This document shows, in pieces, positions 1-64,000 of a DNA stretch of 64,000 nt. Each line of letters begins with the position of its first letter. Positions within the stretch are counted from its first letter, which is position 1. The notes beneath the pieces were generated by a model. It worked only from the letters and a program-made list of their open reading frames with translations, did not search any database and was not told the DNA's origin. Origin of the DNA: Neophaeotheca triangularis (lineage: Eukaryota); contig BAAIJX010000001.1 in assembly GCA_054600435.1 (NCBI GenBank), positions 1-64,000 of the forward strand, given 5' to 3'. A program made the position numbers and the translations under genes.

Positions 1-2450
1 TATATAATTAGAACCTATCCTACTAAATAGTATAGACTTATGTATTATTCTTTTTAATTTAAAGTAATTTGAGCATATAACTATTAAGATATAGATTTTT
101 GAATGTTGAATAGTCTAAATTGCTATCTTATACCCCCGTTTGTCTTACGTCCCTATTCCCTATATTAATGTTAGCTCTTCGAGAATATCTAGATCTCTAA
201 TCTTAAAGGATTCGAGAAACAAGTCTCTATAGGATTCTAGTAGAGTCTAAGATATTTTTAGAAGCGAAGTAATATTATTATCACTCTTATAATATAGCTA
301 TATCTATATGTCATTATTTAGTAAGGTATAGGTAGGGAGTTAGCTATACATATAAGTCGAGTTCCGATTAGTAACTTGACATATGTTCTAGGATATATAG
401 CTTTAGGCAAATCTTTTATGATGCTAATAAAGGGATGTACTATTAGATTTAGTCTTTAATAATGTTAGTAGCTACTAGTTCGTTAATAGAACGATGAGGT
501 ATAAACACTAAGAACGGGATGTCGAGCATTAGCTATTATCTACTTCTATAGATTTGTCAAAATGCTACTAAAGCATCTATAGCTTTTCTACTAGTTAATC
601 TAGTTATGTAGACTACCTCTTGACTATCTCTCGGAGGTGTCTCGAATCTATTTCTTTAATTTTACTAACTTCCTTAATAGTATTATACCGTTCTTTTATC
701 CTCTTATTAAGATTAGTAAGCTACTTATATAACTATACTATATTGTCCTACTCTAGTTATAAGTTATACTTTTTAGTTTATAGGAGCTAGGTAGTCTTAT
801 AATGCTTATTATAGAGTCTTTTTACATTAGACTTATTTACTTAAGCCTCCGATAATAGCTTGAAGAACTTAGACTAGTCATTATTCGAGATTCCTAGAGA
901 GTTATGAAGGTACTATCTATATACTAGGCTTCTCTTTTACTCGGTTTTTTAATCGTATCTACGAATATCTAAGTAAAGCCTATTCCTCTCCTCGTTCAAA
1001 ATAGCAACTACCGAAGCCTTTACTTTCTTATATGTACGACCATGTCTATTACTACCTAATCTTTTCTACACTTGTTTTACTATAGTAGCTAAAGTAGAAG
1101 CGCCTACTTAGCGTAATATATCTTAAATACGATCTAGAGGCTTTTTGCCATAGTGATAACCTATAGTAGGTCCTATATATATCTTAGTTTTCGAGTACAG
1201 CTTAGTACTCTTAAAGCTATAGTCGCGCCTAATGAAACGACTAGAACTAGTCATCTCTTTCTACAGTAGAATCCTATATACTTTACCTTATCTAGTTCGT
1301 ATTATGTAGATATCTAAAACATAAACAAAAGGTATTAATAAAGGAGGTTTTATATGTAGCTACTAGATGCCTAATTAAAAGAGGTTATATAGCTAATATT
1401 AACTCTAGTACTAATAATAGGTAAAACCAAAATACTTCCCTTAATAGGCGAGGCTAGGGAACATGTTAGTAAGATATAGAATCTAGCCTAGTAGATAGTA
1501 GTAAGATAATTAAGCTAACAACTATATAAGTATAGACGATCTATGATTAAGGCGCTAAAAGTATAAGCTAAAGGTCTCTATCTTAAAGTTATACTCGTTT
1601 CTCCCTCCTATCTTCTAACCCTACCTTGTCCTGTTCTATATTTGTTAGTCCTTCCTAACAAATCCTCCGGATCTTATATATAGTTATTAGTTCGAACATA
1701 GTGCTCTTATAATATAAGGTCGTAAACATCACGTCTTACTAGTTTCCCGTTCGACGACTAGGGAGAGTAGAGGATAACGTCTAGTCGTTATCGTCTTTAT
1801 AAGTAACAGACGAGACGGGATTCATGTTATACATCAAAATATACTAAAATATCTAGAATCGTCTCTATTAGGCTAAAACAAATGTACGAGAGATAGTAGA
1901 AAGCATGTAAGCTTTATATACTAAATCCTACCTATAATCGGATTTAAGAACAAAAGTATTTAAACAAAATATAAGAGAGAAAGTAGAAAAAATGTAAGCT
2001 CTATTTACTAAATCCTACCTAAAATTAGTTTAAATATTAAGGGATACTATAAGGAGAGCCTATATAAGGAATATAGAGGAGCTAGATAACGAAGTCAGCT
2101 AATACTAATACGATAAAGCTCTAGTATAGTACCTCCTAGCTAAAAGCTTAGTTAACTTAAAGACTAATCGCTAGTTTACATAACTATACTAGCCTAAATA
2201 GCTGACATAGAAGCTAAGTACTTAGGCTACCTCCTCTATAGTAATCCTTACGGAAGTTTATTAATATCGGCCGGGCTATAGGAATATTCTCTAGATCATC
2301 ACGTTAGGTACACGTACCTAGTATCACGATCCCTATAGACAACACTCTACATAACATGCTTAATAACTAAGTATTGAAGACCCTATATAACATATTCCTA
2401 GACTAGGTTAAGAGAATATTCCTAAATAAAGACTTTAACGCTTTGTCAAA
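1..2450. mobile_element. RIP-degraded repeat/transposon relic (class not identifiable)
   Basis: Very AT-rich, saturated with TpA/TAG/CTA and visibly depleted of CpA/TpG. The ORF track shows no ORF before 2630. Composition shifts to GC-balanced near 2450-2650. Confidence 0.8.
1875..2033. repeat. Imperfect direct repeat, two copies, 87-bp period
   Basis: ATGTAAGCTTTATATACTAAATCCTACCTA at 1905 vs ATGTAAGCTCTATTTACTAAATCCTACCTA at 1992; the flanks also align. Confidence 0.85.
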
Positions 2451-4011
2451 CATAGTCAATTTACGTAAGAAGCTAGTTGAGCGCTTAGAGAACGTCGAGT
2501 CAGATTATAAATGAGGACGTTTTTGAAACGAGATAGGACAAATAATTCTGGAGACGAGGATTCAAGTTCAAGAGGTAGTAGCAGTTGAGGTACGCGTTGT
2601 GGATAAGAGATTACCCACTCGCTTGTCAACTACTTCACAAGTATAGCCGACGTAGATTGCATGCGAAGAAGGTATGTAAAGTGACGAGGGAAAGCGGATG
2701 TAGAGTTATAGTTTGTCCAAGAGCACGAAAGTAGTAATACTATGATCGCACTGTTATCTACGACCAAACAAGGCGCAAAAAGTAATACAGTACAAGTTGT
2801 ACCGACTGCACACGATGGTAGAGAATAAAATGTCCGACAACACAACAAAAGTCTCCGGAAACAGACAAGTCCGTGAATATAAGACGGCACTTGCTTGAAG
2901 ACCTCGTCCGGTCTTGTTTCTTCTCTCATCTCGTCGGACACGAATGGAGGACAGCTAGGTTGCCATCTCCTTTGCTGCATCGAGTGTGAAGGCATGGTAG
3001 CGATCAGGTAGAAAGACGCAAAGAAGATAGGGGGGGGGAGCGAGAAAGTAAGATCTGTGGGCAACGAAACCACACTCATGTAGAGATCTAAAAAATTTAT
3101 TGCAGCCTCAAACCGACCTCCGCAACGTGCCGGTGCCTTCGAGGTCAAAAGTTGAGAGAGTAACATATCTACTGTGCTTTCTTGCTGTCCCTACACCAGC
3201 AGTCAACAAGTCAACTCCTTCCTGCTTCCACGGCTAGTAGGCTGCAATATTCTGAAGGACAAGCTGCACAATGCTCAGAGCTCGCTTATGCAGCTTCACC
3301 CACGGCTGGCTGCAACTGCAGATATCGGTATCACGAGAGAGGTTCGAGACCCCAGCGTCCGCAAGACATCTCACGCTACAGGTATCAGGTGGAAGAACGT
3401 GTGAGTAAGATAACTTTCCCCTCTTTCGTCGCCTTCGCTTTGTCGAGCTTGTTGTCCCGACCTGTGAAGCTCAGCGGATGAGGCCAAGGAGTAGAAGCAT
3501 GATCTTGATGCCCGATAGCTTACCGTGCGTGGAACATGGTGTTAACAAGCATACAAAACAACCGCCCGCATCACTCCCACACAGCTAGTGCCGCAGTCCA
3601 ATTTCTAAGATCAAGTAGACTCTAAGCGGGTCGACTTCTGCTTCGCACTAGATACGGCTAAAGAAATTGGACAGCGACTCTTCCAAGCGGGCGTGTAGTC
3701 GCTCAACCACACTGATTACCCAGGCATCCTCCGGAATCCTATCGCCATTAGCAGCACAGTCACTGCATGGGCCGGGCATGCGGCTGGACGACGACGTACT
3801 CTCGAGGACAAGCAGTTTGCAAGGCGTGTGGGACAGTGCAGGATCGCTCAGCGCGTGCATGCGGGAGCATTGAATCGCGCGCGCAGCCAACGCGGGGATG
3901 AGCGATTCCGTGGAGCCATCTGATTGATTCGTCATAGCCATCACCAGCCAGAGTGCGGAATCAAGGGGATTGTATGACCATTATTATCTCACCGCTGCCT
4001 CATGTATCGTG

Positions 4012-4119
4012 TCAGCTCCTGCGGACGATGAAGCTCATGCGAGACAAGAAGCTCATGCTATGCAAGAAGTGCATGCGATACATCAAGCTCCTGCGATGCA
4101 AGAAGCTGACTCGATGGTC
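4012..4119 (+). repeat. 18-bp minisatellite, about 6 copies (encodes EAHAMQ-like units)
   Basis: GAAGCTCATGCGAGACAA / GAAGCTCATGCTATGCAA / GAAGTGCATGCGATACAT / CAAGCTCCTGCGATGCAA start at 4030, 4048, 4066 and 4084, with degenerate copies at 4012 and 4102. Confidence 0.9.
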
Positions 4120-4406
4120 AAAGGTCATGCGCCGGGGAAACAGTGCACAACTTGACACTATCTAGAGGAGCCAACTGCTTCAAGCTGGACAGGTTGGAGT
4201 AGCTGCAAAGCAGCAAGTTCCCCAGCGTATCTTCCGGGAGGGCCGGCGATTCGAGACACCGTCCCACCAAGCAGCACACCCATCCATAGTCACCTGTTAC
4301 TAGTACAGCTGCGGTGCCTGCACGTTGAGGATGATACAAAAGCTGTGCGTCCGTGGCGTTGTGACAGCACATCGTGCACCTCGGACCCGCATATCTCGCG
4401 ATCCGC

Positions 4407-5381
4407 ATGAAGTCTTTCACGACTACCCAACAAAAACCAGAAGATCGCGTGAGACTGGGCATTCGCGACTTAGAGCCAAGAGATAAGGACATGCTACTTT
4501 ATAGTACCAAGCATGGAGAACCTGTCAATATGATATTCGCTTACAACAGTGGATGCGCAGAACGCACACTCACGGTTCGATTGATTGCTCTTGACCCAAT
4601 ATTTGTGTCAGACATGATGGCTACCTTGGACCCGTCGAAACCGCTATTGGTAACCACCGAGGTCGAGGCAATCCAGTGTCTACGAGAGCGCGGCTACATT
4701 GTTGCTGTCCCTTGTGCCTGCCAGAGATACAACGGAAGCACCACGCCCGCGACCGCCGAAGCTCTACACATATCATCTTATCAGCCAGCATACAGCGTCC
4801 CCGGAGAGGTGAACAAGTTGGCCACTTCGCATCACAAGCAGTCACGTGGTGAGAATTGGGCTGATGCATAAGCGCCGAGCCACCCAACCACGCCGATTCG
4901 TGGACGCCATGATGTGACCGTCCAGACATGCGATCCGATTGATGAGCTCGAAGTCGGGCATAGTGACGACGACGACGACATTTCCTACTCTCACGAAGGA
5001 GTCTCCTTGTCAGCCGAACATATTCTCAACCAAGAAGGCTTCGCCACAAGCGAATTCTCCATCCATGAAACGGTCTCTCCTTCCGCATCCACCTCTGACC
5101 CTATCGTTATACACGCACTCGTCAATCACTACAATCGAGCCAAGGCCAAACAGGAGCGGAAAGATGTTTTGGAAGAGTTCCATTGCATGGGTCTCGCTGC
5201 CGAAGCTAAATCTCGCTTCCTAGCAGGGGTTCTTGATGGGGGGCCCGCCGCGGCCGTCCTCGCTGACCGGTTTCGCAAGACGAAGGACAAGGAGGAGCGA
5301 AAGGCGATCCGGAAGGAGGTTCGACGTCTCAATATCGGCGCCATCTTTGAGTTTGCACTCGTGCCTGGGAAAAAACATTGA
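4407..5381 (+). pseudogene. Hypothetical protein gene interrupted by one in-frame TAA (4869-4871)
   Basis: ORFs 4374-4871 and 4914-5381 are in the same frame and the 42 nt between them are open. The C-terminus has two similar helical units (NRAKAKQERKDV / RKTKDKEERKAI). Confidence 0.5.
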
Positions 5382-6063
5382 CTCGCAGCTCTTCCCAAAA
5401 GGTTGTCTGTCCGTAAGCAAAACATGATCTCTCAAGAAGGGCTTGAATTTCCGTCATAATCCGGTGCCGAGATGGGAATGCAAGGTATGCAGGGTAGAGC
5501 GAGGGTACGGTGTTCTGTCCTCCGTGAACTATATCATCCCATCTATCAGCAAGACGATCATCGACGGTCCTGATGCAAAGGGCCAGGAACCCGAAGTCAT
5601 CACGCCTACCGTTCTTTTTCTCTTCGTCCATGAATGACCTGATCGGGGCAATGTCGAGGACCGGACGACCCTCAGCAACGTCACGGATCGCGCCCGCTTC
5701 GGATTTCGCTGCCTCCGCGATTGAAGCTTCCCTCTCTGCACTCTGTGCGGGGGAAACATCGAATACTTCTGGGAAACACAGGTTTGCCTTGAGACTTGAT
5801 TCGAAAGCCTGACGCTCAGGAAGGAGTGTGGCTATGCTGCAGATGCTGTCTTCGCTATGCTGTTGCAGGAGGGCTTTTATTTCGGCGTTATCTTTGTATT
5901 TCTGAGTACGATCTCGAACCTTCTTCTGATTTCGGAGGTGAGCATCGGGTCCTAGGAAAACGCCTCTCAAAGCCACGTAGACGAGTCGTTCATCTGGTTT
6001 GTTCAAGCTTGCTTTTGTGTCCTTTGGAATTTCGTTGCCAGGCATAATGTTGAATGTGATCAC
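5382..6063 (-). pseudogene. Fragment of a conserved-looking fungal hypothetical protein, probably 3'-truncated
   Basis: 244-aa ORF with a protein-like core (PSLYPAYLAFPSRHRIMTEIQALLERSCFAYG). It runs straight into the 3' end of the opposite-strand ORF. Confidence 0.45.
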
Positions 6064-6075
6064 TCCTCGATCAGC

Positions 6076-6943
6076 TCAACGGTTCTCGTATGGTTTCGTG
6101 TGAGTGAGGGTTACGAAAGACAACTTGCGAGTCCGAACAACCGTTTTAATGTGCATGGACTCCGCCTCATGAGCGCGGACAGCGGGCGCCTCTGATACTA
6201 CAGCATCTAAGCCATCGAAAGAAGCTTCTTCTTGGTTTCCTGGCGCGGGTTCTAGACCCTCGTTCTGCTGGATGTTCACGTGCAGTGCGTCGCTGTCGTT
6301 TGAAGGTGTTCTGCCGTTGCTCGAGATTTGTTCGTCTGATTGCTGTATTATATTTGAATGCGGCAGCGCACCTCCATTCTCGAGATAGAGTCTGCACAAA
6401 AGGCTGCTGCGACTCAGAACATCCAGTTTCGATGGCAAAAGTTGACGGTGAGTTTTGCGGGCATCAGATTCCTCGGCGATACTGTCTATGTCTGCCTGAG
6501 GCATCTCGAGAATCTCAGGTGAGTCGAGTAATTTTGGAAGATGCAGGAAGATTACGGGTTCAATGACATGTGCCGCAACTTCGTCAATCAGTCGCTTAAG
6601 AGCCACCTGGTAGAAGCCAGAAGAATTCACATATGCGAGCTGGGATTCTTACCTTGTAGTACGCCTTAGCATAGTCTGCCAGGTCTTGAGCTGCCAGATC
6701 ATCCATGCCAGGTTGATGTTCTCCGACTACGGCAGACACCAATGAGTCCACATTATGCAGCTCGATACTGCCGTGCTGGTTTAAGATCTTCCGGCAATCA
6801 GCGAAGGCTTCTTCGCGGCGGCGCCGCATCCTCACGGCTTGTACGTTCTCGGTGAGGTAGTGGTTGTAGGTTATGGGCTGTCGCTGGTACTCATGCATGT
6901 ATGTGTCGAGACGTTCCATAAGAACAGAACGCATGTCTTCCAA
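6076..6943 (-). pseudogene. C-terminal fragment (stalk/GED) of a fungal dynamin-like GTPase; intron 6607-6652
   Basis: PITYNHYLTENVQ and AYYK|VALKRLIDEVAAHVIE motifs are joined by a GTAAGA...CAG intron. No GTPase domain lies upstream. Confidence 0.8.
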
Positions 6944-6944
6944 C

Positions 6945-7169
6945 GTGGAGAGCATCGCGGTCGGCGATGTTAATGATGGCGACATGCGCGAGCTTCACTC
7001 GATTGTGACTCAGGTCGAAGTCGATAACGACACAATGGACTGGAATTGTCAGGACTATGTGTTGGAAGCTCTAGAGGCGCTTACTGAGGAATGCGTGCTC
7101 GACGAAGACGATGAAGACTATGAGAAAGGGATCAGAAAGGCCAAAGGAAAGTATTACGGTCCACAATGA
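6945..7169 (+). pseudogene. C-terminal fragment of a DUF6540-like small protein
   Basis: WNCQDYVLEALEAL motif. The N-terminal part is replaced by the antisense of the dynamin fragment. Confidence 0.6.
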
Positions 7170-7180
7170 AGCTCGTCACG

Positions 7181-7697
7181 TCAAGCGACGTAGGAGTCCC
7201 ACACCAGATCTGCATGCCAGCTGTCAAGGTGGTTCCTGGGAGAGATGCACTCCGGAAGAAACAAATACCAATCGTCGTTTCCAATAGCGGACAGATTGTT
7301 CAGTGCCTTAACGCATTCACGGTCTTCTGGGTAGAATCCACTCATCTCCCAATCTATCAAGCCAGTCACTTGGATACGTCCACTCTCTTCATATTGAACC
7401 ATGACATTGGCCGGGCGCAAGTCGCCATGAATGACCACGATCTTTTGTTCTCGGTGGGGGGAAGGTTTGATCGCGAAGAAATTTGCCGTAGACCGTCTCC
7501 TTGTTGCGAGCACAACCATACATAAACTCTCCAGACCTTCGCATGTGTATATCGGAGTAGTTGCTGTGCGAATGTGTCTGCGAGTGTCCTTACAGCCCTG
7601 GCCAGCCACGCCTCCAAGCGCGCTCCCATGTTCGAAGGGGATGTTGTGTAGTTCCACCAGCAATTTGTCCAGGTCACGACTGACAAATTTTTTCCCT
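7181..7697 (-). pseudogene. 5'-truncated APH/choline-kinase-like phosphotransferase with apparent compensating frameshifts
   Basis: HGDLRPANVMV (Brenner motif), GLIDWEMSGFYP and GGVAGQGCKDTRR are present. The N-lobe is absent. An alternative frame over ~7460-7530 reads EFMYGCARNKETVYGKFLRDQTFP. Confidence 0.75.
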
Positions 7698-7705
7698 GAG
7701 TCCGG

Positions 7706-8788
7706 GTGTACGGCAATCGCTGCACCAACGTCGAAGCCGTCCGCAAGCACCTCGACGCTGGCGCTCTCGTGAAGCTGGTGGCCAGGTGGGAAGCGAGGGT
7801 TGCTGTTGAGGCGAAAAAGCCCAAAAAGTTCTTTTCCGCCGAGCATCCAGAGTACGAACTTGTCCTCATGGGTGCTTGCGCAATGTCAACCGGTTGCATT
7901 CTCCCGGGCAACCTCGTCGACTTCCTCAAAGCTCACTACGAGCACGCCGGGTTGATGCGTGATGGAATCAAGCAGATGAAGAAGGCATTGTTCGGTGCCG
8001 ACCGTTACTTCCCAGGAACGCCCTACGAGTTCGGCTCCAAAGATCTTTTCGATACCACCAAGGCTGGGGGAGCGCCGATGAAGGATCGTCTTACGCCAAA
8101 CATTCCAGGCATGATCAACGTTCAAGCTCCACTTCAACCATTGCTTGGCGGATGGGAGGGATTGCCCCCGAATGTGCGCAAGGTTCGGGAGCAGGCGCGA
8201 AACGGCAAACTTCCTAGCAAGGCTGAGCTCGAAGAACTTACGAAAGAGTTCCGAGAGGGTCTCTGCGGGTGGTGCGGCCGCTCAGAGTCGGTCGACGGCA
8301 AGGCTTTACTGCGGTGCGGTGGCTGCAAGAAGTCGAAGTACTGCAACAAGGACTGTCTGAAGGCGCACTGGCCGAAGCACAAGAAGACGTGTGGGTTCAA
8401 GTCGTCGAAGAAGTCCACGATGTTCTGGTCTGGCGGCTACGAGGACGTGATGAAAGATATGATGAGCTTCGAGCCAGGCAAGAGCAACGGAGCTCCAGAC
8501 TCTACCGCCAACGTTGAAAAGGTGGAGATTGACGACCTGCTGGGCGACCTGACCGTGTAGGATATGGGCCCCAGTGAAGCCGCCTGGAAGAGACCGGAAA
8601 GCAAGAAGGAGAGAATGGCAAGGCTGCGTAAGGCTTTCGGCAAGGACAAGGGGGTGGAGAGGCCTCAGCGGCAGTACGGATCAGTCAAAGACATTGAGCA
8701 GGATTTTGTTTCATTGATCATGCGGGACCTTTGCAAGTGACTGTCCGATGACAAGGGCGTGGCTCTCCTGCTGTCCGAGGGGCAATAG
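7706..8788 (+). pseudogene. MYND zinc-finger protein, apparently 5'-truncated, with premature stops
   Basis: CGWC...LLRCGGCKKSKYCNKDCLKAHWPKHKKTC is a MYND finger. The ORF starts at GTG at the APH junction. The frame stays coding-like past TAG 8558-8560 and TGA 8738-8740 to TAG 8786-8788. Confidence 0.7.
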
Positions 8789-8951
8789 CTTGAGCAGATT
8801 ACTCGTTCGCGTCCATGGTTGGGTGATAACATCAGAACCCAGATAGCCTTGAACAGTGAGCAATACCATGAACAAAAGTTACAAGTCTCATATACTCACA
8901 GGTGTCCCAGTCATCAGCGCTCGCAGCAGTCTACAAGCACCAACACTACTA

Positions 8952-10811
8952 TCAATCCCCCTTCCTCCGCGCACTACTCCGGCTCCTCCCTCCACTGCCC
9001 GAACCATACCCTCCTCTCTTTCCCGGCACAAAGTCTTCGGGCAAATCATTCCAATTCCCCGAAACCCTCCCTGATCCGCCCTCTCTCGCACCCATCGAAG
9101 CCTGCCTCCCGGGCCACCCTTCCCCTTCCTCTTCCTCGCTACTCTCATACTCAGCACTTCCCCCACTCCTCCGACGTTCCAGCGGCAATAGCTGCAATTC
9201 CCGCGCTCCATCCACCCCACCGTGCTGTAATTGCTGCTGCTGCTGAAGCCTCCTCACCGGGCTACCCCTCCCGCTCTCCATGCCACTACTCGACATCTTC
9301 GGGGGCAACGGCCTACCCCTGGCACGGTCCACAAACCCCACCCCGGGCGTCCACTTCAAGTCCCTCTTCCCACTCCCCTGCAAACTTCTCGCTTCCGCTG
9401 GCGGTCCAGCCTCTCCCCACCTCGCGGCCTCCCTCGTACTCGCCTCACGTGACCGAGCAATCTCATCACGCGCTTGCTGCCAAGTGGTGCTGACTTCCCA
9501 TTTCCAGCCATCGCCGGTGGTGTTGCAGATGGGGAGCCACCAGAAGAGAGGCCGTGGGCCGAAGAGGTGGAGCAGGTTGCGTTTCCAGCCTAGGTCGAAC
9601 GCGTTGGGGAGTTTGGCACTGTCTTGTTCGTCTAGATAGGCGTAGTAGCGGTCGTGTTCGCGTTGGGTTTCGAGCGAGGCGTAGGTGGTGCGGAGGTGGG
9701 ATTCGGCGGGGCTGGAGTTGGGGGAGGAGGTCGCTTCGGGGTGGGAATGGGGATGGGAGTTTTGAGGTGCTGGTGGGGGTGCTGGTGAGGGAGTAGAGGT
9801 CGACGAGGGGTATTGAGAGGTTTCTCCTTCTTCTGGGCGGAAGACGCCGGGGACGGCGTTGGCATGGATTTCCTTCAGTTGGTCACCGAGGCTTTGCTCG
9901 TTAGGCTGTCCGCCGCCCACGTGAGAGGAGGGGGTTAGGTATGTGCGGGCGGGGTCTTGGAAGTTCTGTTGCATGGTTTGTTTTAGTGGGCTGATGTAGC
10001 GGTTTTTCTCTAAGCTTTCGATGGTGGTTTGGCCTGTTGTGGCAAGGTAGAGGTGCCAGCCGGTGAAGCCGCCGAGTACCAGTCCTATTACTCCGCTTAT
10101 CACTGCTAGTACTATCGTGTTCACCACCATTAGTCCGTCTTTCATCTGTCGGTCGTCAAGGATTGCCGCCCAGACCCAGCGTGCGGAGACGCCGAAATCA
10201 ACCCAGCAAAAGAGCGTTGTGTAAACGAGGAAGAGTACAAACGCTTTGTAATTGCGCAAGCCGACACACGTTGCCAGCCAGGGGCAGTGATGGTCCATCT
10301 TCAGGACGCAAGTCCCGCAAGTGCTGCAGTGGTGCGTACGGTCTGGTTTTACGGACTGACACTTCTTACAGTACCGCTGCTTCCCTGTGCTCTTGGCCAT
10401 GACAGTGCTCATTCCATTTACGATACTCGCCTCCCGCGGCTCTTCATCTTCGTACGTAGGTAAACTGGCATAACCGTCCCCTTTGCTGCGACCCAGACTC
10501 GAGCCATCACGCCGAGCATCAAGCGGGGACCCGGCGCTCGTGAAGACCGCGATAGTGTAGCTTGTATTTCCCAGCAAGTAGAGCAGGACCCCAAGGGCCG
10601 CTTTGAAGTAGTTCCACAATCCAGAGCCGTCTAAGAAGGATACATTGACTTCCACCCAGACTGCCCATGTTGTCAAGCTGTAGACGAAGCAGAGAGGAAT
10701 CATGGAGAGGGTCGAGCAGCAGACTCTTTCGATTCTGCGGCCCCAGCTTTTGCGACGGCGGTGGAAAGGTGGAGGCGCGGAGGTTGAGGAAGAAGGGGCG
10801 AGAGTTGCCAT
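8952..10811 (-). CDS. PFA3: DHHC palmitoyltransferase Pfa3 (possible upstream ATG at 10835)
   Basis: [40 protein letters not shown], four hydrophobic segments, TTIE and NAFDLGW motifs; single exon. Confidence 0.9.
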
Positions 10812-11308
10812 GCCGTCAAAGGAGGTAGGTGGCATTTGTTGCTGAAGTCGAAGTCGGGGGTTATGGTGGCATTGTCGTGGTGTTCGAGGGTAGGAATCCG
10901 GGTTTGTAAGGATGTCACGGGATTTTTCTCCTCCTTTTCCAGATCCTTTATCAGTCCCTGTATGGATCGGACCACACCACTCTCAAGGTAGTGCCTTAGC
11001 AATATTATTCACAATTACACTGATGAGGACTTTCTAAAGCGCCTCTCGTGAAGTCAGAAGCCGACGCGTTAGACTTTGGGCCTGAAGACGCCAGAGGCGC
11101 AGTCGTCGAGATTACCTTGCGCAATCAGCCAATCACAGCGACTTGCGACCAACGACATCGAATATTCCAAGGGATCTTATAGAGACAACGACATACAAGT
11201 CAAGGCCAGAACGTCGCGATATCCCATTAAATACCCTTGGAAAAGAACTCAAAACGTTCAAAGCCACGCGTTAGCCCATACAGCTGGCTCGACTCACCAC
11301 AAACGACC

Positions 11309-11812
11309 ATGTCCTCCACCCCTTCCCAATCAAGCCTCAGCGCCCAAATCAACGAGCTCTCCCTCTCATCAGCAGAAGCGGCAAAGGTACGCACCGCACG
11401 CCAGCAGTGCAACAAACATCGATACCCAGCAGACACCCCAAGCCATCAAACTGTCCAACCTGCTGAAGAGGAAACGCAAAACTAACAAAAATTGCCCCCT
11501 AACCAGGACGCAAATACCGACCAAGCCCCAGCCGAGCTCGTAGCAGCAGTAGATGATTTGCTCAATCAGTTGAATAGCAATTTCAACCAAGTCAGTGGGG
11601 ATTTGATTGCGAAAAGTGAGTTTCTGTCTTCCCCTCAGCTTTGTCCCTCCTAGCTTGTTCGTTTTTGAGAAGTTCGTATACGTTTTAGACCTTGAGGCTA
11701 ATGTCGTTTGCGTGAAGTGGATGAGATGTCTAGGAGGCTTGACAACCTAGAAGCTACGATTCTGGCTGGGAACGAGGGTGGAGCTGGTGACGGAAGTGGG
11801 GAGGGAAAGTGA
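11309..11812 (+). CDS. Heat shock factor-binding protein 1 (HSBP1)-like; exons 11309-11386, 11507-11615, 11718-11812
   Basis: Absent as a whole from the ORF track. The spliced product reads ...ELVAAVDDLLNQLNSNFNQVSGDLIAKMDEMSRRLDNLEATI. Introns are GTACGC..CTAAC..CAG and GTGAGT..CTAAT..AAG and the phases are consistent. Confidence 0.9.
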
Positions 11813-11981
11813 TTCTGAGATTTGTATGGGGAGGGGTGTGGAAGAGTATGTGAATTTAGCATGGCGTTGGAGGCGCCCAGTCCTTGTTTACAACTTTTCA
11901 CTTTTAGACAATGCTACATTCGTGGTGCTCAATCACGCTACCCTCGCTCCCGAAACGGGAGACTGCCGAATTCCACCATTT

Positions 11982-13445
11982 TCACTCCTCGTCCGAACTA
12001 GTGTTCCTTCTCCGCCTGTCAACAACGCTCTTACCCTTGACGCCCGGGTTCCCACCCCTACTTGGCTGCCCGTGTTCTCTCCTGTCGGCCTTACCAGTAT
12101 CATGCCTCGGCGGAGTACTTTCCCTCTGCGATCTGCTTCCTTGCTGCTCCTCCCAGCTTTCGAGCAGCTTCTTGACTTGCGGTCCCCAAATGTCTTCGCT
12201 CTTCTGCAGCTCCTCGTACTCGAGCACGTTGTTACCGACTTCAAAGTCGCCTTGGCGCGTGCGAACGAGACTGGCCATCAGGCCGAGAGAGCCAACGGCT
12301 TGGCCGAGGTCGTGGGCAAGGGAGCGGACGTAGAAGCCTGATGTTACTTCCATTCTTAAGCGGACGGCCGGCGCGGGGCAGGGGGTAGTTTTTGTCATCG
12401 GCTCGCCAGCGCTGACTGGGGCGGTGAAACTTTGAGCGGCGATTGATCCTGGCTCTGCAGATGGCTCGGTGGGCTCGGAAGGTGGATCGATGGCGCTTAC
12501 CTCGGCACCGGGACCTTGAGCAGCGATCGATCCTGGCTCTGGAGACACCTTGCCGCGCTTCGAAGGTGGTTCGGTAGCCACTTCGTCAGCATCGTTGGCC
12601 GGTGCTTGACCATCTTCGCGCTTCCGCTTACTTCCAGCGGTATCCTCTGCCACAGCAGCTCCAACACCCTCCTTGCCAACTCCCTCACCACCCTCCTTAC
12701 CAGCTGCATCCTCAGCACCTAGATGCAAAACCTTGTCCGCAAACTCCTTCTCCTCTTTCAGCGCCTCAGTCTCTGGCCACCTAAAGTCATGACTACCGCC
12801 GTCCATCCACTCCACAAGCTCCAGCTTCTTAACCTCCACCTCCCTCTTCTCAATCTCCTTTGGCAACTCCTTCCCCTCCCTAGCATACTCATACAACCTT
12901 TTCCCATCCATCCTGAGCGCCGAGAAAATCGGCGGCTTCTGCATGATCTTGCCCCTGAACTCTTCCAACGCCTTCTCCACAGCCTCCTTAGTCACATGCT
13001 CATACCCTTTCCTACCCACAATCTTCCCCACCCCGTCATAACTATCCGTAGCCGCTCCAAACAACACCGTGCACTCATAACTCTTACTACACCCCAAAAA
13101 GTCCTGCAAACTCTTGGTACCGTTCCCAATGCCCAAAATTAACACCCCAGTGGCTTCCGGGTCCAGAGTGCCTCCATGGCCAATCTTAACCTCTGCCGGT
13201 CGTCGCTGTCGCCGCGAGCGCTTTTGGTGCTGATTGCGGCTCTCGGCTTGGCGCTTTTGGTTTTCTTGGTCAATCCAGGGTGCAAAAGTGCGGGAGGGGT
13301 TGAAGGTCTTTTGCGCGTCGCGGATGCATTGCGCCGAGCTTATGTGAAGGGGTTTGTTAATTGCTGTGGTAGAGAGTTAGTGAGTTGTTGCCGAGTCTAG
13401 GGAGTGGAACCCTACTATACCGAGGACGCCGTCTAGGATGGCCAT
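11982..13445 (-). CDS. PUS4: tRNA pseudouridine(55) synthase, TruB family; intron 13364-13420
   Basis: Spliced start MAILDGVL|AINKP; KIGHGGTLDPEATGVL, PPIFSALRMDGKRLYEYAREG and SGFYVRSLAHDLG motifs. Confidence 0.93.
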
Positions 13446-13712
13446 GTTTAGTTTAATACTGCGCCACAGGGGTCGATGGGCTGTCATGGGTGGTGGTGGT
13501 AGTGGTAGTGGTCTTGAAGGGTGTAGTGGACCTGCACGTGAAAGTTGAAAGTGGAGTTCGACTTTGCTTGGCACTGAACATCAGCCGCGTTGATTGCTGC
13601 ACGCGCCGATGACACGCGCCGTGATGTGCCATTCGACACTCATCAATCGCTCGCATGTAAATATGACGGTAACGCAGTTGCAAATGCTCAATGAAAAGAC
13701 ATAGCCTACAAA

Positions 13713-15374
13713 ATGGCCAACATACGACCCGAAACCGCCATTCTTAAGCCTCGCGACCCAGCCCTGGACCTAGATACCGACGCATGGCCCGAGTTCATTC
13801 TAAAGGATGCTGAAGTCTACCCTCAAGAGTCGGAGGCCAATGGCGAGAGTATAAGCTTGCTGCTAGCGAGCGAACACAATCCATTAACGTTGACCGGGAG
13901 AGTCGCAGCGCCAACCGCTAAGACGCGCTCACTCTACCTCAACGCTGGGAGTATACCAAAGCAGGGCCAGCGCGTCGTGGTCGAGAGTGTAAAGAGCTTT
14001 GCTTACGGACAATATCCTGATGGCAGCATTGCGCTATGGGCTGCGGGCAAGGCTGGATGGTTTCTGTTAAAGCCGAGCAGAGCGTACAAGCCTCGTTTTA
14101 CTGAAATGACCCAGGCAATTGAGGCGCTGTATTGGCTGGCTGATCACTACAGGGAAGACGGGAATTCTGATCCAGATACGGAGACAGTGTATGCTGAGTT
14201 GGGAAGGTTCGCGTCGGACAACGAGAACTTGACCGATTCTGTTTGGGCGCAGGTTGGTCGGGACATGCTGGTCCCTCACAGAGAGTTCTTGCTAGCGAGC
14301 ATGATTGGGAAGAAAGAGGGCATCGAATGGGCCGAGAAGCAGTTGTTCAGAGAGTGGTGCAAAAGGTTTCCTAACGAGTTGGCCACAGTCAAGGAGAGAG
14401 CTTTCGGTAAGCCTGTCGCAAAGAAGGGGAACAAAGCTTCGCAATCATGGCAAGGCTCTATCGATTCTGCCGGCAGTCTCAAGAGGAAGCGCGGACGACC
14501 ACCAAAAGCTAGCGGTGACGTTGGTGTTGACTCCTCGTCTACCGGTCGGCAGAACCCTGTCGAGTCTGTCGAAAAGCCGAAGAAGGGCATGCCGCCGCCA
14601 CCATCGCGTGGTAGCAGACAACCACAGGGATCAAGAGCCAGTTCTAGACTCTCAGCTACCGCGCAAGGTCCCGAAGGACCGACGACGGAACCGACTCGGA
14701 CGACCACCCCCTCACAAGACGACAGCGAGGACGAGCATGCGCGACACGCGCAAAAGGGAAAATCAGCTCTACGCCTCAAGCCAGCCAAAGCCAGCAAAGG
14801 CACAAGCGGAAAAGGCGGCAAAGCGCCTGTCTCTGACAACCAAGAAGACGGAAGCGACAACGACTCTGACGAACTCGTCCTCAACTCCCCAAGCCTCGCA
14901 AATGCCAAGAAACGCAAGACCTCTGCAAGCCCACCCAACCCTTCTAACCCAGACGACTCCAGCAGTTCCGACGAAGGCATCGACATACCTTCCTCGCCCT
15001 CGTCAAGTGCGCATGCTGCCGATACTGCCCGCTCAGCTTCTGCCACTACACGTCTTCCCAACGACCCTGTCCAAGAAAATACTTATACTTGCCCCTTAGA
15101 CGGGTGCAATCACAAAGTCTACCTAGCATCGGAGCCAGCGTCTCAGAAATTGATCCGCGAGCATTTTGCGCTACATGCTTACGACGACGATAGGCGGGTG
15201 CAGCTTGTGAAGCGGTTGGCGCTGCCGGGAATGGGGAGTGGGTATTTGATGCAGAGGGTCAAGGAGAGGGTTGCGAAGGAGGGGTTTGTAGGAAGCTTTG
15301 AGAATGGTGGGGGCGGGGGGGAGGACGGTGCGAACGGGTTTGGACAGGCGAGAGGAGCGACGGGGAGGTATTGA
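13713..15374 (+). CDS. RFTS (DNMT1-RFD-like) domain protein with AT-hook and C-terminal Zn finger; DIM-7/Raf2-like
   Basis: WPEFILKDAEV...YGQYPDGSIALWAAGKAGWFLLKPSRAY N-terminal domain; KRKRGRPPK AT-hook; CPLDGC...LIREHFALH. Confidence 0.7.
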   Translation: MANIRPETAILKPRDPALDLDTDAWPEFILKDAEVYPQESEANGESISLLLASEHNPLTLTGRVAAPTAKTRSLYLNAGSIPKQGQRVVVESVKSFAYGQYPDGSIALWAAGKAGWFLLKPSRAYKPRFTEMTQAIEALYWLADHYREDGNSDPDTETVYAELGRFASDNENLTDSVWAQVGRDMLVPHREFLLASMIGKKEGIEWAEKQLFREWCKRFPNELATVKERAFGKPVAKKGNKASQSWQGSIDSAGSLKRKRGRPPKASGDVGVDSSSTGRQNPVESVEKPKKGMPPPPSRGSRQPQGSRASSRLSATAQGPEGPTTEPTRTTTPSQDDSEDEHARHAQKGKSALRLKPAKASKGTSGKGGKAPVSDNQEDGSDNDSDELVLNSPSLANAKKRKTSASPPNPSNPDDSSSSDEGIDIPSSPSSSAHAADTARSASATTRLPNDPVQENTYTCPLDGCNHKVYLASEPASQKLIREHFALHAYDDDRRVQLVKRLALPGMGSGYLMQRVKERVAKEGFVGSFENGGGGGEDGANGFGQARGATGRY

Positions 15375-16562
15375 GATACAGCGTTTGAAGTACGCGTGAT
15401 GGTGCTGTTGGTTGCTTTTTGTTTCGAGTTGGCGTTCTGGCAAGCGCTTGGAATGTGAATGACTGGAATGATACCATGGAGTGTTTATAGATTTGCGTAT
15501 TGTTCTATTGCAATTATGCACCATCTGTTCATTTAGTGAAAGTCATTCGAAAGAAACGCACTCCCTCAAGGCCATTCTCTTCAATAGGGGATTAGGGCCA
15601 AGCCAATCTTGATGGATGACTCAGCAGTGCTCCGTGACCGTGCGACTCCTGCTCCCGCTCCCGCAATTCGCGAAAGTACAAGTTGGAGCTGCCTCCTTTG
15701 CCGCTTCCTCTTTCTTTCTTTTCTTCTCCATCCGAGTGCAAGGGCATTATCTGTAGCAGTGAGAATTCGTTCGAGCTCAGATTTTTGCTAGGTAAGTGGA
15801 AATATCGTCTTCACGCCGACAGGACCCCTACTAACTACCTACTCAGTTGAAAACTATTCGACTGACTGCTCCATCTGTAATACTCCCCCCGAGCTTCTTT
15901 CGGCCTGAAAAATATGCTAACGCTTCAACAGGGTCTTCGGATCGGATGGGAATTTTTGGCAACCCTCTCCTAAGCTGTATGGATCAGCGCTTCTTTTCAT
16001 CATTTCACTGAGCTTGCGATGCCGGCCTGGGATTGGAGAAGAGACTTTTGGCTAAAGGGCAGGGAACGTGCGAATGAGAGACAGTGGTGAAGCGAGGTAT
16101 GTTCTTGATTCGGTGAAGATGTTGAATGTGCGTGAAGCTATCAACGTGTACAGCCACGTACGCAAACTCATCGACACCGTCTCTGCTAGGCGCACGAGCG
16201 TCTCCATGCGATTCCCTCTTCACCGGTTAGGCAGCAGACTGCCAAACTCCAGGGCTCTTGGTTAATCATGGAGCTCCAACAAATTTTTGACTCCCTTTCT
16301 CTCTCTTTCAGCTACGCCAACAGGAGGGTGGCAGTCTCAATCATCCCTTTGTTGCCCGCCTTTCACAATCAGTTCAACTTCTATTTCCGGGCGTCCAGGC
16401 TGCTATTGCTTCGAATACCAGTGCAAAGCGACTTTGTCTCATTGTCGAGGAAGATGGACTTGAAAAGCGCAAGAAAATGCTCGTCCAACCTCGAGCTCTT
16501 GTTTTCCTACCATAAATCATTCCAACTACCATTTCCAAGACAAAACCTCAAACTCAACGAAC

Positions 16563-18368
16563 ATGTCCAATCGCCAAGCCCGCAACATCACCTTCCCAAG
16601 CTCAATGGCTGGTGGTGCCCCAGACAATCCAAGCACACCGACCCAGCCAACAACACCCAGGTGGGGGGCAGAGATTGTAGATTTGACTGGGGACGAGCAC
16701 GACCCTACAACGGCCGCCCCGTCACAACAAGGCGCGCCTACGCGGTTCCAGTCCATTCGCGGAAGAGCACCTCACGGTTCATTGAAGAGCGCACGCTTCG
16801 AACTCGGCGATTTCGAGCTCACAGACGAAGAGATCCTCAACCTGAGTCCCAGGAAAATAGGATACAAGACCTTGCTTCAACTCTACCGCAGGAATTGCAT
16901 AGACGAAATCGTCAAGAAGATCAACGCGCGTTCGGTTCCCACGAAGAACGTGGAGGTCAATAATACCCAAATGTCATCTCGGATGAAACAGAGCTTCTTG
17001 GGTGAAGCGCAGTATCTCTTGGATCGACGCATCCCTCACGATCCAAAGTATTCAGGCTGGCACCATCAGCTACTTGAGGAAGTGTCAGATGAAAGACAAA
17101 AGCACGGTCTGCCCCGAATTTACATCAAGCCAGTCATCTTGCAGCCAGGAGATCCGATTCCCGACCCTCTGGAGGAGGCCCTAAAGGCCGCGCTGGAGTC
17201 GAATCCCCCACCCCCTTCGCCTTCGCCAACGCCGGCGCCATCAAGTTCAACATCTAGGAAGCGCCCGGCTATCGAGCCCCCACCGGCTAGCTCGCCTGTC
17301 GTGGAAAAGAGGCAACGCTTCCTAAGCACCTCATCGATTACGCCCTCTACGCCATCAGTAGCATCGCCACAACTACCATTGGGTCCAAATTCTCCCTCGG
17401 TCGAATACCATAGGCAAACCGCAACACCTTGGAGCCCTAGCACGCCTTCGACACGGATGGGGAAAATGGGACTCAACCCCGACGCTGCCCCCTTCGAGGG
17501 TCAAAAGGCTTCGACGCAGGCAAGAGGAAAGTCGCTCGTACGTGATGCGAACCCTTTCAACGACAACGCTTCAGCAGCGCCCCCAATCACTGGGCAGCGA
17601 GGCACACCCGTCCCAATACGAACGCGCAGTAATCTCTCCACAGCGCCGCCAATCTCAGGCGAGCAACGCGCACCCTTTCCTTCAGGCTCTTGGGACCCTT
17701 CTTGGAACGCTCCTCCAATACAGGGCCGACCGCATTGGATTCGCCCATTCGGGACACCAAGACCACTCACCAACTTCCCAGAACAGCCCGAACCCTCAGC
17801 CCCCCAAGGAGAAACTGCCGCCAACCAACCGCATTGGACTCACCGATTCGGGACACCAAGACCACTCACCAATTTCCCAGCACAGCCCGAACCCTCAGCC
17901 CCCCAAGGAGAAACTGCCGCCAACCAACCTCAATTCTTCCGCGAAGTCGAACCCAAAAGCCACGACGACAGCCTCCCCCAACAAATCCCCAAAGCCAAAC
18001 ACCCCTTTTCCAAAAAAGCCCGTCTCTGCCTTGCCTCCTCGCCCGGGCAAACCGCGCAACCTCACTACACCAGCACCCGCCTCTGCCGCGCTGACACCGC
18101 CGCCGCAAACCCCGCAAACCCCGCATTACCGCACCCACCCCGCTTCACCAAAAGCCGCATCATCTACGCCGCGCCCTACGAGGAACTCGACCGCAAAGCC
18201 GCCATCGAGGCGAAAATCCAGCGCGCTAAGACGCACGGCACGCAAGAGCAATTGCAGCTAGTCTTGCAGAACACCATCAACGAGGCTTTTAACGAGCACC
18301 TGCCACCGCACTTGGAGCAGTACAGACGGCGAATTTGGACAGCCGAGGACTTCTTCGGCGAGGACTGA
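16563..18368 (+). CDS. Hypothetical Pro/Ser-rich protein with an internal 33-aa duplication
   Basis: 601-aa uninterrupted ORF; no family recognised. Confidence 0.7.
   Translation: MSNRQARNITFPSSMAGGAPDNPSTPTQPTTPRWGAEIVDLTGDEHDPTTAAPSQQGAPTRFQSIRGRAPHGSLKSARFELGDFELTDEEILNLSPRKIGYKTLLQLYRRNCIDEIVKKINARSVPTKNVEVNNTQMSSRMKQSFLGEAQYLLDRRIPHDPKYSGWHHQLLEEVSDERQKHGLPRIYIKPVILQPGDPIPDPLEEALKAALESNPPPPSPSPTPAPSSSTSRKRPAIEPPPASSPVVEKRQRFLSTSSITPSTPSVASPQLPLGPNSPSVEYHRQTATPWSPSTPSTRMGKMGLNPDAAPFEGQKASTQARGKSLVRDANPFNDNASAAPPITGQRGTPVPIRTRSNLSTAPPISGEQRAPFPSGSWDPSWNAPPIQGRPHWIRPFGTPRPLTNFPEQPEPSAPQGETAANQPHWTHRFGTPRPLTNFPAQPEPSAPQGETAANQPQFFREVEPKSHDDSLPQQIPKAKHPFSKKARLCLASSPGQTAQPHYTSTRLCRADTAAANPANPALPHPPRFTKSRIIYAAPYEELDRKAAIEAKIQRAKTHGTQEQLQLVLQNTINEAFNEHLPPHLEQYRRRIWTAEDFFGED
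17730..17929 (+). repeat. 99-bp tandem duplication inside the CDS
   Basis: CCGCATTGGA...GGAGAAACTGCCGCCAACCAA starts at 17730 and 17829; the two copies are near-identical. Confidence 0.95.
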
Positions 18369-19564
18369 GGTAGCATGGTACAGGCCCGGGGTTTGAGATC
18401 TTAGGCAGGCAGGCAGGCAGTCCTGCGCATCGACGTATATACATCTTCCCTCTCCCGTATCAACCAATGTCACTAAAACCCTCAGACTCCCCTTCATCCA
18501 TCCCAGAAAGCTTAATCCCGCGCTCCGGCGGCACGTATACAGTCACGACGCGCCCGCAGCGCCACCCACGCGAAACCCATCGAACGCACCGCATGCGTCT
18601 CTCACTCGCTCGCGCACAAAGCCACCCAGCACTGCCATCAGCGCCCGCAGACGCGGAAACCGCACAATGGCCGCTTACCAAGTCACAACCAGAGTCCTGT
18701 ACGTACCTACCTCGTGGCGATGGCGAGTACCCGTCGCCCCGGGCGCGGGAACGCGACGGGAATCTGGCCCTCGGCCTTGTGTGTCGTGTCGTCCGCAAGT
18801 TGTACGTTTGAGGGCGGGGACTGTGGGCAAGGCAAGGCGGGTAAAGGGAAGGCGAGGTAAGGCAAAAACCCGCACACGCGAGAATCTCATGGGGCTGCGA
18901 AGGGCGCTTGTGACTCGCAAGGCTGTGGTGTCGCTAGAGGGAGTGGTTTGACCGCGAGAGTTGACCGCGAGAGTCGGCCGCCAGAGTCGGCCAGTTACCT
19001 TGTGATTGAGATTGAGCGCGAGCTATGAGCCGGCGGGGATTGGTTAATGAGGTGGTGGAAGTGTGAAGTGCGAAGTGTGAAGTGAGGTGAATGTCACCGG
19101 AAGCCGCCGCTTCTGCACGACCTACGGTACCCGATTTATCAGAGGGACGAACTCACGTCATCGGGAAGCGAACCTTAGCGGAGCAAAACACAAAAAGTTC
19201 AAGGCCGGGAGTAAGTTGACTTGGGTCACTCTGACTTGACGTTACTGCAGGCGGCATGTGACTGTTTTGGTTCGAAAAGCAAGGCGAGGTGAGTTTTTGT
19301 GGTAGCGCGGCTGGGGCCTTGTTGGGGGATAAGGCTTCCGGGTTACCCAGGTATATTAGAGGAGCTATATGTATATATCTCGTCTCTTCCGCGGTTAGTA
19401 GTGCTATATACGTAAGTGTAATTGAGCCTCTCGACGCACTTTTTCTTCCCATCACACCAACCATCCAAGCCGTCCCCGGCATCTCAACCAGCAATCCAAG
19501 TCGCTCGCGCCCGCAACCAAACAACCTAACCCCATCACCCGCACCAAGCCTACCCACCGAAACC

Positions 19565-20150
19565 ATGGCCCTAGCAAGTCCCCCTCCCCTACATCCCGTC
19601 CACCAAACTCCACTAACACCCCCTCCACCAGGGCGGCTGCATCCTAGCCCTGATAGCAATCCTCCTCCCCCCAGTGCCGGTCCTCATCCGCAGAGGCGTC
19701 AGCGGCTCCCTCGTCCTCAACATCCTGCTGACCATCCTCGGCTGGCTGCCGGGAGTCGTACATTCCTGGCTCGTCATCATCGCGTCGCCTTCGCTGCGGA
19801 AACAGCACCGCGAGCACAAGGCTTACGATCGGGGGTTTGAGCGGGGCGGTCGAGAGGAGGAGGAGGAGGAGCTGCCTGTCGTGTATCACGGGCGGAGGGA
19901 GCGGTCGAGGCGGCCGCGGAGTCGGAGTCGGAGTCGGAGGAGTGCTGGCGGGAGGAGTGCGAGTGTTAGGCCTGTGAGTCGGGGGTCCAGGGCTGTTAGT
20001 GGTGGGCGGAGGAGGAGGAGTGGGGAGAGGGTTTGGAAGGAGGAGTATGTGAGGCCTGTGAGCCCGAGGAGGATCGAGCCGCCTAGACCGCCTGAGCCGC
20101 CGTTTTATTATCGGGAGCCGGCGTATGCGGCGCGGTATAGTCGGCGTTGA
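19565..20150 (+). CDS. PMP3/RCI2-family proteolipid with Arg/Ser-rich tail; GC-AG intron 19574-19631
   Basis: Spliced MAL|GGCILALIAILLPPVPVLIRRGVSGSLVLNILLTILGWLPGVVHSWLVI matches the Pmp3 pattern. Confidence 0.85.
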
Positions 20151-20913
20151 GGTAGGGGGAGTGGTTTGGGTTTTGTATGACTTGATGAAGATATGAGGCG
20201 TTTGGCGGATGGTGTGAGATGAGTAGTAGTCCAGAAGGACGTTTTATTTCACGGGTGATTTGTTTGATTGCGTCGCTTGGAGAAATGGGCGTTGATTAGG
20301 CACGGAAGAGATATCTTTTGTGATTCTGCAGGACTATCGTTTGGATTGCTTACCGGTATTTTTGGTGTAGTATTACCCCCATCCCACGAGGGTGGATGTA
20401 TCGACCCTTGCGACGACGAACGTTCGCTCGCGCTTTTATTGTATCTTTCTTCTTACAAGTCGACACATGACCATGCCAGCGACGATTGTGCCGGTACGCA
20501 TGCGTTCATCCGTCTGTCAGTGTCCGCCCACCCGGGCTTTACTGGTCAAGTCTGCCATGTGAGGGTATAGCAAGAGAGGACAACACGTTACACCTGATTT
20601 GCGTGCGTCTGGGTTAAGCTGCAAGTGGTCTCGATTCGTTTCCACAAAAGTGATTGTGGCTGAGCAAACGCTGGGCGAGGTGCAGGTCCAATAATACCTT
20701 ACCATACCGGAATGAGGTAAGATAGGTAAGGTGAGGTAGGAGGTAGTCTATCCTTCCCGTGCCATTCGAGCAAGCCCCTCATTGCCTCATAAAGCTGCAT
20801 TGTCTCCTTGACATCAACCTTAAGTACACCTACGACCTTTTCTCCTCATCTTTCTCTCAACACACGACATAAACAGAAAACCACATCACACCGTCAAGCA
20901 TCTGCCAAGCAAC

Positions 20914-23236
20914 ATGGGAGTAAGTGACCTCTGACCCTGCACCACCTGGGATCGGCATGCTGTCCCCGTCTTCTCCACGACTTCCAGCTCTCGTCCCTTG
21001 CCCCTCCATCGTCGGCGGGGTCGAGGCCGACGTCATTATTCCATGGCTTAGGCCCGGGGAGTGTTTGAGTCGACAACACCTCCTACCAGACGACGGAACA
21101 CACGACATACATCTGTAGAGGGCGAGAGACTAATAGAAAGCGCAGTTGGCATCGAAACTCGCGGCGGCACAAGGTGCCCAGCAAGCCGTGGCAAACTATG
21201 CGCAGCAGTCGGGCCAAAGCCAGCAACACCAAGGTGGCTATGTAAGTCTATTACGTGGAGCAAGTTTGCTTGCGGAGGCACCTTCTGACGTTGAGAGCAC
21301 AGCCAGGCCAGCAGCCACCTGCACCTTACCAAGCATACCCGGGCGGCCAGCAACAGCAACAGCAACAACCACACGTAAGTTTGCCCTTTCATTCACCTTA
21401 CCTAGGTATTACCACGACACACCTACTCGCCGCTTGCCTTCCTTCTTATTCATCCTCCCTCGACGGCTCAACCACGACATCAACGACACCACTATCCCCA
21501 AGCCGACATGGGTCTCGCTTCGCGACTGAACGCTGGAGGTGCTAGCGCGCCTCCACCTTCTTCACTTCAGCCTGGACAACCACCATACCCTGGCGGATCC
21601 CCCGCGCCAGGAGGCTACGGCCAGCAATCATACGGGCGACCACCACCTCCCCCTCCAGGCCAGTCACAAGGCGCCTACCCAGGCCAAGCCCCGCCCTATG
21701 GACACAGCCCCCAACCTCAGTACCAACAACCCTACGGACAACCACCTCAGCAGCAATACGGCCAGCGGCAGTATGGGAGCCAGCAGGGACCACCAGGCGG
21801 CTACGGCTACGTTCGTTTGCTCACGCTCTCGGCGCAAACTGGCAATGACAATCTCGTGCACAAGCTGACTCCTCAATATTAGGGCGCTCCTCCTCCCGGG
21901 CCTCCACCTCAACAGCAGTATGGCGCTCCTCCAGGTCCTCCACCAGGACAGCAGCAGCAACAGCAGTACGGAGGACCCCCTCCAATGGGAAGCGCTTCGG
22001 GTCCGGGCGATGTCGCAGGCTATCAGCGCGAGCTCGAAAAGGCGATTCAGGAAAAGCAATTACAAGGCTTCTACCCACCTGGCTCCCCTCAGATCCAACA
22101 GATAGCGCAACGCGCAGCTCAACAGGTCGATCACTTATGCCAGGCGTGGCGCATCCCGAAAGAGATTGCGAATGATATTGTCAGGTTGGCTCTATACGAT
22201 GTTGTGCTGTACATTGACGACAGTGGAAGCATGAGCTTCGAGGAGAATGGTGAGCGCATCAAGGATTTGCAGCTCATCCTCTCGCGTGTTGCCTTTGCAG
22301 CTACGCTCTTTGACGACGATGGAATTGAGATTCGCTTCATGAATGGGGATGAAATGTCGGAGAGCCAACTCTCTGGGATCAAGACCGAACAGCAAATCCA
22401 ACAGATCATGTCCAACAAGCGTTACAAGGGGCTCACGCCATTCGGCACAAAGCTTCGAGAGAAGGTGATTGACGGCATCGTGGGTCCACAGCTCAGATCC
22501 GGGCGCATGCGCAAACCAGTCCTCATCATCAGTATTACGGACGGTCAGCCCGCCGGTGAGGCTTCCAACGCCCTCATGGACACGATTCGATATGCTCTGC
22601 AGATGGCACAGAGCCATAGGCAATACGGACAGAATGCGGTTGCCTTCCAATTCGCGCAAGTAGGCAACGACCAGAAAGCGACAGAGTTCCTCGCCAAACT
22701 CGACAACGATCCCGTCGTGGGCGATATGGTGGATTGCACGTCGAGTGAGTTTGCCTTCATCTGACCGCGGCCTATTCCTGTTTCTAATCACTAACCTCCC
22801 CACAGATTACGAAAACGAATCCGCGGAAATGGCTCGCGCCCAGCCACCCGTCGACCTGACCCCCGATCTCTGGATGATGAAGCTCATCCTCGGCGCCATC
22901 GACCCAAGTTACGACTCCAAAGACGAAAAAGGCGGCATGACCGGCAGCGGCCCTCCGCCAGGTGGCTACGGAGGCCCTCCCCCTCAGCAACAGCAGTACG
23001 GCGGCCAACCGCAGTACGGACAGCAGCAGGGTGGGTACGGACAGCAGCCTCAATACGGCCAGCAGCAGCCGCCGTATCCGCAACAGGGTGGGTATGGTGG
23101 ACCTCCGCCCCCACAGCAGGGCCAAGGGCAGGGTCAGGGCTATCGCCCCCCTCCTGGTCCGCCTCCTGGATCACAGGGATATGGTGGCCAGCAGCAGCAA
23201 CAGGGGTATGGCGCGCCTCCTCCTCCGCGTTACTAG
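20914..23236 (+). CDS. Gln/Gly/Pro/Tyr-rich vWA-domain protein (RfeF-like). Form A exons 20914-20919, 21146-21241, 21303-21374; form B first exon 21508-21810; shared exons 21883-22744, 22806-23236
   Basis: MIDAS motif YIDDSGSM, GLTP, ITDGQP and QFAQVGND. All junctions have GT..CTRAY..AG signals with consistent phase. Confidence 0.85.
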
Positions 23237-23789
23237 TGTGAAGGGGCATCAACCTGTTTGCCACGAGGAGGGGAAGTCAACCATGGCTGGCTGCCAGAGA
23301 GCTATTGAGCAGCGTTGCTTGAATGGCGCTCTCACACAGAGTGAGAGGTACAAGCTGGCTGGCTAGTCGTGGCATTTCTTTTTCTCTTCTTCAATGTGCC
23401 TAGTAAGGCGAGAGTGTAATTCCAGCCGTACCTTCTTGAATCCTCCTTTTGCGCGAAAATCTCCGTTACTAGAAAGGGCGCTCACTATCTCTAACCCTCG
23501 TTCCACCGATCATGCACCTCAGTCCTGCCAACCTCCACTTCTCCCGTATTCATCCAAAGTTCCCTTGTGCTACGACGACTGGCCTTCACGTACATGTAGG
23601 TCTGGGTACTCAGTAGTCTATAGCAGGCCCCACCAACCCAAGGAAGGATCTTGGAAACCGCGGCTAGGGTGGAGGTCTCGGCCTCGCGAGCAATAGCAGA
23701 CTGTTTTTAGCTTTTTTTTTTTTTTTAATCTCATGTGGAGTCGAGGAGTAGAGTGGGATCGTTTTGGGTTGATTGGATGAGGCGTTTAG

Positions 23790-24037
23790 CTAGGTTAGGT
23801 AGGTAGGTAGGTAGGTAGGTAGGTAAGACAGGTAAGGTAAGGTAGGTAGGTAGGTAGGTAGGTAGGTAAGGTAGATATGTTGTACAGCCGAGTTACCCCC
23901 TTCCCCCTGAGTACCCGTACCTAGTAGGTCATTGGCAATGCCTAGGTTACTTAAGAAACATCCCTCTCTCTCTCTAACTCTCTCCACAACTCTCTCTCTA
24001 ACTCTCTCTATAACTCTCTCTCTAACTCTCTCTATAA
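23790..24037. repeat. (TAGG)n microsatellite followed by a CTCTCTAA-type minisatellite
   Basis: TAGGTAGGTAGG... at 23792-23872; CTCTCTCTAACTCTCTCTATAA units at 23964-24037. Confidence 0.9.
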
Positions 24038-24218
24038 CAAAAGACAGTCACGGAGACGTATAAAAACCAATCCCAGGCAAAAAAAATTCCCTACCTAACC
24101 AAAACTACCAACTAGTCCTAGGTTATTTATTCATTGATACCTATACAGAACATACTTCCACTCGGCACGAGCCCGGAACATCACGAGAAAACCCCGCTGC
24201 TGAACGTTGACTCACTCA

Positions 24219-24406
24219 CTAGGTAGGTAGGTAGGTAGCTAGGTAGGTTAGGTAGGTAGGTACAGTACAGTATCTAGCGTAAAGACACGACGTGGCGAGG
24301 AAGACGACCACGAACACGAACACTAACACTGTCAACGACCACGACAGCAAATGTTGTCGACGACGACGACGACGACGACGAAGATGAAGATGAAGATGAA
24401 GATGAA
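24219..24406. repeat. (TAGG)n, (GAC)n and (GAAGAT)n microsatellites
   Basis: Directly visible at about 24220-24262, 24359-24380 and 24380-24405. Confidence 0.9.
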
Positions 24407-24617
24407 CTTATCCAGTTGTACCGCTTTGAAAGTGCACGCACGCATAGGAAAGTGTGCACCGACTACCAGAAAACTCCCCAAAGCACGACAAAACAAAATT
24501 ACCCAACCCCGCCCCCCCTCGACTACAGCAACAACCCCACCCTCCCATTAATGCCAATTTCCGCCCCGACCCCTACTTCTTCTTCTTCACCTTCCCAGGC
24601 TTCCCTTTCTTCTCCTT

Positions 24618-26900
24618 CTAAGCCGCCTTCTTCGCCGCCTTCTTCGCCGCCTTCTTCGCCGCGGCATCCGCCTTCTTCTTCTCCGCCACAGCCTTGGCAG
24701 CAGCCTTCTTAGCAACCTCGTCCGCCTTCTTCTTCTCCGTCGCAGCCTTGGCATCAGCCTTCTTCTTTTCCGCCGCCGCCTTAGCCTCCGCCTTCTTCTT
24801 CTCAGCCGCAGCCTTAGCCTCCGCCTTCTTCCTCTCCGCCGCCGCCTTAGCCTCAACCTTCTTCTTCTCCGCCTCCGCCTTCTTCTTCTCGGCATCCGCC
24901 CTCTTCTTCTCAGCCTCCGCCTTTTTCCTCTCAACTTCCCCCCTCTTCCTCGCAGCCTCCTGGGCTCTCTTCTCATCAGCCTTGGCTTTAGCCTCAGCCC
25001 TGGCAACCGCTTTCGCCTCGCCCTTCACCCTCGCTTCCTCCGCCCTCTTCTCCTTCTTCGCAGCCTCGGCTTTCTTAGCCGCGCTCGCGGTTGCAGGGGT
25101 TGCGGGCTTTTTGCCGCCGCCAAGCACAGGCGTCGAGACCGAGGGCTTGGGGCCAGTTGAAGGTGGCGGGGATGAGGTTACCTGGAGCGTGGGCTGGGAG
25201 GTTGCTTTGGCGGGTGAGAGTGGGGGCGGCGTGGGGGAGCTGCTTTCTTCCGCGATGGTGGGTGGGGGTGCTACCGTGGAGATTAGGCTTGGGGGACGTT
25301 TGAGGGGAGTCGGGGGCGTGGGCTCGGGTTGCGAGGGAGGGACTGGTTTGGGTGGTTCGAGGAGTGGGGGTGGATTGCCGGCTGCTGGGGTCGGGGTTGG
25401 TGGTGGTTGTTGGGTGAGTGCTGCTGTTGCTGCTGCTGTGGTGTTGTCTTGCTTTGCCATTGCTGGAGGGCTTGGTTCGCTGGCTGCCTGATTAGGTGCA
25501 GGTGGTTGCTGTTCTGCGACTGCCTCTACTGTGACTGCCTCTGCTGCGATACTCTCTTCCTTGACTAATGCGGGCTCAGTCGACCGTTCCAAGGCCACCA
25601 TTGCCGCGACGGGCTCAACCACTTGGACCGGCTCGCCGATGGGACTTGTGAAAGTTCGAACGACTGGTGAAGGAGACAGCTCGGCCACTGCCGCCGGTTC
25701 CATAACTGGCGTGGGCTTGGTCTCCACGATCATTGGCACCATTTCGACCACGGTCGCTGGCTGTTTGACAATGGGAGCGGGTGTGTCTACTGGGACTTCA
25801 ACTGGTGTAGATGCCTCGCCGCCGGCTACTGGTTGCTCGACGATGGGAGCCGGTGGATCTACTAGAGGCTGAGCAGACACAGCCTCCACGACCACAGGCG
25901 CAGGCTCGTCGACAATCGGCGCGATCTCGCGAGTCTCAACGATCGCAGGTAAGGTTTCGATCACTGCGACCGGAACTTCAACGACAGGATCAGGAACAGG
26001 AACGGGAGTCTCGACGACCACTGGCGTAGGCTCTAGGATGTCTTTGTTAGAGTGACTGAAGAAACACGCATCTGCAGAATTGATAGGGGGTACATATACA
26101 AGAATGCCACAATCGGAAACAAGACCGCAATCAAGGTGTGATTTTAGACCAAGGGTGTAGGTGGTAGGAACAACTCCGTGCTTACCAGGCTCAGGCTCAG
26201 TGACAACAACCACGGGCGCGGCTTCGGGAACGACATCGGGAACGACTTCCACAACCGGGGCACTTTCCGACACGTCCTCAGCCTTGGGCTCCACCACCAG
26301 TAAGGAAGCTTCCACAACTGGTTTGGGGTCCTCTTCCTCTTCCTCGGGAGTCTCTGCTTCTTCGTCGTCGGTCTCGGCTTCGACTGGTTCTTCCTCCTCT
26401 GGGGCGGGGGCAGCTTCGGATTCGGGGGGTACAGGCTCGGGCGCCGGCTCCTCGAGGGTTGGTGGTGGATCTGGCGTTGGGTCCGGGGGAGGTGCGTCTG
26501 GGGCTGGTTCGGGAGGAGGCTCGGCGGCGGGTTCTGGTGGTGCGGATTCGGGTTCGGGCTCTGGGGATTGAGCTTCTACGACGGGTTCTGGTTCCGGTTC
26601 TGGGGGTGGTGGTTCTTGTACAGGCGGAGGATCGGGCTCTGGGGGTGCAGCTTCCTCAACTAGATCCGGTTCCGGTTCCGGGAGCGGGGGGTCTTCTACA
26701 GCTGGAGGGTCAGGCTCTGGCGCGGACTCGGGTTCTGGAGGCGGTGGCTCCTCATCAGCCGGAGGGTCAGGTTCTGGGGTAGGGTCAGGTTCGGGAGGCG
26801 GTAGTTCTTCAGCAGCCGGAGGGTCAGGCTCCGGTACCGGCTCAGGCTCAGGAGGCTGCTGGGGCTCTTCGATCTCAGGTGGTGGCGGGACATCATCCAT
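24618..26900 (-). CDS. Low-complexity protein: Pro-Glu repeats, Val/Glu/Pro-rich middle, Lys-Ala coiled-coil tail; probable intron 26033-26185
   Basis: 760-aa ORF with PEPEP repeats and AEKKKAEAKAA repeats. A GTAAGC..CTAAC..TAG segment interrupts the compositional pattern. Confidence 0.75.
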   Translation of the reverse strand: MDDVPPPPEIEEPQQPPEPEPVPEPDPPAAEELPPPEPDPTPEPDPPADEEPPPPEPESAPEPDPPAVEDPPLPEPEPDLVEEAAPPEPDPPPVQEPPPPEPEPEPVVEAQSPEPEPESAPPEPAAEPPPEPAPDAPPPDPTPDPPPTLEEPAPEPVPPESEAAPAPEEEEPVEAETDDEEAETPEEEEEDPKPVVEASLLVVEPKAEDVSESAPVVEVVPDVVPEAAPVVVVTEPEPGKHGVVPTTYTLGLKSHLDCGLVSDCGILVYVPPINSADACFFSHSNKDILEPTPVVVETPVPVPDPVVEVPVAVIETLPAIVETREIAPIVDEPAPVVVEAVSAQPLVDPPAPIVEQPVAGGEASTPVEVPVDTPAPIVKQPATVVEMVPMIVETKPTPVMEPAAVAELSPSPVVRTFTSPIGEPVQVVEPVAAMVALERSTEPALVKEESIAAEAVTVEAVAEQQPPAPNQAASEPSPPAMAKQDNTTAAATAALTQQPPPTPTPAAGNPPPLLEPPKPVPPSQPEPTPPTPLKRPPSLISTVAPPPTIAEESSSPTPPPLSPAKATSQPTLQVTSSPPPSTGPKPSVSTPVLGGGKKPATPATASAAKKAEAAKKEKRAEEARVKGEAKAVARAEAKAKADEKRAQEAARKRGEVERKKAEAEKKRADAEKKKAEAEKKKVEAKAAAERKKAEAKAAAEKKKAEAKAAAEKKKADAKAATEKKKADEVAKKAAAKAVAEKKKADAAAKKAAKKAAKKAA

Positions 26901-27646
26901 ACTGGTGGGATTGACCCGGGTGTCTGGGTGTCCCCGTTTGTTGCCTCTTGGTAAGGAAGGTAGGTGGAGTGGATGCTACTTAGGAATAAAAGATGTAGTT
27001 GCACTCCGGATGGGGCGACGATGCTGTGAGCATAGGACTGCCTACCCGTTGATACGGTTCGAGAGGGATGGAGGGAGTAGATGCAGGTCTTTTAGTGATG
27101 CGGTGTAGGTTGATGGACGATGGAGGAACTGGAAGTGCAGAGAAGATTGTCCATGGTGCAGGTGGTATTGCTCGTGACATTTCCGCGGCTATTGGCATTG
27201 CGCTCTGTGATGGAGGCAGTTGCTGGCCATTCGTTGTGGCAAGAGCTTCGGTACTCGTCTCTGTGGAAGTCGCTCTCGTTCCAGACTTGAATCAAGCCAG
27301 AGCGGTTATGCTTCGAACACATGTTACTGTTGTCGCAACTGTAGACGGCTTCTCAAACACTTATACTGTATCGCGTATAGATCAGTGCTCGAAGGATGGT
27401 AATCGAGTGAACGGTGAAGTTGAGCTTGCTTACCCTACCGTTGAACCTACAGTATGCATCGGCTAATCTACAGCTCCTTCTCGGCGAAACGCTTCGTCAA
27501 TTGCCCCCGAGTATAATTCCAAGATGCCCATACGCACCTTCGATAGAAAAAGTCCTTGGATTGCAGAATTCGGTTTTTAGACCTATCCAAAAAGCTCTGC
27601 CTTTTTTCCCGCACATTAGGACCCAACCACCCGTCATGGCAACCCA

Positions 27647-28399
27647 CTACCCCGGCCTAACAACCTGCATGCCCCCAAACCGGCCCTCCCTCTTATCGGG
27701 CTCCACACGATCCTCAACCCTCCCAACACCATCAACCCCATTCATAACCCTACCCCTAACCACCCCCTCCTTCTTCCCGGCCCAAGCCTCCTCAGCCCAA
27801 GTCAAGGGAGCAAGAACCACTGCACCAATGACACACATCAACGTAGCCCAATAATGCCACAGCGTGACAAAACCCCAACCGAGCCCCCACGGCGCGAAGA
27901 ATTTGAAAAACTGGTCGGTTTGGTAGAGGTCGTTTTGCGCTTGAATGTAGTATTTGTGGCTCGAGGGCGGGCGGACGAGCTGGAGTTCGGTGACTAGCGA
28001 GACGCGCTCGTGGTAGAAGGGGATGAACCAGAGAGAGAAGAGTTGGGTGATTTTGACGTAGCAGAGGAGCGTTGTTTCGTCAAAGGCTGCCGGGGAGGGG
28101 AGGACGTGGTTAGTAAGGGGATTTGTTTGAAATTGATAGAGGTGGCTTTATCTTTGGGATTGGGTTGGCGTACCGACTGAGTGGACTGTGAGGTCGATTT
28201 TGGGCGAGAGAATCTTGTACCAGCGGTAGATGGAATGGATGAGGTGTCTACTGCCTTCGAAGCTGCCGGTGCGGCAGAAGGGGTGGGTGAAAGAGGCGTT
28301 GGGCGTGAAGTAGGCGTCAATGGCGGCTGCTTGCTCGTTTGGGGGGTTTTGGGTAAGTTTGTGGATTACTCGGGATACATCTTGGATGGGATCGTCCAT
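27647..28399 (-). CDS. NTF2/SnoaL-like fold protein with C-terminal membrane segment; intron 28087-28173
   Basis: Spliced MDDPIQDV...YFTPNASFTHPFC...YRWYKILSPKIDLTVHSV|AFDETTLLLYV...YYIQAQNDLYQ, open to the stop at 27647. Confidence 0.75.
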
Positions 28400-28994
28400 T
28401 GTGTTGGAGACTGCGATGTAGGAGTATTTAACGCTACAATTGATGAGATACGGGCGGGTTTGAAAGAGAGGGGAGAGAGGGGAGAGAGAGAGAGAGGGAG
28501 AGAGAGAGTTGGGAGTGCCTAGTACTATAACTACTGTACCTACGGAGGTACCTAGTCCGGACGAGGTTGACGTCCTTCCCGTCCTTACAATGGCAGATGA
28601 GAAGCTAACGATAATACGATGATCATCATTGGATACTTTCACATGCATCAAAAAAGACTTTGTGTGACATCAACGTGCAGACAGGACAGGACGGGAATTG
28701 CAACATGTGAAATGCCCTGCCTGTGCGTAAGGGACAGTACAAGTACCTAGGTAGGTAGTATTACCTATTATTGCTTGCTTTCCTTTCGATATATGGAGCT
28801 TCAGATATGAGTGGAGATGGACGACGTGTGATGATGTTTCAATGCTACAACTAGTTTAGATACTCTTTCCTTTCCTTTCCTTTCCTTTCCTTCCCTACCC
28901 TTCCCTTTCCTTTCTCTCCTCCCTCCACCTCTTCATCCCCATCCCAACCCATCAATCATTTATTGCGCCGCAAAGGCAACAGAATCTCGCAAGC

Positions 28995-30622
28995 ATGGCC
29001 ACCTCCTCCTCCTCCCTCCACTCCCAGCTCACCCAACTCATCAACGCCCCCTTCCACTACCTCTACTTCCTACTCCAGAGCCTCATAACCTCCATCCTCG
29101 CCCCGAGCCCACCGCCACCCCAAGCCAATCTGCTGCGACCAAAAATCGCCATCATCGGCGCAGGCCTGACTGGCGTCTCCAGCGCCTCGCACTGCGTGGG
29201 CCATGGCTTCGACGTACAAATCTTCGAAGCCGGCTCGTCAGACAACTTGGGCGGAATCTGGAGTCGCGTCAACTCGACTTCGGGCCTGCAGATCCATTCC
29301 ATCATGTACCGTTTCCATCCCAGTCTCAAGTGGTCCGGCGGCTACCCGAAGCAGGGCGAGATTGTCAGTGCCATCAGGAAGCTGTGGCATCGGTACAATT
29401 TGGAGGACAAGACTACTTTTAATACCCGGGTTCAGAGGGTTTACAAAGACGACAAGGGGCGGTGGATCATCAACGATCCTTCGCATGGCCGTTTTGACGG
29501 TGTGATTGCCGCCGTAGGTACCACCGGCGACCCAAAGAGACCGCACATCCCTGGCCAAGAGAAGTTTAAAGGGCAAATCTTTCACTCGTCCGAACTCGAC
29601 GGCAAGAATGCAAAAGGCAAAAAAGTGCTGGTAGTCGGCGGCGGAGCTTCAGCAATCGAAGCGCTCGAGTTCGCCGTCGACCAAGAAGCAAAACATACCT
29701 CCGTACTGTCGCGCAGCGAGAAATGGATCATCCCTCGCAACCCATTCATAGATGTCCTGCTCGCATTAAACATCCTTGGCTCGGAGACCATCTTCAGCTG
29801 GATCCCGGAAAACCTACTCCGCCTCTTCTTCTACCGCGACCTAAAAGACATGTCCCCGCCCGCCAACTCCGGCAAAGGCCTCTTCACCGAAACACCCGTC
29901 GTCAACAACAACATTCTTGAGCAAGTGCGCGAGGGCAACGCCTCCTGGCTCCGCGGCGACATCCAGTCCTTCACAGAGACCGGTATCATCTTCAACCATC
30001 GCAGCCGCGGCGTCCCCAAAGGCGGTCCAGGCCGGGAAGAGCACATCCCAGGCGACATGTGCATCCTCGCAACGGGCTTCTCACGGCCTTCGCTCTCCTT
30101 CCTTCCCAACGAATGTTTCCAACCGGACTACGAGCCGCCAAACTGGTACTTGCAGACTTTCCCGCCAGGACATGTGGATGTTTGCGCCAACAATTGCACT
30201 TACGTCGACGCTATTGGCACTGTTGGACACTTGCACATAGGAATCTACACGCGCTTTCTGCTGCTCTTCCTCGTCGATCCCCTCGCCCGACCGAATGAGT
30301 ACTGGATGAAGAAGTGGATCGATATGACACGATTCATCAAGAGCCTGGCGCCGGGGGGTGCTTTTGAGTGTGAGCTTTCCTCCTCCCCTTTCTAATAAAT
30401 CACACATACCTGCTCAGACAAGAAACGGGCTGCTAACGTTTTCTGGACTTGCTAGTTTTCACTTACAGCGAGTTGACGTACTGGTTCGTTTTCTGTATCC
30501 TGATTAATCCGTTCCGGTGGAAGTGGGCCCCTTTCGTTCTCATGGGCATTGGTGCGTCGTTACCCAAAGCTGTTGTCGAGCAGGAGGACAAACTGCGGAA
30601 TGGATTGAAGAAGCGCAGCTGA
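28995..30622 (+). CDS. Flavin-containing monooxygenase (FMO-like); intron 30370-30455
   Basis: GAGLTG FAD motif, GGIW, FKGQIFHSS, GGGASA NADPH motif and ILATGF. The last exon is FFTYSELTYWF...KKRS*. Confidence 0.9.
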
Positions 30623-30749
30623 GATAGATGTTTTATACTCAAAATGCCGAGCGGGAAGAGCGTGAAGTATAGTCGAAGGATTTTGTTGGGGTTTCAGGGG
30701 TTTTACGGCTGCAATGTGCTATGAAGTTGAGGCAGATGTAAGAGATGAG

Positions 30750-32175
30750 ACTTCGATACGAGGGCGGTAGGTCCTCTGATGTATTTCCCGCTCACTTCCC
30801 TACCATCGATCCGAGGACGGTAGGTCGTCTTGAGGGATTTTCTGCTCACTTCACTAACCTCCTTGCTCAACCTGGCAACCAAGGGACTGGAGAAAGGGGC
30901 ACAAAATTCACACAACCAGACTTGGAAGCAACACAAGACCAAAACGCCAAAGCCCTTCCCCCTCTTCCCAATGAAATCGCGCACCCACGTGTCCACACCA
31001 TCCCCACCCTCCGCACCTACTCACCCGCCCAAACCACTTCACTCCGGTATGTCCTTCCTTCCCAGCCACCGACTCCACGCATCCCCTTCTCCACCGAACA
31101 TGTGCTGCTTCCCAGCGACTCCGAGAAACCAAGACCAAAACCCCAGCAAGAGCGACCGAAACCACTTCCGCGCGGCTTTTCGGCAAGGTAAGAAAGAAGG
31201 TGGTCTGTCAGACTTTAGAACTCTCGAGCCCCTCGTCTAGACTAGAATCGGCAGTGCTGCTGCGAGAACTAGGACTATTCGCGAGCGCGCTCGGGTGTAT
31301 CTCGAGACCGTGCCTTAAGGGACGAAAAGTTGGGGAGCCCGTTCAAAGCGACGATGTCGACGACGACGACGGCGATTCTTCGTCAGATTGAAGTCGTGAG
31401 GAGGTTGACATGGATCGGACGGAGGAATCTGAGGCTTTTGAGCAATCTGTCTTGCCTGCTTCGCCTGGCCCGGAGTTCATCGGCTTCTCGGAGCCTTTCA
31501 AGCGTATGATGTTTGAGGCTCTTGCGCGGAACTACCCGGTAGAATGGCTTGAGCTGTTACGGGTACACGACATTGGCATAGAGACAGTTTGGCCGACGTT
31601 TTTTCGCTCGCTGTGTGCTCCTGTTCAAGCATCCAGTATCGGGCATTTTCGTGTCGCATACGAGGTTCAACTGCTTGCAACGTCTACAGTCGTGGGTGAA
31701 GTTTTTCGCGCGCGCCGTCGTCGTAATAGTTTCAGCGGCTGCGGCCGTATCCTCGTCTCTGCCCACTGGTCCGCTGGCCACCGCGCGACTGTCCAAGGTA
31801 TCAAGAAAGGAGTCCACCTTCTGAACTTTGCGTTGCTGGATCTTGCCGATCCGCTGTGCAGCTCCGGTGTGGTTATCCGCCTGCCGCCCTCCTCCGGTGC
31901 GAGAGTTCTACGTCTTTTGCTCCTGCGCCACTTGCTGGACCTGGTCATCACGAAGCTCCACGGCTCGCTGCTTTCCTCTGGTACCGGTTCGCTCACTCTC
32001 GGTCTTCCGCGGTGCGCCGAATCCGGGATGAGTGTGAGGACTCTTCCATAGTTAGCTGCTCACCATTGGCACGGGCTGTGTTGCTGCTGGTATCCGAGGC
32101 TCCTGGCTGCTTTTGCGCGACGTCGGCTCGATGCTTGATATCCCAAACATATCCAGCGAACGATTTCATTTCCAA
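30750..32175 (-). pseudogene. Probable decayed gene containing a degenerate Zn(II)2Cys6-like motif
   Basis: Chain of short same-strand ORFs broken by stops and frameshifts; CRRCKQLNLVCDTKMPDTGCLNRS...PNCLY at ~31580-31690 lacks the fifth Cys. Confidence 0.4.
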
Positions 32176-32792
32176 CCGTTCATCGTAGTTGGGAAGATAC
32201 CCAAGCTGTAGCGGTGAGCCTCCAAGAAGGTCTTGACTTCTTTGCTAGTAGGAATGTGGTCGTGGCTCCAATTACGTCGACACAACTGGCTCGCCTTTTT
32301 TTTTTCCCTTGAAGAGCCTTGTCTTCTTGACTTTGAAGTCTGCATTTTGATCTATGGTCGTGAGGCGATGCTTTGGTGAATACGACTGATGCTTTGCGTC
32401 GTTCCGTAAGCATTGAGATGGGGTTTAACTTCTAATGGGGGAAAGGAAAGACGTACGATTAAGCAAGCTTGGGAGGAATGGGACCGTTTATTTTTATTTT
32501 TATTTTGAAGCTATTGTTTCTTCGTTGTAATGGTCATGTGCGCTGCCTGTTTTTGGTATTCGAAGGATGAGGCAGCGCGAACGACTAGCGAGTACTGCCC
32601 TCGGCAGGGAGGTACCACCTTTTCCGGATAGCTTGATAATGCACGCATACGCCTCTTGCGTAGTACATAACTTCTAGGCAGAGAAACTGGGATAGACACA
32701 ACAAGACAAATAATACAAAACCCAGCACCCCGCCTACCAAACGAACACCGCAGCCCATCCAAACTCCCAAAGAACAAAGTACACCAACCCCT

Positions 32793-34671
32793 TCATCTTC
32801 TTCCCCCAGTCAACCCTCTCCTCTCCTCCTCGTCCCCGCTCTCCTCGTCGCTCAACCGGTCCTCACCAACAGCAAACAGCGTCTCGCCCTCCAGAGACTC
32901 TCTAGGCAGCGCGGCCGGTTTAGTGGGAACGGGGGCGGGCAGGGGTGAAGCGTCGCGTGCGCTGTTGCTGCCGGTCGCGGGAGAGTAGCCTGGGGGCGGA
33001 GAAGTCGAAAGGTCGCCTGTATTGCTGTCGAATTTGGATATGGAGGGTTGTTGTTGTTGGGGGGTTTTGGAAGGGTTGGATTCGACGTCATCGGGCTCAA
33101 AGTCGAGAGAGTCACGCATGCTGGCTATTTCGAAGCCGTCATCGTCTTGGGCGATCTATTGGAAGATGGGGGGTTAGTTTGTCTTGGGGTTTTCATGGTG
33201 GGGTGTGTGAGTGGGTGTGCGCTTACCTCGTCAGACATGGCGAATCGTCTGTTGTTGGCCGTTGGTCGCCAGACCCAGGCCACGAAGGCTACGTCGAAGA
33301 GGTAGACGAGGTTGAGCCAACCGTCGAGGATGAACCAGCGCGTGGGCCAATGTTTAGGGACAAAGTCTTCGTTGCTTTGGCCCGCAAACGTCCAGCTGTT
33401 GACGAAGAAGAAGGCGAAGATGACGGCGATGCTGCCGAGGATGCACCACCAGAGTTTGCGGTACATGGACGCTTTGATGGTTTGTCTGCGTGTCATGAGG
33501 TCTTTCATCGTCACGTTGAGCGAGTTGAGGGTCCAGACGTAGAAAGCTGTGAGGGTGCCGGCGAGAGGAAGGACGACCAGAAGGACGAGGGGGCCGGCGT
33601 TTTCTGGGGTGACCGAGAGCGAGGCCACGGCGTAGATGACGCCAAAGACAAAATGCGTGATTGCTAGCCACCGGACCCAGATCATCGTTTTGCCCAAGGA
33701 AGGTTTGACCACGCCATAGCCCATGCAGACGATCAAGAGTAGGAAGAAGCTGAAGCTGTTCCTTGCCGCGCTCAAAATTGAGACAACTACCAGCAGAGCT
33801 TTAGCGCCACCGTTTAGACCGTGTCGGTTTTGGAAGTCGTAGAAGAGCCATGTCATGAACATCTCCAGCACTAGGAATACCACAATGGCCGTGATATAGT
33901 TTTGCACAGGTAAGATGTCGTGGCGGTTCATGTAGTAGAAGAAAGCCCAGGCAAGGGCCATAAACGCGTATACAAGAGTCATGGCGGCGTAAAATGGAAG
34001 CTTTGCAATTTGTGCGGCAGGCAGCTCGCCGAATGCATTGCGGAATTCGACCACGGCCCGATATTTTTGATCATCGTTCGAGAAGGGATAGGTGATGACG
34101 CAGTAGTAGCCTGTTGTCATGATCGGATAATTGATTGGCGGAGGGTCATTCAGGTGGATAGCTTGATTTACGATTCTAGACCGGGATGTCTCTGTAGCGT
34201 TGTCTGACAGGATGAAGGCTCCAAGATCTTCTTCTGGGCAATAGTTGGCTTCGACGCTGGCTTGGTCGCAGATGTTGAGAATCTGCCACCTTTTAGCTTT
34301 TCGTGATCATTCGAAAGTAGCGTGTAATATACCTACCTCTTCTGGATCATCCTCGGGTACAGCCTTGCCAATGAGTGGCCTGTCCTGCCACTCAAACACC
34401 ACCAAGCTTACGATCGGATCGCCCTCGAGATTCTTTGGCGGTATAAATTTGGTGAGAATGAAGGGATCAACAGCGCCTCCCCACGACTTCTTCGAGTACA
34501 TGCCCGAGCATACTTGGGTATCTTTTTGATCCTTGAGCCGCCAGCTGTCAGCACACAGCGCAGAAGCCAGAATCCTCGCAGTATCAAGCTTACAATCTCA
34601 GTTTCAACCGCGCCTACATTTGCGACTAGCTGCAGGAGAAGTATTCCCGCAAGCCGCAACCATCCTCGCAT
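32793..34671 (-). CDS. PTM1: PTM1/TMEM87/GPR107 (lung seven-TM receptor) family membrane protein, about 4 exons
   Basis: Signal peptide MRGWLRLAGILLLQLVANVGA; CSGMYSKKSWGG, TGYYCV, FRNAFGEL, LLIVCMGYGVVKP and WRPTANNRRFAMSDE motifs; GTAAGC/GTAGGT introns. Confidence 0.88.
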
Positions 34672-35484
34672 ATTGTGTTGTCTTCCCAAAGCTGTTTTAG
34701 ATGTTGCAACCCGAACTGCGCGTACAAAGCTCGACTCTTTAAGCACCCCTGGCCCTGGCAAGGAGCGAAAGTCGACAAGAGTGACACAATGGGCTTGGCG
34801 ATAGACGTGGTCGTAGAGTTTTTCTTCTTGTCCAAGTAGTATAGTATGGTATGGCTCCGTCTTAAGATCCAGGTCAGTCAATAGCGTAGTAGCAGTTGAT
34901 GGTTTGCGCTCAGAGCCTCCAACCAAGCCTTTGAAGTTCGCGTACGTGCGCCGAGCTCCTTCCGCAAAACCGCGACGAGAGGTTGATCTAAGGTTTCGAG
35001 CTAGCCAACGGTGAGTGGCTGAGGGCTGTGGCACCTGGTGCACCGCCACAGTCAATGACGATACAAGCAAGCACCCTCCGTGGGCACTTTCCATTTGCTG
35101 CTGGGCATGTGCACGCCAAACAAGTTTCTGGTCAACAAAATCAAAACTCCAGCATACAAATACCCTTGTCGCCGTCGTCTCACTCTCGTGCGACTCTGAC
35201 CCTCGACGCTATCCTTAGCAGAAACTGTAGCGAGGCAAGCGCCGCAATTTTTCTATCTTGTGCCCGACTACCAGCAGCCGCCGCGTTTCAGGCCGCGACT
35301 CAGACACTCGTCGCATACCAGTCAATTCTCGCTTTGTTATTGTTGGTCACAAACCAGACAATACATACATAAGACCGCCTGGTCAAGCCTCCGCAGGCTG
35401 CCGGCGCTTGGAAACTACCTCTCCTCTTAACAACGACCCGGCCAAACACACCGCTCCAACCACACCCCTCCGACCTCCACAACC

Positions 35485-36420
35485 ATGGCCGCCGCCGTGG
35501 GCAAGTTCGCCGCCAACAAGTTGCTATCCAAGCAATTCGACAAGTACAAAGACAAAAAGGTCGAAAGCGGCGAAGACCCCTTCTTCGCAACCGTTGCCGA
35601 CCCCAAGAAACCAGGCCAGACGAAAAAGGTCAAAAAACACATCCCTTCCTATATCCCCGAAAAAGACGCCCTCATCCTCGCAAAAGTCCGCAAACGCGCT
35701 TACCGCCTCGACATGTGCCTCTTCACCTTCCTTGGCATCCGCTTCGGCTGGAGCTCCGTCATAGGTATCATACCGGGTGTAGGCGATGTTATTGGCATGC
35801 TCCTCGCTCTCATGGTGTTCAGGAAATGCTGCAAAGTGGAAGGCGGGCTGGACAATGCTACCAAGCTGAAGATGCTGTTCTTCGTCGCTTTCGACTTCGG
35901 CATTGGGCTTGTGCCGTTCGTCGGCGATCTCGCAGACGCGGCGTACAAGTGCAACACCCGGAACGCGCGCGAGCTAGAACGTGTGCTGGACAAGCGGTAC
36001 AAGCCCGAGGGCTACGACAGCGAGCGCACTATCAAGGATGACGAGGCTCGTAAGAAGAGGAGAAAGTCTGGTATCTACGCACCCAATGACCCGCCGCCTG
36101 CGACTGTCTTTGATGATTTTGATGACGAGGAGAGCGACCGCAGAGCTTTTGTGAACCAAGGAAGGCGAGACGACAGGCGTGGTGGCGCCCGGCGTGACGA
36201 GTCGCTTGACACATATGACAGGCGCGACGACTCACTCGATACTTATGACAGACGTGACGAATCGCTCGACGACTCTAGCATAGGTCGTCCCCCTGGGGCG
36301 TATGTGGGGGGAAGCCGTCGCGAGAGGCGAGCCGATATGGATAGGGGTGGTTCGCGCCGCGAAGCGCGTCCTTCGAGGCAGCCCAGCCGTCGTCAGGAGA
36401 ACGGGAGCGTGAGGCGCTAG
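35485..36420 (+). CDS. DUF4112 family membrane protein
   Basis: AYRLDMCLFTFLGIRFGWSSVIGIIPGVGD and GLVPFVGDLADAAYKCNTRN motifs. Confidence 0.85.
   Translation: MAAAVGKFAANKLLSKQFDKYKDKKVESGEDPFFATVADPKKPGQTKKVKKHIPSYIPEKDALILAKVRKRAYRLDMCLFTFLGIRFGWSSVIGIIPGVGDVIGMLLALMVFRKCCKVEGGLDNATKLKMLFFVAFDFGIGLVPFVGDLADAAYKCNTRNARELERVLDKRYKPEGYDSERTIKDDEARKKRRKSGIYAPNDPPPATVFDDFDDEESDRRAFVNQGRRDDRRGGARRDESLDTYDRRDDSLDTYDRRDESLDDSSIGRPPGAYVGGSRRERRADMDRGGSRREARPSRQPSRRQENGSVRR
36190..36273 (+). repeat. 30-bp coding repeat x3 (RRDESLDTYD)
   Basis: Copies start at 36190, 36220 and 36250 with mostly synonymous divergence. Confidence 0.9.
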
Positions 36421-37310
36421 TGGCACTTCTCGCAGCCCGAGGTCGTTGACGAAGAGGCTGGCCCGTCTGCTCCCCCCAAAGGGAGCGTCAAGCGCTGGTG
36501 GCATTTCAAGCAACACGCGGCTGATGGTGGACAGACTGCACAGACCGGTCTTGGTGGAGCAGCTTGATTTTGTGTTGGTATCGATGATGACGAAGCGAGC
36601 AAGCGTGCGGGCGGGCGTTCTTGGTACACAGCGATGGGACGTTCTATACCTTTTGGGCATCGGGAATGCCTTGGGACTTGTTTTTAATCGGGTTCTGGAG
36701 ACAGCGAGCAGCGAGCAGAGAGTGTCCGTTGACAAGTACCCTGTATTATTGAGCAGTAATTCTACGAGAAACTCACCCTTCACCTATGATGCTCCTTTCT
36801 CATCTCTTGACGATCGACCCCCTTTCGTTTTCGTCCAGCATAAATGTAGGCAATTACCATTAGCACACCCCGATGCTCATTCTTCCGTTGCATTTATAGA
36901 AGCGCACACCAGCGTGCGATGGTTAGAAAAGTCAATAGTTGGTATAATTCAACAGTCGGTGAAAATTAGCAGTCGGCGAGCATCAGCGGCTGAAGAAGAT
37001 TAGCGGCTGGTGAAGAACTAAGGTAGAGAGGTCAACGAACGGTTGGGGGAAAAGCGTACGCCAGCTAGCGTGGAAAGACGAGGGCCAATGACGACGCACC
37101 TTACATTCCGCGGGCCAAGGGCGAGTGTACGACTTCTTCGGTATCCAACATGAGGTATTGCCCACATCATCTAACGAGTTCATCGGCGATAGACCAACGG
37201 CATGCCCCCTGAGAACTGTCATCTTATCTTTCCTAATGCTCTGAAACACGAAACTCCCTCGGGCCTGAGCTTTGAACGTCCAAACGACTGGAGATGAGAG
37301 CCATCCGACC

Positions 37311-40300
37311 ATGTCTTCGCCAATGGAAGCGAACACGTCGAAGACACCCACTGGAAATGACATGAATGGCAACTCTCCGAGCGACACTGCTTCATCGAAG
37401 CCGTCAGCACCGAGAAAATGGCTTTCAAAGTCGTCCGCCCTCTGGGCCAAAACAGGCATAGACCTAAGGACCTATCAAAACATGTTCAAAGGAGCCCTCG
37501 CCCCGACAATAGCAATCGCTGCTTTTCAAGCAAACGCGTACGCCAGCTTCTTCACCACTATCGGGTACTTGGTCGCTGTTGGATCGATATTAGCAATCCC
37601 CGCTCAGCCGAGAGCAAAGTTCTTGCAGACGATGCTCTACAATCTCATCTTTCTCTTCCTCGCCTCGGCATCCTCGCTTCTGGCCATGTACTGCGCCGTC
37701 AAAGCGCGTCAGCACACTTCAGAGCAGGCCTCTGAGTTTGGCGGGCCAGGAACAAGTGGTCTGGCTTCAGCGAATGCACCAACCACCCGCTATAACTCTT
37801 CAGCTTCCGCTGTAGCTGGCGTGTGGTTGTTCTTCCTGGTCTGGATGATCTCTACAATCCGCGCTAAGATGCCACAGTTTACGATCCCTGGCATCCATGC
37901 TTCGACTGTCATTAATGTCTCCATGATTTATGCACCACAGTTTCCCACCATAGAGATTGCCGAGAACTTTGTGCGCAGGCTCCTTCTGGCTTACCTGTCT
38001 GGTTTCGGTATTGCTACCGGTGTTAGCTTGTTCATTTTCCCCTGGACTTCGCGAACTATAGTTTTCAAGGAGATGAGCGAATACGTCTCGGCCCTGCGAG
38101 AGACTCTGGCGGCGAACATGACGTACCTCCACTCGCTCGAGGAGATTGATATGTTTGCTCGTCAGCGGACTAATACGTTTGGCGAGAAGCCCGAACGCAG
38201 CCCGGAAGCTCAGGCGATCAAGGAAAAGGTCGCTGCGTTGTCTTCTATTCACTCACAGCTGGATACCGACCGCACTTTTGCGAAACGAGAAGTTGCCTTC
38301 TTGGGGAAGGTGTCTCCGGATAGTATTGAAAACGTTTACAAGCTCCTTCGGTTGATCATGGTACCTATGATCGGGCTTAGCTGTGTCTCGGACATTTTCC
38401 AGCGAATCTCGGTGGAAAGAGGATGGTACCATAATGCTCCAGATGGGAACGTCTCTTTTGAGGATCTGGATGATCCGAAGCAATATGCAAGAGCAAAAGC
38501 TGTAGACGAATGGCACGATTTGATGAGGATGGTGAGACAGCCATTTAGACACATCTCCGGCATTATCGACCAAGGGCTTGATCATGCTCTGATCAGTCTC
38601 GAGCTTCTCTCCAAGCGCAAGCGCAATCGCAAGAGTAATGATCTGGAGACCAAAGGGGACCTACCGCGGCCAGGTGACGAAGGCTTCTCTTCGTACCTTC
38701 GACGAGAAACAGACGCATTTCACCACAACAGGCGCCAATTGCTTACTGAGTGGTGCCGTCTGCACGACATTGGGATACCACCCGACTTTTTCGAACACCC
38801 AAATACGACCAATTTCACCGCGCCAGCCTGGATGAATGAAGACGTTGGCTCGGAAACGCGGCAGCGCTACAGACGACAGCTGTACATCCTTCTGTACATG
38901 GAGTTCCTGTTCTTCTCCATCTCACGTGCAGTGTACGATCTCATTGTGTATGCGGAAGACCTGAAGAAATCGGGCAAGATGGACCGGAACCGCATCATCG
39001 TTCCTGGCTTAAAACGCCTCCGGAAATGGGTTCGTGGAACGTTCGTGACTGACGACGACCCTTCCAACAATGAGGAGATTGATACCGAAGGCAGCAGGCC
39101 TACTGTCCGCCTAGGTGCAGCTTACAAAGAACGCAGGAACCCGGAGCACCTCCCAGCAAAGAATGCGTGGGAACGTTTCGGTAACAGATTGAGAGGCATC
39201 GCTCATATTCTCGAATCACCGGCTTCTGCGTTCGGGTTCCGCTCGGCGGCGGCTGTCATGTCTATTGCCATCGCCTCGCTTCTTAGTGATACGCAGGTGT
39301 TCTATACGAGGCAGAGGCTTTTCTGGTCGCAGATCGTAGGTCGTGAACTTTCCACTCTGTGGTGCATTAGCTGACTCCTCGGCAGATGATCGCAATCTCC
39401 ATGAGCCCTTCTGCTGGACAGTCCCTGCGAAACTTTCTACTCCGTGTCTTTGGCACTCTTGTCGCGGTTATACTCTGTTTTGTCGCCTATTACATCGTAA
39501 ATGGCAGTCCTGCTGGGGTGCTTGTCTTCACCTTCATCTTCTTGCATGCTGGATCGTACATTATTCTCAGGTACCCTCAATGGACACCAATCGGCATAGT
39601 TGGGCAAATCACGATCGTGGTTGTCATCGGCTATGAACTGCAAGTGAACCAGCTAGGAGTCCAAGTTGCAGTATCAAACGGCCAGGCCTACTACCCCGTC
39701 TACATACTAGCGCCCATTCGCCTCGCCACAGTATGTGCCGGCCTGTTGCTCGCATTTTTTTGGACAATCTTCCCCTACCCAATCTCCGAACACTCGCAAC
39801 TACGAAAAGGCCTCGGATCCTCTCTTTACCTCCTAGCCAACTCCTACAGCGTCATGCACGAAACAATCCGCACTCGCATCCGCGGCGTCGAAGGCGACAC
39901 AAAGGTCAAGAACAGCCCGGGCAGAAAGCTAGAAAAATCCCGCAACTCGCTCTTCGCTAAGAGCAACATCGTCATACAAGGCCTGCGCGCCCAGATCAGC
40001 TTCGTCAAGTACGACCTCCCCATTGGCGGCGCCTTTCCCCGCCAGCAGTACGAAAAGATCATAGACCACTTGCAAAGCATCCACAACTTCATGTCACTGG
40101 TCAGCTACGCCTCAAAGGACTTTACCGCCCTACAGCAACGCGGCAAAGACTCCGAATCGCAATCGGCCTGGCTGAGCGATTTCCGCCGCCTCATCGGCGA
40201 AGCAAACGTCACGTCGCAATCCGTCACGACACTCCTAATTCTGCTCTCCAGCGCCATCAACAACGGCCAACCCCTGCCGCCATACCTCCGCATTCCGGAA

Positions 40301-40573
40301 CCTTATCTCCTCTCGAAACGGCTGGAGGAGATGGACCGCGATATTCTGAGCGTGCGGCACATTGCCGAGCCTGGGTATGCGTGTTTTGCGGTCTTGCAGA
40401 TCGGGACGAAGTGTATCATTGATGATTTGAAGGGTTTGCTGGCTGGGGTTAAGGAGCTGGTTGGTGAGCTGGATTTCTCGTATCACGTTGTTGAGGGAGA
40501 GGAGGGGGAGAAGCATTTGTCGCAGGAGACTTTGGTGTTTTCTGATGGGAGGGGGAAGGGGAAGGCTGATTGA
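37311..40573 (+). CDS. ArAE/FUSC-like (aromatic acid exporter family) multi-pass membrane protein; intron 39336-39385
   Basis: Two in-frame ORFs joined by a 50-nt GTAGGT..CTGAC..CAG intron. Two TM clusters with FKGALAPTIAIA, PRAKFLQ, VIGYELQV and FWTIFPYPISEHS motifs. Confidence 0.8.
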
Positions 40574-41353
40574 GGTTCGCGGTGGGATGTTCCTTGGGAT
40601 TCTTTATCGCTTTGGCCACTGGTATAAGGTTGGCATCGACGTAGTGGCTGGGCGAAATACAGTTGCGCCTAGCAAGCCGGCGTTGAATTTAGCTGAGAAG
40701 AATCCGGAGGCATCACAACAGCGAAGGCCCTATATCCGTGGCGACAAACAGAAGCCGTTCAACCTAGGCCACTGAGGCCTTCGAAGCGGCTTCAACACCT
40801 TTATCACTTATGCACACTCAATAAGCAGTGCTAAGCTCGACGCTCCCGAGGCTGAGTCCAGGTCCTAGATACCCGTAAACCTCACTTGAACCTCACTTCG
40901 CGCACGCAGATCGAGCTCACTCGGCGACCTCACTTCGCGCATCCGAAGGAAGCTCACTTGACAACCTCACTTGGTCGGTACTATAATTATTTCTCCTGCT
41001 TCTGTTTCTCCTTCTCTCCTTATTCTCTTTCCTTCTTCGGCGACACAACAATACTGCTGAGGTACCTTATATCCAACCCTATCTAGGGAACATTGATGTC
41101 AAAGGCATCGTATGGATGGCGATGATGTTGACACAATGCAGAAAGCATACGAAGAACAACAGATTGCACAGCACAATACCTTCAAAGACAGCAACGTCAA
41201 AGCTACCAACCATACCAACGACACCAGACGATTCTACCATCACCAATACCACCCAGAGTAAAAAGACCACCAAAGCCTTCCAAAACAACAAGCACTACCA
41301 ACACAACCCCACACATACCACCACCAACAACAACACCAACAACGACACCAACA

Positions 41354-41974
41354 ATGGGCTCCTGCTGCAGCACCCCCTCCTCCAAACCCACCCCCGACAA
41401 CTCCATCGAACTCCAACCCCACCACCCAACCAATATAACCCTCACCCACCCCTCCCCAGCCATAACCATCTCCCCCGCCCACGGCCACAGCAACGTCACC
41501 CGCCCGCCCCCACCCCCTCGCCTCACCCGCCTCTCGGAAATCATCGACCCGGCGACACTAAACCCCAGCAGCCACGTGCGCACCCCTTCCGGCGACCTGC
41601 TCGGCCGCGAAGCTTACGTCGCGCGCCCGGATCGGCCTCGGACGATCGCGGAGCGGCAGCAGGCGATTAGGGAGCGTTGTTTGGTGCAGCAGAGGAGCTT
41701 GGAGACGCTGGCGGGGAGCGTTAGTGTTGGTGGGAGGAGTGGGAGTGGGTTTGGGGGCGGCAGTCATAGTGAGGGGAGTGAGGTTGGGTTGTTGGCGGTT
41801 GCGCCTGCTGTTGTTCCTGGGAGGGGCGCGGAGGTGGGGGGCCGGGAGGTTGTGAGGGTTAGGGCTGGGTTGAGGGGGGCGAGGATGGTGGAGGTTAGGA
41901 GGGGCACGGGGAGGGCTGGGGGCAGGGAGGGGGTTGTGGGGGTTTTGGGACGGTGGTTTGGGGGCAGGGAGTAG
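41354..41974 (+). CDS. Small hypothetical protein with N-terminal MGSCCS lipidation motif
   Basis: ACAATGG start context. MGSCCS fits the myristoylation (MGxxxS) plus palmitoylation pattern; core segment RPDRPRTIAERQQAIRER. Confidence 0.6.
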   Translation: MGSCCSTPSSKPTPDNSIELQPHHPTNITLTHPSPAITISPAHGHSNVTRPPPPPRLTRLSEIIDPATLNPSSHVRTPSGDLLGREAYVARPDRPRTIAERQQAIRERCLVQQRSLETLAGSVSVGGRSGSGFGGGSHSEGSEVGLLAVAPAVVPGRGAEVGGREVVRVRAGLRGARMVEVRRGTGRAGGREGVVGVLGRWFGGRE

Positions 41975-43448
41975 AGGTTTGGTCTTCGCAGTGGTGTTGG
42001 GTGTTGGGTGGGTGTGTGAGTGGTGATTGGGCTGGCTGGGGTGTTTTCCCGGCGGTTTATAATTTGGGAATGAGATTGCCTCGGGCTGGTTTGCGATTGA
42101 GGTTCTAACTGCTAGCTGCATGGAACGTGTGTCGTCGAGTGTGGGACGAGGAGGCTCTACGCCGCGGTGACTAAATTCTCGCATCTTTATGGTAAGCCTT
42201 TATTCCCCTAGCAATTTCAACCTCAAAAACTCACATCAGTGTTCCATGGCATCCCGCCGAAGAAGCCGCTTCCATTCCGCACCACACCTGAACGAGAATC
42301 AAGTAACGCAAAAGCAGCATCTGCCAGGAAAGCGACAGGAACATCTGTCAAGGAAAAAGAGGGTGGAAGAATCTCAGTGGCCTTTACGTGGCGTGAGTAT
42401 ATGCACTACCTCCGCCCACAATCATAGCGTCCAGCTCGATCGCGCAGTTGGCTGCAAATCCGCTCTCCACGTTGCTCGGAGCTTGCACTGCACATCTGCC
42501 GGGCACGGCTTGAAGGGGGAATAGAAAGCTGTCAGGCTGATTCCATTGGTTGGTAGAAGAGATGTTCGCGATAACGGGATTGCGCTAAAGCAAATGCAAG
42601 ACCTCTCGTAGTACTACGGTGGTCCTGCGAAGGCTAGGTGTGGGTGGCAAGGAGAAAAGCGATTTGTGGTAGTTGATGAGCGGGCCGGTGGATGTGGAGT
42701 GGGAGGCAGAGTTTGGCGCCCTTTGCCATTCTATGGAGAGGTCCCAGGTGATCGGCAACGATGAAAGGAAGGCGGTTGCTACTTTTGAAACTGTGGCGGT
42801 AGTTGACATGGCTTTCGCGTGAGGTCTAGCTTTCACCGGGCGATGGGATGGCTCGAAAGTTCCGTACGTCGTTACTGGCCTTTACGGCAAAGCAGCGGAT
42901 GGTGAGGCAGCATCTGTTGGTGGTCTATAACCGTTGGGGCCTTGAATCTCCGGGGAGCGGTGCGACTTTGCTACGTTCTCGCAGCGGTTGAAGCTTGCGT
43001 CAGGAGGGGGCAATGCTGAAAGTCACGTGGTGAAGTGAAGTGAAGTATAGCGCGTCTAAAGATTTCTCTCAACTCACGGAACACGTTCACCTTGTTGAAT
43101 ACCAACTGCAACGGGTGTACCTCGATAAGTCGCTCTGGACGGGACCTTAGTCACATTACCTTAGTGAAGCTTGAATATTCCTGCTATATTCGGCTCGCGC
43201 CTTCCTCGTAAGAGAACTTACCAGCCACCTCTTTTCTCCACCTTAGGAGTCAACTCAGACATCAAATACTTTGCAACTTCGACCTCGACCTTCGACCTTC
43301 GACCTTCAACCATTGCTACTACTACCTCCTCCACCTCCCATACAACTACTGCAACCAGGTACGACCGTCCCCTTTCCAACCCAATCACCCACCTCTACTG
43401 ACACCACTCGACCACAGTATCAACTACCCAACCCACCAGACAGTGAAG

Positions 43449-45255
43449 ATGCCACCTCATCTCCAGCCCCTTGCAGGCAAGAAGTTTGTCTGCACTTACG
43501 ACGAATGCCCCAAAGCCTTCGACACGCTCAAAGAGATGAAGCAGCACAAATTCAACCACCCCGACCACAACTACTGCAAAAAGTGCAACATGGACTTCAT
43601 CTCCTGGGACGAGCTCACTCAGCACAAGGTCGACATGATGGCGCCTTTCCTCGAAGGCAACTTTGAGGAGTCTTTCAAAAAGGACAGCCCAGTACACATC
43701 GTCTGCGAGTTTTGTGGTGAAGAGTTTAAGACTTTCGGGGGGCGTGAGATTCATCGTACTAGGGTGAGTTAACTCAACTCGACCTTTCGCTCAGGTCAGC
43801 ACTGATAGTAAGCTCAGACTCACCCTGCCGATCAACGCATCACCTGCAAAGGATGCAACCACGTCTTCGTTCGCGCCTCTCTCCTCATTGGCCACTTCGA
43901 ATCCGGCGACTGCTCCGGCGTTTCCCGACAGGAGTTCGAGGGCGAGAAGCAGAAGAAACACGTCCACAAGCAAATGATGAACGCTCCAGATAGATTCGTC
44001 GCCAACATAGAGAGCAACATGCAGAGTCAGCTTCAAATCAAGGACGACATTGCGAGTATCGAACCGTCCCTCAGCGGCCTTGACTCCACCACCGACCAAG
44101 ACTTGGGAGGCTCTACTGCGGGTGGAGTTTTGCTCGACATGCACGACCCCAATCAGTACGATGGTCAAGACCCCATGGCGGCCGAGATGGATCTCATGAG
44201 CTTCAAAGAGCAGTACTACAAGGAACATCCGGATCAAGCCCCACTTACCCGTGGCAATCTAGAGCAGCGTCCTGGCGTGCTTTGGGAGCCAACGCCCGCC
44301 GAGGCAATGGCGGAGAGGACTCTGGGTTCCAGGACACCCTCCGTGGCCCCATCCGAGTACAGCAACATCACCAGCCGCCGTGGAGGATTGAAAGTCTACA
44401 CCCACAGCGACCCCTCCGCCCACAACGCAACATACAGGCTCACCACCCACGACGCCAGCTCCAAATACGGCACCGAAAACTACCCATCCCTGACCTCCCC
44501 TCTACCGGGCGAATCCGCTCTCTCGAACGCCGACAACACCTCCGACACGGCCTCCCAGGCCACGACAACCCAAGACACCCCCGCCTGGACGACCGGAAAT
44601 ACCAGCAAAACCCTCTTCAAACCCTCCCCCCTGAACACGCTCAACCGCAACCTCGGCGCCCACGAACGAGGCGAAACAACCGCCCAAAGCCAAAACCCAA
44701 GCACGAACCTCTTCCGCGTCCGCTTCTGGGACCCCACCAGCCCCGACTACGACGCCAACCGCTTCTACCACGCGGCCATCAGAGCCTACTGCTGCCCCTT
44801 CCCTTCCTGCCCAATGGCACAATTCCCCAACGCCGAAGAAATGGAACTACACCTGACAATCCGGCACGCGACGCAGCAATACCGCTGCCCGGCCTGCCTG
44901 AAAGTCTTCAAAACCAGCGTAGCGCTCGTCTCGCACTGCGAGAACGCGGCCGCCAACTGTCGGATCCAGGAGACGGGCTTGTATCGGAAGGTATGTCGCA
45001 CCCGCTTGCCCCAAGTTCCGCAACTCGACTAAAATCCACGTCCCCGCACCATCATCGTTCTCGCTAAGCTAAGCTAAGCTAATCTTTCGATGTGCACAGT
45101 TGATCGACGAAATCTCCGGTGGCTACCTCCAAGCGCACAGGGTCCAGGAAGTCCCCATTTATCGACCGGAGGAGGAGTCGTTGATTCCTGTTGGTGAGCC
45201 GACGGGTGGTGTGGCTAAGACGCTATATGAAGGGACGGTGCCTAGGAGGCATTGA
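43449..45255 (+). CDS. Multi-C2H2 zinc-finger protein; introns 43764-43817 and 44991-45099
   Basis: Fingers CTYDEC..H..H, CKKC..H, CEFC..H..H, CKGC..H..C, CPFPSC..H..H and CPAC..H; splice phases are consistent. Confidence 0.85.
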
Positions 45256-46004
45256 GAGGGTTGGAGGTCCAGGCTGTGGGCGGCGTTCGGGGCGGTCTGG
45301 TGGGAGCGGTTGTGAGGTCGAGAGGGAGGGAGAGTCCTACGAGCTTGAGGCCGAGAGGTTTCAGCGCGAATGCGGTTTTTCCTCTACTTCTCAGCTGAGA
45401 GAGGGAGGAAGATGGAGGGGGCCTGGAATTGAGGCATAGAAGACGAGGGTCTCTGACGAAGATGGTGCGAGGCGGCGAGGTGGTGAGGTCCTCGAAAGCT
45501 TCTGCAGTAGCGCGTCGGTTACGAGGACTAGACTTGAAGCCAGCGGGTCTTTTCGAAATAGCTATTGGAAATAACTCGATCAGCTCTATTTCCTAGCCAG
45601 CCACAGATTTTCAATCATGATCATACCGTGCTGAGCCTTCGCCCACCCAAACGACGTAGATACCTCGTTGCAGGCAAGCAGAGCAGTCTCAGCAGACTCC
45701 GAAACACCATCCGAGCGAGCAAAGGCTCCCATACCCTCGCTTTTTTTCTCAACAACCCATTGAGTCCCATCCCAGTACCTCCAATACCTTTCCCTTTTCC
45801 GACTCATAAAAACCCACAACATCTTATCCAAAGCCTCCTTCCTAGCCCAACAGAGATCAGCAAGCAGCTCTCCTTAGCCACAAGCACCATCCAGGCTCTA
45901 TTCCTGTGTCCCCTCTACTCCCGTCTCCCATCTCCCATCTCCTCCCGTTCCCAAAAAAGACAACAATAACCCTGTCACCAATAAATTAGAATGAAAAAAC
46001 GGTA

Positions 46005-49000
46005 TCAGGTGTAGACCTCTTCGGTGAATGCGTTCAGACTCAAGCCTTCCTGCGCAATATCTTCATCCCTGAGAAACAACAAAGGCATTTCAACCAGCGT
46101 GCCCCTTATACCACTCAGCACCTCTTTGACCTCTCTGGCTCCTTGCTCGCCGGGGGAGAAATTGGAAAGGACGACGTGGCCTTGGGTGGTCTGGCTCGAA
46201 AGAGGGGGAGCAGAAGTGGATGTAGAAGTTGGCTGGGTGTGGGAGTCGGGGGTGGGGGTGGGGGTGGGAGTGTCTTCGGTGTCGGGGTTTGATTTTGATT
46301 TTGATTTTGGTTTTGGTTTTGTTGGAGTCGAGGGGGTGCCGAAGTGTTTGGAGTAGTAATCGTCGTATTCTTTCCAATTTCGCACATCGTCGGAGGGAAC
46401 GGGATGGAAGACTTTGGCAAAAGCCTGCGTGTTGGTGCGCGCGGTGCCTTTCCACAGGCGCTCGAAAGATGGCGACAAGGGGTCAGCGACGGCGGCGTCT
46501 TCGGTGCTGCCCCAGTCATAAGCGTTGGGATCTATGCCGATGGGGGAGAAGTTGGCGTCGGGGGTTTGGGGGTCTTGGGGGCGCAGGAGGCCGAGGTGTT
46601 TGCGGAAGATTTGGCGGCGGAGGGCTGAGGCGAATTTGCCAGCCGGCCAGGGATGGGTGGCCATGGTTGAGGAGATGATTTGAGGGTCGTTGTCGATGCG
46701 TATGGCGATTTCGCTGTCGTGGTAGCCGAGTTGGCTGCGATCCTGGTTTAATGTTATTTGACTGTGATTCAAAAACTTGGGAGATTTTCGCGCTTACGTT
46801 TAAATTCGCAGACCCGATTATAACGACGCGGTCGTCGGCGATGAGGAGTTTGCTGTGGATATAGAGTTCCTCGGACACAAAAGCGTCAATCTCATCCGTA
46901 GAGCCCGACGCCCAGGGGACGTTGCGGATATCCTCGCCGCCCAGCATATAGCAAGAAGCGACGCTGTCCCAATGGCCTTGAGATAGCTGGGAGGATTGCT
47001 GATTTTGAATAGAGTGTGCGGCATGTTGGTAAGCGTTGTAGGCGTCGCGGTTGTTTTGTTCTGTGCCCGAGTATTCTTGTCCGTATTGCTGACTCTCGGT
47101 GCCATGACCGAAGCGCTGGTCATGACCTCGACGGGCGTCGTCGTAGGAGACGCCGGACTGTTGTTCCGCTTGTTGCATGGTGTCGGAGCTGTTGATGCGA
47201 TCGTAGGAGCGGAGGTTGTAGAAGCGTATGTATTGCATGGGGTCGATGCCTTCTCTGGCTGAGTTGAGGTGTTAGTGGGACTGACGCGAAGAGAAGTGGC
47301 GAACAAGACCTACCGATCTGCTCCATGATCGAGCGACCTCCCCGGTTGATAGAATCGTACTGGAATTCCATAATGGCGCGAGTGGCGATTGCCTCGTCCG
47401 CTTGGAGATCTCCTGCGAAAGCTGGAACGGCAGGCATCATGACGATAATGTGGTACGGCTCGCGGTTTCGGGCGGCGCGAATGATGCGTTCCACAATTGC
47501 AGCGCCGATTCGATTCTTGACTTTACCGGGACCAGTGGCCGTGATAAAGAATTGATTCTAGTAGAAGTGTTAGCTGAGGACGTCTACCAAGAACTGATTT
47601 ACGGCACTCACTTCAATGTAGACAAAGTACTTGCTCTCGCTGATAGTCTGGATGTACGCATTGCAGATGGAGTGCTCGAGAGCAACGCCGTGTGACCACT
47701 AATCGTCTAGTCAGCTGCAGCTCCCTCTCACCGGCGGTCAAGGGTATCCAACTCGGCGCGCAGACTGTACGGGCTTACCTTTGCACAGGATCGTAGAATC
47801 TGACACGGGAGGCCGCCCAGGGGTCCGGTTGGCCCAGTCTCGCCGCGGAACCTGTCTTGCATGTCCTCTAGTCGCTCCCGGCCGGCATGGTATCTCTCAC
47901 GCATCTGTTCGCGAAAACCTTGGTACTGGCCGTGGCCCTCAACCTCTGCTCCCCCCTCAGCTTGGCGATAAGGATGACCAATGATGCCAACCCGGGAAGG
48001 GCGGTATTCGAGGAGCTGGTAGCGTGAGTCTTCGCGCGAGTAGTACTTTTCGTTGTAAATGAAATTCCATCGCTCGGCGAAATGAGCTTTCAAGTCTTGG
48101 ACGACCGGGCCTTGAAGGCATATCGATACGTCCGTCCAGCCCATTCTTGAATTGTATCTATCGATCTCTTGGTTAGCTGGCCACTTGCCACAAGATAGAC
48201 GGCGCAGATTAAAGTCAAACAAGCCAGCCATCTGACGATTCCACTGCCTTCGCCTTGACTGTAACGTACTTTCTGTCGAGCTTGTTGTTCTGCCAGTGCT
48301 GCACGTCCGCAAAATCCATGATTCGCGCATTGTTGTAGTCTTGGCCAGGAAATATGATGTCGTTGAGATCGCCCGGATGCGCATCTGCTATGGAGTGTTG
48401 CTATGTTTTGATCAGAACCTCTGCCACGTGAACTTCGGAGCTTGCACACTCACGTTGGTATCCCAACGACCGTAGCACAGATCCAGACCACCCATAAACG
48501 CAATCTGCCCATCAACAAGACAAAGCTTCTCGTGATGCGCCCAGTAGAGGACAGTATCGTCGTTCATGCCATAGATGCCTTTGAGCGCCTCACCAGGCAG
48601 CTTGCTAGCTTTGGCAGCAGATAGGCCTGTGCTGGTGATACTCTGCCAGATACCGGATGCCAGAGCTTTCTTGTCCGGAACGTGGTCGGGGTGTCTGAAG
48701 ACGCAGATGTTGCCAGTCTTGTCATTGTCTTCCAGCCAATGTTTTGTATGGCTTGAGGAGACTGAAATGGGTGGCGGGATTAGCGGTTTCTCTTCCTCCC
48801 AGTATTCGAGAGAACGGAAAGTAACATCGAGGCCGAGACGTGTGAGTCCTTTGGTGAATGGATCTGTAGAGGACGGGAGGAGGGAATGGAGATAGTTTGG
48901 TAAATGAGGATTGAGCAACTTACGGGTCAGTGCTTGGGTGACCTTGGGATGGAGGTTAGTGAAGCTCCTCAAACATCCTCGCCCATGGTATTCTAGCGTC

Positions 49001-49421
49001 AGCTTACCTCTTTGTATACTATGATATTGACCTTGACGCCTCGATCAGCAGCCCTTTGTAGCAGACGATCGAGACGATACTCTTCGTGCTTTGCCGGAGG
49101 CCGCCTCAGATAAAGCTCGGGACTCAACCACCAGTCCAGGATCCAGATGGACTCCCGAGCGTTCTCCAAGGCCATGCTGACGGCCCACATGTAATTGCAG
49201 CCGTCGACATACCACTTGACTTCGTTACCTTCCCTTTGCGGAGCGAAGCTCTGGTAGCGGTGCAGGTGGTGGCTGTCCCCGTCAGAGCAAGCGCTCGCGT
49301 GTTGTTGGTGGTGAGTGTGAGAGGTGTGGGCGTGGTCGTCTCCGCCGTCAGCCAAGTGTTTTTTGATTCTGTAGCCTACGTCGTGCGCGGCCTTGTGCAT
49401 CTTGTCGAAAAGGAAGGCCAT
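46005..49421 (-). CDS. Phospholipase D (two HKD motifs, no PX/PH seen), multi-exon including a 19-nt exon 48924-48942
   Basis: [72 protein letters not shown] and DSEIA motifs. Confidence 0.93.
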
Positions 49422-50199
49422 GATGTTGGAAAGGGAGCAGTCGCTCTGGGAGGGGGGGGGAAGGAGATGGATTGTTTGCGTGTTTGTAGTCTGTTGCTTC
49501 GCGTGATGTTGAAACGCGCGCGTGGGTGCTCGTCGAGGATGAGTCTCGCAAAGTAGAATACCGTAGACGGCGAAAACTAGTACCTGCCTGGTCTAGATGC
49601 TGCCAGCCAGCGCCGTACACGTATGGTAAGCTGGTATTCGCGGCGTGACGTGTGGGCTTGCTCTTGCATGTGCAGTGTGCAGTGTGCAGTGTTAAGGGTG
49701 AGTAAGGTAGCCAGGGTGCGTTGGTCGAAGGAGGAAGAAGATGAAGATTGTAAGGTTACTGTATTAATAAGGTAGTGACAGCAAAGCACTGTGCCTAGTA
49801 ACTAGTAGGCAGGTAATAGGTAGGTACTGCCTACTCTCCGGAGTTGTTCAATGCCAATGGCTTGTCTATCTCCAGCCTGAGGTCGACTAATGAGTACAGT
49901 CAAACAGTGTACTGTGCTGTGCCTGAGGTGGCAATGGTGGGTACCTGAGGCATCTGACAGAAAGCTCCAAAGCGGGGTAGGTAGGTAGGTACCTAGATGC
50001 TAACCTGTTACTACATACAGTACCTGCTGTAGGTAACGTAAAGTACCTAATAAGGGATAGGTTAGGTTACTGGAGGGGGCCGGAGGCATTGCGGCTGAGA
50101 GCTCTCCCGTCTCTCTCTCCCTCCACGTCGCCTCCCAATGCCAACGACAGGACATGCATCATGGATCCATGGTGGTAATTAGCGAAACGTCCATGTATC

Positions 50200-50545
50200 C
50201 ATGATTATCAACCCAAATCTCTTATCGTAGGGAATTGCCTCGCCGGCGGCCACGAACAAGAACGCGATAAGCCTCGAAATCATGTCAAAGAACCATCTCC
50301 GGCCGTCCATCCAAAGCATGACGTCCACCCACCTCCCCCTCCACCTCCACCTTGGGTAGGTACCTTAGGTTATCCATCATTCTAAGGTTGCCGAGACGAT
50401 ATCATCACATCCATATCACCGTCCCGCCCTCTCCTCACCTCTTCCCATTACTAAACACCCACTAGCCCAAAAGCCGCCTAGGTGAACCAACGTCATGTCC
50501 CCTTATTATTAAACCAGCTATCGGTGCTCCCAAGAGATAACCACT
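50200..50545. promoter_or_regulatory. Cluster of GATA motifs upstream of cyanase
   Basis: TTATC 50205, CTTATC 50221, GATAAG 50266, TTATC 50370, GATATC 50398, AGATAA 50535. Confidence 0.4.
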
Positions 50546-50666
50546 GCACCTCTTTCATCTCTCTCCCAATCACCACCCCGCCCACACCTCTCCCACCACA
50601 TACACCGCTACCTCCATATCTACCTACCAACCTCCATAAAAGCCACCCATCCAGCTACCACCCACC

Positions 50667-51308
50667 ATGGCCTCCCCAATCCTCTCCTCCCTCCGACAAG
50701 CAACTCGAAGCACTCCCCGCCTCACCAACCGCCTCCTCGCACCCACAACCACGCACCTCCGCACCCAAACCTCCACCTTCCGCACCACGACTCCAACCAT
50801 GGCCGCCCAAGGCACCTCCTCCGGCCACCCAGTCACCATCCTCGACACAAGCCTAATCCCGCGCCTCCCCGCCGCCTCCCCAATCCTCTTCGCGGCGAAG
50901 AAGCAAAAAAACCTGTCCTTCGAAACCATCGCGCAGACCCTCGGCCGCGACGAAGTCGCCTGCGCCGCCCTCTTCTACGGCCAAGCCAAAGCCTCGCCCG
51001 AAGACATCACCAACCTGTCCAAGATCCTGGAAATCCCGGAAGCCGTGCTCAACGAGACGGAGCTCGCGGGTTTCCCCGACCGCGGCAAGACCATGGAGAT
51101 GCCGCCCAAGGAGCCGCTCATCTATCGTTTGTACGAGATTGTGCAGAATTACGGGTATGCTTACAAGGGCGTGTTGAACGAGAAGTTTGGCGATGGCATC
51201 ATGAGTGCGATTTCCTTTTCCACAAAGGTCGAGAAGGAGACGGATGAGAAGGGTGAATGGGCGGTTATCACGCTTAGAGGGAAGTGGTTGCCGTACTCGC
51301 GCTTCTAA
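50667..51308 (+). CDS. CYN1: Cyanate hydratase (cyanase); second in-frame ATG at 50799
   Basis: [46 protein letters not shown] and GKWLPY motifs. Confidence 0.96.
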
Positions 51309-52554
51309 GCGTTGCCGTCTGAGGGGACGGCAGTGTTTATATATCTGTGGGATCGGCGATGTAGCTGAACTGGGTTTCTTGTACATACATATGCGGGATG
51401 CAAGCAACGATTCGTTTTTCAAGTCTCTCAGTGCCAGTTTCTCGCCTCGTCGTCCTATTAACACCATAGCCCGTCGTCCAACCTCCCAAAGCACTTCTCC
51501 AAACCCAACTAGCAAAGACCCTTGACCAAGCCCACGAGAATCGGCCAGAAACACCTCACACCCTGTATTCCCTAAACCCCAAGTTTCTCCCAACCAACTC
51601 CCGGCTGTCAGCGCACCAAACCCATTCCAGCCTCCAACCCTCCAAACCACATACATACATACATACACTCACACCGAAAAAAAAAAAAAAAAGACTGCGT
51701 GAGCAGTACCTAATGTACATACATACATAGATACACCAAACATAAACCCAAGGGTAGTAGATTTGCAATGTATTTCCCTTTCTTTTTTTTTTTTGTCTTT
51801 TGGAGGGGGGATGTCTTAAGTCGAGGAAACGTCGGAAAAGAGACAGACCTACTAATAGGCCATGTACGTGCAGAGTCAGAAGCATACCTACTAGCCAGGT
51901 ATCACAGTAGTGACTAAAAAAAGAAGCAAAGCGTCTCCCAAACCCAGGACCAGCGACCTACCTAAGCGAAGCGAGGGAAAGGGGTCCGGTCGGGCACAAG
52001 GCAGCGAGGAGCGGGTGTGGAGAGTAGAAGAAGAAGAAGAAGAAGAAGAAGGAGGTGAAGAAGAAAAGAAAAAGGGGGCGCGGCCTGCTTGCACCGTCTG
52101 TTCATTGAGTAGATGAGGTAGATAGAGAGAGACATGCAAATTGGCCCAAAAAAAAAAAAGGGTTGGAAAAAAAAAGAGCCACCACCACCTTCGATCGTCT
52201 TTTTCAGAAGTGACGCCAGCTGCAACGCAACGCGTGGTACGTATCCAAGTAAGCCCAAGCAAGCAAGCAGTCTGACGCCCTGTACGTTTTGTGTGTGTGT
52301 GTGCGTGGGTGTACGTCTTTTTTCTTTTTTTTTTTGGGTGCCTTGCCAACCCAATCGAAGCCAATGTCATATCTGTCTGTCTTGGTACCGAATTCGGACC
52401 TAATCCCCATTCGGCCAACCCATTCTATCGCCAGTCAAGCCAGCTCAAAAACCGTTTCCATCGAACCCAAATGTTCCCGCCAGGCCAATTTGTCCGGGTC
52501 CAGCCCAACCCAACCCACTCGTCCTAACCCCTTCAGCATCTCATCAATCAAACC

Positions 52555-55179
52555 TCAAGCAACACCACCCCTCCAAGCCCTAGGGACGTCCATACTCCTA
52601 TTAACCCTCCCACCAGGCGTAAGCGGGACATTGACCCTCCCGGCCCCACTGCCATCGTCATCGCTATCCTCATCATACGCATCACTCAAACGAGCGAAAT
52701 AGTCCGCCAGCCCGGAAGTCGGGGAAGCAATATCATCGTATTGTGGTGGCGGGGTGATAAGGGCCGGGGGTGGGGCTTCTTCTTCGAAAGCTGGCGGGTT
52801 GAAGGAAGGCGCGCGGAGCATGTGGATTGGGCGATTGGGGGGGTGCGGGGGGTGTTGCGGGCGGGTTGCGGTGGGGGTCCCGTCGGCTGAGGTGCGGGCG
52901 GGTGGGTGCGGGTTATTGCGGGTGTTACCGTTGAGGTGGGCGGCCTGAGGGAGGGCGAGGCCGGGGGGTTCGACGTCGGGGGTTTGGAGAGATTGTGATT
53001 GCGGGTTAGGGGGCTGAGTTGGCTGGTGTTGTGGTTGTTGCGGTTGTTGCTGGTTAAGCGTATGGAGTGTTGGGACGAAACCGTTAGTTGGGGAGGTGCG
53101 GCGTTGGGCGCCTGGGCAGCCGCACTCGTAGAGTTGCGTGCCGTTGCTGTCTGCTTCTGGGGAGGTGTAAGCGGGGAGGGAGGTGTTAGCTTGCGTTGCT
53201 CGGCAGGAGAGGATGTGGAAGGGCGAGTCGATGGATATTTCAAAGTGCCGTCGCTTATTGGGGTCGGTTGCATCGGGTCTGGACAGGCGCATTACGATCT
53301 GAAAACATAAGGGATTAGCGATGGGTTCTCCACCAACGAGCTTTGCAGTCTAGCTTACCTTTATCCAATGGTGTACTTGGATGTTTTGATAAGTCGTATC
53401 GAAATGCAGTCTTTGGGTTCGATCCCTGTCCTTCATCGTATGACAGCTAGGCAATTGCACACTAAATTCCATTTCAGTGGGGCCAACGTTAGTGTCGCCT
53501 TCCAAGTTGCCCAGCAGGTTTGTTGTGTCGTTGGTCGGAACAACTTCACCCCTGGCTGCTCGTGCTCTTGCTTCGTAGGGAATACCACCACCAGATATCA
53601 CCCTCATAGTACTCCCCGGGAATGTACTCGTTGGAGGTCCGTCGGCTCGCTTCTCGAATAGAAGCACTTTTCGAGTCGGCTCCATTCTATGCACTCGCTT
53701 ATTGCTGCAGAAATATTCAATATTCTCGGTGACGAGCACTTTGATGCGATGACATTGTACCTTGGCGAGCGGTGTAAGCTTGAAAGCTATGGGAACCTGC
53801 GAGCCGAGTGGGAAGCTCTTCCCTGAAATGACAATGTCATAGTGTAATTGGTCTTCCCAGTTTCGGCTAATGGCGATTGGTTCGACTTGCTCCAACGAGC
53901 CTTCTGACGGTGCGCGAATCAGTGTTACTTCCTTGTTGCCGACAAGGTTTGCTCTGAAAGCACCCGAGCGCTCTACTATTGCCTCGAGCTCATACTTGAC
54001 TGAGCCGAGCTCGACATCGATTGTCTCCGGTAACCGGCTGTCGAGGGGCAGTTCAAAGTTGTAGACATAATCGCCGGGGAGGAAAGTCCTGTAGCCTTTG
54101 GAAGCGACAGATGGTCCAGTGTTGTCTCCTTTTCCAAAACTCCTTGATTGGTTGACGGCTAGAGACAACTTCTTTGCTTCCTTCGAGTTCAGATTGACAT
54201 TCGAGCTTGCTGGAGAGATGGCATCCAATCGAGACCCGCCCGGACCGGAGTTTTCACCGAAAAGCTTCACGTGGTCCGCATTGGTTCCCTTCTCTGCGCC
54301 CTCAAATTGTGCGTTGAAGAAAGGCCAGGTGTGTGACATGATCGTGTCTGTCTCGTCAAACTCCGTCTTCTTCGGCGGCACGCCTTCTGGCCATTTCGTA
54401 ATCGACTTCCCCTTGAACTTGACTGTTATAGCCTTAATCTTCGCGCTCTTCTGAACCCGTAAATGCAAGCTTCCTCGAAGCATTGCCGTACTACTCGTAT
54501 GGGAGTCCGCTTGCTCGAAACCTTGTAGGAAGAGTACGGGCTCCGCAAGGTGTATGCCCACGCTCACTCCATTGCCGGAAGCCAGAGGCTTTTCGTCGTC
54601 GAGGTTCATCGCGGGAACCGTTCCGCTATCGATCGTAGTTGGCCCGTTGGCCGCTCCATTTCCGTTGATACTAGGCCGAGGAGAATTTGTGTTGGCAGGC
54701 CGCGAATTTCTTACATCGCTGGTCAGTCGGGGCCTCGACACCATGCCACTGACGGGCCCTCCGATGCTACTCCTGATGCCGCCTCGCATGTTTCCCGAGT
54801 CCTCTTCCGACGCAGCAGCTCCTCCTCCGGACTCTTGTCCTTTGACAGGAGACCAAGACCTCCTGTTTGCCTTTTTCTTTTGCGAGGATGTGTCCTCTGT
54901 ACTGTCGTTGCGCCGCGCTGATGGCTGCGCTATTACACTTCTTAAGAACCTCTTTGCGTTTTCTCTCGAGACCGCCAGCTTAACTGTGGACCACCGATGT
55001 GTTTTCGCAGGCTGGGTTGCCTTTGCAGGCTCGAGTCTGTCACCGACTGCTTTGACTCGAACGAATCCAGGACCAGATCGGCGCGGTCTGAAGAGCTGTG
55101 GAGGTTTGTCGGGGGTGTCGCAAGGTCGGTAATAGAGACGACCGTGCGCGCAGAGAAGACGGATGGTATTATCTGCCAT
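52555..55179 (-). CDS. Alpha-arrestin (ART, Aly1/Aly2-like) ubiquitin-ligase adaptor; intron 53299-53358; start could be 54789
   Basis: LAEPVLFLQGF, LRGSLHL, YNFELPL, RNWEDQLHYDIVISGKSFPLG and HHWIK|IVMRLS motifs; LPAY and PPQY PY motifs. Confidence 0.88.
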
Positions 55180-57654
55180 TGGAAGAGCAAATTAGCGTCG
55201 AGTCGGGGGCAGTGGATTATTTGAAGGGAAAGGAGGGCTATCTCAAGAGTCATAGAATGGTCTGGGTAGGTAGCAACATGACAGCGAGGTGCAGCTCAGT
55301 CACTTGTCGACCGAAGCTCCCAAGTGAACCTTGGGAGGCTGTCTGAGGTCAAGTAATTTGGCATGATGCACCCGCTTCAAACATTCCAGAGCACAGTCAA
55401 TCATGACGCGCAGAGGCGAGGGACGAAGGCAGGTGCGAGTCTGCCCAGCAAAGGCACCACCGTCACCTCTTCCAGGAAAAAGCAAGAGAGCAAGTTAGGA
55501 GTGACGGCGCGCGCATCGCCGTGCCCGGTCGCGGGCTCTTGCAGTGGGCTTGAGACAGGGAAACGCCTGTGTAACTCACAATTTTCAGATTGCTACCTTG
55601 AGGAATGGCCGCGTGGAAATCCGGGGAGTGATTCAGAATCCCGGGCGGTCGCTGTCACTTGTTTCGGGACTGGTGCAGGACGAGTGCGTTGCTGCGTGTG
55701 CAATGCAGAGATGGGGTTCAGGTAGTAGGGATGCCGGATGTGTGCGGTCGGGTTTGGAGAAGGGTTCGGAGAGGAGGTAGGATAAGGTAGTAAGTTACTG
55801 TAAATGGTAGTTTGGCGGGAAACGCGCTGGCTGGCCTGGTCAGAGCCCGAGGAGAGACGATTCGAAGGCAGGGCTTGGCTTTGGACGGCGGATGGTGGAA
55901 GAACGGCGAGACGCTGTTGCTGTGGCTGAGCGAGCTAGGAGGTACAGAGAAAGGCTTTGTTTCTGATGCTGCCGGCCGGCCAGGTTGATGTCGCCCGGCA
56001 ATAATGCTCTCTCGTATCTTAGTAGTATCAATAATGACTGGATGCGGCGGGTACACGGCAAAGTGGACGCATGCGATGACCAGGCGCAGTCAGTCGTATA
56101 ATAACAATAATACTACTACTACTACTACCTAGCTACCTTACTGCGGTAGGACTGTAGGAGGTAGTAGGTAGAGTAGCAAAGCTCGGCGGGGTTTTGGTGG
56201 TGCAGCTGGGACGGGCACTCCCAGTAACTAACTACTGAAGGGCGAAGGGCAACCTGAACAAATCCTCCAAAGTCCAATCGTCGCTTATTGCGCAGGTGCT
56301 GGCTGCTCGCTCGCCGCTGTACCTCGTGTCGTAATTCCTACTAGTCGATGGGTACCTACTACTAGTAGGTAGTAAGGTAGGGTGGTACTGGTACGTAACT
56401 TAGGTATCGTGTTTTGAATGGACAGCCAAACGAAGAGGAAGGTTTTTGTTTTGTGACGTGCAAGACTTCAAACTATTGATGATCCCGTGCGTGTACCGTT
56501 CACCTGCGTTGGCTAGTAGTAGTAGTAGTAGTAATTGTAGTAGTAGTAGTAGTAGTAGTTATCCATGGGCCATTCCATCATTTCCTACCCTCAAGGTTCC
56601 TCTCTGCTAACATATGCTAACTTATTGACTACTACCTAGTAGGTACTACGCAACCGAGTCTACCGTGTCTACGTAGCCTTCTAGCCTTCCGGCCGCTGCC
56701 ATCCAATTCATCTAGCCGGATGCGCAAGAGTCAAGACCCAGATGTGTCCAAGAGCTTTCTTTCATCGTCATCTTGTTTTGGCACTTGTGAACTTACAATT
56801 ACACCTCGGGTCCTTTTCACCACTACCCACTATTAACCTTTGTCTTGCGGGTCTTCGGCAACCAACAAGAGTGATCCTCATCGTCTCACGAGTCACGACT
56901 TGTCATTCTGCAGAGACATGCTTCCGCGAAACGCCGCTGCCCAAGCATCGCATTCCCTGGTCTTGATTTGTGTACCATGCCTGATGTGGCAGACACAATT
57001 GGACCGGGACGAGCTGGCGTGACAAGATGAGGCGTGCTTGAAAACATTGGCGCCGACCCTTGGATGACCTCGGGACTGTCTGGAGGGGCGGCGATATCTC
57101 GCCTCGCATAATAATATCTGTCGTACAACAGATAAGTCAGGACCATCATCTCAGGCCGCATTATTGTTCTTTATCCAGATCACGTTGGCCGGGGTGGAGA
57201 AGTTTTGGCGGCGGAAAACACAATACGGGCGGGGGTGAGATAGCGATGTTTACTAGTATTCCTTGATACTACCTTCTACTGTGGTCCGCAGCCATGCTGT
57301 ACGATCATGTTTTGTAGCTCCTCGACCTTGATATGTTTATGCGCTCGTGAGACCACGTGCCCGATCATTGGAAGCGACGTCCAACTCAACACCTCATCTT
57401 TCGGAAGATGCCATGGCCGTGTCATCATCAAAGAATACCTACAGTGGCGTCGTGCATATTTCATGGCTATCATTTGTGATCGACAGAAGAAAAAAGGTAC
57501 TTGTCCCGCACTGCCGCTCTCCAATGTCGTCGATCTCGGCGTCAGACCCGGTGCCACGGCGAGGGGCATACAGTAGGTAAGGCGTTGTCAGCCTTGCTCA
57601 GCTGTAATCGATAAGATAAGATTAGTGAGATGACACACGTGCACGGCTGCCACT

Positions 57655-57674
57655 TTCGCGTTACCGCAACGCGT
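57655..57674 (+). promoter_or_regulatory. MCB-like cell-cycle elements
   Basis: TTCGCGT and ACGCGT lie 65-85 bp upstream of the BRCT gene ATG. Confidence 0.4.
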
Positions 57675-57738
57675 GAAGGACATGAACGTGAGTGTTTTCA
57701 CGTTTGGTCCGATTCTACAACCTGCTGGAAAAACAACC

Positions 57739-60410
57739 ATGGCGGTTCACGCCGAGTCTGGTACGTCTGTACCGTGCCGCTTGACCAGACCACAGGACGG
57801 AACTAATCATTCACTAGCTACCGGTCAACAGCCTCTCAACGGTGTCACTCTGTGCAGCACCTCGCTTTCCCAGGACTTACGCGTATGCTTCTCCAACACG
57901 CTCCTCAAAGAACAACGAAAGAACAATATCTGACTCGCTGGACTGGCAGACTCACGTCCAAAGCATCTCTACCGAACTTGGCGCGAGATGTCTCCTTGAT
58001 TTGACCCACGAAGTTACTCACCTACTCATTGGAAGCATCGACACACAAAAGTACCGCTGGGTGGCTAGAGAGCGGACGGACATCAAAGTTCTCATGCCCG
58101 AATGGATCACAGCAGTACGCGATTCTTGGAGGACTGGGGAAGACGTCGATGTTGCTGCGCTTGAAGAAAAACATCGTGTACCTACATTCTTTGGCTTGCA
58201 AATTTGCTTGACCGGCTTCACCGATACGACGCAACGCGACCAACTCTCCGAAACCATAAAAAAACACGGTGCCAAGTACCATGGAGATCTTATCAAGCAA
58301 GTCACTCATCTGGTCGCTGCGGTGCCGCAGGGAGCTAAGTACTTGCATGCTATGAATTGGGGCATTAAGGTGGTGTCACTCAAGTGGTTCGAGGATAGCC
58401 TACGCAGAGGTATGGCGGTTGAAGAGTCTCTTTACGACCCGAGGGTGGCTGTGGAAGAGCAAGGACAAGGCGCATGGAAGGAGGAGCCGCGGCCGCGGAC
58501 TGGTTTAGGGAAGAGAGGGCGAGAGGCGGAATCACAAAGTGCCGCAACAGATGGTGGTAAGAAGAGGCTGAGGAGAACGGCCAGTGCGAGGCTAGAGAGC
58601 CAAAGTCAGGACTTGCTGCATGGTATGAGCGTGAGGGACAGCATCTCGGCAATTGCAAAGGACAACCAGTGGGATGAGGATGGGGGTCGGTCGGTTAGTG
58701 ATCAGCCCGCGACAAGCACTACGGCGTTTGAAGGGAGCGATAGCTTCTCTGCCGCCCCTGAACCGCCGGTATTCGAAAGAGAAGAGCCCACAAAGCCGAA
58801 AGGGTTGTTTGCGGGTCTGGTCACGGCAATACAAGGCTTCGACACCGATATCCGACAGCGTCTCGCATCTGTCCTGCAAAACAATGGGGCGATGGTAGTG
58901 GAAAGTGCTGAGATGCTGAAACCCGACTCCGAGAACCCCTTCTCCAGACACCCTGATACTACCGTCATAGTGCCGCATGCCGGTCCAATCGATGTTCCAG
59001 TTGTGGTGGAAGACACCTTCGTAGCCACAGAGTGGTGGGTCGAGCGTTGTTTACACTACAAGACCAGAATCGATCCACGAAACGACGTTCTCAGCCAGCC
59101 GCTCCATGATATCAAGATTCCCGGCTTCGAGAGTCTTGCCATCAGCTCGACGGGTTTCACAGGTGTTGATCTCAGGCAATTTGCACAGGCTGTGAAACTA
59201 ACGGGCGCAGCTTATGAGGAAAATCTACGTCAACAGCAAGGTAGCAAAGGCCCCAAGCCTGTGCTCGTGAGCGCCGTGGATGCAGTCAGACAGCAAAAAG
59301 CATGGTACGCGACCAGGAACAACATTCCCGTGGTCTCCGCTGAGTGGTTCTTTGATTCGGTCAGAAATCGTTCCATGGCAGCGTACGACGTTTTCGAGGT
59401 GCCACTGCCTCCTTTAGATCTGGATGACACTGGCAGTCAAGCTTCGACCGGTAGTCCAACTCAGAGTGAAAGGCAACCTCGTCCAGCTTTTTCCAGCCGC
59501 AGGTACGTTAGTTTTGTCGTTTGTTGAGACAGTATGGTTGACGCTAATAACAGTACCTAGATCGGAGCCTCCCACCCGACTGTCCAACACACGAAGGAAA
59601 CATGCCACACCGTCCCTCCCGCTACAGGCATCGCGCCCAACCGCCAAACCAGCGCGAAGTTTGCAACCATTTGTCCATGAAGATGACGATGATGAAGATG
59701 ATGATGAGGCCGATGGCGCGGCACCAGGTTGTCTCAATGGTACCGCAGAGTATGAACATCCAGCACGATCCGCTCGACAGGTATCACAGCCATTGCAAGA
59801 GCTGAATCCGAACGCATCCCCTCACAGGAAGCAAAGTCAGCAGGATGACAAGCTCGCAGTCATCGACGACACTGCTGTAGAAGAAATGCCGCAAAAGGCT
59901 GCAGAGGATTCGGGCACGTTTACATCCGCTTCACCTGCAAAACAAGAAGTTCCAGAAACCACAGGGCAGCGCAACACAAACCATGAAGCTATAGCAAGCC
60001 TCGCGGCAATCGTGCAAGGTCGCCAGGACTCAATATCTCGACCAGTGTCTGCCTCGGACGAAATCTCTCCCGCAAAGAAGCGCAAGCAGAGACCCCTGGG
60101 TCGCGCCGTAAGTAGCATGAACAACCAATCATTCTCCGTGTCGGGCCCACAACTCTCCCACGCTCACGACAATCTCGATTGGGATGGCGAGAAGTCAGAG
60201 ATCAGTCTCAGCGCGCCAGCGCCGCCCAGTACGCAGCTGGGGTACGAGACTCTCGAGACGGAAGCACATAGGCAGCAGATGGGGAAGAAGATGGGGTTGG
60301 CCATGGACGAAGAGGGCGGGGGGAAGAGAGTCGCTAGTTTGGGAACAGTCAAGGACGCCGAGAGCAAGCGCGGTCCCGCCAAGGGAGTTCGCAGGACAGC
60401 CAGGAAATGA
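57739..60410 (+). CDS. Multi-BRCT checkpoint/replication protein, Rad4/Cut5/Dpb11/TopBP1 family; introns 57761-57817, 57883-57949, 59503-59560
   Basis: Four BRCT-like units (PLNGVTLCSTS..VTHLLIG..KY..PEWI; FFGLQICLTGF..VTHLV..LKWFEDS; TEWWVERC; ISSTGF..SAEWF) and a C-terminal STQLGYE motif. Confidence 0.88.
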
Positions 60411-60510
60411 GGGAGGACTCGTTGACATTGGCTACGCCACAAAGCTGCATGAAAAGCTCTATGGACTAGCTGCTACCTTACATACCCCTTCCAATCCCAA
60501 CACGCTCACA

Positions 60511-61609
60511 TCACAGCTTCAGCTCCCCCTGCATCCCCTGAACATGCTCAAAAGCCGGCCGAATAGCCGTGACGCTCGTCTCCCCCCTATTCACCGCCGC
60601 AATATCCGTATCCTCGCCGGCAGCCTTAGCCCTCTCTGCCAAATCCGTAAAACTCGGCGCCCACTTAAAATGCCTCGGCATCCCACCACCACCAACAACC
60701 CCACTCTTTCCCCCCTCACCACCACCCCCCACCTCCTCCCTCTCCCTAATCGCCCTCTCCTCCCCCTCCGCCCCCCTAACCTCCCCCCCTTCCTCAGAAA
60801 CCTCCCTAAAACAAGCATCCCTGCCCCACCTATTCTCAAACATCCGCGTCCACCTCACCGGCCTCCCCCGCACCCCCTCCAAAACAGGAACATTGACACT
60901 AAAAACCACTCTCCGCCCCTCAACCCCGTGCCCACCCCCCTCACCCCCTTTGCCCTCCCCGCACCAATCCCCCGCATACAGCCCTTCAACAACCCTCACA
61001 GCGTGCGCGCAACTCTCCGCCACAACCGCATCCTGCCTCTCGCGCGTGAAGAACGCGAAGCTCAGAGCCACGACTTTCGGCAGGCCGCAGACGGAAGCTT
61101 CGAGCGCGGCTCCCAAGGTGCCCGACGACAGGGCGAAGAGGGCGGTCGTGTTGCGGCCGTAGTTGGGGCCCGAGACGACGAGGTCGATGGGCGCTTTGGC
61201 TTGGAAGAAAGCGCCGCCGAGGCCGAGCTGGGCGCACGTTGCTGGGGTCGAGTTGACGAGGATCCACGGGTTGGGGTCTCGCGACGTGTCCGGCTTGGGT
61301 GAGTGCCGGTTGGGGTTTGCCGGGTCGTGGTCGCCTGGCGGTGTCGTCGTTGGTGGGTGGTAGTGCGTTGCTACTATGTCTTGGCCGACTAGGTGCGCTT
61401 TTCCTATCCAGGAGCGTTGGGTGTGTGGGATTATGACGCTGACGGTGTGGCCGGCGCTTGAGAGGGCTTGGACGAAGGGGAGGATGTAGGGGGAGGAGGT
61501 TTCTGAGGGCGGGCCGTCGTCGTTGGTTACCTGGAGAGGGGTTTGTTGGTGGGGGAGTGGCGGGAAGAGTTTTTGGCCAGAGGGTTGGGGTGCTTACTAG
61601 GATGTGCAT
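60511..61609 (-). CDS. SurE-family 5'/3'-nucleotidase; intron 61531-61597
   Basis: Spliced MHIL|VTNDDGPP; QRSWIGKAH, TPATC and DLVVSGPNYGRNT..SSGTLGAALEA motifs. Confidence 0.9.
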
Positions 61610-62200
61610 TTTGGGTGGATGGTGTTTATCTGGGGTTAGTTGCGATTTATCTTTGTCTTCACGATGTGGGAGCTGTATATGTATGTTTATTGGGGTGGTT
61701 GTTGTTCTTGATGCATGACGAGTTGCGAAGTCGGCGATAGCCCAAGCCACCACACATTTGCTTCAAGTAGGTTGGAACGTACTAGACACCAACAGGGACA
61801 TCGATACCCATACCTTTAATACGTCGAGATGATGGAGGCAGGTCGAAGCAGAGAGTCTTCTCAATCAGATCATACACGTGCATTTCGTCGAGACCTAGTG
61901 ACACTCAAACTCTAACCCTAAAGCAGCTCACTCAACTGTAGTACCACGTAGGTAGCGAAAGGTACACACCGAGCAAGATATCTCGACGACTGTGGCCATT
62001 CCACAAGAAAATGTCTCTAGCCAACATAATCATACAAAAGGGGCGCTGATGAACACCACCAGATACAACGAGTCCTCGCAGCCCGCAAACCTCGCAGGCC
62101 AACCAACCCAATCGCAACCACATGACCCTCTTTAGACCGACCCAAAACGCCATCGCTAAAGAAGACTATCACATCCCACAGACCTCAGAACCCGCGCACC

Positions 62201-64000
62201 TCAAGAATCAACCCCTTCGTTCTCCTCAACCAGATCCAAAGCCACCACCCAGCCACCACCAAACCCCACGGCTTCATCCCCCCGCAACGCAATGTTAACT
62301 CCGACATCCGCGAGTGAGACATCCCACTTCTCGCCGGCCTTGACAGCCTCTAGCAGCCCAGCGACGGGAGTGCCAAAACCCAGAACACGCTCTGGTCGTA
62401 CGGCTAAAGGCTCGCCTTCGACGAGCGTGGAAGTGCCGTCCAGGCCCGAAACGCCCGTGGGGCAGGAGAGCGAGAGCACGGGCGCGCGTGAGCGGTTGGC
62501 CCAGTCAATGATGCTGCGGGCTTCGGTGTGGAGAGCGGGATCGAGGTTTTCGTAGGGCTCGCCGGCTAAGAGCGCGTCAATGATGACGGCGGGCGGGCCT
62601 GAAAGTGACTTGATGTAGTTGTTTGCTTTTGTCCAGTTGCCTCTTTTGATGGGTCTGCCGGAGCGGGCGAGCTTCTTGACCGTTGAGAGTTGTTTGGCGA
62701 GTTGGGTGGGTTGGCCGTCCAGAGAGCGGTAGCGGTCTGGGTAGCTTGCTTCCGCAAGTATGATGCGCGCGTCGCGATTGACGAGATGCCGCACTGCTGC
62801 TACTGCTCGTGCGCCGGTTGCGTGGTTGCCTACGAGTATTACGACGACGGGCTCGGTGTTCAGTGCGCGTGATGTGGACATGCTCGCTCGGCCTCCTGTG
62901 GCGGCTACACGGGAGGCCCGGCGGCTCGTGCTGGAAGGAAGGGCCTCGGACATTGACAGAGCGAGCTCGGCGATGTTGCGGGCGGCCGTTTCAGTCATCG
63001 CGTCGGGGGTCAGACCGTAGCGAGATGTCGTCCCCATTTCGAGTGTTTCCAACGCAGTCGGGTGGAGGACTGGACAGGGTGCGCCTGTGTTGCGGACGAT
63101 GAAATGTGGCTCGCTTGGCTCTGTACCCGGTGCGTAGTCGTCAAAAGGTTTTCGAGAACGCGAGATGGCTGACCTAGGTGATTGCTTCCGGCCTTGGTGT
63201 GAAGCTGTGGCAATGCCTGGCAGTGGCTTTCCTCCCTTACTCACTAGAGAAGTAGCTGAGCCATTGGTTGCGCGTTGAGAAGAGAGCGATGCAGCGAGAG
63301 GATGCTGTCTGCCATCAGCAAGTAGGCTGTTTTGCCGGCTTGGCCGTTTCTTCGACGCAGGGGCACGGGTCGTGGAATGCCTAGAAGATGAGCGTCCCGT
63401 CGGGAAGTTGACTTCAGTATCGGCCTCGCTGCTGCTACCATCGAGCTCGTTGCTGTGGTACTTGGGTGCAAGCTTCGGACTGAGCACGTTCTCTGTGGGA
63501 TGAAGGTTCTTGCCGCCATACGTCCCTGGGCGAGCGGCGAGCTTATTGTGACTGACCAGTCGATCCTCATCGGCTGTGGTATCCCCCTGACGGATTTCAT
63601 CGAAGACGCCTTTCTTATCAAAGAGTTTGTGGTTGGCTTCAAAGTCGAAGTCTCCCAGGTCTTGAATGTCAGTCGCGTCTTCCGTAGCCCAGCCATTATT
63701 GTACACCTCCCGCTGCTCTCTCCCGGTCTTGCCGTGTTTCTTGTTGCCACGGCCACTTTGCGGCGACGGCTGCAGCAATGGCGTCGAGCGCCAGCCTTTA
63801 CCCTTGCGCGCACCAGCATTGCCGTTCACATTCATGTTCACAGCGTCGTTCATATCATGCCCATTTCTCGAGACCTCTGCATCGATTACCGTTCTCGGTG
63901 GTTGCTGCTCTTGCGTTGTTTTGGCAGGGGTCTTCGCTCCACCCTTCTTCAAGCCTCTGCGCACCTTCTTCTTCGAGCTCTGGCTCTCCTGGACGCCATC
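62201..64000 (-). CDS. EDC3: Enhancer of mRNA decapping 3 (FDF + YjeF_N); 5' end lies beyond the window
   Basis: GWATEDATDIQDLGDFDFEANHKLFDKKGVF FDF domain; VILVGNHATGARA, IIDAL and PTGVSG YjeF_N elements. Confidence 0.92.
   Translation of the reverse strand, partial: DGVQESQSSKKKVRRGLKKGGAKTPAKTTQEQQPPRTVIDAEVSRNGHDMNDAVNMNVNGNAGARKGKGWRSTPLLQPSPQSGRGNKKHGKTGREQREVYNNGWATEDATDIQDLGDFDFEANHKLFDKKGVFDEIRQGDTTADEDRLVSHNKLAARPGTYGGKNLHPTENVLSPKLAPKYHSNELDGSSSEADTEVNFPTGRSSSRHSTTRAPASKKRPSRQNSLLADGRQHPLAASLSSQRATNGSATSLVSKGGKPLPGIATASHQGRKQSPRSAISRSRKPFDDYAPGTEPSEPHFIVRNTGAPCPVLHPTALETLEMGTTSRYGLTPDAMTETAARNIAELALSMSEALPSSTSRRASRVAATGGRASMSTSRALNTEPVVVILVGNHATGARAVAAVRHLVNRDARIILAEASYPDRYRSLDGQPTQLAKQLSTVKKLARSGRPIKRGNWTKANNYIKSLSGPPAVIIDALLAGEPYENLDPALHTEARSIIDWANRSRAPVLSLSCPTGVSGLDGTSTLVEGEPLAVRPERVLGFGTPVAGLLEAVKAGEKWDVSLADVGVNIALRGDEAVGFGGGWVVALDLVEENEGVDS

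Follow-up and report, generated by a model that had tools for sequence, protein, structure and literature searches.

An RfeF-family vWA gene of Neophaeotheca triangularis with two alternative first exons

Introduction

How does one vWA gene come to have two starts, and do both lead to protein? The question is raised by a 64,000-nucleotide stretch of the Neophaeotheca triangularis genome (the window), in which a sequence-only reading had found a vWA gene with two N-termini, each opening with an MGLAS(K/R)L motif, and had proposed that alternative promoters give two isoforms with different linkers. To our knowledge, fungi have few documented cases of alternative first exons that are both conserved and protein-coding. 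The RfeF family to which the gene belongs is already known, as are the mechanism class and some annotations with both forms. In the literature on RfeF that we searched (subscription papers and supplements lay outside the search), we found no account of isoforms, of a weak donor or of a copine-like fold.

Results

One gene with two front ends

The vWA gene is one RfeF-family gene whose two alternative first exons lead to two proteins with different front ends, by routes that we call A and B. Re-reading the window sequence, we located every element that had been named, each at its reported place:

20656..20664, + strand: CrzA/Crz1-type candidate site GTGGCTGAG, 258 nt before the A start, matching the AfCrzA consensus (PMC2818617)
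20914..20919, + strand: route A coding exon 1 (Met-Gly), from sequence and RNA contigs, with transcription from at least 20885
20920..21145, + strand: intron 1, 226 nt; junction 20919^21146 in RNA contigs of runs X2 and X4, acceptor 21145, branch CTAAT 21130
21029..21036, + strand: intron 1 CRE/AtfA-like site GACGTCAT, about 480 nt upstream of the B start, a candidate promoter B element
21146..21241, + strand: route A exon 2 (LASKLAAAQ...), from sequence and RNA contigs; donor 21242
21303..21374, + strand: route A exon 3 with YQAYPG motif, from sequence and RNA; strong donor GTAAGT at 21375
21375..21882, + strand: route A 508-nt intron, containing B leader, B exon and B intron; junction 21374^21883 in RNA of X1 and X4
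21375..21507, + strand: pyrimidine-rich stretch free of ATG and branch motifs, the putative B start region or 5' leader
21508..21810, + strand: route B first coding exon, 101 aa, MGLASRL..., from sequence, as in P0121; partly covered by one RNA contig
21811..21882, + strand: B intron, 72 nt, with non-consensus donor GTTCGT at 21811; junction seen in relatives
21883..22744, + strand: shared exon with P/G/Q/Y linker, helical lead-in and vWA domain with MIDAS; PF10138 above cut-off, fold searches
22806..23236, + strand: last exon, in which the folded domain ends and a disordered G/P/Q/Y tail follows; RNA junction 22744^22806, structure model

Route A opens with a 6-nt coding exon, ATG GGA|GTAAGT at 20914-20925, and joins 20914-20919, 21146-21241, 21303-21374, 21883-22744 and 22806-23236 into a protein of 488 aa with an arm of 58 aa. 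Route B joins 21508-21810 to the last two exons (531 aa); its ATG at 21508 lies within the 508-nt route A intron, its frame is open to 21810, where it has its own donor, and its exon encodes RPPPPPP at about 21637-21657. Both translations run stop-free through the acceptor at 21882, where the two routes had been proposed to meet, and the introns that end there have the branch CTGAC at 21865 and the acceptor TAG in common. The claim that no in-frame acceptor with a branch precedes 21882 also held: in-frame AGs (e.g. 21405, 21570) lack CTRAY at the usual distance, and the sole AG with a weak branch-like CTCAAC, at 21502, is out of frame from donor 21375. Two N-terminal isoforms, with different low-complexity linkers on one vWA domain, are supported.

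RNA evidence in this species

RNA contigs came from 4 of 9 listed runs of two studies, marine and aquatic metatranscriptomes, with X3 and X6-X9 left out. Among these 4 runs, 20919^21146 was present in 2, 21241^21303 in 3 and 22744^22806 in all 4. The two predicted junctions into the shared exon fared differently. One, 21374^21883, is in RNA contigs of two runs (X1, X4), with a matching loose end in a third; the other, 21810^21883, was in 0 of the 4 runs, for which contigs were what we read and absence of cover is not evidence of absence. Transcripts that carry A exons join donor 21375 to 21883 and skip B. Over the B exon itself there is a single contig, from X4 (297 nt, depth 4, 7 differences), which spans 21441-21737 and ends before the B donor; 2 of its 3 listed coding differences alter residues, and it could be B mRNA, pre-mRNA or DNA. 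Intron 1 and the B intron had no RNA cover in the 4 runs, nor had 20500-20811, in a mapped stretch that excludes the Pmp3 gene.

A public protein, P0121, assigned to N. triangularis by its source, is identical to route B. A second model at the same locus, P0429, fuses an upstream Pmp3-type gene with A and B, and conflicts with the RNA junction.

The two-start layout in relatives

We started from 80 metagenome loci, of which 38 had sufficient upstream sequence to be read for structure (the other 42 were transcripts or too short); 3 of the 38 were transcript-like, leaving 35 genomic loci. A exons with a second start in the last A intron were present in 28 of the 35 (26 by script; L033 and L063 by eye), so that the N-terminal layout is conserved well beyond the window; 6 loci are A-only and 1 has a single intronless start. 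The ATGGGN|GT first exon is also found in relatives, A-only ones included. Because the layout recurs in this way, and because B positions 5-7 match the A motif in 9/18 loci where shuffles give at most 1 (the loci are related by descent, so that shuffle tests, here and below, overstate independence), the layout goes beyond chance.

One relative species yields both forms. Its spliced contigs L006 (A) and L007 (B) diverge at the shared acceptor, and they show no difference in 186 nt upstream of the core and in 1313/1313 nt downstream. Further spliced B contigs are L011, L019, L029 and L073, and in Verruconis, Exophiala mesophila, Phialophora and Exserohilum a single locus is publicly annotated with both forms. 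Pairs of spliced transcripts that differ in their first exon and have the later exons in common are thus at hand for L006/L007 and the four annotated species; in N. triangularis only A is seen spliced.

The layout ranges over Capnodiales, Pleosporales, Chaetothyriales and Onygenales, and over Eurotiales as judged by annotated N-termini only. The annotated Eurotiales proteins are of A, B and fused types, all three occurring within A. flavus/oryzae (proteins only, no DNA), and the Eurotiales B forms lack an N-terminal motif. Eurotiales A forms (P0474, P0486, P0510 and others) have a second in-frame Met about 10-30 residues past the MGFASKI start; some Eurotiales models begin at this Met, which could give a third N-terminus via leaky scanning. 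A basidiomycete homologue, P0353 of Phenoliferia, has a B-like N-terminus, with a non-Gly, SP-rich arm.

We built a core tree with FastTree on about 250 residues, in which Eurotiales are placed too low and from which L026, L048, L058, L067 and L080 were omitted (introns early in the core). Four A-only loci could be placed, three with Pseudogymnoascus and one, L047, among two-start loci; L047 (2508-2964) is a secondary loss of B, as its sister loci L022, L025 and L044 retain the B exon. Such a loss would be in keeping with B as a decaying or silent remnant in N. triangularis too, with only A in use, as would the missing B junction and a B start that has drifted from the Pro2 of relatives. However, the 101-codon open frame, the GTTCGT donor, RPPPPPP and the ATG-free leader are all intact, and an RNA contig lies over B while intron 1 and the B intron are uncovered. 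We consider a remnant highly improbable.

A weak donor and a leader-like stretch before B

Locus statistics were taken over the window and 23 loci, after removal of the near-duplicates L023, L027 and L028. The B donor is GTTCGT in 21/24 loci (GTCCGT in L055), and this hexamer is at none of the 73 other donors of the same loci (last A 0/24, intron-1 0/21, C-terminal 0/28). The A donor and the B ATG are 80-261 nt apart, and over the 24 loci these 3925 nt contain 6 ATG, as compared with 17-19.5 per kb in introns and distal DNA and none in the A leader. The branch motif CTRAY lies between A donor and B ATG in 2/24 loci, versus 20/21 true introns, and the distance shows no frame preference (8/10/6). 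The leader-like depletion of ATG, the missing branch and the lack of frame preference together indicate that the stretch acts as a 5' leader and that B is not a cassette exon.

These same properties bear on whether a single protein contains A and B together, one motif after the other, as in P0429, which for this gene reads ...QPHVTDMGLASRL. There are fused models in A. fumigatus, Friedmanniomyces, Exophiala and others, and a Coccidioides annotation (P0279, P0282) lists, for a single locus, B and a second form in which A is spliced to the B exon. Yet, by our reading, P0429 requires a donor 4 nt beyond the consensus and AAG at 21502, where the RNA uses 21374^21883; branch motifs are near-absent inside B as well (4/24), and the join point of fused models differs between species. 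A joined protein is, in our judgement, very unlikely, and the evidence suggests that fused RfeF models, the A. fumigatus one for example, are artefacts, although an A-to-B fusion may be a minor third form in some lineages. The two-start layout accounts for databases carrying this gene as A, as B and as fused models.

The depletion of ATG extends over the whole stretch back to the A donor, which is equally in keeping with B starting at that donor or before it. Moreover, contigs of L011, L012 and L073 run unspliced through the A donor into B, as is expected from donor competition or from assembly merging, and they keep alive a rival with one promoter. Here, the weak B donor would take the shared acceptor first and leave the A donor unspliced, and B protein would depend on leaky scanning or reinitiation, unless the RNA were a regulated unproductive product. 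Consistent with this, L011 is spliced at A intron 1 and at B but not at the A donor, L073 begins 22 nt before the A donor with B spliced, and the A frame ends before the B ATG in 20/24 loci. In N. triangularis, however, the A frame left unspliced reads past the B ATG in a different frame and there are two upstream ATGs, and reinitiation past a long upstream frame is poor. The A start has a purine at -3 in 20/21 loci, the B contigs L007, L019, L029 and X4 start within the leader (contig ends not being transcript starts), and contigs of the L011 type are possibly assembly merges. We therefore regard the one-promoter account as unlikely.

The best overall explanation, which we hold to be fairly probable, is that two alternative 5' modules compete for one acceptor. 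B would quite likely have a start site of its own, at the A donor or shortly past it, and we infer separate A and B promoters. A B transcript that starts after the A donor would hold only the weak GTTCGT donor and have to use it; in A transcripts, the donor would be maintained weak so as not to capture the shared acceptor.

Candidate control elements

In an unbiased word scan, the top 7-mer upstream of A was GTGGCTG, in 12/23 loci (z 7.8, shuffle maximum 5.7), with 9/18 proximal windows containing it versus 2/18 and 1/16 distal ones. The corresponding scan before B gave CGTCAT as the top 6-mer, in 11/24 loci (z 8.4, shuffle maximum 5.3), a match to the AtfA motif (PMC12731236). This CRE motif was discovered by scanning; the GACGTCAT motif is not unusual within the window alone, and its position in this species is within intron 1 rather than directly before B. 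Intron 1 contains CGTCA in 11/21 two-start loci, where 2.7 are expected, and in 1/6 A-only loci. TATA boxes were not enriched before A or B. The rfeF gene of A. fumigatus is calcium-induced and CrzA-dependent, with a reported CrzA element (PMC2818617) that GTGGCTG matches. Our expectation, with somewhat more confidence than doubt, is that promoter A would answer to calcium via calcineurin and CrzA; more tentatively, and with doubt slightly the stronger, promoter B may answer to a CRE-binding bZIP such as AtfA. In four Pleosporales-like loci (L030, L031, L042, L048), CAGCCAC, the reverse of the CrzA-type word, lies 9-13 nt before the B ATG.

A copine-like vWA domain

The shared exon matches the Pfam profile PF10138 (vWA-TerF-like) at 31.7 bits, against a cut-off of 29.4 (E 2.2e-7). 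Its homologues are fungal and many are named RfeF, the RfeF-named matches having 58-61% identity. The MIDAS, defined as D-x-S-x-S ... T ... D (PMC7155146), corresponds to D213, S215, S217, T286 and D321 of P0121 and is invariant in 83 sequences, pointing to a vWA-TerF-like domain with an intact, and presumably metal-dependent, MIDAS. In the structure model, pLDDT is at least 90 for 270 residues; a short helix (3-11) and a disordered arm come first, the fold takes up about 145-430, and a disordered tail follows. We considered a strong amphipathic helix at the A start and rejected it, the hydrophobic moment being low (0.12).

Searching the PDB by sequence gave nothing useful. By fold, the plant copine BON1 ranked first in both searches (Z 14.6, rmsd 3.3, 201 aligned) with RGLG2 at Z 13.5, other vWA domains falling within about 1 Z of BON1, and the same families head the second search, Foldseek. 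BON1 and RGLG resemble this protein in having helices before the domain in the fold match and a DxSxS...T...D MIDAS; they differ in sequence (13-16% identity) and in the disordered arms found here. Copines have two N-terminal C2 domains, whereas here there are none (the model shows the N-terminal 140 aa, of low complexity, without structure, and the B exon has no Pfam match); RGLG has a C-terminal RING, again absent here (the tail, rich in G/P/Q/Y, has no Cys and is modelled as unstructured). With neither C2 nor RING, the protein would work like a copine or RGLG without being one.

If the database label of RfeF were taken at its word, a DNA-binding domain might be expected. RfeF is still labelled a transcription factor (PMC12781895), and in the accessible text of the literature it is one gene under that label, without named isoforms. 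Pfam scans of the core and the B exon, and the structure model, contained no DNA-binding domain. RfeF may have a cofactor role in transcription; the product would act as a fungal copine/RGLG-type vWA adaptor, not as a classical transcription factor. The A. fumigatus RfeF, Afu4g10200 (PF10138), has the same domain, Gly2 start, YQAY motif and tail, and the present gene shares a CrzA-type site upstream, as reported for AfrfeF (PMC2818617); its model P0474 differs in having A and B in tandem. Deletion of A. fumigatus rfeF gave no phenotype in the stresses tested (PMC2818617). A second RfeF copy in the genome was sought and rejected: there is only a distant vWA paralogue of 30% identity with an unrelated N-terminus, at L002:1181-2158 (G000 C7).

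N-termini and arms of the two forms

The duplicated MGLAS(K/R)L motif proved true of this species and not, in general, of its relatives. There, B begins MPL[AS][SA][KR], MPLS[SGT]K or MSKFSRL, or has no motif, so that a shared motif is not the rule; across the 24 loci the second residue of B is Pro in 10, Ser in 8, Ala in 2, Gly in 2, His in 1 and Asn in 1. The Gly2 of A is kept from chytrids to ascomycetes, and the MG[LF]AS[KR] start also occurs in chytrids, one basidiomycete and Taphrinomycotina. Among 428 proteins, 102 of 118 motif-bearing starts have Gly2, and the other 16 are Pro2 B forms. What is conserved is that A has a Gly2 start and B a non-Gly one, a contrast lost in this species, where both starts have Gly at position 2. 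In the tree, this species is the first branch of its clade (support 1.0). The other 14 B starts read in the clade are MPL, and those of Pleosporales outside it are likewise MPL, which makes regain the simpler reading: B in this species has probably regained its Gly2, and the isoforms probably differ here mainly in linker and control. A recent DNA duplication or conversion behind MGLASRL was rejected, as the codons differ at most synonymous sites (by eye).

We compared the arms at 18 loci for which both could be rebuilt (4/22 could not). The A arm averages 52 aa, has a YQAY-like motif in 18/18 and never SP; the B arm averages 130 aa, with 3.4 SP per 100 aa. RxxPxxP is present in 12/18 B arms and PxxPxR in 11/18, with 0 in A and a shuffle maximum of 8; we take these motifs to be SH3 ligands. 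The linkers are about 24% Q, 21-26% P, 11-23% G, 9-12% Y and 1-2% N, and the 'prion-like' label given to them is one of composition only.

A conserved Gly2 is typical of Gly-specific modification. The reported misfit to the strict N-myristoylation signature was borne out: MGXXX[ACGST] (PMC9018777) does not describe these starts, position 6 being K/R in 100/102, while three Arf-family starts of this genome satisfy it. RGLG1 has a myristoylated N-terminus and calcium-linked relocation (PMC7155146). Judging from the residues, N-myristoylation of the A Gly2 is possible, though we lean slightly against it.

Alternatively, Gly2 may not be lipidated, the N-terminal helix serving as peptide ligand or degron and the Pro/Ser start of B shortening half-life (Pro/N-degron) instead of changing location. 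In addition to the misfit to the signature, B retains positions 5-7 without Gly2, which gives the helix a role separate from the Gly, and the Pro2 of the B starts is apt because a second-position Pro makes a Pro/N-degron (PMC13082882). Against this stand the depth of Gly2 conservation and the myristoylation of RGLG1, the nearest fold. We doubt this alternative while taking it seriously; it concerns function only and is compatible with two promoters.

Origin of B

B would most likely have originated as a duplicate of the 5' module placed in the last A intron, in a common ancestor of Dothideomycetes and Eurotiomycetes. The retention of B positions 5-7 in three lineages favours an old duplication over chance, but several lineages have no motif in B, and the A and B starts may have converged. 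A YQAY remnant near the B start, in 6/24 loci and reached by 2/1000 shuffles, is a weak sign, its pattern having been widened after inspection. We rejected a split of one ancestral N-terminus into A and B, as 29 single-start outgroup proteins are not enriched for SH3-type or YQAY motifs.

Discussion

On the two-module explanation, the protein would be a metal-dependent MIDAS domain flanked by two disordered arms. A would present the ancient Gly2 start as a membrane or partner anchor on a short YQAY linker; B would present a longer, SP-rich linker with SH3-type proline motifs, usually behind a Pro/Ser start that precludes Gly-specific modification. Taken to its full extent, RfeF would be an overlooked copine/RGLG-like calcium adaptor with a two-input switch in Dothideomycetes and Eurotiomycetes: calcineurin-CrzA would produce a membrane-bound A with non-canonical myristoylation, an intragenic CRE/AtfA stress promoter would produce a soluble, phosphorylatable, SH3-binding B, and the weak donor would separate them. 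We consider the whole of this chain improbable. If it were true, this species would be a natural experiment, its B having regained the Gly2 anchor.

N-terminal proteoforms offer a parallel, with one gene giving different N-termini, possibly by condition, like A and B (PMC13082882); A. fumigatus CotA, a long and a short protein from one gene, is another (PMC11484838). Unlike these cases, the present gene has two 5' modules that look homologous and exclude each other (about 52 and 130 aa), with a conserved weak donor, the arrangement being kept in two or more fungal classes. The 'transcription factor' label of this CrzA target gives way to that of a copine-like vWA adaptor, for which the predictions are two start sites, two inducing signals and a contrast of Gly2 with Pro2/Ser2.

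Several features lie around the gene in the window. A Pmp3-family gene with an Arg/Ser-rich tail is at 19617-20150 on the + strand (PF01679, E 3e-16). Simple repeats (GTAG, CT, GAC/GAAGAT) occupy 23760-24420, between the vWA gene and the next, and on the - strand 24618-26975 is a 785-codon frame, Glu/Pro-rich with Lys/Ala repeats and without a Pfam match. At the contig start, window positions 1-2000 have a GC content of 31%, versus about 55% elsewhere.
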